From Macrostomum lignano (taxonomy: Eukaryota), in the NCBI GenBank assembly GCA_002269645.1, contig NIVC01001608.1, forward strand, positions 1-64,000: DNA of 64,000 nt, in the 5' to 3' direction. The translations under genes were made by a program, and so were the position numbers. Below, piece by piece: positions 1 to 64,000 of this stretch; position 1 is the first letter of the stretch, and the number at the start of each line of letters is the position of its first letter. Below the pieces are notes generated by a model, which saw only the letters and a program-made list of their open reading frames with translations, did no database searches and was not told where the DNA came from.

Positions 1-482
1 GGTGGTGGGCGGGGGAGGCGCTGGCGCGGCCGGAGCGGAAGACGGCGCTCGTGGAATTCGAAGGCAGCAGCGGCGAACGCTCGCACAGGCGGAGGCGGCG
101 GGCGCGGACGGCGCGGCTTCTCCGGCGCCGGTTTTGGCTGCGCCGCCGCCGGGACCTGGAAGAGGCAAGAGGGATTCAATGGGGTTGAGTAGCATAGCGG
201 TAACGCGTCCGACTCGAGACCAACCAACTAACTTACTAACTAACTGACTGACTAACTGACTGACTGACTAACTGACTGACTGACTAACTGACTAACTAAC
301 TAACTGACTGACTGACTAACTGACTGACTGACTAACTGACTAACTAACTAACTGACTGACTGACTAACTAACTAACTAACTAACTAACTGACTAACTAAC
401 TAACTAACTGACTAACTAACTAACTAACTGACTAACTAACTGACTAACTGACTGACTAACTGACTGACTAACTGACTGACTG

Positions 483-513
<31 letters not shown>

Positions 514-594
514 GACTAACTGACTAACTGACTGACTAACTGACTGACTAACTGACTGACTGACTAACTGACTAACTAACTAACTGACTGACTG

Positions 595-625
<31 letters not shown>

Positions 626-2362
626 GACTAACTAACTAACTAACTGACTAACTAACTAACTAACTGACTAACTAACTAACTAACTGACTAACTAACTAAC
701 TAACTGACTAACTAACTAACTAACTAACTGACTAACTAACTAACTGACTGACTAACTAAGTGACTAACTAACTGACTAACTAACTAACTAACTGGCTAAC
801 TAACTAATCAACTAACTGACTAACGTAGCCATCTGCATTTTAAACGAGAAGATACACATGACCCACATTCCACAAAACAAAAGTGATTTGACATTGAACT
901 GTACCTTAGACGCACCAGTCTCCACGCCAGCAGTATAGCCCTGTGATTTAGCCAGCTCCATCAGATTCTGAATGCCGCCGTGTCTGTCAGCGAATTTGTT
1001 CAGAGCCTGCGGCCCGGTCGGACTGGCCGCCACCTTCGCCTGCAGGTCGGCGTCCAGGCTGCCAAACAGCTGGCGCAGCACCGGGTCCGACTGCCAGTCG
1101 AACTGGTCGATTCTGGCCGCGTTGTCGGCCAGGGTGTCGACTCCGGCGTGCTGCACGTGCGAAAGTTCTGCGGAGCGCCGATGTCTTGACGGCGGAGGCG
1201 GCCGCGCGTGAGGCGACGGTGCTGCGGATGGTGGACGGCTGAATGGGGCGCTGCCAACGCTGTCATCGGGGTGGCGGTTGACGGAGCGGCTGCAGAGGAC
1301 TGCGGCGGGACCGGCGCTGCGCTGGTGGCCTCAGAGGTTGGCCGATGGTGGCGCTGGGAACGGCGGAGGGCGATTCTTATGGAGGGTGGGGCGATTCTTA
1401 TGGAGGGTGGGGGCGATTCTTATGGAGGGTGGGGGCGATTCTTATGGAGGGTAGGGGCGATTCTTCAAGAGGGTGGGGCGATTCTTATGGAGGGTAGGGG
1501 CGATTCTTATGGAGGGTGGGGGCGATTCTTATGGAGGGTGGGGGCGATTCCTATGGAGGATGGGGCGATTCTTATGGAGGGTGGGGGCGATTCTTATGGA
1601 GGGTGGGGGCGATTCTTATGGAGGGTGGATTCTTATGGAGGGTGGAGCGATTCTTATGGAGGGTGGGGGCGATTCTTATGGAGGGTGGGGGCGATTCTTA
1701 TGGAAGGCAATCAATAGCGCGAGCCCCAGACACTAAACCAAGCAGTTATCGCAGTAAAAATCTGCTCTCACCAACTTGCTATCCGCATTCACACTCGACT
1801 TCACCCTCCTCAAAGACAGCCGCCGACCAAACCCGCTGCCGCCACCGCCGCTGCGAATAGGCCGCGAGGCCGGGGCCAGAGCTGGCTCAGCTACTTGCCT
1901 AGCCGGGCCCATCTTCAGTGCCTGCAGCTTGACGCACTGGCCCAGCCTAGCCCCCTCGTCCAAGCCGGTGTCGCAGTCGGCAAAACAAAAACCGACAACA
2001 CAATTAGCCGCCTCGAAGTGATGAAAGAAGTCGTAGGCGCTGTGGTACTGCATGCCCGGATACAGGTCCTGGTCTAGCGCCGGCTCCTGCCGGATGTTGT
2101 CCATGTCGTAGAACTGCACGGCGAATCGATGGCCGGGGCGGCGGACAAAGCAGACGACGCCGGTGGCCAGTGGCACCCAGCGGCTTGGCGGCGGCGTCTC
2201 CTGGCCGCGGTACAGCCGGGCCACGGCGCTGGCCAAGCACTGACAGCCGCTGCGGGCCAGACAGGCTGACAGGGCGGACTGTTCACCTGGCGTCAGCAGC
2301 TCGCTCCAGCTGTGACTGACGCCGCCACCGCCGCTGCCGCTGCTGCTGTCGTTATCTGCAGC
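1..2362 (-). CDS. WASL: WASP/N-WASP-like actin nucleation-promoting factor, 5' part (WH1, CRIB/GBD, start of Pro-rich region); continues beyond the left edge
   Basis: Exons (minus): 2362-1772 with WH1 (SELLTPGEQ..CLASAVARLY..W..GVVCFV..QDLYPGMQY..FFHHF..GFCFAD); 1353-905 with DIGAPQNF/HVQHAG and the GBD helix (DPVLRQLF..FADRHGGIQ); 155-<1 Pro/Ala-rich. GT/AG junctions at 1771/1354 and 904/156; the first is phase 0 and in frame. One frame change at about 1160. No in-frame ATG in the first exon. Confidence 0.85.
226..823. repeat. (CTAA/CTGA)n mixed tetranucleotide microsatellite in a WASP intron
   Basis: About 600 bp of interleaved ctaa and ctga units. Confidence 0.95.
1368..1705. repeat. 22-nt minisatellite (gggcgattcttatggagggtgg) in a WASP intron
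   Basis: Direct tandem units; repeat-derived ORFs show a 22-aa period. Confidence 0.95.
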
Positions 2363-2414
2363 CTATAGTGTGCATTATGCAGAAACTTTTATGAATATCA
2401 GAGCAGTTCTAACT

Positions 2415-2826
2415 GAGATTTCAGATCTATAAGTGGGCTGGGGCGGAACCAATTCAGATCTATAAATGGGCTGAGACGGAACCGATTCAGATCTATAAGT
2501 GGTCTTAAGCAGAACCGATTTTCAGATCTATAAGTGGGCTTAAGCAGAACCGATTCAGATCTATAAGAGGTCTTAAGCAGAACCGATTCAGATCTATAAG
2601 AAGTCTTAAGCAGAACTGATTCAGATCTATAAGAGGTCTTAAGCAGAACCGATTCAGATCTATAAGAAGTCTTAAGCAGAACTGATTCAGATCTATAAGA
2701 GGTCTTAAGCAGAACTGATTCAGATCTATAAGAGGTCTTAAGCAGAACCGATTCAGATCTATAAGTGGGCTTAAGCAGAACCGATTCAGATCTATAAGTA
2801 GGCTGGGGCGGAACCGATTCAGATCT
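2415..2826. repeat. 33-nt minisatellite (gcagaaccgattcagatctataagaggtcttaa) between UXT and WASP
   Basis: About 12 tandem units; 11-aa period in ORF 2505..2837. Confidence 0.95.
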
Positions 2827-2997
2827 AATTTCCGCATAATCTAAAAAAGTACACCATAGACTTCAATACACGGCTACTCCACAGAGGTTTTAAAATAATT
2901 GTGTAAAAACAAAAGCTGAAAATTATTCTCTAACAGAAAATATTTTATTTACAAAAATAGCCAGACTAAATCACTCTAATGACAGGTATTACTTAAG

Positions 2998-3456
2998 TTA
3001 TTCATTGCAAGGCAGAGCAGACAGGCCATAGGCGAACAGAGCCGCATAGGCCTGTATCTGGCCAATCTTACTGCAGGCTGCCTCTCGCTCAGCCTCCACG
3101 CTGGCCAGGCGGGCACTGGCAAACTCTGCAGCCTCATCCAAGCTCATCTCCAGATGCACATCCATACCAATGTTAACGCACAAGCAGCGCTTAAAATCTG
3201 ACTGTTTAGTTCCAACAGCGACGCGAGCTTGGACGAAAAATTCGCAGCCAAGATCGCCGAGAACATTGATGAAGCCATGCTGGCTGCACTCAGACTCCAA
3301 CGTGGCTACAGTCTGGCGCAGTGCTTGCAACTGCTCAATGTCTCTGTCAAGCTGGTTCCGCCTGCTTAGCCAGGCCTCCAGATCGGCTAGCAGCTCATTG
3401 CGCAGAAAGGCGCGAAATCTGTCTAACTGGTCTGGCTGCGGCTGAACTGATGCCAT
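2998..3456 (-). CDS. UXT: UXT (prefoldin alpha-like), intronless, 152 aa
   Basis: F..FL.NELLADL..., DLGCEFFVQA, VNIGMDVHLEMSLDEAAEF match UXT (DLGCNFFVD, VALGYGFFLELTLAEALKF); ATG to stop intact. Confidence 0.85.
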   Translation of the reverse strand: MASVQPQPDQLDRFRAFLRNELLADLEAWLSRRNQLDRDIEQLQALRQTVATLESECSQHGFINVLGDLGCEFFVQARVAVGTKQSDFKRCLCVNIGMDVHLEMSLDEAAEFASARLASVEAEREAACSKIGQIQAYAALFAYGLSALPCNE

Positions 3457-3798
3457 GCTATTGATATTTGGCTAACTGGGGGCCAATACTGCATGCATTG
3501 CAGACAAAGTTAGTAGTGGGAAATTGCTTTCACAACAATTTTATTCGATTTCAAAAGTTTGCCAAAACCTTCTGTGACTTGAGACATTACTGATATATAC
3601 TTATTACTATAGTTTTAAATAAAGCTACCAATTTTACAATATTATAGAATAGGCCTAATAAACTAAAAAGGTCTATAAAGGTATATTAAAAGGTCTGATT
3701 GAAAGATACTTTTAAGCAGAAAATTTATAAATAAAACTTTGATTATACAATTATAGCTTAAATAGTAAATTATAATAATACTATAGACCAAAATATAT

Positions 3799-3930
3799 GG
3801 GATTGTAGCCTTCTAGTAAGAGTGAAAGACTTATGACCAAAAGATTAGGGTTCAATTCTTGGCCTATCTAAAGCAATTTGTATCCCTAGGAGACACTTAA
3901 TTCTGTTTGCTTCAGTTTATCTAGCTAAAA
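3799..3930 (+). mobile_element. Degenerate tRNA-headed SINE-like remnant
   Basis: A-box-like tagccttctagtaa and B-box-like gggttcaattct, followed by a CORE-like stretch (gacacttaattc..gcttcagtttatctagct aaaaaatagg). Confidence 0.35.
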
Positions 3931-6900
3931 AATAGGCACTATCATTGTATTATTAGTTAGGATATAATTGAAAGTATGTGGCTAATCTTTAGTCTATAGA
4001 CTGAATACTAAATTGCCATATATAACTTTTAGCTATACTACACAATAGCTAGCTATACTTATAGCTGAGCTACTAGTTGCATATCTGCCTATTAAGGTAG
4101 GGTGTCCAGTGAGCCTATTTTTAGCGTGTGCAAAACCGAAAAATGGTAAAAAAGTGGTCTTCTTTAAACAAATGTAACTTTTTAAATATTTAAGATATGA
4201 CAACGTTCTTATATTCATTGAAAAGAAGGCAAACAGATCTTTCAAACGACATATAGTTTACATGTTTAGGACAAACGATTACAAAGATACAGACTGTCAA
4301 ACATTGTGTACATTTTCAAAACTGTGCCAAATTTGCTTGAAAATATGGGATCGGGAAGATTCGTTTTTTAGTAAATGAGTGCATAACTGCTAAGAATGCT
4401 TGCACACTGAGTGTAGGTAACTTCCTGGAGGTCATTTTAAGTGAACTTTTTTTGTTCAAAAATATGTACATGTACATGTACATGTAAAATTTAAAATGGC
4501 CATAACTTTTGAATGGAAATGAGCGGCCACCCTAATTATTTTTGCTACTTAATTTTAATGACAAAATAAAACTTTTAGGCTAGACAGGATTAGTGTAACT
4601 CTTGCCACAGTATGCTTAATGGAAATCGTCAAAATGCATGCAAATCCCCATAAGGGACATAAAAATTGGGAAATTTTTGAAGCTCGAAAGAATGGCCAGT
4701 TAGTTTATTCGATAAAATGATAGCAAAACAGGCAAAACTCTTTGTCCTAAAGGAACATCCTGATAGCTATTGCTGCACCAAAGTTATTAAGCATAATTGG
4801 CACAGGTGTTCCTGCAAAATACACTACAGAGATAGGAAAAATGTACATTGAGGGGTTGTACATTCGAAAAGAAGTCATATATGCAATCTTTTTTAAAATG
4901 ATAGCAGGACTTAGGAGGATATATCCATCCTTTACTTGCAGATCTTGCAGATGCCAGACACGCTGCACCTACATGTATACAGTATCTGCTATGAGCGCTT
5001 GACAAGCTCATGGTGCAGCTTTCTACACAGTCGCCTCTGATCATTCCAGCTGGGCCCGAAGATTGCACTTCGAAGCTTCTTGAAGGCCTGCATTGGCGCC
5101 ACTTTTCTCTAAAGGGGACGAGGTAACAGCAGCAGCAGAGAAATGTTGGCAAATTGGCGTGCTGGAAGTCGACTCTGGCACAGTTGCAGCTGGGACCACT
5201 GCAGGAAAGACAAGTGTCTGGTCCATGTAGATGGCCCAGGGATTCTGCTTGCCAGCAGCTTTCTCGCGCACCTTCGACCTCAACAGGTCCCGCATTTTTT
5301 CCTTCACTTTCATTACTGCCTGCCACAGCCACAGGTTATAAAGTTATAAAGTACATCTGGTTCAGTGTATACAGACAGACTGATACATTCTGCCAAGCTA
5401 ATTAATACAGTATTAAAGCACTAAAATGGAACAGCTGAGTAAAAGCTGAGCTGATTAAAAGGGTTCTCAGTCTCCCACAGTCAATTCAGCTTCTAGCAGA
5501 CAAACTGACTGGGAATGAAAATGGGAGCAGACGAATTGACTGTCATACTCTCATAATGTACATGTACATATACAATGTAATCACGCTGTGTAGTGTACTG
5601 CCCCCAAGATTGTTAGATTAGCTACAAGTGAGTCACTAATGCGACACAAGGTAATTAAGGTAAGTTTAATAAATTAATAACTATTAATATAACAATAATA
5701 AAAAGAAAAATCTCAACATAAAAATGTTACTTTGATAATTTAAATTAAGAAAAAGCACTTTCCTTAGGCTTAACAGGTAATTGTTATACGGAATGGATTT
5801 TGAATATAAAAAATCATTTTCCTGACCACTTGTTTTTATCATAATATTTTCTATTTTATGGCAAAACTGATTCCAAAAAAATTTAAATAGGCCAAATTAG
5901 GTATTTGAATAGAAATTGTATATTGAATAATTATGCTATGATATATAAAAAATATTTCACCAATCACAATAAAAAAGTAACAACTATATGCCTAGAATCT
6001 AGATTATTGCTTAAGTTCAAATGCATTTCATTATTCAATTTTAGAATAAGATTAAGCTAAGTTTTCTATCAACTAAAACTGACAATAGCAGAATTAAAAC
6101 CCATTTTAAGCAATTAACAATATTAGGCCTAACACTAACAGTGTGTTGGTGCCAAAAATTATACTTTGCAAAAACATACAATATATAATATACTAGAGCT
6201 TACCAAGCAAGAACATTAAAATAATTATTTTATAGGCTAATAGTTAGTGGCCTAACTTATTTGTATAAAATTTGCTTGTTTAATTCAGATGGATTTTAGA
6301 TTGCTTGTTATTAATATTGATAGCCCCTATCAATTTGTTGAAAAAAAGTAAAATTTCAAAACTTCATATAAAGTACTTAATTTTTCAAAACCATGCTGAT
6401 TTAGTGATTATCTGTAAATTGTTTGTAAAATAGGTCATTTAGCACCAATGTATCAGTAGACTGTCAATGGACTCAATGAACAATGGTGAATGTGACTTCT
6501 GTGATTCGGATTCTTGTGAAGAACTCAACTAGGCCTACTCAACTCAGGTTTTTTAGTGAGTGACGTTGGACGTATCCGTGCGCTTTCTAAATTTATATTC
6601 TCTGATTAAGATCTCGATATTTATTTTTGAATTAAAAAGCTTGGTAACTGCAGCTAGAGTTTACCAAGATAAAAAATTTTAGGTTGCAACTATTTTTGAT
6701 CAATCGTTTTAGGGGCGATTATAAAACGTAGTGACGTTTTGTTGATTGCGCTTGAAACGTGTTAGTTCAAGTTTTCTAATTTCAAAGAAATACGAGTAAC
6801 ACAACTCTGAATCAATCAACTAATCTATTTTGTCAATCATTAAAACAGGGCTGCTGCTATTAGACATTTGTGAAGAGGGTAACGATCAACATAGAAAATA

Positions 6901-7618
6901 TTTCATACCTAAAGACATTTTTTATTCTATGACAATTTAAACAATTTTTTTCAAAAAAAATTATTTGTATTTATGCAATGCAATACAATAACTTCACGGC
7001 AGAGCTATGGCTATGTGAACAAGATTACTTCTTAATCTGTCTATCTGCCATGATATATTATAAGTACTGATTTACTTGTTGGAAACATGGGTATAAAAGA
7101 ATACTTTAGAAACAACAATGTGTACTTATTCCACTGGATCATGTCTATAATGAGCATATAAATAATTTTTTGTCAATAATATTTTATGTATAGTAGACCC
7201 AAAAGCATATAAAATGTGTTTATAGTGCCAAGGAATTGTGTACTTTTCACTTTTTGTAGCCCCACTCCTAAATAAATTAACTTAAGCCAAATACCATGTG
7301 CTAAAAAATAAATTTAAGTTATAAAAATGTTGTTAGCACTGAAAATAAATATCAAAACAATAAAGTAAAGGTAATGGTTGAGATAACTTAATGAATCAAA
7401 GTGTTCAAAAAGAAGATTAAGGCCATTCAAAGATGAAAATATATAATCCATTTACTCCAACTTATTGTTTGTATTTTGCACCAATTTTGTATTTTGAACC
7501 TATATCATGATTAGGCCTAGTTTTTTTAAAATACTAGGCCTACTTGTTCAAAATAGGTCACACTATACCTTAATATTTGAAATCTTGTTTGCCAACATTT
7601 TTTTCAGAATCAAGTATC

Positions 7619-14347
<6,729 letters not shown>

Positions 14348-14964
14348 GGAAGGAACCTTTTGCTGAGGAAAAAGTTTTTTCACTTTTGTTAAACAATTCA
14401 TATCCACCTCTGGAAGACTGGATCTTGCGCCAGGATCTACAGATTTTTTTGTTCTAAAACTTTTGTTTATTTAATTTTATTTTCCGTTGAATATCAAACG
14501 TTTTAGTTGCAAGATTTTTTGCATACTACTTAGTTGATTTTTTGAGTATTTTATTTGCGAATTATTGCTCATAAAAAGTGATTTCATTAAATATTATTTA
14601 GAATTTAGAACCTGTATTTAGAACGCGTTTTATTCAGTCTATCATACTAGTTTTCTCAATGATTTTTCAATATCGATTCCATATTCTAAGAGGATTTTTA
14701 ATAGCTCAAATGCTTCTCTTTTTGTAAATCTTTTTTTTCAATTCAAGTGATTAAAATGCAAAAAAATTACGCAATACACTGTAAGTTGTGAAGCCAATTT
14801 GCAAACATTAATTTAAATTTGTTTTGCGAAATCACATTTTATTCAACCATTAAGACAGAAGTAAATATTCTGGGGATATCACAGATATGTAATAAATCTA
14901 TTGCATTACTTTGCATAGTATCTGTGGGCAGAATAAGCTTAGCTAATAATCTCATCGAATCTAT

Positions 14965-15815
14965 TCTTCTCAGCTCGTCTTGATCTCAGCTCGTCTAATC
15001 TTGGCTTGTCTAATCTCAGCTTTTGTAATTTCAGCTCATCTAATCTCTGCTTCTTATATCTAATCTCAATTCGTCAAAACTCAACTCATCCAATCTCAGC
15101 TCAACTAATCTCAGCGCATCTAATCTCAGCTCGCCTAATCTCTGTTCAACTAATCTCAACTCGTCTAATCTCAGCTAATCTAATCTCAGCTTGTCTAATC
15201 GCAGCTCATCTAATTTCGGCTTGTCTAATCCCAGCTCATCTAATCTCAGCTTGTCTAATCCCAGCTCATCTAATCTAAGCTTGTCTATCTCAGCTCATCT
15301 GATCTCGGCTTGTCTAATCCCAGCTCATCTAATCTCGGCTTGTCTAATCTCAGCTCATCTAATCTCAGCTTGTCTAATCCCAGCTCATCTAATCTCAGCT
15401 TGTCTATCTCAGCTCATCTGATCTCGGCTTGTCTAATCCCAGCTCATCTAATCTCGGCTTGTCTAATCTCAGCTCATCTAATCTCGGCTTGTCTAATCTC
15501 AGCTCATCTAATCTGGGCTTGTCTAATATCAGCTCGTCTAATCTGGGTTTGTCTAATCTCAGCTCATCTAATCTTAGCTCGTCTGATCTCAGCTCATCTA
15601 ATCTCGGGTTTTATAATCTCAGCTCATCTAATCTTAGCTCGTCTAATCTCAGCTCATCTAATCTCGGGTTTTATAATCTCAGCTCATCTAATCTTAGCTC
15701 GTCTGATCTCAGCTCATCTAATCTTAGCTCGTCTGATCTCAGCTCATCTAATCTCGGGTTTTATAATCTTAGCTCATGTAATCTCGGTTTATCTAATCTT
15801 AATCAGCTCGTCTGA
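14965..15815. repeat. 15-nt minisatellite (aatctcagctcatct) between SGK3 and the phosphatase
   Basis: 5-aa periodic ORFs (SAHLI/SSSNL). Confidence 0.9.
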
Positions 15816-16138
15816 TCTTAGATTGTTTTTTGAAAACCGCCTTTATAGCGCTTTTTAACTAAGAACTAAGAATTAAAATAAACGCACAACCTAAATGCAT
15901 ACGCAAAATGCATGCTATCTTTATTCAGCGAACTTCCTCATTACCATAGACAGTAGCTGGAACTCCAATCTTTCTAGCCGCGTGAGGGCTGCCAACTGCT
16001 GCCCACTAACTGGGGGGATTTGCTATTGCAGACAGACACTAATTAAATAAGAAATGCTTCCGCTGTCTCCCGAAATGTGAGTGAATTGGTTGCTGAATTT
16101 AATAAAGAACTAGGTACCAATCAATCAGGACAGCAGCC

Positions 16139-19100
16139 ATGCAAGTCAACCAGATGGACAGCCAGTTAAAGACGCCCAAAGTCCGCAGCAACGAGCCCTG
16201 CTGCGCGGCCGTTCGCAGTTCCAACTTGCCGAAGAACGAAGACGGCAGTCTCAAGATGAAAGCGTTTTACAGCTACCTGCCCAGCGGCAAATACCGGGAC
16301 GAGATGCTGAAGTACTCCGACTTGTCTGTGCTGTTTGGCAAGCTCAAGTACAACGCGTTCTTTAATCGATTTGCTGAGGATCGCCTGCTGCGAGGCGCGC
16401 ACGACGGGGACTCGCGGCTGCGCTTCTCTCAGGCTAGGTACGCGCGTGAATTGCTCTCATGTGGCGGCAATTCCGAGGAAAATCCGCGGGAATGCCGCGG
16501 CTGCTTTTAGCTTCCGGCCTTCTTAGATAGAATCTTGGCTGGGACATAAAAGAAAAGAAGAGAGAAGAAACGGAAACCGCGGTAGAGATTTGGGGGGGGG
16601 TCAAGAGAGTGAGGAGGGACAGGCCGGTAGAGAGATGCGGGGGAGGAGGGTGAGAAGGGAGGAGGGGCAGAGGCCGGTAGAGAGATGCGGGGGAGGAGGG
16701 TGAGAAGGGAGGAGGGGCAGAGGCCGGTAGAGAGATGCGGGGGAGGAGGGTGAGAAGGGAGGAGGGGCAGAGGCCGGTAGAGAGATGCGGGGGAGGAGGG
16801 TGAGAAGGGAGGAGGGGCAGAGGCCGGTAGAGAGATGCGGGGGAGGAGGGTGAGAAGGGAGGAGGGGCAGAGGCCGGTAGAGAGATGCGGGGGAGGAGGG
16901 TGAGAAGGGAGGAGGGGCAGAGGCCGGTAGAGAGATGCGGGGGAGGAGGGTGAGAAGGGAGGAGGGGCAGAGAGGCCGGTAGAGAGATGCTGGGAGAGAG
17001 GACAGGGGAAGAGGGACAGAGGCCGGAAGCTAATGCAATCTAATATTAATATTATATTTTTGCGTGCGAACTGCGCAGGCTAAAGATAGTCTGGGGCCCG
17101 GACACCAAGGAGGACGAGCTGAATGCCTACCGCATCATGGTGCTGCTCATGCTAGTCCGCTACTCGTTGATGCGCCACGACAGCTGCGAGGATCTGCCAG
17201 CGCCAGCCTACGTCATCACGGATATCCACGGGCAGTTCAGCGACCTGCTGGAATGGCTGTACAGGATTGGCGGGCCGGAGCACTGCGACACTAACTTGGT
17301 CTGCTGCGGTGAGTAGCTGGGAACTATGGCTATCTGATGCAAACGGTACCTAAGCCAAGAAGCGTCTCAGAGTCACATGCGTCATCCCAGAGTCACATGC
17401 GTCATCCCAGAGTCACATGCGTCATCCCAGAGTCACATGCGTCATCCCAGAGTCACATGCGTCATCCCAGAGTCACATGCGTCATCCCAGAGTCACATGC
17501 GTCATCCCAGAGTCACATGCGTCATCTCAGAGTCGTTTCAGAGTCGTTGCAGGTAGCATGGATGAAGTAGGAAAGAAGTGACATGACTTTAGACGATTCT
17601 TAAACAACGAGATGTCACGGTGCAAGTCGCCTAAAAGTCGCCAAATAGTCGCCTAAAAGTCTATTTGAAGAATTTTTATCGTCCACGACTCTGGGGCGTT
17701 GCATAAAACGACTCTAGCTCTTGGAAGATTTTTCGAGCGTGATGCGCTCGTGACTTAACTGTTGTTTGCGTTGCATTTCAGTCGTTAAAGTTGTTAAAAA
17801 GTCACAAGAATCGCCCAAGAGTCGATAGAGTCACTTGTGAGCTGCCTGAAGTGACTCTTTATAGCGATTCTTGTTAACTTTTTCAACGGGTTGGCTAGTT
17901 TTACCGTAGATTGAACCCGAAAGTCAGTGGCATTGAGCAGGAGAGTCAGTGATATTGAGCAGGAGAGTCAGTGACATTGAGCAGGAGAGTCAGTGATATT
18001 GAGCAGGAGAGTCAGTGATATTGAGCAGGAGAGTCAGTGACAGACATTGAGCAGGAGAGTCAGTGACATTGAGCAGGAGAGGCAGTGACATTGCGCATGA
18101 GTCAGTGGGATAATTCCGTAGAAGCAGCGGTGGGATTTCTTCACTCCGCTCTCATCGCCGACGCCCGCAGGCGACATGGTGGACAGGGGGCCGCAGCAGC
18201 TGGAGACGGTGTGCCTGTTCCTCTACTATAAGCTGCGCTATCCCTCCCGCGTGTTCATCCTGCGCGGCAACCACGAGGACTTTGAACTGCACGAGACCTA
18301 CGGGTTCTACGCTGAGATTGAGGAGCGATTCCACGGTGGGTGTTCTTTGGAAAGCCAGATCCCATATCCCGAATGGGAAATCTCAGATCAGTAAGATACC
18401 AGATCCCAAATTGGAAATCTCAGATCAGTAAGATCCCAGATCCCGAATGGGAAATCTCAGACCAGCAAGATCCCAAATCCCGAATTGGAAATCTCAGACA
18501 AGAAGATCCCAGATCCCGAATAGGAACCTCAGGTCACTTTAAGATCTCAGATCCCCAAGCAGAGATCCTCTTAATCCTTTTTAAGATTGTATACTATTCC
18601 AATATAAGAAATTTCTAATTACAGGAGTCGTATTTCCCTATGCGTAAGATATCCCCTAGATCAGCACTAGACAGTACAATTATGAAACACTGAAAATGAT
18701 TTCTTAGAATCTTATTCAAAAAGCCGCTTGAATACCGCAGAGAACGCCGTCAACGCGGGCCACCGTCGCCTGGCGCACGGGCTTTGGCGCATGTTTATCC
18801 ACGTGTTCGACTACCTGCCCGTGGCCTGCGTGCTCGAGCAGCGGATTCTCTGCCTGCACGGCGGCCTCAGCCCCGCCCTGTCCGCCTGCCGCACCTGCCA
18901 GCGCCAATGCGAGCGCTGCCCGCTGGGCACCGTCTGTCAGCGGCACAAGGCCCAGCTGGCGCCTGGGGCGCTGACCTCCTATCTCAACTGGAAGGTGAAA
19001 ATTTCCCCTGCCAAGTGCTAGGTCAGTCTAGCAATCCAGTGATGTTTGAGCTCAGTCTAGCAATCCAGTGATGTTTGAGCTCAGTCTAGCAATCCAGTGA

Positions 19101-20221
19101 TGTTTGAGCTCAGTCTAGCAATCCAGTGATGTTTGAGCTCAGTCTAGCAATCCAGTGATGTTTAAGCTCAGTCTAGCAATCCAATGATGTTTGAGCTCAG
19201 TCTAGCAATCCAATGATGTTTGAGCTCAGTCTAGCAATCCAATGATGTTTGAGCTCAGTCTAGCAATCCAGTGATGTTTGAGCTCAGTCTAGCAATCCAG
19301 TGATGTTTGAGCTCAGTCTAGCAATCCAGTGATGTTTGAGCTCAGTCTAGCAATCCAATGATGTTTGAGCTCAGTCTAGCAATCCAATGATGGTTGAGCT
19401 CAGTCTAGCAATCCAATGATGTTTGAGCTCAGTCTAGCAATCCAATGATGTTTGAGCTCAGTCTAGCAATCCAGTGATGTTTGAGCTCAGTCTAGCAATC
19501 CTTGGGGTCCATGGCCCAGTCCAAAACTCAAGTGGTCCCTGCAGCCCAGTCCAAAACTCAAGTGGTCCCTGCAGCCCAGTCCAAAACTCAAGTGGTCCCT
19601 GCAGCCCAGTCCAAAACTCAAGTGGTCCCTGCAGCCCAGTCCAAAACTCAAGTGGTCCCTGCAGCCCAGTCCAAAACTCAAGTGGTCCCTGCAGCCCAGT
19701 CCAAAACTCAAGTGGTCCCTGCAGCCCAGTCCAGCAACGTCACCCTGCCGGATCTGCAGGTGCGCCGGCCAGTCCAAGTCGGCTCCTCCGGATTCGTGTC
19801 GAGCAGCCGAGAGACGCAGCGTTCCCTAAGCCTGCTGAACCACTCCGCCTACGATTTCGTGCTGTCCGACCTGCTCTGGTCCGACCCGATGCACCACGGC
19901 ATGCCCTACATGAGCCCGAACGACGCCAACTGGACGTCCCTCCGAGGCTGGCACTTCAACTCGGAGCGCCAGATTGCGTACACGTTCGGCTTCGACGCCA
20001 TCGAGAAGACCATGCAGCAGTTCAACTTGGCCTGCCTGATCCGCGGCCACGAGACCAAGCCGGCCGGCTACGAGTGGCACTACCTCAAGCGTTGCGTCAC
20101 CGTCTTTAGCGCGCCTAATTACACCGGCGGCAACGCTGCCACGGTTGCCTTGGTTACCGAACGATGCAACGGCATCCGTAAGAGGAATCTCCGCATCGAC
20201 CTGGTCATGTTTCCCACCTGA
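16139..20221 (+). CDS. Divergent PP1-like PPP-family Ser/Thr phosphatase, 5 exons, long basic N-terminal extension
   Basis: Exons 16139-16437, 17079-17308, 18171-18335, 18741-18994, 19760 (or 19730)-20221, phase-consistent. Motifs TDIHGQ, GDMVDRG, RGNHE, HGGLSP, DLLWSDP, RGHE, SAPNY all present. Confidence 0.88.
16615..17025. repeat. 50-nt G/A-rich minisatellite in phosphatase intron 1
   Basis: aggccggtag recurs every 50 nt, about 7-8 copies. Confidence 0.95.
17362..17530. repeat. 20-nt minisatellite (gtcatcccagagtcacatgc) in phosphatase intron 2
   Basis: About 8 near-identical units. Confidence 0.95.
17922..18100. repeat. 22-nt minisatellite (gagtcagtgacattgagcagga) in phosphatase intron 2
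   Basis: About 7-8 units. Confidence 0.9.
18355..18560. repeat. Degenerate ~37-nt tandem repeat (cagatcccgaatgggaaatctcagatcagtaagatcc) in phosphatase intron 3
   Basis: Recurrent agatccc..ggaaatctcaga blocks. Confidence 0.75.
19022..19735. repeat. Abutting 29-nt (ctcagtctagcaatccagtgatgtttgag) and 30-nt (gcagcccagtccaaaactcaagtggtccct) minisatellites in phosphatase intron 4
   Basis: 29-mer about 19022-19500; 30-mer about 19515-19735. Confidence 0.95.
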
Positions 20222-21709
20222 ACCGTTTGACTGTGAAGTCACACGTGACTCGATTTTTTCTCGACAGGAAATAAAAAAACTACTTTTTTTCTACAAATTT
20301 TTAGTTCAATACACAGCCACACGAGAGACTGGAGGGAGTTTCCTTTTCTCTATTTAGTCAAGATGGCGCTGCTGTCGTTGTTTCGCGTTAATCTCAATCA
20401 ATTTTGGGTGGTAAAATTACCTAAACAGAGCTACTAATACTGAAAGAAGTAATATTTTAAGCGAATAGAATAATTGGGACGGGTCGGGCTCAATGAAATT
20501 CGAAGCTAATGGGCACCACGTCACAACGTGTACACACTCTGGTACGTATAAATGCAAGATACTCATTTGTACGACAGGCAGGACCGCACGCACAGCTATT
20601 CAGAAACATAAAAATGCGCATTTCGTGTTCTTCCTCCTCCTCTCTCTAGACTAGACTAGACCTGGGCTAGACTAAATTCTGAATGGCAAATTATATGGCC
20701 TTAAACTCGAAGCAGAAGAGACTACCCCCCCCCCAAAATTTTGTTTTTATGAGTCAGTTTTTTCGTCTGTCATGCTCTTCAATCCACCGAAATATTTAGC
20801 CACCTAAAATATAAATATAAAATCTAAAAATTTGCGTTAGTTTTTCAGTAATTCCAACAGTCATCGAGGACGTGCAGTCGGCCTACTAAACGCTTTAACC
20901 TTCATAGGGAAAATAATGACGGGAAATTGTTTTCAGTATACCTTGTTTGATATTTTTCTGACACTAATTGCCGAAAGTGCATGTGCTCACTGTCTAGTTT
21001 AACGTCTACTGAAGAACCAATCCTTGGACAGCTGAAGCAGAGGGACGCTACACACTCGGTTTTAAAAGAAGTGAGCTGTAGGCCTATAAAAAATCAGCTT
21101 TCTCCAGAGCACACTAAATGCACTGGCGAAACGACAAATATGCGATTCTTACCGGCCTCCAGCTCATTGCTAAGAAAGCCGAGTGGTAGCGTCCTTCTAC
21201 TGCAGTTGCCCATGTTAGGAGGACCTCTCAGCACCCCTGTGTTTCTCTGCTGTAAGCAAAGCAAAAGAGCCGCCGTAGGGGTTGGTTGAAGTGAGAGAAA
21301 ACTGACTACAGCTCGGAGAGGAGAGGAGAGAGCGGGGAGGCTGGCTGGGGCCCGAGCGGGGGCTCGGCAGGGCAGGCCTGAGCAGGGAGAGCCGAGCAGT
21401 CAAGCTGACAATGGAGCTCGGGGGTTGGGGTGGGGCTCGATTCCAAAGGCTAGGAGAGAAGAGATTGAGAGGAGGAGCCAACCATTGGTGAGCGCATTTC
21501 TTCATTTCTTCGTCGTTGTTCGAAATTCTAAATAGCTGAGAAGGCGGGCTAGGTGGTAGATCGAGTCCAAACGCTTGCTTGGAGGCTATTAATCAGAACA
21601 GAGAGCTGAAAATTTGAGTCCTTCTGGAGAGTGGACAGTTTTTAGCAGAGTAAAACAGAGCAGAGCTTTGTGGAAAGACTTTGCGTTTGTTTAACAAACT
21701 GACGGCGAT

Positions 21710-24700
21710 ATGGTGAGCATCTGGGTTTTTGCCATTCGGATTTTCATCTGTTTTCGTCTTGGATAAACAGATCAAACACAGTCACGGTCAGAGCAGACAG
21801 CACACCACTGACTGACAGATCAAACACAGTTCACGGTCAGAGCAGACAGCACACCACTGACAGATCAAACACAGTTCACGGTCAGAGCAGACAACACACC
21901 ACTGACAGATCAAACACAGTCACGGTCAGAGCAGACAACACACCACTGACAGATCAAACACAGTTCACGGTCAGAGCAGACAGCACACCACTGACTGACA
22001 GATCAAACACAGTTCACGGTCAGAGCAGACAGCACACCACTGACTGACAGATCAAACACAGTTCACGGTCAGAGCAGACAGCACACCACTGACAGATCAA
22101 ACACAGTTCATGGTCAGAGCAGACAGCACACCACTGACAGATCAAACACAGTTCACGGTCAGAGCAGACAGCACACCACTGACAGATCAAACACAGTTCA
22201 TGGTCAGAGCAGACAGCACACCACTGACAGATCAAACACAGTTCACGGTCAGAGCAGACAACGCACCACTGACAGATCAAACACAGTCACGGTCAGAGCA
22301 GACAGCACACCACTAACAGATCAAAAGCCAGTAACATTTACGCTCAAATTTCACTGACATAACATGCCGATCCGCACTACTTTTGCGCGCAGGAGCCAGG
22401 CATGGACTTTCATCAGGCGTTTCAGGCCATCGACACCGACCACTCCGGTGAAATCTCGGTCGAGGAGCTGGAAGAGTAAGTTGCTGGGGATTTTTCAGCT
22501 AACATGCAGGACTGTGAGAGCATGAGTAAAGACAGAATGAATGTAACAGTCGAATCGCTCACAAATTTGGCATTTCAAGCTACTGCAAGAAGATGAACTA
22601 CAAAGACACGTTCGTGAAAAAGTGGCTGAACCTGTTCGACGAGGACGAGAGCGGCACAATCACCTACGACGAGTATTGCAACACCCTTGGGCTAATTCCC
22701 AAACAGGAGGTCGTTGAGAAGCACAAGGTGCAGCAAACCAAGGTGAGGCTGGCTAATTTGATGCTCTGCAACAAAACTATATAGAACTTTCTAATTTTCT
22801 AATTTTGAAGGTTTTTGTTGACGATTGTTGGGAAAATAATCTTTGTCTAATAACAACAAACCAACAAAATTCGTGTGCAGCAATCCAATTTGCAATGAAA
22901 TAGAAAATTGTAATTAAATTAACCCAGTTTGTTATCGAATGAAACCAAATTGCATGCAAGTCCACCAAATTGCAGTCGAGTCAAACCAAATTGCATGCAA
23001 GTCAAACCAAATTACAATCAAGTCAAACCAAATTACAATCGAGTCAAACCAAATTACAAGCGAGTCAAACCAAATTGCAAGCGAGTCAAACCAAATTGCA
23101 ATCGAGTCAAACCAAATTGCAATCAATTCAAACCAAATTGCAATCGAGTCAAACCAAATTACAAGCGAGTCAAACCAAATTGCAATCGAGTCAAACCAAA
23201 TTGCAATCGAATCAAACCAAATTGCAAGCGGATCAAACCAAATTACAAGCGAGTCAAACCAAATTGCAATCGAGTCAAACCAAATTGCAATCAATTCAAA
23301 CCAAATTGCAATCAATTCAAACCAAATTACAAGCGAGTCAAACCAAATTACAAGCGAGTCAAACCAAATTGCAATAAATTCAAACCAAATTACAGTCGAG
23401 TCAAACCAAATTGCAATCGAGTCAAACCAAATTGCAATCGAGTCAAACCAAATTGCAAGCAACTCAAACCACATTGCAATTAAATTGCATGGAAGTCACA
23501 ACCTGCCCAAAAAACATTTCAGCAAGCTGCCGGCGGCAGCGCCAGCGGTAGCGCAGTCTCTACAACAAAAACAACTACAAAGACTACAACAAAGACGTCA
23601 GCAAAGGGATCAGCAAGCACGTCGAAGCAAGGACGCAGCCGCAACGAGGCCCTGAGCGGCACCGTGCTGATGAAGCTGAGCAGGGCGCGCATGTTCCAGC
23701 GCAAGGCCATCTACCGGCTGAAGAAGAAGCTGGCCCGCGGCAGCGGAAAATCGGCCACCGCCGCATCCGCCTCGAAGGTGCAGCTGACGGAGAAGGTCAT
23801 CGGCGGCGAGAAGAACGGCGGCAAGCGTCTGGTGCCGGACCGGCGGTCGCCGAGGAGTCTGCCAACCAGCGTGCCGCATCGCTACTCGCCGCCGCGGCCG
23901 ACCAAGTGCTTCAAGGATCACAAGCGGCGTCTGAGGGCCTCCATCACGCCTGGCACGGTGCTGATCCTCCTTGCTGGCCGGCACCGCGGCAAGCGGGTCG
24001 TCTTCCTTCGCCAGCTGTCCAGCGGCCTCCTGCTGGTCACCGGGCCGTTGAAGTTCAACGGCTGTCCTCTGCGTCGCGTTGCTCAGAGCTATGTTATCGC
24101 TACGAAGACGCGAATTGACATCAGCGGAGTCAGCCTGCCGGAGAGAGTCAACGACGCTTATTTCCGCCGGTGAGCAATACGAGCGCGTGTTGTAGTCAAG
24201 TAGTTTTTTGTTGTAGCACTGGTAGTTAGAGAGGGCTGAGGATTCTCTGTGAAAACTGAATTGACGTCTGGTTAGGACTACGGACCTAAATGTACAGGGA
24301 AGACAGTGCAGGTTCATCAGGAAAGAATACTGTCTGGGCTGGCTGTGGTAAGACTACGGGGTCATTGGGTAAGACTACGGGGTCATTAATTGAATAAGAC
24401 TACAGGGTCATTAATTGGATAAGACTACGGGATCATTGAGTAATACTACGGGGTCATTGGGTAAGACTACGGGGTCATTAATTGGATAAGACTACAGGGT
24501 CATTAATTGGATAAGACTACGGGGTCATTGAGTAATACTACGGGGTCATTGGGTAAGACTACGGGGTCATTGGGTAAGACTACGGGGTCATTGGGTAAGA
24601 CTAACGGGGTCATTCGGGCTAGACTACAAGGTCAGTGGGTAAGACTACGCAGTCATCGGGTAAGACTGGGTTCTAACAAACAGGAAATCCCCAAAGCTTG

Positions 24701-24962
24701 CACGCATTGAAACTGTGTCTCTCTCTCTGGCAGGGCCAAGCAGCTGCAGGCCAAGCGGGCCAAGCCCAGCTCAGCCGATCCGTTCGCCAAGCCGCAATCG
24801 GCCTATCAGCTGGTTGACGAGAGGCGCGAGGACCAGAAGGCGGTGGACTCGCAGGTGATGACGGCTATTCGAGCATCTCCGGACGCCAAGATGCTGGCCA
24901 GCTACATGAGAAGCCTGTTCAGCTTGAGGAACGGGCAGAAGCCGCACGAGATGGTGTTCTAG
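21710..24962 (+). CDS. EF-hand pair (flatworm TAL-like) spliceable in frame to 60S ribosomal protein eL6; fusion model
   Basis: Possible ATG-only exon 21710-21712 (ATG|gtgagc); 22393/22402-22475; 22580-22742; 23523-24169; 24734-24962. All GT..AG and frame-consistent, including the phase-0 junction 22742/23523. Confidence 0.55.
21770..22320. repeat. 45-nt minisatellite (acagatcaaacacagttcacggtcagagcagacagcacaccactg) upstream of the EF-hand exon
   Basis: About 12 units, some with a 4-nt ctga insertion. Confidence 0.95.
22402..22742 (+). CDS. Two canonical EF-hands ([24 protein letters not shown]), two exons
   Basis: [24 protein letters not shown]|[39 protein letters not shown]; resembles the N-terminus of flatworm tegument-allergen-like proteins. 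Confidence 0.85.
22940..23470. repeat. 21-nt minisatellite (aatcgagtcaaaccaaattgc) between the EF-hand and eL6 exons
   Basis: About 25 units; 7-aa periodic ORFs. Confidence 0.95.
23523..24962 (+). CDS. RPL6: Ribosomal protein eL6 (RPL6) coding exons
   Basis: [92 protein letters not shown]; intron 24170-24733. Confidence 0.95.
24345..24665. repeat. 21-nt minisatellite (ggtaagactacggggtcattg) in the eL6 intron
   Basis: Tandem units, some with aatt insertions. Confidence 0.9.
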
Positions 24963-26465
24963 GACTGTTGCTGGAATTTTGTTGCCGTTAGAGCTACGAA
25001 CTGGCTTGTGTGCTGTTTGGAACTTCTATTTTGGAAATGCTGTTCGACAAATAGATGGTTGAAATGTGCGCTCTTAGTTGACTGTGGATTTTCTCTGGAC
25101 TTTGGACTCTTTCATTTTTACTCGTAGCATCATGGCTATTGAAGCAATTGAAAGCAGTTTACAGTTACACAAATTTATGACAAAAAATGAATAAGTAAAT
25201 ACCATGACTCATCACTCATCACATAGGCAGAGCTCAGAGCATGGAGTTTAATAAGCTTACTAAAAGGCTCATCAAGTACATACTTTTCGTTGCGCTGGAA
25301 CATAACGGCGTAATTGAGGGAGGTGTGAGCCAGTCCGAGCCAGGATGCGAACAAACGATTAAATATTTTACACGAAAACGTTCTTCTCTCAGATTATTCA
25401 AGGGACGAAATGCAACGCAGAAAATATCATCTGCTTAAGCTAAAAAAGTATAACAAAAAGTTAATAATGACAATCAATCAAGGACTTATTTAATACTTCT
25501 AGTCCATTTCTGTTTTAAATGCATATTAAAGAATATAGACTTCTTTATACTGTGTTAGGCTGGCTGACCAGAGACATATTTATAGCTAATACGAGCAACG
25601 TAAAAACAGTAAGCAAAATTTATTCAGTTTATTATCTTGAGTACAACTTTAGTTTTAATTTTTCATTTTATTATGCCATACAATTTCAAAAGAGAATAAA
25701 CTGTTCTCATATCTAAAAGTTAATATAAGGTTGCTGAAATATTTCTCTAAGAATTAGCTACTGTACTTTTAAATAGAGTTCATCCGAGCGCTACGATGCT
25801 TTTCCTATGACATAGAAAACGTATTTATGTATTGTTTATATTTTTATTATTTTATTTAAACAAAACGTAACCCCTTAACAAAACCAAATAGCATCTTAAA
25901 AATATATATCTGGAACATTCTTTACATTTGTTCTTTGTTCTTTTAACACTTTAGATTTTTTGCGGTGCAAAATTGTGTAGCGTCGCAATTTAGTTTTTGT
26001 TAAAATTGACGAATAATTAGGTATTATATGTAACTGTTTTTATGATTCTTAACTGTTTGATAATTGATTAGCCAGGGGAAGTCCTCTTTAAAAACTTTTA
26101 CGAGTAGTTTTAAGGGTTTAGAAGTGCTTTATTGGCTTTTTTATTTTAGGGATGCTTTTTTGTAGCGAATTTAAACTCACTTTGCAAGCGTAATTTTGAG
26201 AAATTTTTATTACAACTATACTTGTAATTAATGGATTTGTTAGTTCCGTGACAGATAGACAAACATTTAATTAAAACTATCCTCTGCATATTGAAAATTT
26301 TATTTTTTCAACATTTACAAATGATTAATTTGTCTAAATGCCTATCTGAATATCTCTTCGGAAACCTATACATCTGTAATGGCTACTGGAGAAAAAAGAT
26401 GTTGACTGTTTGCTAATTATCAGAAAATATATATTGTAAATATTTGCAAAGCTATGCAGTATATG

Positions 26466-26906
26466 TTATGTATCATCGGCAGAAGCAGTGGCAGAATCAG
26501 TGGCAGCAGGAGCAGCGTCAGGAGCAGTGGCAGAAGCAGTGGCAGCGGAGACAGCGCCAAAACTCCTCGCTAGAGCGCGCCGACCAGCTCGATGCGCGTA
26601 CCCGCCTGGCAGCAGGCGGTCCACCGCCCAGGCCAGGTCGGCGTCTGTCAGGGTGCGCCGGCCGGCCAGACGAGACCAGGCGCCAGCGGTCTCGGCCAGC
26701 AGATCAAAGGCGCCGACAATCAGACAGTCGAGCGTTCGCACCGCCTCGCATGAGATGCGGGCGCCCGGCTGCACGGCTTGCAGAGTGGCATAGATCTCCT
26801 TGGAGAAGCTGCAATCTAGCGACCAACTTTTTGTTGATTGGCGGCGCGCGAAATTGGCGCTGAATGGCGCTAAGCGCCTCTTTCTGCTGCTACTAGAAGA
26901 AGCCAT
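26466..26906 (-). CDS. Highly divergent histone H2B-like variant, intronless, 146 aa
   Basis: SFSKEIYATLQAVQPGARISCEAVRTLDCLIVGAFDLLAETAGAWSRLAGRRTLTDADLAWAVDRLLPG aligns with the H2B fold ([59 protein letters not shown]). Confidence 0.75.
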   Translation of the reverse strand: MASSSSSRKRRLAPFSANFARRQSTKSWSLDCSFSKEIYATLQAVQPGARISCEAVRTLDCLIVGAFDLLAETAGAWSRLAGRRTLTDADLAWAVDRLLPGGYAHRAGRRALARSFGAVSAATASATAPDAAPAATDSATASADDT

Positions 26907-27254
26907 TTTTCTACTGCACGGCTCGTACGTATTGACGACCATAAATCAACTGCTTCACTGCGTTTTAGGAATGGCTGAATTGAAATGACAAACTTTCATG
27001 CAGATGGCTCGTAAAAACTGTCTATGGGGAGCTGGCCGACAGACGGGCAATTTTTACGCAATGGGCGCGACGGGTTGAGCTTCTAGTGTACATATACCGT
27101 AGGGGGGGTTGAAAATATGAGCCAATGTGTACACTCTTGCCGCAGCTTATAAGTTTTCACTTTTATTGATGTACAAAAGCTTCGGTAGTTAGGCTTTGGT
27201 CCCTGTCACAAATCAAGGCAGTAGGGTCAGCGGCAGCCAGTGAATAAGACAAGC

Positions 27255-27450
27255 AGTCAGGCCCGACTGAGCACACACACGCTCACACAGGGTGTACATC
27301 GGCCCCCGACTTTCTCATCATCAGGCATGTACACTCTTGGTGCTTTGGGGGTTGGATTGATGAAGCGCACAAGCCACAAGAATGAATGCGGCCGCGCACT
27401 GAAGCGAACCAGGGGTCGCGACGCCAGAGTCAGACGCACTTAACGCTAAG
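27255..27450 (-). mobile_element. tRNA-headed SINE-like repeat
   Basis: Head matches 9821-9898 (ggccgcgc..cgaaccaggggtc..gagtc..agct); body matches 28235-28330 (ctgagcaca..cagggtgtaca..gtacactct). Confidence 0.55.
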
Positions 27451-27943
27451 CTGAGCAACTCTCTGTGACAGAACAAGGAACTTAAAGTTAAAACTTCTGA
27501 AAAATTATGAAAACAACAAACTTAATTGAAACGCTAAACTCTTACGCTGAGTTCTGTGTTTGCGAGGAACGTAAGGGCCCACCCTAGGCATTATGCACAG
27601 TGAGTCAGTCTTATTTCTGCGTAAATGTGCATAAGTTTACCTATGTACTTAGAATGCCTCTGTGCAACCTTTCTGCTCTCCCCATCTTGCTAAAAAATAA
27701 ATAGATGTTCTCAGCGAACTTGCATCCACTCTGTGTGTCTCTTCTTTGACTTGCTATCTGCGTGCTATTGTATTGTGTATAAACTCGCTTTCTGGCGTCT
27801 CCAGTTATCAAAAGCACTCGAAGCTCTCTGCTGCGGCACCAGTTAGCAACTAATTCAACAATATTTCATAATTGCTTAACAATAATAAACCCCAGCAGCC
27901 AAAGCAGCTGCAACAAGCATAAGTCAGCTCGAACATATCTGGA

Positions 27944-30900
27944 ATGCAAAAACAGCAACGTCAACAGCAGCAGCAGCAGCAGCAGCCAGAAGAAAGCAAC
28001 CATGCTCCAGTCAGCAGACGTCAGTCAGCTTATCAGCAGGAGCAGCAGCCGAAGCAAGAGTGGATGCCGCTGCCCGACTCGCCTGGCGGCTACCCGCCTG
28101 GCCTGCGCTACCTCATGCAGGTGGACCAGCTTATCATCAAGCAGCAGAAGGAGGTGATGGAGAGTGAGTACTGGGCTCTGCATTGATTAGTTGTTTATTT
28201 AATCCAAGAGGCTTTAGGCTCTTCAGCATTACGCTGACCCCTGAGCACATACAGGCTCACTCAGGGTGTACAGCGGCCCTGACTTTCTATGAACCAGACA
28301 GTGTACACTCTGTGTGCCTTGGAGGTTGGCCCTCATGGGCATCGAATCGCAAGATAATCCCTAGGCTAATCTCCGTGCACGCGGACGGAATTGCGCAAGA
28401 GTCGGACGTGTTATTGGCGAGCCACCTCTTAACGCCATCTCTCAAATTTAAGCTTCTAAGATAAAAAAACACTTTTTTAGTATTGTGATTTATTAAGTAT
28501 TAAATAAAACTATTGCTACAAAATCGACAGTTCTGATTGGCCTGGACCTGCCTAATCAATACGTTGTGCTCAACACAATGGGTCAGCCGATCTACTTTGC
28601 CAACGAGAGTAAGTCTAGTTTGTAATGAAGCTGTTTGTTACTTCTGACTGGTTTTATGGATCAAGTGTGTCTGATAGTAGGTTAGGCTTTTGGCGTTCGT
28701 CATCAATCCAATCAAATTGGTCAGTTAGTGTTGGTCATCAATCCGATCAAATTGGTCATTAGTGTTGGTCATCAATCTTATTAAATTGGTCAGTTAGTAT
28801 TGGTCATCAGTCATATCAAATTGGTCAGTTAGTGTTGGTCATCAATCCAATCAAATTGGTCATTAGTGTTGGTCATCAATCTTATTAAATTGGTCAGTTA
28901 GTATTGGTCATCAGTCATATCAAATTGGTCAGTTAGTGTTGGTCATCAATCCAATCAAATTGGTCATTAGTGTTGGTCATCAATCTTATTAAATTGGTCA
29001 GTTAGTATTGGTCATCAGTCATATCAAATTGGTCAGTTAGTGTTGGTCATCAATCCAATCAAATTGGTCATTAGTGTTGGTCATCAATCTTATTAAATTG
29101 GTCAGTTAGTATTGGTCATCAGTCATATCAAATTGGTCAGTTAGTGTTGGTCATCAATCTTATCAAGTTGGTCAGCTAGTCTTGGTCATCAATCATATCA
29201 AATTGGTAAGCTAGTCTTGGTCATCAATCATATCAAATTGGTCAGTTAGTGTTGGTCATCAGTCATATCAAATTGGTCAGTTAGTGTTGGTCATCAGTCA
29301 TATCAGATTGGTCAGATAGTGTTTGTCTCCATCTTTCACAGCCAAGACATTTCAAATACCCTCCATTCGCAACACCTCAGAATCGAGCAGCGTCGCTCGA
29401 AACTGCTGCGGCGCGGCGCGACCATTTGAGTTGAACATCACGGACAGCAGCGGAGAGGAGGTGATCCACGTGTCCAGGCCCTACCGGTGCATGTGCCTCC
29501 ACCAGGGCCTGTCCTGCCTCAACTGTTGCAAAGACTTGGTCACGGTTGAGGCCCCGCCCGGCCAGCTGGTCGGCCAGGTCAGACAAATCCACCGCCGCTG
29601 CGAGGCCACCTACGAGATTTTGGACTCGGCTGGGGACAAAGTGCTCAGCATTGACGGGCCGAATTACTGCCACTGCTACTGTCCGGGCGACGATATTCCC
29701 TTCTCGGTGGGTTCCTATGCTGGCTTTTTAATTTAACACTTCAACCCCTGCAAAAGCTCAAAACTGCAACACCTCAACTCCTGCAACACCTCAAACCATG
29801 CAACACCTCAACTCCTGCAACACCTCAAACCATGCAACACCTCAAACCCCGCAACAGCTCAACCCCTGCAACACCTCAAATCCTGCAGCACCTCAAACCC
29901 CGCAACAGCTCAACTCCTGCAACACCTCAAACCCTGCAACACCTCAAACCCCGCAACACCTCAACTCCTGCAACACCTCAAACCATGCAACACCTCAAAC
30001 CCCGCAACAGCTCAACCCCTGCAACACCTCAAATCCTGCAGCACCTTAAACCCTGCAACAGCTCAAACCCTGCAACACCTCAAATCCTGCAGCACCTCAA
30101 ACTCTGCAACAACTCAAACCCTGCAACACCTCAAATCCTGCAACACCTCAAACCCTGCAACACCTCAACCCCTGCAACACCTCAAATCCTGCAGCACCTT
30201 AAACCCTGCAACAGCTCAACCCCTGCAACACCTCAAATCCTGCAGCACCTTAAACCCTGCAACACCTCAAACCCTGCAACAACTCGAACCCTGCAACACC
30301 CTAACCCTGCTACACCTCAAACCCTGCAACACCTCCAACCCTGCAATCAGTAATTACAGACAGCAGACATTTGTATACCCGAAAAACCAGTTTTAGTTGG
30401 ACGATCATCCAGTTTTTACACATTTATTTTTAGAACAGCAACAAAAACAGCAAGAGCATTTTTGTCTTTGTCTCTATAGCTTTGTTTCGACAATGGTAGT
30501 TTAGGTTGTCTGTACAGACTCATAAGTGTTTATCAATTTTCGCTTTGTGGCGTACGAGCTATGAGCTTAAACTCAAAAGCCATTTGGAAACCATGTTGAT
30601 CCATAATTTTATGTGTGGCGCCTTTAAATAATAAAACTATCAGGTCCGCACGCACGATGGTGAAGAGGTGGGCCGAGTCTCCCGCCAGTGGTCCAACCTG
30701 ATGCAGGAGTACTTCACAGATGCCGACAATTTTGGCATCACATTTCCAATTGATTTGCACTTAAACGTGAAAGCAACCATCATTGGAGCTTGTTTCTTAA
30801 TTGTGAGTTCAGCTCAGCTGATTGGGGTGGTGGCTCAGCTGATTGGGGTGGTGGCCCAGCTGATTGGGGTGGTGGCTCAGCTGATTGGGGTGGTGGCCCA

Positions 30901-31549
30901 GCTGATTGGGGTGGTGGCCCAGCTGATTGGGGTGGTGGCCCAGCTGATTGGGGTGGTGGCCCAGCTGATTGGGGTGGTGGCCCAGCTGATTGGGGTGGTG
31001 GCTCAACTGATTGGGGTGGTGGCTCAGCTGATTGGGGTGGTGGCCCAGCTGATTGGGGTGGTGGCCCAGCTGATTGGGGTGGTGGCCCAGCTGATTGGGG
31101 TGGTGGCCCAGCTGATTGGGGTGGTGGCCCAGCTGATTGGGGTGGTGGCTCAACTGATTGGGGTGGTGGCTCAACTGATTGGGGTGGTGGCCCAGCTGAT
31201 TGGGGTGGTGGCCCAGCTGATTGGGGTGGTGGCCCAGCTGATTGGGGTGGTGGCCCAGCTGATTGGGTGGTGGCCCAGCTGATTGGGGTGGTGGCCCAGC
31301 TGATTGGGGTGGTGGCTCAGCTGATTGGGGTGGTGGCTCAACTGATTGGGGTGGTGGCCCAGCTGATTGGGGTGGTGGCTCAACTGATTGGGGTGGTGGC
31401 TCAGCTGATTGGTGTGGTGGCTCAGCTGATTGGTGTGATTGTCATTATAAAGAAAATTTTTATACTAAATAAAGAAGCAATTTATAATTAAACACAAACT
31501 TCAATTCCAGGACTTTATGTTCTTTGAGAAAGGCGGCAGAATGTACTGA
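27944..31549 (+). CDS. Phospholipid scramblase (PLSCR family), 5 exons, Gln-rich N-terminus
   Basis: Exons 27944-28163, 28531-28608, 29381-29706, 30644-30802, 31511-31549; PPGLRYL..VDQ, RNCCG.ARPF, EAPPG, FTDADNFGITFP.DL, IGACFLIDFMFFE. Confidence 0.92.
28235..28440 (-). mobile_element. Second, diverged copy of the same SINE-like repeat, in scramblase intron 1
   Basis: Colinear similarity to 27265-27445. Confidence 0.5.
28710..29320. repeat. 34/35-nt minisatellite with a 104-nt higher-order period in scramblase intron 2
   Basis: tcttatt marker at 28776, 28880, 28984, 29088. Confidence 0.9.
29750..30345. repeat. 17-nt minisatellite (ctcaaaccctgcaacac) in scramblase intron 3
   Basis: About 35 variant units. 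Confidence 0.9.
30812..31435. repeat. 21-nt minisatellite (cagctgattggggtggtggcc) in scramblase intron 4
   Basis: About 30 units starting about 10 nt after the donor. Confidence 0.95.
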
Positions 31550-32317
31550 CAGTGGCATCAACAGGCTCAAGGATCGCGTCATCCAATGTGTCGCTCATTT
31601 TTCCCACTTTTGAACTGCCACTGGACGAGAATCTTGCTGACTTTAACTTACAATTACAAGTATCTGTTTTTATTGCGAATAGTTGTTACCAGAGCTAGTC
31701 TTTCATAAAGGATTGTATGCAGTTGTAATTTGGTCATCTGCTGCTTGTAATTTTTAGTCGATGATCAAGAAGCTGAAGCCTTCTAGACTCCAGTGCTGCT
31801 GCGTAAATTAATTCGAAATTGTTTTCTACTAACTATAAAATTTTTAACGCTTAGCTATGTGCCGCAAGAACATCAGATGTAGCCATGCATGTTTCTATGA
31901 ATATAATAAGGTGATTGGGGTGGTAGTAGGTAGTAGTAAGTAGTAGTCTCTATAGTAAGCTATAGAGACATTTTAACTGTCAAATTAGCTACCTTTTAGT
32001 TTAAAGAATACCGCTGGAAACCGACTGGCAAGCAAGCACAACTTAAGCATGATTTGCTGCAGAAACTTCCAAATCAAATTACCCGGAAGATTACCGGCAT
32101 TCAATTAATAACGGTAAATTTTATAATTAACCTCGTGTCTTGAAACCTAGAACAATATTGAAGTGCTGATCCGGCGTACACAGATTGGTCTTGAGTTAAA
32201 TGTACTCTACTTCTGTTTATCTTCACGAATATCGATCTAAATTATTGCGGTAACCTGTGATGGTGGCTGAATGTTTTTTATTTACAATTTTGTCACTGTC
32301 AATGAGGGTGTTTGTCT

Positions 32318-32690
32318 AGCTGATGAGGATGTTGGCACAGCTGATTAGGATGTTAGCCAAGCTGATGATGATGTTAGCTAGCTGATGATGATGTTAGCCG
32401 AGCTGATGAAGATTATAGCCCAGCTGATGAGGATGTTAGCCCAGCTGATGAGGATGTTAGCCCAGCTGATGAGGATGTTAGCCCAGCTGATGAGGATGTT
32501 AGCCCAGCTGATGAGGATGTTAGCCGAGCTGATGATGATGTTAGCCAGCTGTCATGAAGATGTTAACCCAGCTGATGAGGATGTTAGCCTAGCTGATGAG
32601 GATGTTAGCCCAGTTGATGAGGATGTTAGCCCGGCTGATGAGGATGTTAGCCCAGCTGATGAGGATGTTAGCCAGGCTGATGAAGATCTT
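32318..32690. repeat. 21-nt minisatellite (gctgatgaggatgttagccca) between the convergent scramblase and basigin-like genes
   Basis: About 17 units. Confidence 0.9.
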
Positions 32691-33025
32691 GAACCCGAAG
32701 GATTCTGGGATTAATGGTGAATCCAAGTCACTGGATGTTGTTAGACCTTTTACTTTCGACTTGCCGACAGAATTAAGTCTAAACTATGAGCAGCAGAATT
32801 AGACAAAACAGTTGTTTAGAAACAGTTCGACATTATTAAGCAAACGAAGCGAAGCCGTTTGCGAATAAAAAACGTTGAAACAGGATTTTTAATGAGCTGT
32901 TTGTTAATTGAGCATCCGGTGTCTTAATTAAAGTTATGTATGTCAAAAGTTGCACCTTTAGTACACGCTTTCACTCATCGGCAGAAACTGCATCATTACG
33001 CACGACCAGTTCAATAATAATGCAG

Positions 33026-34503
33026 CTAAATTCGGACAGAGGGGTTCGGCTGAGTTTTGACAGCTTTTGAACCTGCCACCGCTGGTTTATCAGCCGCTTT
33101 ACTGGCGCCAGCTTCGGTGGGAGCGGCGGCAACGGTGCTTGTTCTGGCGCTGCTTCTGGCTTTGGCGCTGGAGTGAGCAGCGGCTTCGGTACCGACTTTT
33201 GCTCTGCCAATATTGGAGCTGATTCTGCTGCTCCTGACGCTGCGAACCACTCCAGTATCGACGCCTGGGCCGCTGCGCCCGGCTCCCGCCTGGCCGGCGC
33301 TTAAGCTTAACGTGCTGCCCCTACCGCCGTCGAACTCCTCGAACTCGAGTCTTTCCTCCTCCTCCTCAGCTTCGCGCCGTGCCGCGCGCCATCTTTTCTC
33401 GTAGATACTGAGCTCGTAGACAATATAGATGGCGACAATGATCACCAGCTGGATGATCAGCACGATCAGAGGGACCAGGTAGGCGCGAGGGTGCTTCACC
33501 CGCAGGTAGATGTTTAAAGAGTTTTTGCCGCGGTCATTCTTAGCGCGACAGACGTACTGACTGCGGTGCCTGAAGTAATGGGTGGTCCTCAATGACATTT
33601 GGCTGGAGAATATTAATGCAAAGTATATCGGACTGGTATTTATGGGTGGGGAGCTGAGTATATGGCAACGCGTCCGATAGTCACGCCAATGTACCACATT
33701 AATTTGGGGCTCATTCTAAAAAGTTAAGCTTCTAAGGCTTGTCATGTCACTCACAAACACGAGGGTCTAACTCCAAGGCGCGCGTGTCTAAGATTCTTTG
33801 TTTAATTAAACAACACAGTAAGTAGCTCCCAGACCTACTTGTGGTAGTCCAATTTGGCGAATTCCAGCTTGTCTCCTTTCCCAACCGGCACCTCCTGCCT
33901 CTGTTTATCGACCAGTTGAATCTTGAACCATGTGACTTCAGCAGTCGGATAGCCGCGCACCTCGCAGGTGACAGAGAGCCGGCTGCCGTGGATAGCGGGC
34001 AGGTCCGCCTGTTTAGCGTAGGCCTCGCGATCCGCCTCTTTCTCGTAGCCGCCGCCTTCAATGCTGAGTCTCAACAGCGGCACAGACAGGAATGCGATGG
34101 TGGTGCTGAATTTCTGGCCGTTGCTTTCTCCCGCGCACGTGTAAGCCGATGCCTTCGCCAGCTTGGATTTGCTCAGCGTCACTTTGGCTCGAAATGTTTT
34201 CTTATCGCCGGACAACTCGCTGGCTACAGCTGGCTGCAAGCTGGCGTCGCCCAGGGTCTGCAGGCTGATCTTCGGGTCCTTCAGCTCGCTCGTCCCAACC
34301 AGCTCGCAACTGATGGACAGGTCCTCGTTGGTTGACTTGATTTGAAGCTCGGGTCCCAGCTTATATCGATTAAACACGCTGGTCTCAGTTTTCTCAACAG
34401 GCACTGTAGCGTTGTGTCCGACAATTTTTACCGAGGCGCTTACGGCTAGGGCTAATGAAGCCAGCTGTAGAAAGACTGTGAGATACAGTCTCTTCTCAAC
34501 CAT
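33026..34503 (-). CDS. Basigin/neuroplastin-like type I membrane protein (signal peptide, 2 Ig domains, TM, long tail), 2 exons
   Basis: Exons 34503-33839 and 33569-33026 (phase 2); Ig Cys pairs (ISCEL/YTCAG; VTCEVRGYPTAEVTW/YVCRAKN); TM PLIVLIIQLVIIVAIYIVYE is in register with basigin PFLGIVAEVLVLVTIIFIYE. Confidence 0.8.
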
Positions 34504-36012
34504 TTTCGGATGCGTCAAAATGATTTACGCGTTTGTTTTTCTTAATTAAGACAAATCTTTAAACATCTCTTTGCGCATCATAATCAACGACAAGTCTACA
34601 TCAGGAGTTTTGTCTATGGTTTTAGGAGTAGGCTTGTTGTCTATGGTAAAATCCCCTTTACGAGTACGGATACAGATATGCAAACGTACAAAGATACTTA
34701 TATACTTTAAGCTCGATGTGTATGATTCTGCTACCTTCTTCGTAGCTTATTTTAATTTTTTGAAGCCATTTCGAAGTCTCTGAATACAGGCAGAGATTTG
34801 CTTCTGCATAGATGCAAAGAACTAGCATTTCTAGCATTTTACCATTAGACGATAAGCCTCGCGACGGGGATCTCGCGAGGCGAATTTGTCCTCCTAAATT
34901 TGAGGCATTCATTTATCAGCTAATAGATCTTTTTTAAAAGTTCGTTTTGCTTCCCCTTAACCGTGACTTTTGTTTGGCTGTAAGGTGCCGTATGGACGAT
35001 ATTGTGTAATTTCTTTTCATTCCTATAGAACGGAGTGCATGCATTAGATAATTATTATTTTTCAACCCATTTATTTCTGTCTAATGCAATGTGACTATTA
35101 ACATATTAGTAATATTTAATTACGACTCATTACTCAGCACACGTCTCTCTTCTCTTCTCTCCTGCCCTGTATCCGACATTTCTGTATAGGGTAAATTGTT
35201 AAGCGCTCTAGTCTCTTCATTAGCCTGTCTACGTGCTTTCCACCTCGCCCCCCCCCAATGGAAATAGCCAATTACACTGAAAAACTTTCAGCAAACACTC
35301 CACGCAACCGAACTGAGTCTTAAGGCATACAGTTTAGCGTCAAACCCTCTTCTAGTTTATTTTCCGATGAGATGCAATGTCGAACTACTTTGCAACATAA
35401 GAAATAGCCAAGCTGTGCCAAGCCTCAGCTTCTACAAGACTTTGCGTTTTTCTAATTTTAGCATTGCAACAGATGGCTAGAAAACGTCATAGTGATGCTA
35501 GCACGAGAAGCGATAATGCACAAGTTAAGCAAAACAAGCCATGCGACAATTTCAGTAGAGAGAATCTGACAGCTCGGAAAAAATATAAGATTTGAGCGAA
35601 TACATTTAGTATATCTGTTATGTCTGCCTAAGTAAAAGAAAATAGATATTCTTGCACAATTATCCTACAAGCGTAGAGATCAAGTGCAGCATTAACATTT
35701 TTAGCAGTTAATAATTAAATAACGTGGCAGAACTCTGCGTAGCATTGTCAAGAAGCAGCATAGCGGCACAGTACAAAGATACAGGAGAATCTATAGTTAA
35801 AACCAAAAAATGACGCTTAAACAAGTCAGTCGTAAAACACCCTAAGTAATCCATACTAAGTACAGTGGATGGGCAACTCTGCAGAAAATAGCTGTTGTCT
35901 ATGGCTTCAAGTCGGAAAAAACATTACATGCGTTATCTAAATGAGAGCAGTATCGTACTGTGAACCTTGTTCTGTATGTATAGTTTGCTGTCCGTAGCAG
36001 TTCGTCCATAAA

Positions 36013-36531
36013 TCAGGCATACTGGGGCGGATAGGCCGGCGGCGGACCCGGCGGGTAGGCGGTGTCCGGCTGGGTCGCCCCGGGCGCTACCGGCGGGTAC
36101 ATCTGGCTCTCGCTGTAGTTCGGCGGCTTCATCTGCAGCTGAGCGGGATACTGCTGCTGCTGCGGATTCGTAGGATAGGCGCCGTTGCTGCTGCTGGCAG
36201 GTGGCGGGATGGTCATGACCGCTCCCGTAGTGGCCGGTCTGACGCTTCGCTTATTGGCAGACTTGCAGACACAGCAGACTACAACGATGACAGTCACAAC
36301 GACACCGATGAACACCAAGGCGCCAACAATGGCTCCAGCGATGCAGCCAACTGAGCAGGAGAGGTAATAGTAGGAGTAGGAGCTTCTGTACGAGTAGCTT
36401 CTGTAGTACGAGTACGAGTATCTGTATGAAGAATAATAATATGTGTAGTAAACTGCATCCACAGCCTGCAGTAGAAGCAGAAAGCAGATCAGATAAGCCG
36501 GCAGCAGAGCAGCTCTGATTCCGAACGTCAT
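36013..36531 (-). CDS. Tyr-rich single-pass membrane protein with PPxY tail (CYYR1/Shisa-like architecture), paralog 1
   Basis: Signal peptide, Y/S/R ectodomain, SCSVGC, hydrophobic TM, CC.C, basic patch, P/Q/Y tail with PPNY and PPAY; intronless. Confidence 0.8.
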   Translation of the reverse strand: MTFGIRAALLPAYLICFLLLLQAVDAVYYTYYYSSYRYSYSYYRSYSYRSSYSYYYLSCSVGCIAGAIVGALVFIGVVVTVIVVVCCVCKSANKRSVRPATTGAVMTIPPPASSSNGAYPTNPQQQQYPAQLQMKPPNYSESQMYPPVAPGATQPDTAYPPGPPPAYPPQYA

Positions 36532-37909
36532 TGTGCTCAGGAAATTAATCGAATATGCGAGTCGTTACGGTTGCAGCTTTAGCGCAGAATCTGTCTAGCG
36601 TCGTCACTGTGCGCCTTGGCTACAAATATCTTTTTTGGGCCCAAAACTGCTGCGCCCGCCCGCGCTGGCTTTATTGACCCTCGGTAACCATTGGATTCGA
36701 GCCAACTCAAGCCTACTCAAACCAAGTCTACCTTCTCTCTGTCTGCCTTTATTCTGCATGCATCCATCCCCTGCTTCTCTTAGATATTTTTATCACACTG
36801 CAGCTTGTACATGTATGCACCTCTAACCAAGCTCTGTTGGTTACAGAAACTCGGTAAAAACGTACTGATGTGAGCTGCCTGACATTAATACAGAACAATG
36901 CTACGCTTGATTTTTACACTAGTTAGCTATCTAGCAATGCTTGCTCAAGAAAAAGAAACCATCTCTTTTTGTCAATTTTCCGCTATTAACGTTATAGAAC
37001 GTACTGTAATATCCTACAGTTTAATTTGATTCGTTTGACGACTCTATTCTGTGATTGAGGCGATAAAAATGCACGATTCAAACACTATAAGCTTCTGCAA
37101 CTTTGTAGTTCTTCTACCTTGTCGATCTCGTCCCGCATGACGTTCACAAAGATACGAGACTAAACGTCTCCGGCTGGTCTGGGCTGTCTTTCGTTCTGGG
37201 TAGGCAGTCCTGCAGTCGGAAGCCCTACCAGACGCCAGAGGGCGGGTTTGTTCCAGGTGGTGTTCTGAATGGGGATCATGGCTAGAGCGCTGTTCCGCTT
37301 CACAACGAACGTATGCAACGAGCGAAAAACTACAGTGGCACTAAAGGAGCTGTCGTGGTGGATGACTCCAGCCTGGCTAGCCACATCATCCGTGCCGAGT
37401 CAATTTAACAAAAGTTTTTTTATTTTACAGTGCTCCAATTTTGAAACAGCTCACTGTTTAGAGCAGACAGGTCGAACAGCAACTGACAGAATGACTCAAG
37501 AGCAAACAGTCTATGGCCAACTTGGCTGTCTAGGCCTTCGTTTTTCGTCACTAAATGCTTTAATCAATATTATCCTCATTGTCTAGCAATTTGACGATCA
37601 TTATTCACAGTTTTAATGCAGAACATTCCATTACTACAAACAATGCATTGTCTGTAGGATCGTCAAACAGAAAAACGATGCAAAGAATCAGCGGTCGCAG
37701 CACGTGACACGGCACGCGCTCGCCAGACAATCGTTGTCACGCACTGGGACCACTGATCATTTATCCATTGTCTCCTTTGTTAGTTAAGTTAAAAAAGAGT
37801 CTAATAATCAAATAATCAGAAACAATATCAACACAAACAAAGTTGTAACACGGAAATTCTGGAAAAAAAATTCACATCAGGGTAGCAGTAAGGGGATAAA
37901 AGTGATTCT

Positions 37910-38700
37910 TTAGTATCTTCTTGCTCCTCCCTGTGCAGCGATGGCAGCGTCGCAACGAGAACGCACGAGCCGCAGCACTCTGCTCACAATGGGCTGCGGT
38001 ATCGCTGCCCGATCCTTTGCAATAGCAGGAGTCAGTGCTGCAAGGTTCGTGATATTCCTCGGAACAAGCCTTCTTCCCATCTCATCCCACAGGTTGCTTG
38101 ATTGAATTCAAGTCCGGGCTTTTGGCTGTCCAATCCATATCAACGTATTGTTGTTGCTGCCCCATGAAGCTGCTGCACATCCGCACAGCGATGCGGGGTT
38201 GCGTTACCATCTTTCAGTATGAAGTCGGGACCCATGCTTGCTAGTCCAAAGGGTAGAGCCACATTGTACAGAATGTCTGTGTACCCATGATCAGTGAGTG
38301 TCCCATCGAGGAACTTCATTTGCAGACAGATGGCTTCATGAAGCAGCTGTCTAACTCATAACGAAGCTACCGTTTCAACCACATATTGCTATCGTATATC
38401 GCGTATCGTCTCGACTCCACTTCGAGTTTGTCAGCGAGTGAAGAAAGCTGACCCGTAGACCGCTTGCTTTTGAGTCATTCTGAAACTTTTTCATTCGACC
38501 TGTCTGCCACGTCAGAGTTATGAAGACTGCCAAATCGGAATTTTTTATGAAAATCGATGCGAGAATGAAAATGACATTGGACTTCGCTTGTTTTGAAGCA
38601 TTCTTGATGCAAATAAATGCTTTTTACCGGTGTTTGAAGATTCAAGTTTTGTGAATTTCGATAGAAACTCACTCCACGTAACGTTAAGATTCGTCACTGG
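37910..38700 (-). pseudogene. Decayed Tc1/mariner transposase
   Basis: Minus-strand fragments FLDGTL..Y.DIL, GPDFILKDGNATPHR, MDWTAKSPDLNSIK / LWDEMGRRL..NLAAL..AIAAQGGARRY*; frameshift near 38090; stops upstream. Confidence 0.75.
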
Positions 38701-39155
38701 TACCTTGGTGAGCTATTGCTACACTGTATAGTTGGTCGATACTACTGGCCATAGTTTCACAACAAAAGTAGTGCGCACGAATTTTAATTCGGCTTCATGA
38801 AAATTGTTTGATTTGGCATTCTGTATGATTTCTGTGCTGTCTGCGCTAGACGGTGAGCTGTTCAGATCCATTCAAGAAAAAACTTTTTTAATGTTGTAAA
38901 AATGTTTTAAAAATGTTGTAAAAATTCTCTGCTTCCATTGGCCCTAATTTACATTTTCAGAGGCCAAGATTAACATCTTATTCAAAATAAACGAGTTCGA
39001 CGTTCATAGTCTATGGCAATTGTGGTGGCTTAATATCTCCATTATTTCAGAGTCTAGGTCCGTGATTGTGTGTACTTCTGCGTCATGTATATTGTACTAT
39101 GTATCTGCCCGCTCTGCGAAGTTGAGGACCTTTACCGAAGTTTAGTGACAGTCGG

Positions 39156-39339
39156 CCATTGTCGGCTGATTTTCCATGCAGGAATGGCATTCTTGCAAAA
39201 AAATTGAATGCACAAAACCGTGCAGGAATGCATTTCTGCGCCTAACGCTTTTTCAGTGAGACTTTACCATAGAAATCCATTCCCGCACGCAAAAGAGTGC
39301 AAGAATGCCATTCCTGCATGGAAAATCAGCCGACAATGG
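39156..39339. mobile_element. 184-bp MITE-like element with perfect 42-bp terminal inverted repeats
   Basis: 39156-39197 is the exact reverse complement of 39298-39339; no TSD seen. Confidence 0.6.
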
Positions 39340-40065
39340 GATTCCTTCACGTTCACTCGTGCAGATGTCATTCCCGCACTCGTGGCCGTGCAGGAACCAT
39401 TCAGTTCGCTCGGTACTTGTGCAATATTTTGGAATTTGAAAAGATGCGCTTTTGAAAATTTTAAGTTTGGGGTATTACCAAAAACAAAACTCTACCGTCG
39501 AGAAAGAGAGTAAACATGGGGTCAGAATAACAGAAATTTCTCTGGAAGGAGGCGAATCTGTCAGACAACAAATGCGTTTTTTTAATCCAAAACCGGCCTC
39601 TGGAGAAAAAACAAGCCATTTGGGCGCTTCCATTGCATACTTTAGGCTTTTGTCCATATTTCACAATCTAAGCCAGCACTGTTCTACTGTTGTTCTACTT
39701 GAGTACTGCGCCCAGATTGAGACTAAACCGAGTTGTTGCATGCAGACAATGGAGCCAGGTTGGAGCTGTATATACAGCACAGCGAGTTCACCTATTTATC
39801 CACAATGAGAGGCGAGAGATAGATGCACACAGAATAAAGGTGGACAGCAAGGTAGCCTTGGCAGTCTCATGAGATGGAACGAAAATGACCAAAAAATGTC
39901 AACAGGGCCAGCATGGGCGGGCAAAGTATTTAAAATGGCGCAGGGCGCAGCCGTTTCGGGTCCAGAAAAATAACAGCAAAGGCGCACAGTGACGAAGCTA
40001 GACAGATTCTGCGCTAAAAGCTGCAACCGTAACGACTCGCATATTCGATTAATTTGCTGAGCACA

Positions 40066-40554
40066 ATGATGTTCGAAATCAGAGCTGCTCTGCTGCCGGC
40101 TTATCTGCTCTGCTTTCTGCTTCTGCTGCAGGGTGCTGATGCACTTTACAATTTTTATTATTCTTCTTACAGAAGCTCGTTCTACAGGAGCTACAGGAGT
40201 TCAAGCTGCACAACGACGAATTGCATCGCTGGAGTCGTTGTTGGAATCTTGGCGTTCGTCGTTATCATTGTGGCTTTCTTCGTTGTATACTGCTGCTTCT
40301 GCAAGTCGACCAAAAAGCAAAGCGTCAGACCGGCCACTACGGGAGCGGCCATGACCAACCCGCCACCTGCCAGCAGCAGCAACGGCGCCTATCCTACGAA
40401 TCCGCAGCAGCAGCAGTATCCCGCTCAGCTGCAGGTGAAGCCGCCGAACTACAGCGAGAGCCAGATGTACCCGCCGGTAGCGCCTGGGGCGACCCAGCCG
40501 GACACCGCCTACCCGCCGGTTCCGCCGCCGGCCTACCAGCCTCAGCAGGCCTGA
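40066..40554 (+). CDS. Tyr-rich PPxY membrane protein, paralog 2 (inverted duplicate of paralog 1)
   Basis: Signal peptide and tail nearly identical to 36013..36531; shorter, different ectodomain. Confidence 0.8.
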   Translation: MMFEIRAALLPAYLLCFLLLLQGADALYNFYYSSYRSSFYRSYRSSSCTTTNCIAGVVVGILAFVVIIVAFFVVYCCFCKSTKKQSVRPATTGAAMTNPPPASSSNGAYPTNPQQQQYPAQLQVKPPNYSESQMYPPVAPGATQPDTAYPPVPPPAYQPQQA

Positions 40555-42093
40555 TGAGTGGCTGACCCAGAGAGTTGTGTCTTTTTAGTCCAGAAAATAA
40601 GTCTGTGACAAAAGGCTGACAAGTATTGTCAAATTTAGTTTTACTGACCAAGTTTACAGTGCTACTGCTTTACGTCCGTCCCAAGAGACGCCCTCAGCCG
40701 GTTCTCTGTTAATGATAGTGTCTGTACAAAATGTTTTCTTTATTAATGGTTTTGCGGTCACGTCTGATCCATCATCACCCGTGATAGTTTCGTGGCATAT
40801 TTTGCATATTTTTGACTATGCTTATGCAGTCTCACTTTGTGGTGTTTATTTGTCACGTGCAAATATTAACTGTAAAGACACTTATACAATAAAGTAAGTT
40901 CAGAAGTGACATTGATTTTCTCGTGTTTAAGTAATTTTAATGAAGACTAAAAATGAAAATTTACACCAGATAAATGGCTTGGTAAATGTTGAACTCAGGA
41001 GTGTTCTAAATAGATTTTCTCCACTGAGCTCACTGCACGGTTTCTATGCTTACTCCTGAACTGAGACTGGGCACGCAACTTGTGAATGTAGCTGCAGGGG
41101 GCTCCTGGAGTCCGGATGCAGCGCAGAGGCGTTGCTACCCCATTCCGCTAAAAAACCCCTGGCAACCACGGGCAGCTGGTGCTGCGGTGTCGCGCAGGGA
41201 GATCCGGTGTTGCCGGATCCGCAGCGCCGTCCCCCTCCGGAGAGACCAGAACGTGGATGGTCGCTCGCCCGGTAGATTCTCGGGATTGAAAACGTCGGAG
41301 AGGTCCAGGTTTGGGCCGAGGTAGGTCAGCAAAGATGGAGTTTTCACTACGGATATTCCACTGAGGTAACAATGCCTAGCGAGGCAGTCATATTCGTACA
41401 CGTATTCTTCGCAGTCAACCGTTTTGTTAATCTGTTGGATTGGGGTTTTGGGAATCCGTAAATCAAGGCGACAGGTTAATTGACCTGGAAGCTTTTACGC
41501 TGGCACTAACACACAAATAATGAAGAAAATACTTCAGACCGTCATTGAGACAAAAATTGAAAGAATACTGCCATTGCAAGCTCATCTTGGCCCCATAGTT
41601 TCGCTCATTTGGCTAGCCAATTTTCGGCAAGACTAGGCCCTACAAAACTTTTACAGGAAATACGTACGGTTGTTCTTAAGTTGAGCTGCCTGACATTAGT
41701 TTGAAGCAATCATGCATGGCTTCATTGTCTGGTCGAACATTACATAGAACTCACAGATATTCCAACGAGAGCAAAACCATTCAGAAGTACATTGAGGGGA
41801 TAGGAAAAGTGTAACATTTTGAATTCCGCTTTTCCGCCAGTTCTCCGTACTAGTTGTTTTTCAAAATCTGAACCAAGAAACTTGTAGAATCATGGCTGAA
41901 AAAATTGCGGCTTCACGCACTGAACACGCGTCTTCAGTGTGGTGTCGCGTGCAAATCAACTTCCGTTCAGTTATCCAATTGCTTGAACTCAAGCCCTCCC
42001 GAATTTTCAAAGTACGGAATTAGAGAACTCTAAGAATTAATGTAATTACGAGCTCGTAGAGAAGATAATGACAGAAGCATTTTTGAAAAAATG

Positions 42094-42675
<582 letters not shown>

Positions 42676-43103
42676 ATGCATTAAATAAACCAATAAATGC
42701 ATTTAGCAGCTTTTTGCTTGGGTAGACATGATTTTATTTGAAATATAATTATATTGTTAGACATCTGTGAGGAAAATAATATCATTTATTTCATGTCAAA
42801 TTATCGCACAGGGTATCAATAGGCATTCGTAATCAAGAATAATTTGACGCACGCGTAAATATATGTAAATGAAACTAAAAACAAACTACTTTACAACTGT
42901 CCCATAAACGATGACAGATGTCTATGCGTCTCATGAAAACTGTTAGTCGTGAGTCAACGTAAACCTCTAGAATGCATAAATAGACGTTGGAAGTATTGCG
43001 TTCTTTTATACACAGCGGTGCTTAGTTTATGCCCTTAGTCTATGTCAGAAACGTTTCTGACAGTTTATCATCAGCTCTAATAAAAACACAAATCAGGTAC
43101 GAA

Positions 43104-43697
43104 TCAGGCCTGTCGTGGCTGATAAGCGGGCGGCGGCTCCGGCGGGTAGGCGGTGTCCGGCTGCGCCACACCCGGCGGTGGCGGCGGGTACACGCCGAAT
43201 CCTGGCGGGTAGACCGGCGGGCCCATTTGGCTCTCTTCGTAGGCTGGCGGTTGCTGAGGAAACACTTGATGGCGTCGACTTGGATAGGAGATTGAAGAGA
43301 CGCCGCTGTCGGTTGGCGGCGCCGACGGCTGGGCACTGCTCATCGACGTGCCCGTGGTGGATGGCCGGACAGTCCGCTTTTTGTTGGCCTTGCACACACT
43401 GTAGATCAAGACGGTGATGCCGATCAGAACGCCTAGCAGTACCAGACCACCAATCACCGCTCCGGCGATGCAGCCGGATCTGCAACCGCTACTGGACGTA
43501 CTTGCTTCTGTAATAGCATTCGGGTTGGCTGTTGAAGTTCTGTAGCCGTAAAAATAGCTGTAAAAGTAGTAGTAGGAGTAGTAATAGCGACTGTATCTAT
43601 AGTAGTAGTAGTACGAGTAGTATACTGCATCAGCAGGCTTCAGGACGAACACAAAACAAAGTAGGAGCACCAGCAGTAGATCTTTGACTTCCGGCAT
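43104..43697 (-). CDS. Tyr-rich PPxY membrane protein, paralog 3 (197 aa)
   Basis: Signal peptide, YYSYYYYYRYSRYYYSYYYFYSY ectodomain plus S/T linker, CRSGCIAGAVIG, TM, PPAY/PPVY/PPAY. Confidence 0.8.
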   Translation of the reverse strand: MPEVKDLLLVLLLCFVFVLKPADAVYYSYYYYYRYSRYYYSYYYFYSYFYGYRTSTANPNAITEASTSSSGCRSGCIAGAVIGGLVLLGVLIGITVLIYSVCKANKKRTVRPSTTGTSMSSAQPSAPPTDSGVSSISYPSRRHQVFPQQPPAYEESQMGPPVYPPGFGVYPPPPPGVAQPDTAYPPEPPPAYQPRQA

Positions 43698-43782
43698 GTT
43701 TTTTGTTTGATGATGCTAATTTTTTTGTTTCACCAACTTTTTTCTCGGTGCGTTGCGCGACTAAATCTACTGGAGAGGCGAA

Positions 43783-43790
43783 TTTATATT
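43783..43790 (-). promoter_or_regulatory. Candidate TATA box of paralog 3
   Basis: TATAAA on minus about 86 nt upstream of the ATG; paralog 4 has one at a matching distance (45844-45849). Confidence 0.3.
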
Positions 43791-45334
43791 TGGCACTGCC
43801 CTCAGCCCTCTAGTTGTTTTGTTTTTACATAGCTAAGTTTTTGGGCAAGGGAATTTTCACTGTGCATGCAGCTTCAGGACTGAGGCAACCTCGTTTTGTC
43901 AGCCTAATTTTCTCTTCTCTAGCCTTACTGAATTTCTGCATCTCTTCTCTTCTGTTAACCTACCGACAGATAAAAACTAAAGAACTTACTACGTGTTGTT
44001 GGTTTGGCGTCATCTGTTGCTATCGTTTGCTACATCTGAGTACTCGCTTTATTTATAGAAATTGAGTGCAAGCCGGGGCTGTACGCTCGAATTCGGAAAG
44101 TCGTCTCACTTAATCTGCTTAAACTCTCTTCTCAGTCTGAGTACGAGCTACAGAGTTTGGCTTGGGGTCCAGAGAAAAGGCTCTGGTCTACGCAATTGCT
44201 GGCTGTTTCAAACAACAACAGACTGAAAATATCTGAAGGCATCATTTTTACCTTTAAAAAACAGAATCTTTCATTGGCGACGCTTGTCAACTACTGTCAG
44301 TAGCCAAAAATGAAGTTAATACATGTAATAGCCAGTCTTCCAGCAAAGACTGCATGTTTTACTCTCCGTTCTTCTGTACGTAAGACGTGGACACTGACAT
44401 CCTTGGACTCGCCGCACTCGGTGCTGCTCAATGCGACCTTCCAAAACAAACGAACAAAAACGACGGGAGTCAGGTCGAGAGGTAAAGAGTAAAAAGTAAG
44501 AAGTAAACACTCGGAATGCTTAGACACGTTTTCTAAGCCTACATGTATTTTAGTTGCAGAAAGAAGTAGCAAAAGCAGTCTGAGACAATTTTTTGGCTTG
44601 AGGTGATGAGGATTTGGAGGCATTATTGTTAAAAAAAACCACTCGCTATTTTTGTATTTATTGGGTTCTAAATCGCTCTATGATTATAGTTTCATCATGA
44701 GGGGCCAATTATTACTCTGATCCCGCATGTTTGGTGTGGCGTCGCATGCAAATCAACTGTACGCCACTGGGAACAATGATTGAAGTCTGGGAATCAGTGC
44801 TGTAGGGCAAAGCGCTCCGTTCAATTATCCGATTGCATGCACTCAAGCCCTCCAAAATGCAAAATTTCAGGAAAAAGTCCGCTCACTACAGAAACTGGAA
44901 GGTTAATTCTTTTCGCCACTATTTATACTTGGAGAAGTGAGTAGGGAATAAAAAATAAACAAAAGCAAAGGAATGCAATAGATGGAATATTAACCATCTA
45001 GATAATCAATTTCACGAAGACTTACAAAATACTTTAACTTGTTGGGGATGAAGAGTGTACCTTTTAAAGAGATGATTTGCATCGAGTCTCACTTCTACGT
45101 ATCGTCAGCTGATTAGAATGATGAACGCATTATCAATCAATATACGCTCGTATATCAGTTAAAATGTATAATTGTATCACTTTTAGATACTTGTACACAA
45201 ATTAAAAAAAATTGAGCAAACTAGAAGTAACTTTTCCAGGAGTTTACATGTACACAGCGTATTTCAATTCTCAGTTGCAACAACCTTGCATAGCATGCAT
45301 CAGACACGCCAGACTGCAGAGTCACCCGATGAGC

Positions 45335-45760
45335 TCAGCCCTGTTTTGGTTGGTACGGCGGCGGAGGGTAGGCCGTGTCAGGCGGCTGCGACACACCAGC
45401 AGGTGGCGGCAGGTTCCAGCCACCCGTCGACGGGTACGCCTGCTGGCTCTGGTTATAGGCTGGCGGATAGTTCTGCTGCGGGTAGAATGCCCCGCCGCTG
45501 CCACCGGCTGACTGCACCGTGCTGATCGAGGCCATGCCGTTTCCAGCTGGTTGAACGCTTCTCTTCTTCGAGGACTGGCAGTAGCAGCAGAGGAACACAA
45601 TGAGCCCGATTAGCAGGCCGAGGAAGGTCAGGCAGCCAATAACTGCACCGACAATGCAGGAGTATGAGCAGCTATAGAAATAGTAGTAATAAGCTTCAGA
45701 GCCAGGTAATAAAAGCAGGAAACACAGGAACTCAGTCAGCAGCAGCAGTTCGGCCTTCAT
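45335..45760 (-). CDS. Tyr-rich PPxY membrane protein, paralog 4 (141 aa, minimal ectodomain)
   Basis: Signal peptide, YYYYFYSCSYSC, TM, CCYC, PPAY and PPPY. Confidence 0.8.
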   Translation of the reverse strand: MKAELLLLTEFLCFLLLLPGSEAYYYYFYSCSYSCIVGAVIGCLTFLGLLIGLIVFLCCYCQSSKKRSVQPAGNGMASISTVQSAGGSGGAFYPQQNYPPAYNQSQQAYPSTGGWNLPPPAGVSQPPDTAYPPPPYQPKQG

Positions 45761-48149
45761 GATTATTTTGATCGGTTAAAAATCGAGCGCTGTTCTTGAA
45801 ACCTACGGGCAAGTTTTGAGGACCGTAGATTTTATTTGTGCAGTTTATAGTTCTGCGAGCCTCTGTTTACATAAAAAGAAGCCCCTCTTATACCATTCTG
45901 TCAACAGGTTTGCTTTTTCTGGACTATATGCAAACCTCGAAAATGAACGAACTCGTCACACAGCTGCACAACAATTACCTCTCCATCTTTCGTCTCTCCT
46001 TTCATCGCTTTTATTTGTTCAACAACGCTTGAACTCGTACATTTAACTTTGAGACGGAAAATATTCTACCAACCTATATGGCGATGCGTTTACGACTTCA
46101 TTCCTGTCTGCCTACAGTATGCGGTCGAAGTATGCGTACATTTATCCGAAAACAAAAGAAGGGGTAAACTATACTGTTAAACGCGTACATACAATTTACC
46201 ATTTAAACACGTCATGCTGTATTTGTCATGTGATTTGATTAGTGCAAGATTTGTCGTATTTTTCCATACCATGCTTTTCAGATGAGAACATGAACTAGCT
46301 ACCTCTGTAAAATTTGAAGCACATATGTGCATTAATGTATACTCGTAGTAGTACTGTAGTTGCAATATATATCCAAGTGTTTTAACTTTCCTGCCTACCT
46401 ATCCATACATGTACTACTCAGAGTAAGTTGGCATTACAAGGTTTTTGAGTCCAAGCAAGAATGTGAATATATGAGTGGAAGCATTATTATTGTTCCGGCA
46501 AATATGCTTCCGAAACAGACAATTTTGATAGCCCTATCGGAACTTTGTTCAAATTAAACGTGCTCTGTCACTTTTTAATACGCGGCATTTTTGCTGCATA
46601 ATTTTAGCAATTTTATGAAATCCCCCCTATTATCTACTACCCTTCAAACATGCTTTTTGCTTATAAAAGAAAGTCCCCAACCCTGAGAATCCAGGTCCCT
46701 CCGCAAAATATGACTCATCAAAGATTCGTACCAATTACGCCCGCCTATACTCAATCGATTGACGCACACCGACGTTCATCGGGCCGCTGTGCGCGACATT
46801 CAAAGCACACGTCGCTAAACAGCAAAGTACATGTACACACTGTACGTCACGTGTATACGCGCGTTGTTATTAGGTCGCTCAATTACTCATTCTATCATCG
46901 ACATCGCAGGATGTCCGAAGAAGCCTCCGCTACCGCAACCGACGTCTCGAGATTTTTACATATTATAAATTCCTTAATCCGAAGATTACCATGGTTGCAG
47001 GATATATCTTGATATCAGTATTTGTCTCTGTATGAGAGATACCTGGCGGCTAAAGATATAGTTCTCAAGCGCCAGAACCGAAACACTGACACTTGAATGC
47101 TCGAACCGAGATTACATAAAATTGCAAAGCCTTCCCGTATTTGCACGTTTGACCCTTATTTGAGGAATATCAACAGTTAGGCTTTTCATATTACCGATTC
47201 CAGAACCAGAATCGGTTCGAAGCTTTTCATATTGTCTGTTCCGTTTTCAGAATCGGTTCCAAAACCGTGTTCTCGTTCTGGAATTTGGATCGCGAAGTTT
47301 TCTCGATCCGATGTCATGTTTACACTTTAACAGTAAAATATATTTGAAATCGTAATTTTTTAATTATTGGTATATATTATTCCGTTTTTTGTCATATCCA
47401 AGAGGAAACAGTCAAGGAAAGGCAAAATTAAATTGTATAGACTGACAAACATAAAATGGGTTCGAAGCTTTTCATTTTCCCACCGATTCTGGTTCTGGAA
47501 TCGGAATTGTTCTGGTAATAGGAATCGAAATAGGAGATTAGGAAGAATTATTATGTTTGCATTGCTCTTTTTATATAAAACTGTGAAATCTTTACTGTGA
47601 AATCTTTACCCTAAAAGTAATCAAAGAAGAAAGTAAATTCCACCTCTATAATTCGATGTTGTTTTACTATGTAAAAATCTAATTTAAAAGCGTTTTTTGT
47701 TTTCTTTCAACTTTAGGATATGCATGCATGCTGCACTGCCTGCACAAATTTTTTTGCACCGCCAGGGCTCAGTGTCATCGTCACATTGTGTCAGTGGCAG
47801 CGATCTTATCAGTAGAAGAAGTACCAATCCGTAACGATCTTATCCTGATGATGAGCTGTCATCCTCCGTAAACACTTGTCATTTGTCGGTTTTGACAGTT
47901 TTATACATAAAGCCATAATTGATTAATAATCAAAATCATAACTGATACTTCTAATTTCTATTGCTCAGTTGATAATAGTTTAAGTAGGCCTATAAAGTAC
48001 TTGGTGGCCTGTGGCTTTGAATATAAGAGTATTGCCATGACTAGGCCCCCTAGGCCTACTACCTGGGCTGGGCCTATCATATAATATTCCAGTTAGGCCT
48101 ATGTAGAATGCAGCCATAGTCAGGAAGGTGGCCTCTGAGGGGGAAAATT

Positions 48150-48272
48150 CCCGCGCACACAAAGGGTTTCGGCGCACATTGGCGCACAAGTGCGGCGCAC
48201 ACAAAGGGTCTCAGCGCACATTGGCGCACAAGCATGGCGCACACAAAGGGTCTTAGCACACATTGGTGCATG
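48150..48272. repeat. About 3 copies of a ~43-nt unit (gcgcacacaaagggt..gcgcacattggcgcacaag)
   Basis: Direct tandem copies. Confidence 0.8.
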
Positions 48273-48707
48273 CAGTAGGCCTAATTAGTCAAAAAATTTC
48301 TAGGAATCCAGGTACTGAATTATCCAATCCAATTAGGCTTATATCCAAGACCAAGGCTTAGATCCTTTGTATATTATTTGTATTATTAGATGTTATTTTG
48401 CTAAACTATACTTTTTCAACTTTTTCAATTTGACCATAATTTAGCATGCAAATAAAAACTTTTATTTCATAGGAAACCTTGCAAATGCATAAAAAGATAG
48501 CTAAAATATAGTCTACACTGAGCACCTTTGTTAAAAAGAACACTTATTTTAAAAAACATTTTGTCTAATAAAATAGGCCTATATGTAATTTTGATAAGAT
48601 CATAATTTTATTCTATGTAATAAAAATAAAAGTGTACTAGGTCTGTTAGCTCTGTCTTTCTAGAATCCTAACTGTTGGCCTTTGCCTAGTCACTTTTCTT
48701 ATGAGCT

Positions 48708-48961
48708 GCCACGCGAAGGGTCAATGCAAAGATCCTCGCAGAAAATAGATAAAACAAAAATTAAAACACAAGATAGGGCAACAAGGGGAACAGCCATGGG
48801 AACAGAGACAGGACTGGGGAAACAACCAAAGGGGCAGGCCACGGACAGGCAATGACAATAAATTTTGTCATTGGAAGGGGAAAGAGTAGGAAAAAGGATT
48901 TGCAAAAAGTTACTGCCAAAATTAATAGTCACAAAACTTCGTGGTAGACCATAATACCACA
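48708..48961 (+). repeat. Dispersed repeat, copy 1 (possible LTR part)
   Basis: Colinear with 62309-62532 in the same orientation; ends ..ccaca and is followed by PBS-like tgcgcagcgg. Confidence 0.7.
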
Positions 48962-50485
48962 TGCGCAGCGGCGCTAGATTAAGGGTAGCAGAGAAAGCTC
49001 AACCCTGAGCTTCAAGGGTGCCGGCCACAGTGGGCAGGCGAGTGGCCTCCTCGATTAGCTTGGCGAGCACTGCGGGCATGGTTGGAGCTTGCAAGATATC
49101 CTTGATGGCATAGTTGCAGAAATGATACAGGCAATCCTCAGCCAAGCATAGAGGCATAGTCGACGCCTAGCACAATCATAGCAGCGATTTGGCAAAGGCC
49201 TTGGCAATCTCAGGAGCTCCCCAGGTGTAGTGGTCAATAGGCGGCATGGCGCCTCTAAACATTGGATCAATAGAGATTGCAAGCCAAAGGTTATACGTGG
49301 CACGGAGAATTTGTATGAACATGAAATTCAATGATTTCAAAATTACAAACCGGGGCAGTGAACAATTAAAAGAAATAGAAAAGGTTGACTTATTTAGTCT
49401 TATGGATGGCCAGCCAATGAACATGGGAAACCAGCCGCCAAAAAAGAAGGGGGGCATATACCCCTGCACTCTAAAGGCACGTAGAGGTGGGGTGGGTAAG
49501 TTAAACAAAGAGCAAAAAAACAGATAACTGCCAGGTGGGGGCCCAATTAGAATTTTAAAGGGGGAAGGCTGTAAGGCTCACATTAATCAGGTATTGCAGT
49601 AAGAAGGCAGAGCCTTACATAGAATTTAGATATTAGAAATAGTAGAAGCATCTCCTCCTTGATTAAATTGCAAAATGGAAACTAACATGATGGCCAAGTT
49701 ATCATACAGAGATCTCCATAAGGAGTTACAGCAAATGGGGTAGAATAAAAAGTGCTGGAAAACCAAGCCAAAATAGGGGCCCTAACAAAATTTCCCAGGC
49801 TCAGCATAAGCGGAACAAATAATAAATAAAAAAGGGAAGATTCATCCCAGGTGCCCTCTGCTGAGGACAAGACCTCGAGCCAGGGGTCTCTTGACCTGAG
49901 CAGGACAAAATAGCTAGTCATATAAGCAAATGGTTCGTAAATTGGAAGGATACCTTCAGTCTCAAGCTTGACTAGAAGGTTTACAGTTGATTGGGATTCC
50001 GCAAGTTAATGAATTGCAATTGAGCAATGGAATAATGTATTGCATGCTAATAATTTAGTGTCACATTGGTGCAGGCTTTTACCATCAAGCCTAAGGCTAA
50101 ATATCAAAATGCAGAGGTGCATGTCACATAGGATAAGTGAGCATGAGTACAAAATTTTACAGCTGCTTTTCTTCCTCAAGCATAAGGAAACAGGATATCA
50201 AAATGAATGTACATTGAATGCTGCTTTTGTCCGCAAAGCATAAGGAGAGAGAACTGCTTTTACCCTCAAGCATAAGGTGACATTAAAAGTACATTGAAAC
50301 AATGCTTTTATCCTGAAAGCAAAAGCAAACAGAAAAATAAAATTACCTTCAGCACATTAGCGGGTGCAAGAGAAGGTTTACAACAGCAATAAAATTAGAA
50401 ATGCATTCGCAGAGTTGACTACTTATAGTAATGTGCAACAATAGCAAATTACTAAGTGCAATATAAAATCGCTGGTAAATACCTT

Positions 50486-53400
50486 TTAGAGTTCCACCTC
50501 CATGCCGATGTCAGGCAGATCCAGGTCGCCCTCGGCGAGCACCTCCAGGTGGCGAAAGCTCAGCTCAAATAGCTGGCTGCCTCGCAGGTTGGGCGGAGCT
50601 GTGGCCGGCTGTTCTGGTGCGGGCTGATCAGCTGGATTGACTTCGCTATCTTCGCTTGACTCATAGGGCAACTCAGTCTGGCGCGGCGGCTCCTGTGGTC
50701 AGTCAGCCATTATCTGCAGCACCTTGATAATGTTGTTGCAATGTACCAACATCTCGGCTGGGTGTCCTTGCCGGGCTGTCGCAGGCCTAATCCAATATGC
50801 CACTTCTCCAACTTTCCTCACGACCTTGTACATACTCTTGTATGACCAGTGGAATTTGGGCAGCTCTCCCAATTCAAGCTTCAGGTTAGCAAGGCAGACA
50901 AGGTTGCCGGGCTGCAATTCCACAGGCTTTGGTCAATTCTTATAGTAGTACTCTTCTCGGCATTGGATCTCAGTCCTCAGTTGCTGTGGCACGATGCGCT
51001 CAGTTTCGGCCAGTCTGTGCTGATGCTTGGCAATGTACTCGGGGAGATTGGCCACTACGTCCAAGCGGTCTAGGGTGTTTTTGATAGGGTATCGATAGGG
51101 CACTCCGTAGACAACATTGTGCATCGAGAACCTGATCTTAAGGCAGTCAAAGTGGCTGGCAGCATTTTGGCCCATTGCTGATGATCTTCTAGGAGACAAG
51201 TGAGCACCTTCTTTATGTTCTTGTTACACAACTTGGCTTGTCCATTAGCCCAGGGCGAATATGGCGGCGTTGTAGTCTGCCGAATGCCATATACTTTGCA
51301 GAAATGTGAGAAATGATCAGAGTGAATCCATGCTGGGATTCCAGTGATTGGGAAAACTTTTTCCTGCAGGAGAGTTATTATCGTCTTGGTGCGCTGATTT
51401 TTCATGGCAAAGGCAAAAGGGTACTTTGACGTAGTGTCAACATAGATCAGGATATACTTGTTGCCTTGGTCTATTGGATCTCCAGTGGGGCCCAAAATGT
51501 CAATTGCGTATTGCCCATAGATTTTGCAAACTGGGAACAATTGTACATGCACTGGAATTCATTGCCATCCTTTGCTCTAAGTGCAGGTCTGGCAAGAAGC
51601 AACATAGTCAGACATGGCCTTGGCCAGGGCAGGTTGCCAGAATCTTTCGCACACTTTTGCAATGGTGAGGTCTTAGCCCATGTGTCCGCAGTAGGGCAAA
51701 CCGTGCAGGTCGGCAAACACAGTGGCATCAAGACACTTCGGCAGGATGATTTGTGCTGTCTCTTCCTCGCCAATATTGTTAAGATGAATCACTAGTAGTC
51801 CATCGTCTCGGACCTCGAGCTGCTCATAAAACGCTAGCAGATTTCGCTCGTCTCACATCATGTTTAATCGCTGATTTTGGCAGCTTTGGTTGTCAACTTT
51901 CTAAAAGGTTGATCACCATAGCGATGGCAGAGTCAGCACGCTGATGGATCTGGAGCTCCTCGCAGGTGATTGGCCTTGGGATGTGATCAGCCAGGTTCAA
52001 TGTTTGGTGTCTGTTAGCAGAACTAGTTGGTGCAGCTTTGGCTATGGTGACATGGTTCGGGGTCTGGAGCTCCCTCCGCATGATCGCTACTCTGGCCGGT
52101 TGCTAGGTTGTTGAAGAATTTGAAGGCCAATCCTCATCAGTCTTTTTGGCGTCACTGTCGGCAAAATTGGATTCATCAGCAGATGAGGGTGAGTCAGCAG
52201 AGCTGTCGGTGTGGATGCTGGATCTCATTTGTTTCTTGAATTTTGGGCAGCAAGTGGGTTGGCAGCAGTCATCTCTGACTACGCTGTGGTCGCTGTCCGT
52301 GTTGTCTCCAGCTAGTAGTCGGCGGCTCCTAGACAGGCAACATGTCATGCTACTGAAGCTGGTAGGCGACCTCTGCAAGTCATCGTAATGGATGGTTGAT
52401 GGCCTCGGCTTCATTCCTGGCGGGTCAACGGCTTCTTGCTTGGTAGAAGGCTAGGGTGGCTGTTGTTGTGGACCTTCAGCACCGTCCCATAGAGCTTAGT
52501 CCCATAGGCATAACATTATAGGTGATTTGTCCGCAGTGCAACATGGCAAAAGCAGTCAGATCTTGATCTTCTGGACGCAGAGGAATTTGATAGTAGTGGC
52601 TGTTCAAGTTGAAAGTGCTGAATAGCTGGCTTCCTTCGAGGCTGGCGATTGCTTCCTGGATGTTTGGAATCAGGTATAGAAAGTACTCGCATTTCTGGTT
52701 CAAACTCCAAAAATACTGTATAATTTGCAGGCTGCTGTCTTTCTTCGGGATGATTACCAGCGGGATGTTGTAGCTGGAAAAGCTCAGTCAAATCATGCCT
52801 TTGGCAAGCAGATCCTCAAGCAGCTGGTCCACCTTGGGCAGCAGATGTGGTGGAATCCTTTGGGTTAGCAGATATATAGGATCCTTGTCCTTCAATACAA
52901 TGTCATGGGTGACTAGGTGAGTTCGGCCAAGATTGTGTGGCCCCTGCAAGAAGATAGCCTTGTACTTCTTCAATAGCTTGATGACTTGAGTGTGCTGGTC
53001 ACTGTAGCTTGGGCAGTCTGATCAGTCTCGCTATCCCAACTAGGGCATTTGCTCAGACTTTGATCAATTTTGTTCCTCAATTAATCATCTCGACAGTGCC
53101 TTCTCCATTGGCCATAGATATTAGTGCAAGTGCGGCATCCAGGTGCTGCACATCTTCGCACCAAGCTGGTTTCAGCAGCTCGATCACAGCGGGTGTCCCT
53201 TAATTTTCTTCACGTCCTTTAGCTAGTTTAATCTTGATTCAGGCTGATGATAGCGGCGGCACGATTGTGCTCTTAGCCATGTAGATTCTGCACGTGGTAG
53301 CTTCGGTTCGCGTGTAGCAAAGTGGTGCAGCAGTGCCATCCTTGAAGAACAGCATCCTGGTGGCAAGGTCCAGTGAGGTACTATACTTCTCCAGGAACTT

Positions 53401-55341
53401 GAAGCCCAGGATGTTGTCATGCAATACTTTAGCTAGCAGAAACTTGACTTTTGGCTCAAAATTACCAATTTTAACTTTAATTGTTAGTTGGCCTGCCATT
53501 TGAATAGGCTCTCCATTGTAGGTTACAATGCACTGCAGGCAGGGCTCAATTTGGCCACATAGGGTTGGGTCATCGGTACATAGCTAGTGCCAAGTGCTGA
53601 ATCCCAGGACTTTGCACTTGGAGCCGGTGTCAAGCAGAAAAGCAAAATAATGCTCTTGAATCTCACCAGTTAGAAATGGATCCCTTCGTGGGCGCTTGAG
53701 TGCAGATGTCTATACAGGTGCAAGGGCAGTCTCAGCAGTCTCGGCAGGGACTTTAGTGCTGGCTCGGCTGCTAGATGGCCGTCCCATTTCTCAAGCTGCT
53801 GTTGCACTGGGATGCGGTGCTGGCCAACTGTCAGTGCGGGCATTTGTCAGCGCAATGCTTGTGGTTGCACCTGTAACACATTGCGTTCTGCCATCGCAGC
53901 TGATAAGGCGGCAGGCGCAAACTTTACTGTTACTGTGGCTGTTGCTGCTGCTGCTGTTGATGTTGACCTCCTGCTGGTGGCGTCCTTGGTGGCAGGTTGC
54001 TGCCGGCTCATGGTTGCTGAAGCTGATAGAACTGGTCGTGCTGCATGTGCTGCAATTCACGTGCTGCAATTCATGTGCCTGGTGTCCTATATTAGGCGCT
54101 CTCATCAGCGCTGTGGCAAGGAGTCGAGGGCACCAAACATTGGTTGCATTGTACTCTAGTTGTTAACTGACCGTCGTCATCCTTGAGAACCCGGACATGT
54201 CTCACTGCTGGTGGCAGTGCTACTTGCTGAGCCAGGCTAGCTGCTGTTTCCAGGCATAGCATAGCCCTTCTCGCTGCAGTCAGATTCTGCGGTTGAACCA
54301 GATTAGCTGCTCTCTGGCTGGCTGGGCAATTTGTACTCCCACGGTAAACTAGTCCACCAGCTCAGCCTGCTTCTGAACCGGGATAAAGTGCAGAAATGCT
54401 CTTTCGGCCAGAGCCATTAGACAATCACTGTAGTCGTCCATGCTCTCATTCTTTGCTGGCAGCATTGGAATTGCTCGCGGTACTCCAGTGTGTTGGCCTC
54501 GTGCGTGAAGCGCATGGACAATCTCTGCTTGAATTCGCCAGACATCAGATTGTCTGGCAGTTCCATCCTGATGACTGCGGGATAGGTTGTGGCAATGTCC
54601 AGATTCAATAGGACTTCTGCCTTACGTCGGTCATCCCATTGAGCTCGCAACACTCCTTGAGAGCTTGGATCTAGACGTCAAAGTCCTGGTTCGCAGTGTA
54701 CTGCTGGATCTTGACCAGTTTCGGCGCTGGAGCTCAATCCGGCTATTGGGGTGGCTGATACACATGATGATAGTGTTGTGGCTGTCCCAGACTGGTCTGT
54801 TCCAGATGCCATCGCACCTCTTCAGTCACTGCATGGATCATCTTGTTGTAGGTTGGCCTGGTAGTTGAATTGTTGGGGCCTGCGGCATCAGCTGTCGCGT
54901 CCGCGGCCATTGAGTTAGTAGTCAAAGCCACTACGTAGATTCTGAACGATGCATTGAATGGTTTTTGGTGTTTTGTATCTCACTTAGCTGACCACCAGTG
55001 AGGTGGGGTGGAGAAAAGAAAATAGGAAAGTGGATTAATTTAAATTTAATCTCTTTTGAAATCAGTCAGTTTGCTGATACCAATGAGGTGGGCGGTTTTA
55101 ACTTTCAAATTCCGCCTTTGTAATCATGGCACACGTAAAGCCAGAAAATGTCATCGTATATGGATACTCCGTCTGCCGGGTCCTCAATTCCAAGGGAAAG
55201 GTAGTCGTAATCGTAGTTGTGCGGTCTTGAGCAGGCACGGTCGTTTAGTTGGTAGACTTGACTTGATGGTCTAGACACTGCAATTCTGTTTTCTGAGTTT
55301 CTGAACTGATTACTTTTAGTAGAGTAGCGCTGCCACTACCA
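50486..55341 (-). mobile_element. Decayed Ty3/Gypsy LTR retrotransposon (gag-PR-RT-IN), single putative 5' LTR
   Basis: Putative LTR about 54999-55341 ending CA, then PBS TGGTGGTCAGC; gag fragments 54931-54417; protease FLLDTGS about 53630; RT fragments 52973-52476 (GRTHLVTHDI, QIPLRPED..TAF, MPMGL); integrase 51773-50700 (AIDILGP, YIL..VD..SK, IHSD, PPYSPWANG). Many stops and frameshifts; YxDD and RNase H not found. Confidence 0.9.
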
Positions 55342-55614
55342 TAATTTTTTATTATGAAATGTTGAGATCTCAGAGCTCGTTTGGAGTTGAGACTAATTCG
55401 GTTGTTTAATGCCCAGCAGGCAAATAACTCAAGATAAACTATTAAGGGCTTCGATTGATTAACATAAAAAAGTAATGAGCAGGTGACTTAATTATTTATT
55501 AATTTGTCAACAGATAGTTTAGCTACAAAATGAGAGTTATCTGGCTGTGCTGAGGTGCGGAATAATTGGAGTTAATTACGTAAAGGCGGTCACTATTAAG
55601 GTCTAAACAATATC

Positions 55615-55637
55615 CACCTATATACTAAATTTCTAAA

Positions 55638-55675
<38 letters not shown>

Positions 55676-56050
55676 GGAATTTCACTCTACAGATTGAATG
55701 CCTCAACCATTTTTAACCACGTTTTCTGCAAAACATTGCAAATTGTCCAGCCATTGTACCGATAAAATTTCTTTAATTTGCTTCAATGATAAAGGTATTA
55801 AATATTCGAAAAATGAGTTTTACCAATACTTTCAATAGGAGGCTAGAAAAGGTCAAAATCTTGACTGACTGAATTTCAATTCCAATTGAGATTGCGCCAT
55901 AGCAATTTTCTCTCTCCACTGTGTAAGCTTCAATACTGGCTGCAGTGTGCAAGAGAGAGAAAAAATGTTCAGTGGCTGCGTATATACATTCTGACCCTGG
56001 CTGACTGGCGGACTGCATAGACCATTGCTATCTATAGATTTCACTCAATT
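55615..56050 (+). mobile_element. Possible non-autonomous Helitron-like repeat
   Basis: ctatatactaaatttctaaag followed by (tctg)n; internal block 55860-55910 resembles 58420-58470. Confidence 0.3.
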
Positions 56051-56150
56051 GTGCATTGGCTCTGCCTGCGCACTGAGCAGCCTATCACTGCTATGTATTT
56101 GACTGCAATGCCGAAGCTTATATTGCTGATCTTCTTGCCTTTTCCATTAA

Positions 56151-56225
56151 TAGGCGGAGTAGCCACACTGTAGGCACTAGGTTTAGGCTAGGCGTAAGGT
56201 CCCAGGTTCAAGTCCACCTTGCTGT
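56151..56225 (+). mobile_element. Degenerate tRNA-like SINE head
   Basis: Starts ggcggagtagc, like the 9898 copy; B box ggttcaagtcc. Confidence 0.4.
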
Positions 56226-56234
56226 GAACAAATA

Positions 56235-56540
56235 AGTTTTAATTAATTAATTTTTATTTGTAACTTATGCATCGACCAATTGAAACATCTTTCAATTAGT
56301 AGCAATTGGAGAATTTTTTATTAAGTAGCAATTAATTATTTTAATTAATTTTTATTTGTAATTATGCATTGACCAATTGAAACATCTTTCAATTAGTAGC
56401 GATTGGAGCATTTTTTATTAAGTAGCAATTAATTATTTTAATTAATTAATTTTTATTTGTAACTTATGCATCGACCATTGAAACATCTTTCGATTAGTAG
56501 TGATGGGAGCATTTTTTATTAAGTAGCAATTAATTATTTT
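56235..56540. repeat. Three direct copies of a ~100-nt AT-rich unit
   Basis: tatgcatcgaccaattgaaacatctttcaattagtagc recurs three times. Confidence 0.85.
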
Positions 56541-56954
56541 TGCTAATCGGCACCAGTCACTAAGCAAATTTGATTTGTAAAACTGCTTCAAGTGTTGCTG
56601 GTCTCATCAATGGCATTGCTAATCCTGAGTTATGCTAAAGTCTGCCTATATGTATCAAATACTGATTAGTGAGTCGTACTAAATGCTGAGCAATTTTTCA
56701 ATTGTTGAAAGGATCATTGCAAGTTTACTGAGGAGACTGAGGAGCCAGCCAAGAGGAGAACTGCGCGCAGAATGTGTTGTAGAGGCAAAGCCTCTATAAG
56801 AGGTCAGAAATTCGAATCTGCTTTGAAGCAGAAATTTATCCCTGTAACTTGCGACAATAATGGTGTCTCCTCCAAAGCAGATTGATACAGATTTTTTTAA
56901 ATCTTCATTTAATGATGTTATTCCGGGACTCCATTAATCTTCTAGAGCGAAGGA

Positions 56955-57845
56955 GCGGTGCTTAATCTGGGGGAGTGGTGCTAATCTGGGGGAGCAGTGC
57001 TAATCTCGGGGAGTGGTGCTAATCTGGAGGAGTGGTGCTAAATTGGGGGAGTAGTGCTAATCTGAAGAGCAATGCTAATCTTGGGAGCGGTGCTAATCTG
57101 GAGAGTGGTGCTAATCTTAAAAGCAGTGCTAATCTAGGGAGTGGTGCTAATCTGGGGAGCGGTGCTATTCTGGAAGAGTGGTGCTAATTTGGAGCAAAGT
57201 GGGGCTAATCTGGGGTGAGGTAGTGCTAATCTAGGGGAGCGAAATGGGGCTAATCTGGGGGGAGGTAGTGCTAATCTAGGGGAGCGAAATAGGGCTAATC
57301 TGGGGTGAGGTAGTGCTAATCTGAGGGAGCGAAATGGGGCTAATCTGGGGTGAGGTAGTGCTAATCTGGGGGAGCAAAATTGGGCTAATCTGGGGGGAGG
57401 TAGTGCTAATCTGGGGGGAGGTAGTGCTAATCTGGGGGGAGGTAGTGCTAATCTGGGGGAGCAAAATAGGGCTAATCTGGGGTGAGGTAGTGCTAATCTA
57501 GGGGAGTGAAATGGGGCTAATCTGGGGTGAGGTAGTGCTAAATCTGGGGGAGCAAAATGAGGCTAATCTGGGGTGAGGTAGTGCTAATCTGGGGGAGTGA
57601 AATGGGGCTAATCTGGGGGTAGTGCTAATCTGGGCGAGTCCTAATCTAGAAGGGAGTGGTATTATTTTGAGGGAGTAGTGCTAATTTGGGAGAGTAGTGC
57701 TAATTCGATAATGCTAATTTGGAGAAGTTGGTGCTAACCTGGGGGAGGAAAGTCTAATCTGGGGGAGTAGGGCTAATCTGGAGGGGAACTTGGGGAAGTA
57801 GTGCTAATCTGGCAGAGTAGTGCTAATCTGGGGAGAGTAGAGCAA
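56955..57845. repeat. Variable 17-21-nt minisatellite (gtgctaatctggggga)
   Basis: Dozens of gctaatctgggg cores with variable spacers. Confidence 0.9.
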
Positions 57846-58857
57846 ATCTGATGGTAGTCCTCGTGTCAGGTTTTTTGCACAATTATTGTGAAGTTTAATA
57901 TTGCTAAAACAAGACTACAAGCGTAACTCATACAATAAAATAACAAATAATGATAAGAGAACTATAAATGAATTGATATTGCAAAGTTACAAACATTGTG
58001 AAATGTAAATTTTTAGAGCTTTTTTAGTCTCAGTAGAATTGATATAAAACTGCTTAGAGATTTTCTACTGCAGAACTGCTTAGTGGTGCTTGCTCAGCGA
58101 CTGTGCAAAACTGCTTATAGATAAGCGCTAAACTGCTAAGAAGCCACCCGGAGGGGGGCTAAATGGCTAGTCCATCCAATATACTAAAAATGGTTTGTCG
58201 GTAGGTATCTATCTATGTGATCAATTAGAGAAAAAATGGCCCAACCAATTTTCTTTGAACTTGCACTGTTCGATCAGAAATTTTTCCGTGACGGTACATG
58301 CATCGTGGCTAAGAAATTGCTTGATGCTAAAGGGATTAAATATTCAAAAAACATGCTTTTTTGCAAAGGTCAAGCAGCTCTTTCGACTTGAAATGCATTG
58401 TAAGAATGCTAGAGAAAAAAACTGACTGGTTGAATTCTGATTCTGAAATAGATTGCATCACAATAAGCTTTTTATTTATCGTCAGTGTACTGGCTGAATT
58501 TTGACATTGAATTGAATTGCGTCACAGCGTTGAAAACGCAGTGTGGAAGCATACCACAATACTTGATTTACGAGTATATTGAGTAACCATATTGGTAACT
58601 TTATTAGAGACGGGTACTGACTTGCCTAAGAAATTGATTATATCATAACTGCTTTGTGTGACTTGTACTCTAACTGACTTGGTGTGAGTGTTGAATTATA
58701 AGTGCTACAAATTCACTTATAACTTCGATGAGAGCTAGCCTAGAGGTGAACAGACTCGACTGCTAATGTAGCGACCAGGGATTGAATTTTAGTAGTGTAA
58801 TAAAAGTAGTGTAATTTTGTTATTGAAAGCTTTTATTAAAAGGCTAATTAAAAAGAC

Positions 58858-59140
58858 CTGGATTACTGCACTTGATACACCAAGGGTTACTGCACTTGAT
58901 AGACCAATGATTACTGCACTTGATAAACCAAGGACTGCTGCACTTGATAAGCCAAGGATTACTGCACTTAATAAACCAAGGGTTACTGCACTTGATAAGC
59001 CAAGGATTACTGCACTTGATAAACCAAGGATTACTGCACTTGATAAACCAAGAATTATTGCACTTGATAAATAAAGGATTATTGTGCTTAATAAACCAAG
59101 GATTACTGCGCTTGATAAACCAAGGATTACTGCACTAGAT
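58858..59140. repeat. 24-nt minisatellite (ccaaggattactgcacttgataaa), decaying to about 59340
   Basis: 8-aa periodic ORF (ALDKPRIT). Confidence 0.9.
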
Positions 59141-59512
59141 TAGAAAGGGCTATTGCACTAACTGAGACAGATTTTTGGACTTGATGAGTAAAGGATTATT
59201 GCACTAGATGAGAAAATGATTACTTCACTAGCTGAGAAGCTGGTTATTGCGCTGTCTAAAAAAGAGATTATTGCGCCAGCTAAGAAGTGGATTGTTGCAC
59301 AACCTGAGAAAGCAATTATTGCATTAGCAGAGCACTAGCTACATGCTATCTGGTGGATGCTTGCTATCTGGCGGGATGCTTGCTATTTGGGGGATGCTTG
59401 CTCTTGAGGGGGGTATTTGCTATTTGGAAGAGGGGGGTACTGGCTACATGTATAGGATTGCGGTAGAGAAGCACTCTTAACTGATAATAGTAAGACAAAA
59501 CTCAATATTATT

Positions 59513-59550
59513 TGCGACGCGTTTCGGCTAAAACTAGCCATCTTCAGGCA
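59513..59550 (-). ncRNA. Minimal type I hammerhead ribozyme (3' arm copy)
   Basis: Reverse complement of 61491-61528. Confidence 0.8.
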
Positions 59551-59700
59551 CTATCGAACAGAATTTATTTCAACCTATTAAATACTGTGTAGACGACAAA
59601 ATCAGGTATTGAAAAGATATAAAAGGACTAAAGGATCAATGTACAGTATAGCAATGTTCATAATATTTTTTGTGGAAGGACAGGACAGAGAAAAAAAAAG

Positions 59701-59733
<33 letters not shown>

Positions 59734-61307
59734 GCGTATGCGCCCCAAATGTACTCTAGCTTAGAACACCGACAGCTGTTCACTCGCACCTCCTCCAGAT
59801 AGTTGGACATTGAGAGTGGGTTTGTGTAACTTAATGTGCAGAGCTTCAAGAATGTTAAGTTTATGCTCATTTTTGTTGTTGTCTATGACCTTGAAATGAG
59901 AGGTTATGTCTGGCTCATCACAACAACCATGGCATTGCAGCAAATGTTCATGAATCGGAGAGTTTCGTTGCCTATGTTCCTTGGCTCTCGTGAGTAGGTG
60001 TCGCTTGGTTTTACCAATGTAGGTAATGCTCTGGTCAACAGAGCAACGAAAACGATAGATGACACCTGCCTTGAGAGCACATGGAACACGAGACTTTAAA
60101 CTCCCAACAAATTGACTGACTTTATGAGTACGGAACACTACATGAATCTTAGTCTTAAAGAATTTTTGGCAAGTTTTGCGAATTTGCCTCTTAAACACAA
60201 TCGAAGAGTTGCCCAAAAAAGGAAGAGTCAAGATTGGTTCTCCTGGTTCTCTATCTGGCCGCTTAGGTTTAAGCTTTTTTTCAATTTTTTCATCTAAGAA
60301 ATTACCAATAACCTTCATGATGTAGTTGATAGGGTATCCATTGGCAGTGAGAATATTGATAATGTTGGTAAACTCGTTGTGCAGCAACGACCAAGAGCAA
60401 CATACTGTATAGGCACGATGAAGCAGACAACGAATGACTCCCGTCTTCCATTCCCTGGGGCACAACGCCTGGAAATTAAGCATCAATTTAGTGAATGTGG
60501 GCTTGCGATACACTTCGGTCTCAATAGTGCAGTCCTTCAGATGGATCTCGATGTCAAGAAACGGTAGTTTCTTTCCACCATATTCCACGGTGAATTTAAT
60601 GTTAGGATGGGTGGCGTTTATTGTGTTGAAAAATTGCAGAAAGTCTTCCTCGTTATCAAAAATAGCGCATGTGTCATCGACATACCGTTTGTAAAATTTC
60701 GGAGCACAGCTTTTTTCCATCCAGGTTTTCTCCCAATGTGACATGCAAACGTTAGCAAGAGTGGGGGCAAGAGGGCTGCCCATAGCGCAGCCGTCAATTT
60801 GCTGGAAGTACTTATCGCCGAATTGGAATATCCCAGACGTGGCAATAACCAACAATTTCTTAAACACTTTCTCCGGGATTGGTGGCGCTGGGTTGTCTTT
60901 GAAGACCAAATTGGTAGCAATGTCGATCGCCAGATTCAGCGGAACATTGGTAAATAGAGAGGTGACATCGAAGCTATGTCATCTATCGTTTTCGTTGCTC
61001 TGTTGACCAGAGCATTACCTACATTGGTAAAACCAAGCGACACCTACTCACGAGAGCCAAGGAACATAGGCAACGAAACTCTCCGATTCATGAACATTTG
61101 CTGCAATGCCATGGTTGTTGTGATGAGCCAGACATAACCTCTCATTTCAAGGTCATAGACAACAACAAAAATGAGCATAAACTTAACATTCTTGAAGCTC
61201 TGCACATTAAGTTACACAAACCCACTCTCAATGTCCAACTATCTGGAGGAGGTGCGAGTGAACAGCTGTCGGTGTTCTAAGCTAGAGTACATTTGGGGCG
61301 CATACGC

Positions 61308-61340
<33 letters not shown>

Positions 61341-61490
61341 CTTTTTTTTTCTCTGTCCTGTCCTTCCACAAAAAATATTATGAACATTGCTATACTGTAC
61401 ATTGATCCTTTAGTCCTTTTATATCTTTTCAATACCTGATTTTGTCGTCTACACAGTATTTAATAGGCTGAAATAAATTCTGTTCGATAG

Positions 61491-61528
61491 TGCCTGAAGA
61501 TGGCTAGTTTTAGCCGAAACGCGTCGCA
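61491..61528 (+). ncRNA. Minimal type I hammerhead ribozyme (inverted arm copy)
   Basis: tgc-CTGAAGA-t-ggcta(gttt)tagcc-GAAA-c-gc-GTC-gca: core, stem II, palindromic ACGCGT stem III, GUC cleavage triplet, 3-bp stem I. Confidence 0.8.
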
Positions 61529-61574
61529 AATAATATTGAGTTTTGTCTTACATGTATAGGATTCTTTCTATCCA

Positions 61575-61905
61575 GGGATGCTTGCTATTTAGGGATTCTT
61601 GCTATCTGCAGGATGCTTGCTATCTGGGTGGATGCTTCAACAATATCTGGGGGATGCTTGTATCTGGGTGGATGCTTCAACAATATCTGGGGGATGCTTG
61701 CTATCGGGTGGATGCTTCAACAATATCTGGGGGATGCTTGTATCTGGGTGGATGCTTCAACAATATCTGGGGGATGCTTGCTATCGGGTGGATGCTTCAA
61801 CAATATCTGGGGGATACTTGCTATTGGGTGGATGCTTCAACAATATCTGGGGGATGCTTGCTATCTGGGTGGATGCTTCAACAATATCTGGGGGATGCTT
61901 GCTAT
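61575..61905. repeat. 40/41-nt minisatellite (gggatgcttgctatctgggtggatgcttcaacaatatctgg); related decayed units at 59345-59420
   Basis: About 7-8 units; the same ggatgcttgctat core occurs on the other side of the Penelope insertion. Confidence 0.9.
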
Positions 61906-62192
61906 TTAGGGGGATTGTCTATTATCTTTGTGAAAGCTATATTTTGTTGTCTGTTTCTTAATTTTGGAAAATAAAGAGTCCGTGACAATTTTACATGAAT
62001 AATGTGATTTTTAAAAGTAAAGAAAGAATTGGATTTTAAGAAAATGTGCTGTTTTAATTGTTTTCCTTGAACTATTTTTGCTCCTTGCTTATTGGGCACC
62101 CCGAAGGGGGGCCGCACTAGATTGCTAGTTATAAACTTAAAGGAACAAATGCAAGAGCAGAAGGAGGGGCGGGGGAAAGGAAAGGAAAAAAC

Positions 62193-62532
62193 TGACATAA
62201 ATGTGGCCAGGATGGCCATATAAATATTTGCAATGAAAATGCCGATGCAGGGTGAAAACAGTGGGACAGAGAATGGGGCAACTGGCGGGTCAACCGGAGG
62301 AAAGAGAGCCCACGTGTAGGGTCAATGCAAGGATTCCCGCAGAAAATAGGTAAAACAAAAATTAAAACACAGGATGGGGCAACGAGGGGAACAGCCACGG
62401 GAACAGGGACAGGACCGGGGAAACAACCAAGGGGCAGGCCACGGACAGGGGACGGAACGGGAAAAGGGTTTCGCAGAAAGTTTATGCCAAAATGAACAGT
62501 CACAAAACTCCGTGGTAGACCGTACTACCACA
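62193..62532 (+). repeat. Dispersed repeat, copy 2 (possible LTR, TG..CA, preceded by a purine tract)
   Basis: 62309-62532 matches 48708-48961; purine tract at 62155-62191. Confidence 0.6.
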
Positions 62533-64000
62533 CTATTCCTACTATCTCTCAGTCCTGGGCATTCTCTGGATCAGAAGGTCATGGCTTTACGCGTTTTCCC
62601 TGCCTTGAGGCGATCTTTCCTATCCTAAGGCAGTTTTTCCTGCCCTGAAGCGGTTTATACCCTCTCCAAGGTTACTGCCCTGAGGCGATTCTTGTTTCTT
62701 AGCGGTCTTCTAGTAATACTCCCAATTTGGGGCTTTATACTCTAAGAAATAACTCAATTTGAACAACTGCTTATTAAATTTGCTTGAAGTCAAATGACAA
62801 TTCAAGAAGATGCCTTTCTTGGCCTGCTTCGGGGGCATTTTAATACCATATTTTCTAAGAAATAGATTGTTCGGGTACATACTACACTGCGTCAAAATTA
62901 AAGATGGAATTTTTGGAATTTTTGCTCACATTTCTAGCAAAATGGCACAAGTCTTAGACTTAGGCCTAAAGATTTATGTATATAAGTAGTAGGCTGGGTC
63001 ATTCCATGAAAGGGTCCCATCATATTTTTGAACTTTAAGTACTTATAACTTCTGAACCATAATAGATAGAACAAAACTGCAAAAAGTAATGCTTTTTGCA
63101 GTTTTGAGTGCCTCCCTCTAAGTGAAGCTTCTAAGCTTCTAAGTGAAGTGATGCTTTTTGTAGTTTTTGTAGTTTGTAGTTGCCTCCCTCTAAGTGAAGG
63201 TCTAGCTACGTCTACATTGCAATGTCAATTAGCATTTTTTGCTTGATACGGTTGTTCATTGCCACTTTTGCACAATGCCAAACATTTGTTCTTGACTTAC
63301 GACACCTTGAGCTTGTGGAATTCATCTGGTGATAACTTGGAGATGTCCAAGATGTCAAACTCAACATAGCCATTTATGGCAAATTGCAAGCCTATAGCGA
63401 CATGCACTAGGTTGCATAATACAGCTATTAGAACACCTAGGATATCTATTTGGAGCTCTAGAGGCCACATTGTGATTAGGCCTGTCAGAAAAATACAGTT
63501 GCACTGCACCACTCTGGCAAAGCCATCTGGCTGCAAATGCCTTCGACAATCCAATGGAGCATGTTCCAGCAAGAGCTAGAATAACATGTCTTAAAATAGA
63601 AAAGGCTACCTTAGACACTGGGCCTGCCTTAGCTTTTGGAACCATGCCACAGCCAAGGACAACTTGATAACTCAGGACCGGATACGGATACGCATACGCA
63701 TCCGCATACGGATGGGCCATAGAACAATGCTTTTAAACGAGCCTCATACTTTTTTCGCCATGAATTGGCTCGTTTCCGGTCCTGAGTTATCAAGTTGTCC
63801 TTGGCCACAGCTCCATCTAGACACCTAGCTCCATAGACAAAAAGGTGATCTAATATGCTAAGTAACCGCAATAGACTATGTGCCATTAGGAGTCAAAACT
63901 TTTTAGGGTGAGCACAGCCTCACATTACGAAATCTACAGTGCACGGTATTTCCAAGAGGAATTAGTGCGACTGACCAAATGAATGCCAGGGATTGCCTGA

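Follow-up and report, generated by a model that had tools for sequence, protein, structure and literature searches.

A candidate fusion of a TAL-type EF-hand pair to ribosomal protein eL6 in the flatworm Macrostomum lignano and its relatives

Gene structure at 21710–24962

Five exons on the + strand of the window (the whole 64,000-nucleotide stretch of M. lignano DNA that was analysed) join in frame from the initiator ATG to encode a protein of 374 residues (Table 1). The predicted product consists, from the N-terminus to the C-terminus, of two canonical EF-hand loops, a low-complexity linker and full-length ribosomal protein eL6. Judged from the sequence, the locus is very probably one cis-spliced, five-exon gene encoding an EF–EF–linker–eL6 product of 370–374 residues.

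Table 1. Predicted exons and introns of the EF-hand/eL6 gene (window coordinates; L001 is the closest transcript-like contig from a relative)
Feature	Position	Strand	Description
Exon 1	21437–21712	+	5′ UTR ending in initiator ATG 21710–21712, followed by donor gtgagc; 5′ boundary approximate
Intron 1	21713–22392	+	Nearly filled by a 45-bp minisatellite (21767–22325, 12.2 copies)
Exon 2	22393–22475	+	EF-hand 1; donor GA/gtaagt, phase 2; L001 112–200 aligned to 22384–22472
Intron 2	22476–22579	+	104 nt, phase 2, gtaagt..tcaag; missing from ortholog transcripts
Exon 3	22580–22742	+	EF-hand 2 and conserved tail; phase-0 donor AAG/gtgagg at end; L001 204–353 aligned to 22580–22729
Intron 3	22743–23522	+	780 nt, separates EF and eL6 parts; acceptor catttcag
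Exon 4	23523–24169	+	Linker, eL6 N-terminal motif and most of eL6 body; donor CG/gtgagc, phase 2; L001 442–989 aligned to 23631–24163
Intron 4	24170–24733	+	Phase 2; another, different 21-bp minisatellite (24347–24667)
Exon 5	24734–24962	+	eL6 C-terminus; stop TAG 24960–24962; L001 1032–1217 aligned to 24776–24961

The spliced product begins M-EPG-MDFH, with the conserved MDFH start lying in exon 2 at 22402. Across the matching junction the transcript of the nearest relative reads ATG GAG CCC GGC ATG GAT, and the four ortholog transcripts (L001–L004) carry this sequence preceded by GCC, which corresponds to the ATG/GAGCC junction of the window. The ortholog 5′ UTR gives a weak local alignment to 21437–21539. 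Repeats occupy much of the third intron, where 547 of the 780 nt belong to a 21-bp minisatellite (22934–23480, 26 copies), and exon 4 contains a coding repeat with a 12-nt unit at 23560–23596.

A sequence-only reading of this DNA had placed the start of the eL6 exon at 23523, and the acceptor catttcag/CAAGCT bears this out. As that reading had also held, no in-frame ATG precedes the conserved SRN..L motif of eL6, the first being located at 23670 (..GTVL-M-KLS), past the motif, and the nearest upstream donor, AAG/gtgagg after 22742, is in phase 0 and ends the exon that completes the two canonical 12-residue EF loops. Read-through past this donor yields a 13-residue tail ending at a TAG (22782–22784). 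The reported absence of an ATG/GT mini-exon in between was likewise confirmed: six ATGs are present in 22743–23522, none of which is followed by GT and none of which remains open to 23523. An independent ATG exon within intron 3 was considered and rejected, the sole long frame-0 open reading frame (ORF) there crossing the minisatellite and stopping before 23523. In the neighbourhood, a Pfam scan of the upstream ORF at 19502–20221 gave no match; this ORF is recognisable only from PPP-phosphatase motifs read by eye.

The architecture in relatives and in a second M. lignano gene

Two readings had been proposed for this arrangement: a cis-spliced EF–EF–linker–eL6 fusion and a dicistron resolved by the spliced leader (SL). 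The fusion is supported by intron-free contigs from relatives, by a second M. lignano paralog and by a relative in which the relevant parts share a single exon. The same EF–EF–linker–eL6 ORF occurs on intron-free, transcript-like contigs of approximately 1.1–1.6 kb from independent runs and lineages, with 44–74% identity to the window. Full-length homologs of both the EF and eL6 parts (99–100% query coverage) comprise P0001 (74% identity), P0002 (67%), the M. lignano protein P0003, P0004–P0007 and P0009, and several come from independent sources (four separate runs for P0001, two for P0002 and two samples for P0009). The closest contig, L001, aligns to exons 2–5 of the window minus the introns, and the orthologous exon join reads KHKVYQAQ/QAAGG in this transcript and QQTK/QAAGG in the window. 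For Mlig004334 g1/g2, the second M. lignano paralog, the annotation gives a fusion of 419 residues, in which an intron likewise follows the EF pair in phase 0. In contig L014 a single exon contains the 5′ UTR, EF pair, linker and eL6 N-terminal motif, with a gtgaga donor and an intron longer than 1 kb after it; the EF pair thus reaches the eL6 N-terminus without any splice. Contig L016 is an unspliced version with an in-frame intron of ∼195 nt within the linker; on unspliced contigs such as this one, prokaryote-style gene calling yields an ‘EF gene’ and a separate ‘eL6 gene’. These comparisons show the fusion ORF to be conserved and transcribed in several related lineages.

In the dicistronic alternative, the EF gene would end by read-through at the intronic TAG and an SL-AUG joined at 23523 would make eL6, either as the main pathway or as a parallel minor isoform. 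Several features of the locus agree with this. The M. lignano SL (CGGTCTCTTACTGCGAAGACTCAATTTATTGCATG) has an ATG at its end, the motif enriched at SL acceptors is [T/C]TNCAG (PMC8629364), and TTTCAG, at the end of intron 3, matches this motif as well as that of a cis acceptor. None of the gene's three other acceptors matches the SL-acceptor motif. The EF/eL6 junction is in phase 0 in both M. lignano paralogs, the spacer without its minisatellite (∼230 nt) falls within the operon spacing reported for M. lignano, and AATAAA/ATTAAA signals are found in intron 3 at 22913, 23373 and 23479. Against it, a strong cis donor (AAG/gtgagg) lies upstream, whereas trans-splicing is held to dominate only where no cis donor is available (a rule quoted in PMC8629364). 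The EF ORF runs on into eL6 stop-free in every relative, and L014 has neither an intron nor an acceptor between the two parts. The EF unit shows no stop and 3′ end of its own as an upstream cistron should: the only stop is intronic, and the intron-encoded tails are unlike between the paralogs (13 residues in the window versus VRKKLDFTYYE). No SL fragment of at least 12 nt was present in any fetched contig or in the window, and no eL6-only ORF from M. lignano or close relatives was found in the collection among the best 120 matches. A dicistron is therefore not supported as the source of the main product, and taken as a whole we consider this alternative very improbable. Since the 23523 acceptor agrees with the SL-acceptor motif of M. 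lignano and the ATG that ends the SL would be in phase, a minor SL-AUG isoform encoding eL6 only is possible alongside the fusion. An Rfam scan of the whole 64-kb window gave no matches and thus recognised neither an SL RNA gene nor an intronic snoRNA.

A profile search run exhaustively against 1.84 billion representative proteins returned only three full-length representatives containing both EF and eL6 parts, M. lignano mis-models aside, and the P0001 and P0002 clusters contain the fusion form only. Exact look-up of seven possible products of the window found none of them in a collection of 15 billion proteins; these comprised the fusion starting at either Met, eL6 started by the SL Met or at one of two internal Mets, and two read-through forms with the EF part only. 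Within the NCBI protein set for M. lignano, Mlig004334 g1/g2 was returned and seemingly no model exists for the window copy, which is matched solely by a garbled older model (P0011). These last two observations would suit a window copy that is silent or decaying, in which case M. lignano would rely on the Mlig004334-type fusion alone for its working eL6. However, the ORF of the window copy is intact over five exons with canonical splice sites, strong purifying selection is evident between it and its ortholog, and the ortholog lineage (P0001 and P0002) is expressed in six runs; we regard a silent copy as extremely unlikely. The sequence-only reading knew of no described EF-hand–eL6 fusion, and our literature searches, which covered EF-hands together with eL6/RPL6, RPL6 in Macrostomum and TAL proteins in Macrostomum, likewise gave no description. 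The fusion thus appears to be present only as unremarked database entries and to be undescribed in the searched literature.

Domains, selection and origin of the EF-hand pair

The spliced window protein matches Pfam EF-hand_7 with 48.9 bits (cut-off 30) and Ribosomal_L6e (PF01159) with 117.5 bits (cut-off 21.4; residues 262–374); Ribosomal_L6e_N (PF03868) reaches 19.0 bits against a cut-off of 25. The N-terminal motif RN..L....SR.R....K.A.Y nevertheless aligns with that of unfused animal eL6, and the model of the ortholog shows it as a helix. Both EF loops are canonical (12 residues, D-x-D/N-x-S/D-G-x-I-x-x-x-E) and are so in eight lineages, from which calcium binding by the pair is predicted. 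The EF module is acidic (17 Asp/Glu versus 8 Lys/Arg in 75 residues) and the neighbouring eL6 N-terminus is basic. Between the window and L001, pN is 0.037 in the EF module (pS 0.75), 0.132 in eL6 and 0.37 in the linker; this comparison indicates stronger purifying selection on the EF module than on eL6 itself. The linker varies in length and sequence in every lineage and has no shared motif.

Structure modelling and fold comparison were carried out on the ortholog P0001 as a stand-in for the window protein. In the AF2 model the EF pair has pLDDT values of 90–95, residues 85–105 of the linker fall below 50 and the eL6 core is mostly above 90. The best Foldseek matches of this model are the eL6 chains of mammalian 80S ribosomes (E value 1e-22, 42–44% identity over ∼255 columns).

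The suggested link to flatworm TAL proteins holds: the EF pair belongs to their type, and eL6 is located where they have a dynein-light-chain (DLC) domain. The nearest other EF pair, with 62% identity, is found in an M. lignano protein (P0122/P0126) that couples EF to Dynein_light, and the best single-domain, end-to-end match in the PDB is the EF domain of the 20.8-kDa tegumental protein (PDB entry 5x2e; positions 3–70 in one stretch, 61.7 bits). A profile search with the EF pair only (84 candidates, three matches) found the TAL-like protein and is unsuited to gauging the spread of the fusion. Dynein_light has no match in the fusion, in contrast to 74.8 bits for P0126, and the fusion is therefore not a member of the TAL family. 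Exon shuffling via shared introns was examined as a route to the fusion; the intron positions differ (FVQ/KW and phase-2 EYM/EK in the M. lignano TAL-like gene versus ELED/YC and phase 0 after QQTK in the fusion), and thus simple shuffling of a shared exon is unsupported. The TAL family has been described in the literature as restricted to parasites; here, by contrast, a free-living flatworm has both an EF pair of the TAL type and a protein with EF plus DLC architecture.

Predicted place on the ribosome and comparison with known systems

The predicted protein would join an acidic TAL-type EF-hand pair, in which both Ca2+ loops are canonical, to a complete eL6 through a disordered linker that evolves fast, and we infer that it occupies the eL6 position in the 60S subunit. 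In animals and plants the N-terminal helix of eL6 threads through ES7Lc's three-way junction at the back of the large subunit (PMC10281867). Since the EF pair is N-terminal to this helix on a floppy tether, it would be displayed on the solvent side near ES7L, where it could serve as a Ca2+-dependent docking or regulatory module. Taken together, we consider it likely that a cis-spliced EF–EF–linker–eL6 gene, whose product resides in the 60S subunit and carries a Ca2+-dependent module near ES7L, best explains the observations. For the narrower proposal that mature ribosomes retain the EF pair and that it works on them in a Ca2+-dependent manner, which the label ‘Ca2+-sensing ribosomal protein’ would presuppose, we put the chances slightly below even. 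An unfused eL6 copy is putatively absent; there is a modest chance that the fusion is the only eL6 in Macrostomum and its relatives, in which case every cytoplasmic ribosome would bear a tethered Ca2+-binding EF pair at ES7L on the back of the 60S subunit.

To our knowledge, core ribosomal proteins almost never gain folded signalling domains, the classic exception being the ubiquitin-type fusions. These are an established precedent for a further alternative, in which translation of the fusion gives a single chain and the EF pair, having helped to fold, solubilise or escort the very basic eL6, is then cut off as in ubiquitin–eL40 and ubiquitin–eS31, leaving plain eL6 in mature ribosomes and a free 9-kDa Ca2+-binding protein. 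The juxtaposition of an acidic EF module and a basic eL6 N-terminus is compatible with such a precursor, as are the linker, which is disordered and accessible in the model of P0001, and the AAGG/AAGGG sequence directly past the junction in the window and in P0001. However, no conserved processing site is found at the domain boundary, the linker differing in every lineage and the GG being missing in P0002–P0009, and the constraint on the EF loops and surface exceeds what a mere solubility tag would need. A cleavable precursor is thus judged unlikely.

If the EF pair does stay on the ribosome, it would constitute a ribosome-resident Ca2+ signalling link to translation, ribosome localisation or assembly, a ‘specialised ribosome’ feature without a described counterpart. 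The fusion would mean either that a ribosome in nature carries a second-messenger sensor of its own or that the protein is a ribosomal-protein precursor of a new kind. For M. lignano, annotated genome assemblies and transgenesis have been reported (Wudarski et al., 2017, as cited in PMC8629364), and Ca2+ control of the ribosome would therefore be directly testable in this model.

Among known systems, the SL operons of M. lignano (PMC8629364) resemble the locus in that two coding units of unrelated function follow one another on the same strand, the spacer between them is inflated by repeats, and the acceptor, TTTCAG, is in phase with the ATG that ends the SL. The EF unit differs from their upstream units in having no exonic stop, in possessing a strong cis donor and in being joined to or continuous with the downstream unit in relatives.

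The ubiquitin-type fusions share with EF–eL6 a small, independently folding, non-ribosomal domain placed in frame before a core ribosomal protein and conserved in that position. In ubiquitin–eL40, ubiquitin–eS31 and FUBI–eS30 the appended domain is removed at a conserved Gly-Gly, whereas the EF–eL6 linker is unconserved with no apparent cleavage site and the appended domain is a predicted Ca2+-binding module. TAL (CaBP) proteins, which combine an EF pair with a DLC-like domain, are alike in the type of EF pair, but the fusion has eL6 and no DLC domain. Animal eL6 (RPL6) shares with the fusion the complete eL6 of the C-terminal ∼255 residues and the SRN..L..SRxxMxxxKxxY helix motif, to which the fusion adds an EF-hand pair, a folded module placed on the N-terminal side of the customary Lys/Ala-rich extension.

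Gene structure and encoded product

Splicing of the window sequence joins five exons with canonical GT..AG borders into a single open frame of 374 codons. The product carries an EF-hand pair (Pfam, residues 7–63, 48.9 bits; cut-off 30), followed by a linker and a complete eL6 (Ribosomal_L6e, residues 262–374, 117.5 bits; cut-off 21.4), with the C-terminal end ..GQKPHEMVF. The sequence-only reading had placed the acceptor of the eL6 exon at 23523, a phase-0 donor after 22742, a stop at 22782–22784 on read-through of the EF exon and the earliest in-frame Met within the eL6 exon at 23670, past the SRN..L motif, and had seen no usable ATG exon in the 780 nt intron between the EF and eL6 exons; all of this was found to be correct on re-reading. 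Three of the four introns are nearly filled, each by a different minisatellite; the 21 bp one in the EF/eL6 intron accounts for 547 nt of it. An intron of the unrelated TAL-like gene of M. lignano (EF-hand pair plus dynein-light-chain domain) is likewise filled, by a ∼35 bp tandem repeat, and such filling seems to recur across this genome. Within the linker, one run is encoded by a 12 nt repeat, CTACAACAAAGA (3.1 copies); replication slippage appears to be the route of linker growth.

Coordinates of the fusion gene, neighbouring features and related loci
Feature	Sequence	Position	Strand	Remark
Exon 1 end	window	21710–21712	+	ATG; donor gtgagc directly after
Exon 2	window	22393–22475	+	coding
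Exon 3	window	22580–22742	+	coding
Exon 4	window	23523–24169	+	coding
Exon 5	window	24734–24962	+	terminal stop TAG
Minisatellite, 45 bp × 12	window	21767–22325		intron
Minisatellite, 21 bp × 26	window	22934–23480		intron
Minisatellite, 21 bp × 14	window	24347–24667		intron
12 nt linker repeat	window	23560–23596		exon 4
Upstream ORF	window	19502–20221	+	phosphatase-like
Part of this ORF in P0011	window	19772–20189		older gene model
Compositional swings	window	8000–16000
Mlig004334	L005	6001–9971		seven coding exons
Additional linker exon	L005	7530–7646		Mlig004334
P0127	L016	395–1535		divergent fusion
EF + Dynein_light gene	L015 (NIVC01000281.1)	4001–5147		P0122/P0126
Its repeat-filled intron	L015	about 4118–4420

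UniProt A0A1I8FLI5 (P0011), from an older M. lignano assembly, is a garbled model of the same locus, since the EF exon is common to both, long eL6 stretches match with one or two substitutions and the upstream phosphatase-like ORF is included. This ORF, which P0011 wrongly merges into the EF–eL6 gene, encodes seven copies of a 10-residue repeat and then the C-terminal half of a PPP-type Ser/Thr phosphatase, a call made by eye from LWSDP, RGH and SAPNY motifs, with no match in Pfam. A letter-for-letter look-up of seven possible products of this locus in a collection of 15 billion proteins found none of them. Elsewhere in the window, strand composition swings very strongly over one region (GC skew −0.56, AT skew −0.51 at 12–14 kb; skew +0.28 at 10–12 kb), and long ORFs overlap there in several frames on both strands, a pattern typical of low-complexity or tandem-repeat DNA.

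The fusion in relatives and the spliced-leader alternative

With the spliced window protein as query, full-length homologs containing both domains were retrieved at 99–100% query coverage: P0001 (74% identity), P0002 (67%), P0003 (52%; M. lignano BOX15_Mlig004334g1, named eL6 in UniProt), P0004 to P0007 (48–52%) and P0009 (44%). Their contigs look like mRNAs: they measure 1.1–1.6 kb and consist of a single uninterrupted ORF between a short 5′ UTR and a 3′ UTR. Independent assemblies from four runs (SRR28338163-66) gave P0001; P0002 was obtained from two runs and P0009 from two JGI samples. The P0001 contig aligns in order to window exons 2, 3, 4 and 5 with the introns missing, and the EF/eL6 junction reads KHKVYQAQ/QAAGGGSG compared with QQTK/QAAGGSASG in the window. 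It starts with ATG GAG CCC GGC ATG GAT, which confirms splicing of the first ATG, followed by GT, to 22393. The paralog Mlig004334 is present twice in the genome (g1 and g2), both copies being annotated as a 419-residue fusion, with a 70 nt phase-0 intron two codons further on than in the window (..SKGKK/gttagg..cttcag/SGKTAR). It has an additional linker exon and a much longer, Ala/Pro/Gln-rich linker. Identity to the window protein is only 52% in local and 57–58% in multiple alignments; thus, the two fusion genes are old paralogs that did not arise in the recent genome duplication.

The most telling contigs are the two that still contain introns. In L014, a single continuous exon comprises the 5′ UTR, EF pair, linker and eL6 N-terminal motif (..TRNVALNSSRVMRFSRARVIEKKALYR) and ends at tacag/gtgaga before an AT-rich intron of >1 kb, so that in this lineage joining the two parts needs no splice and no acceptor lies between them. 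In L016, an EF exon and a lone eL6 exon, in frame once spliced, are separated by a ∼195 nt GTAATT..CCAG intron that interrupts the linker; unspliced, this contig is reported by a prokaryote-style gene caller as two genes, an ‘EF gene’ and an ‘L6e gene’. Its product, P0127, is a divergent lineage with a degenerate second EF loop (..KITYKH; D-x-x-x-S-G-K-I-T-Y-x-H) and an eL6 part without the N-terminal SRN..L helix, and may be a derived paralog.

The sequence-only reading had weighed such a cis-spliced fusion against a dicistron in which a spliced leader (SL) supplies the AUG of a separate eL6. The M. lignano SL, CGGTCTCTTACTGCGAAGACTCAATTTATTGCATG, ends in ATG (PMC8629364) and, joined at 23523, would yield M-QAAGG.. 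in frame. The acceptor there, TTTCAG, matches the motif enriched at SL acceptors, [T/C]TNCAG (PMC8629364), a match that none of the gene's other three acceptors shows; a consensus cis donor lies upstream, and by a rule cited in PMC8629364 trans-splicing prevails where such a donor is absent. The EF/eL6 spacer is operon-sized when the minisatellite is left out, but the exons of the upstream EF unit contain no stop codon and the intron-encoded read-through tails differ between paralogs. One ORF is kept in all relatives, L014 has no intron between the parts, the best 120 matches in the protein collection include no eL6-only ORF from close relatives and none of the contigs fetched contains an SL fragment. 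The cis-spliced fusion is thus favoured by the ORFs of relatives and by L014, and a dicistron as the source of the main eL6 product is very improbable. A minor SL isoform alongside the fusion has a somewhat better chance; the argument from contigs is weak against it because an assembler would clip the 35 nt SL branch.

Constraint, predicted structure and distribution

Between the window gene and its closest ortholog, pN and pS are 0.037 and 0.75 for the EF pair, 0.132 and 0.45 for the eL6 part and 0.37 and 0.83 for the linker, and the ranking of regions by constraint is unchanged in the other pairs compared. The EF module has 30 invariant positions across eight aligned fusion lineages and both Ca2+ loops are canonical, D-x-D-x-(S/N/D/C)-G-x-I-x-x-x-(E/D). 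Together, these features indicate that the EF pair is functional and constrained within the protein, rather than carried along in a mis-spliced transcript.

In an AlphaFold2 model of P0001, the EF pair is predicted to be confidently folded (residues 1–80, pLDDT 90–95), the linker to be disordered (residues 85–105, pLDDT below 50) and the eL6 body to be largely well defined (core pLDDT 96–98), with two weaker stretches (residues 142–154 and around 290–310). The modelled eL6 body matches the eL6 chains of solved mammalian ribosomes. The eL6 of animals and plants is located, together with ES7L, at the back of the large subunit, and its N-terminal helix threads the ES7Lc three-way junction (PMC10281867); this helix motif is kept in the fusion proteins of the main lineages. 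Most economically, the fusion protein would be built into the 60S subunit as eL6, and the acidic EF pair would extend from the ES7L region by a flexible tether, open to Ca2+-dependent contacts. The chief alternative for its function is that the EF pair belongs to a precursor cleaved in the manner of ubiquitin–eL40 or serves as an inbuilt escort of the basic eL6; the linker has no conserved processing motif, which argues against cleavage.

A profile of eight fusion proteins was run as an HMM, without a word index, against 1.84 billion representative proteins. It returned eL6 proteins by the thousand (699 at an E value of 1e-30 or better), but two-domain matches were limited to three representatives (P0005, P0009 and P0127), apart from frameshifted M. 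lignano models. Among the named sources matched by the spliced window protein, M. lignano alone has this architecture. When the eL6 parts were placed in a neighbour-joining tree, the fusion proteins grouped together on long branches, separate from the eL6 of annelids, brachiopods, molluscs, nemerteans and insects, except for P0007, which stands alone on a very long branch. Given the few representatives and this grouping, the fusion appears to have arisen once, long ago, in a narrow, fast-evolving clade to which Macrostomum belongs. Seven proteins of 800–1900 residues (P0137, P0139, P0144, P0145, P0152, P0155 and P0165) have a full eL6 at the extreme C-terminus and are either other N-terminal eL6 fusions or run-on gene models.

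No description of an EF-hand–eL6 fusion was found in open-access full text and preprints; the only traces in public databases are unremarked predicted proteins named eL6 (UniProt A0A267FI43 and A0A267GN94). The fusion gives a core ribosomal protein a folded signalling domain that is conserved and specific to the lineage, and M. lignano offers good experimental access to it.

Comparison with TAL/CaBP proteins

The closest EF pair outside the fusions (62% identical) is that of M. lignano P0122 (full-length form P0126, 180 residues), which has a Dynein_light domain (74.8 bits) and hence the TAL/CaBP architecture. The earlier description of the fusion as having eL6 in place of the dynein-light-chain domain is thus apt. 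The best single-stretch PDB match of the EF pair is the EF domain of a 20.8 kDa tegumental protein (5x2e). A simple exchange of shared exons with the TAL-like gene is not demonstrated, as the intron positions of the two genes do not coincide. M. lignano, which carries this EF + Dynein_light gene, is free-living; the TAL/CaBP family is described, in the abstracts of PMC4300400 and PMC12347358, as confined to parasitic flatworms or to trematodes. The fusion itself, without a dynein-light-chain domain, falls by definition outside the TAL family.
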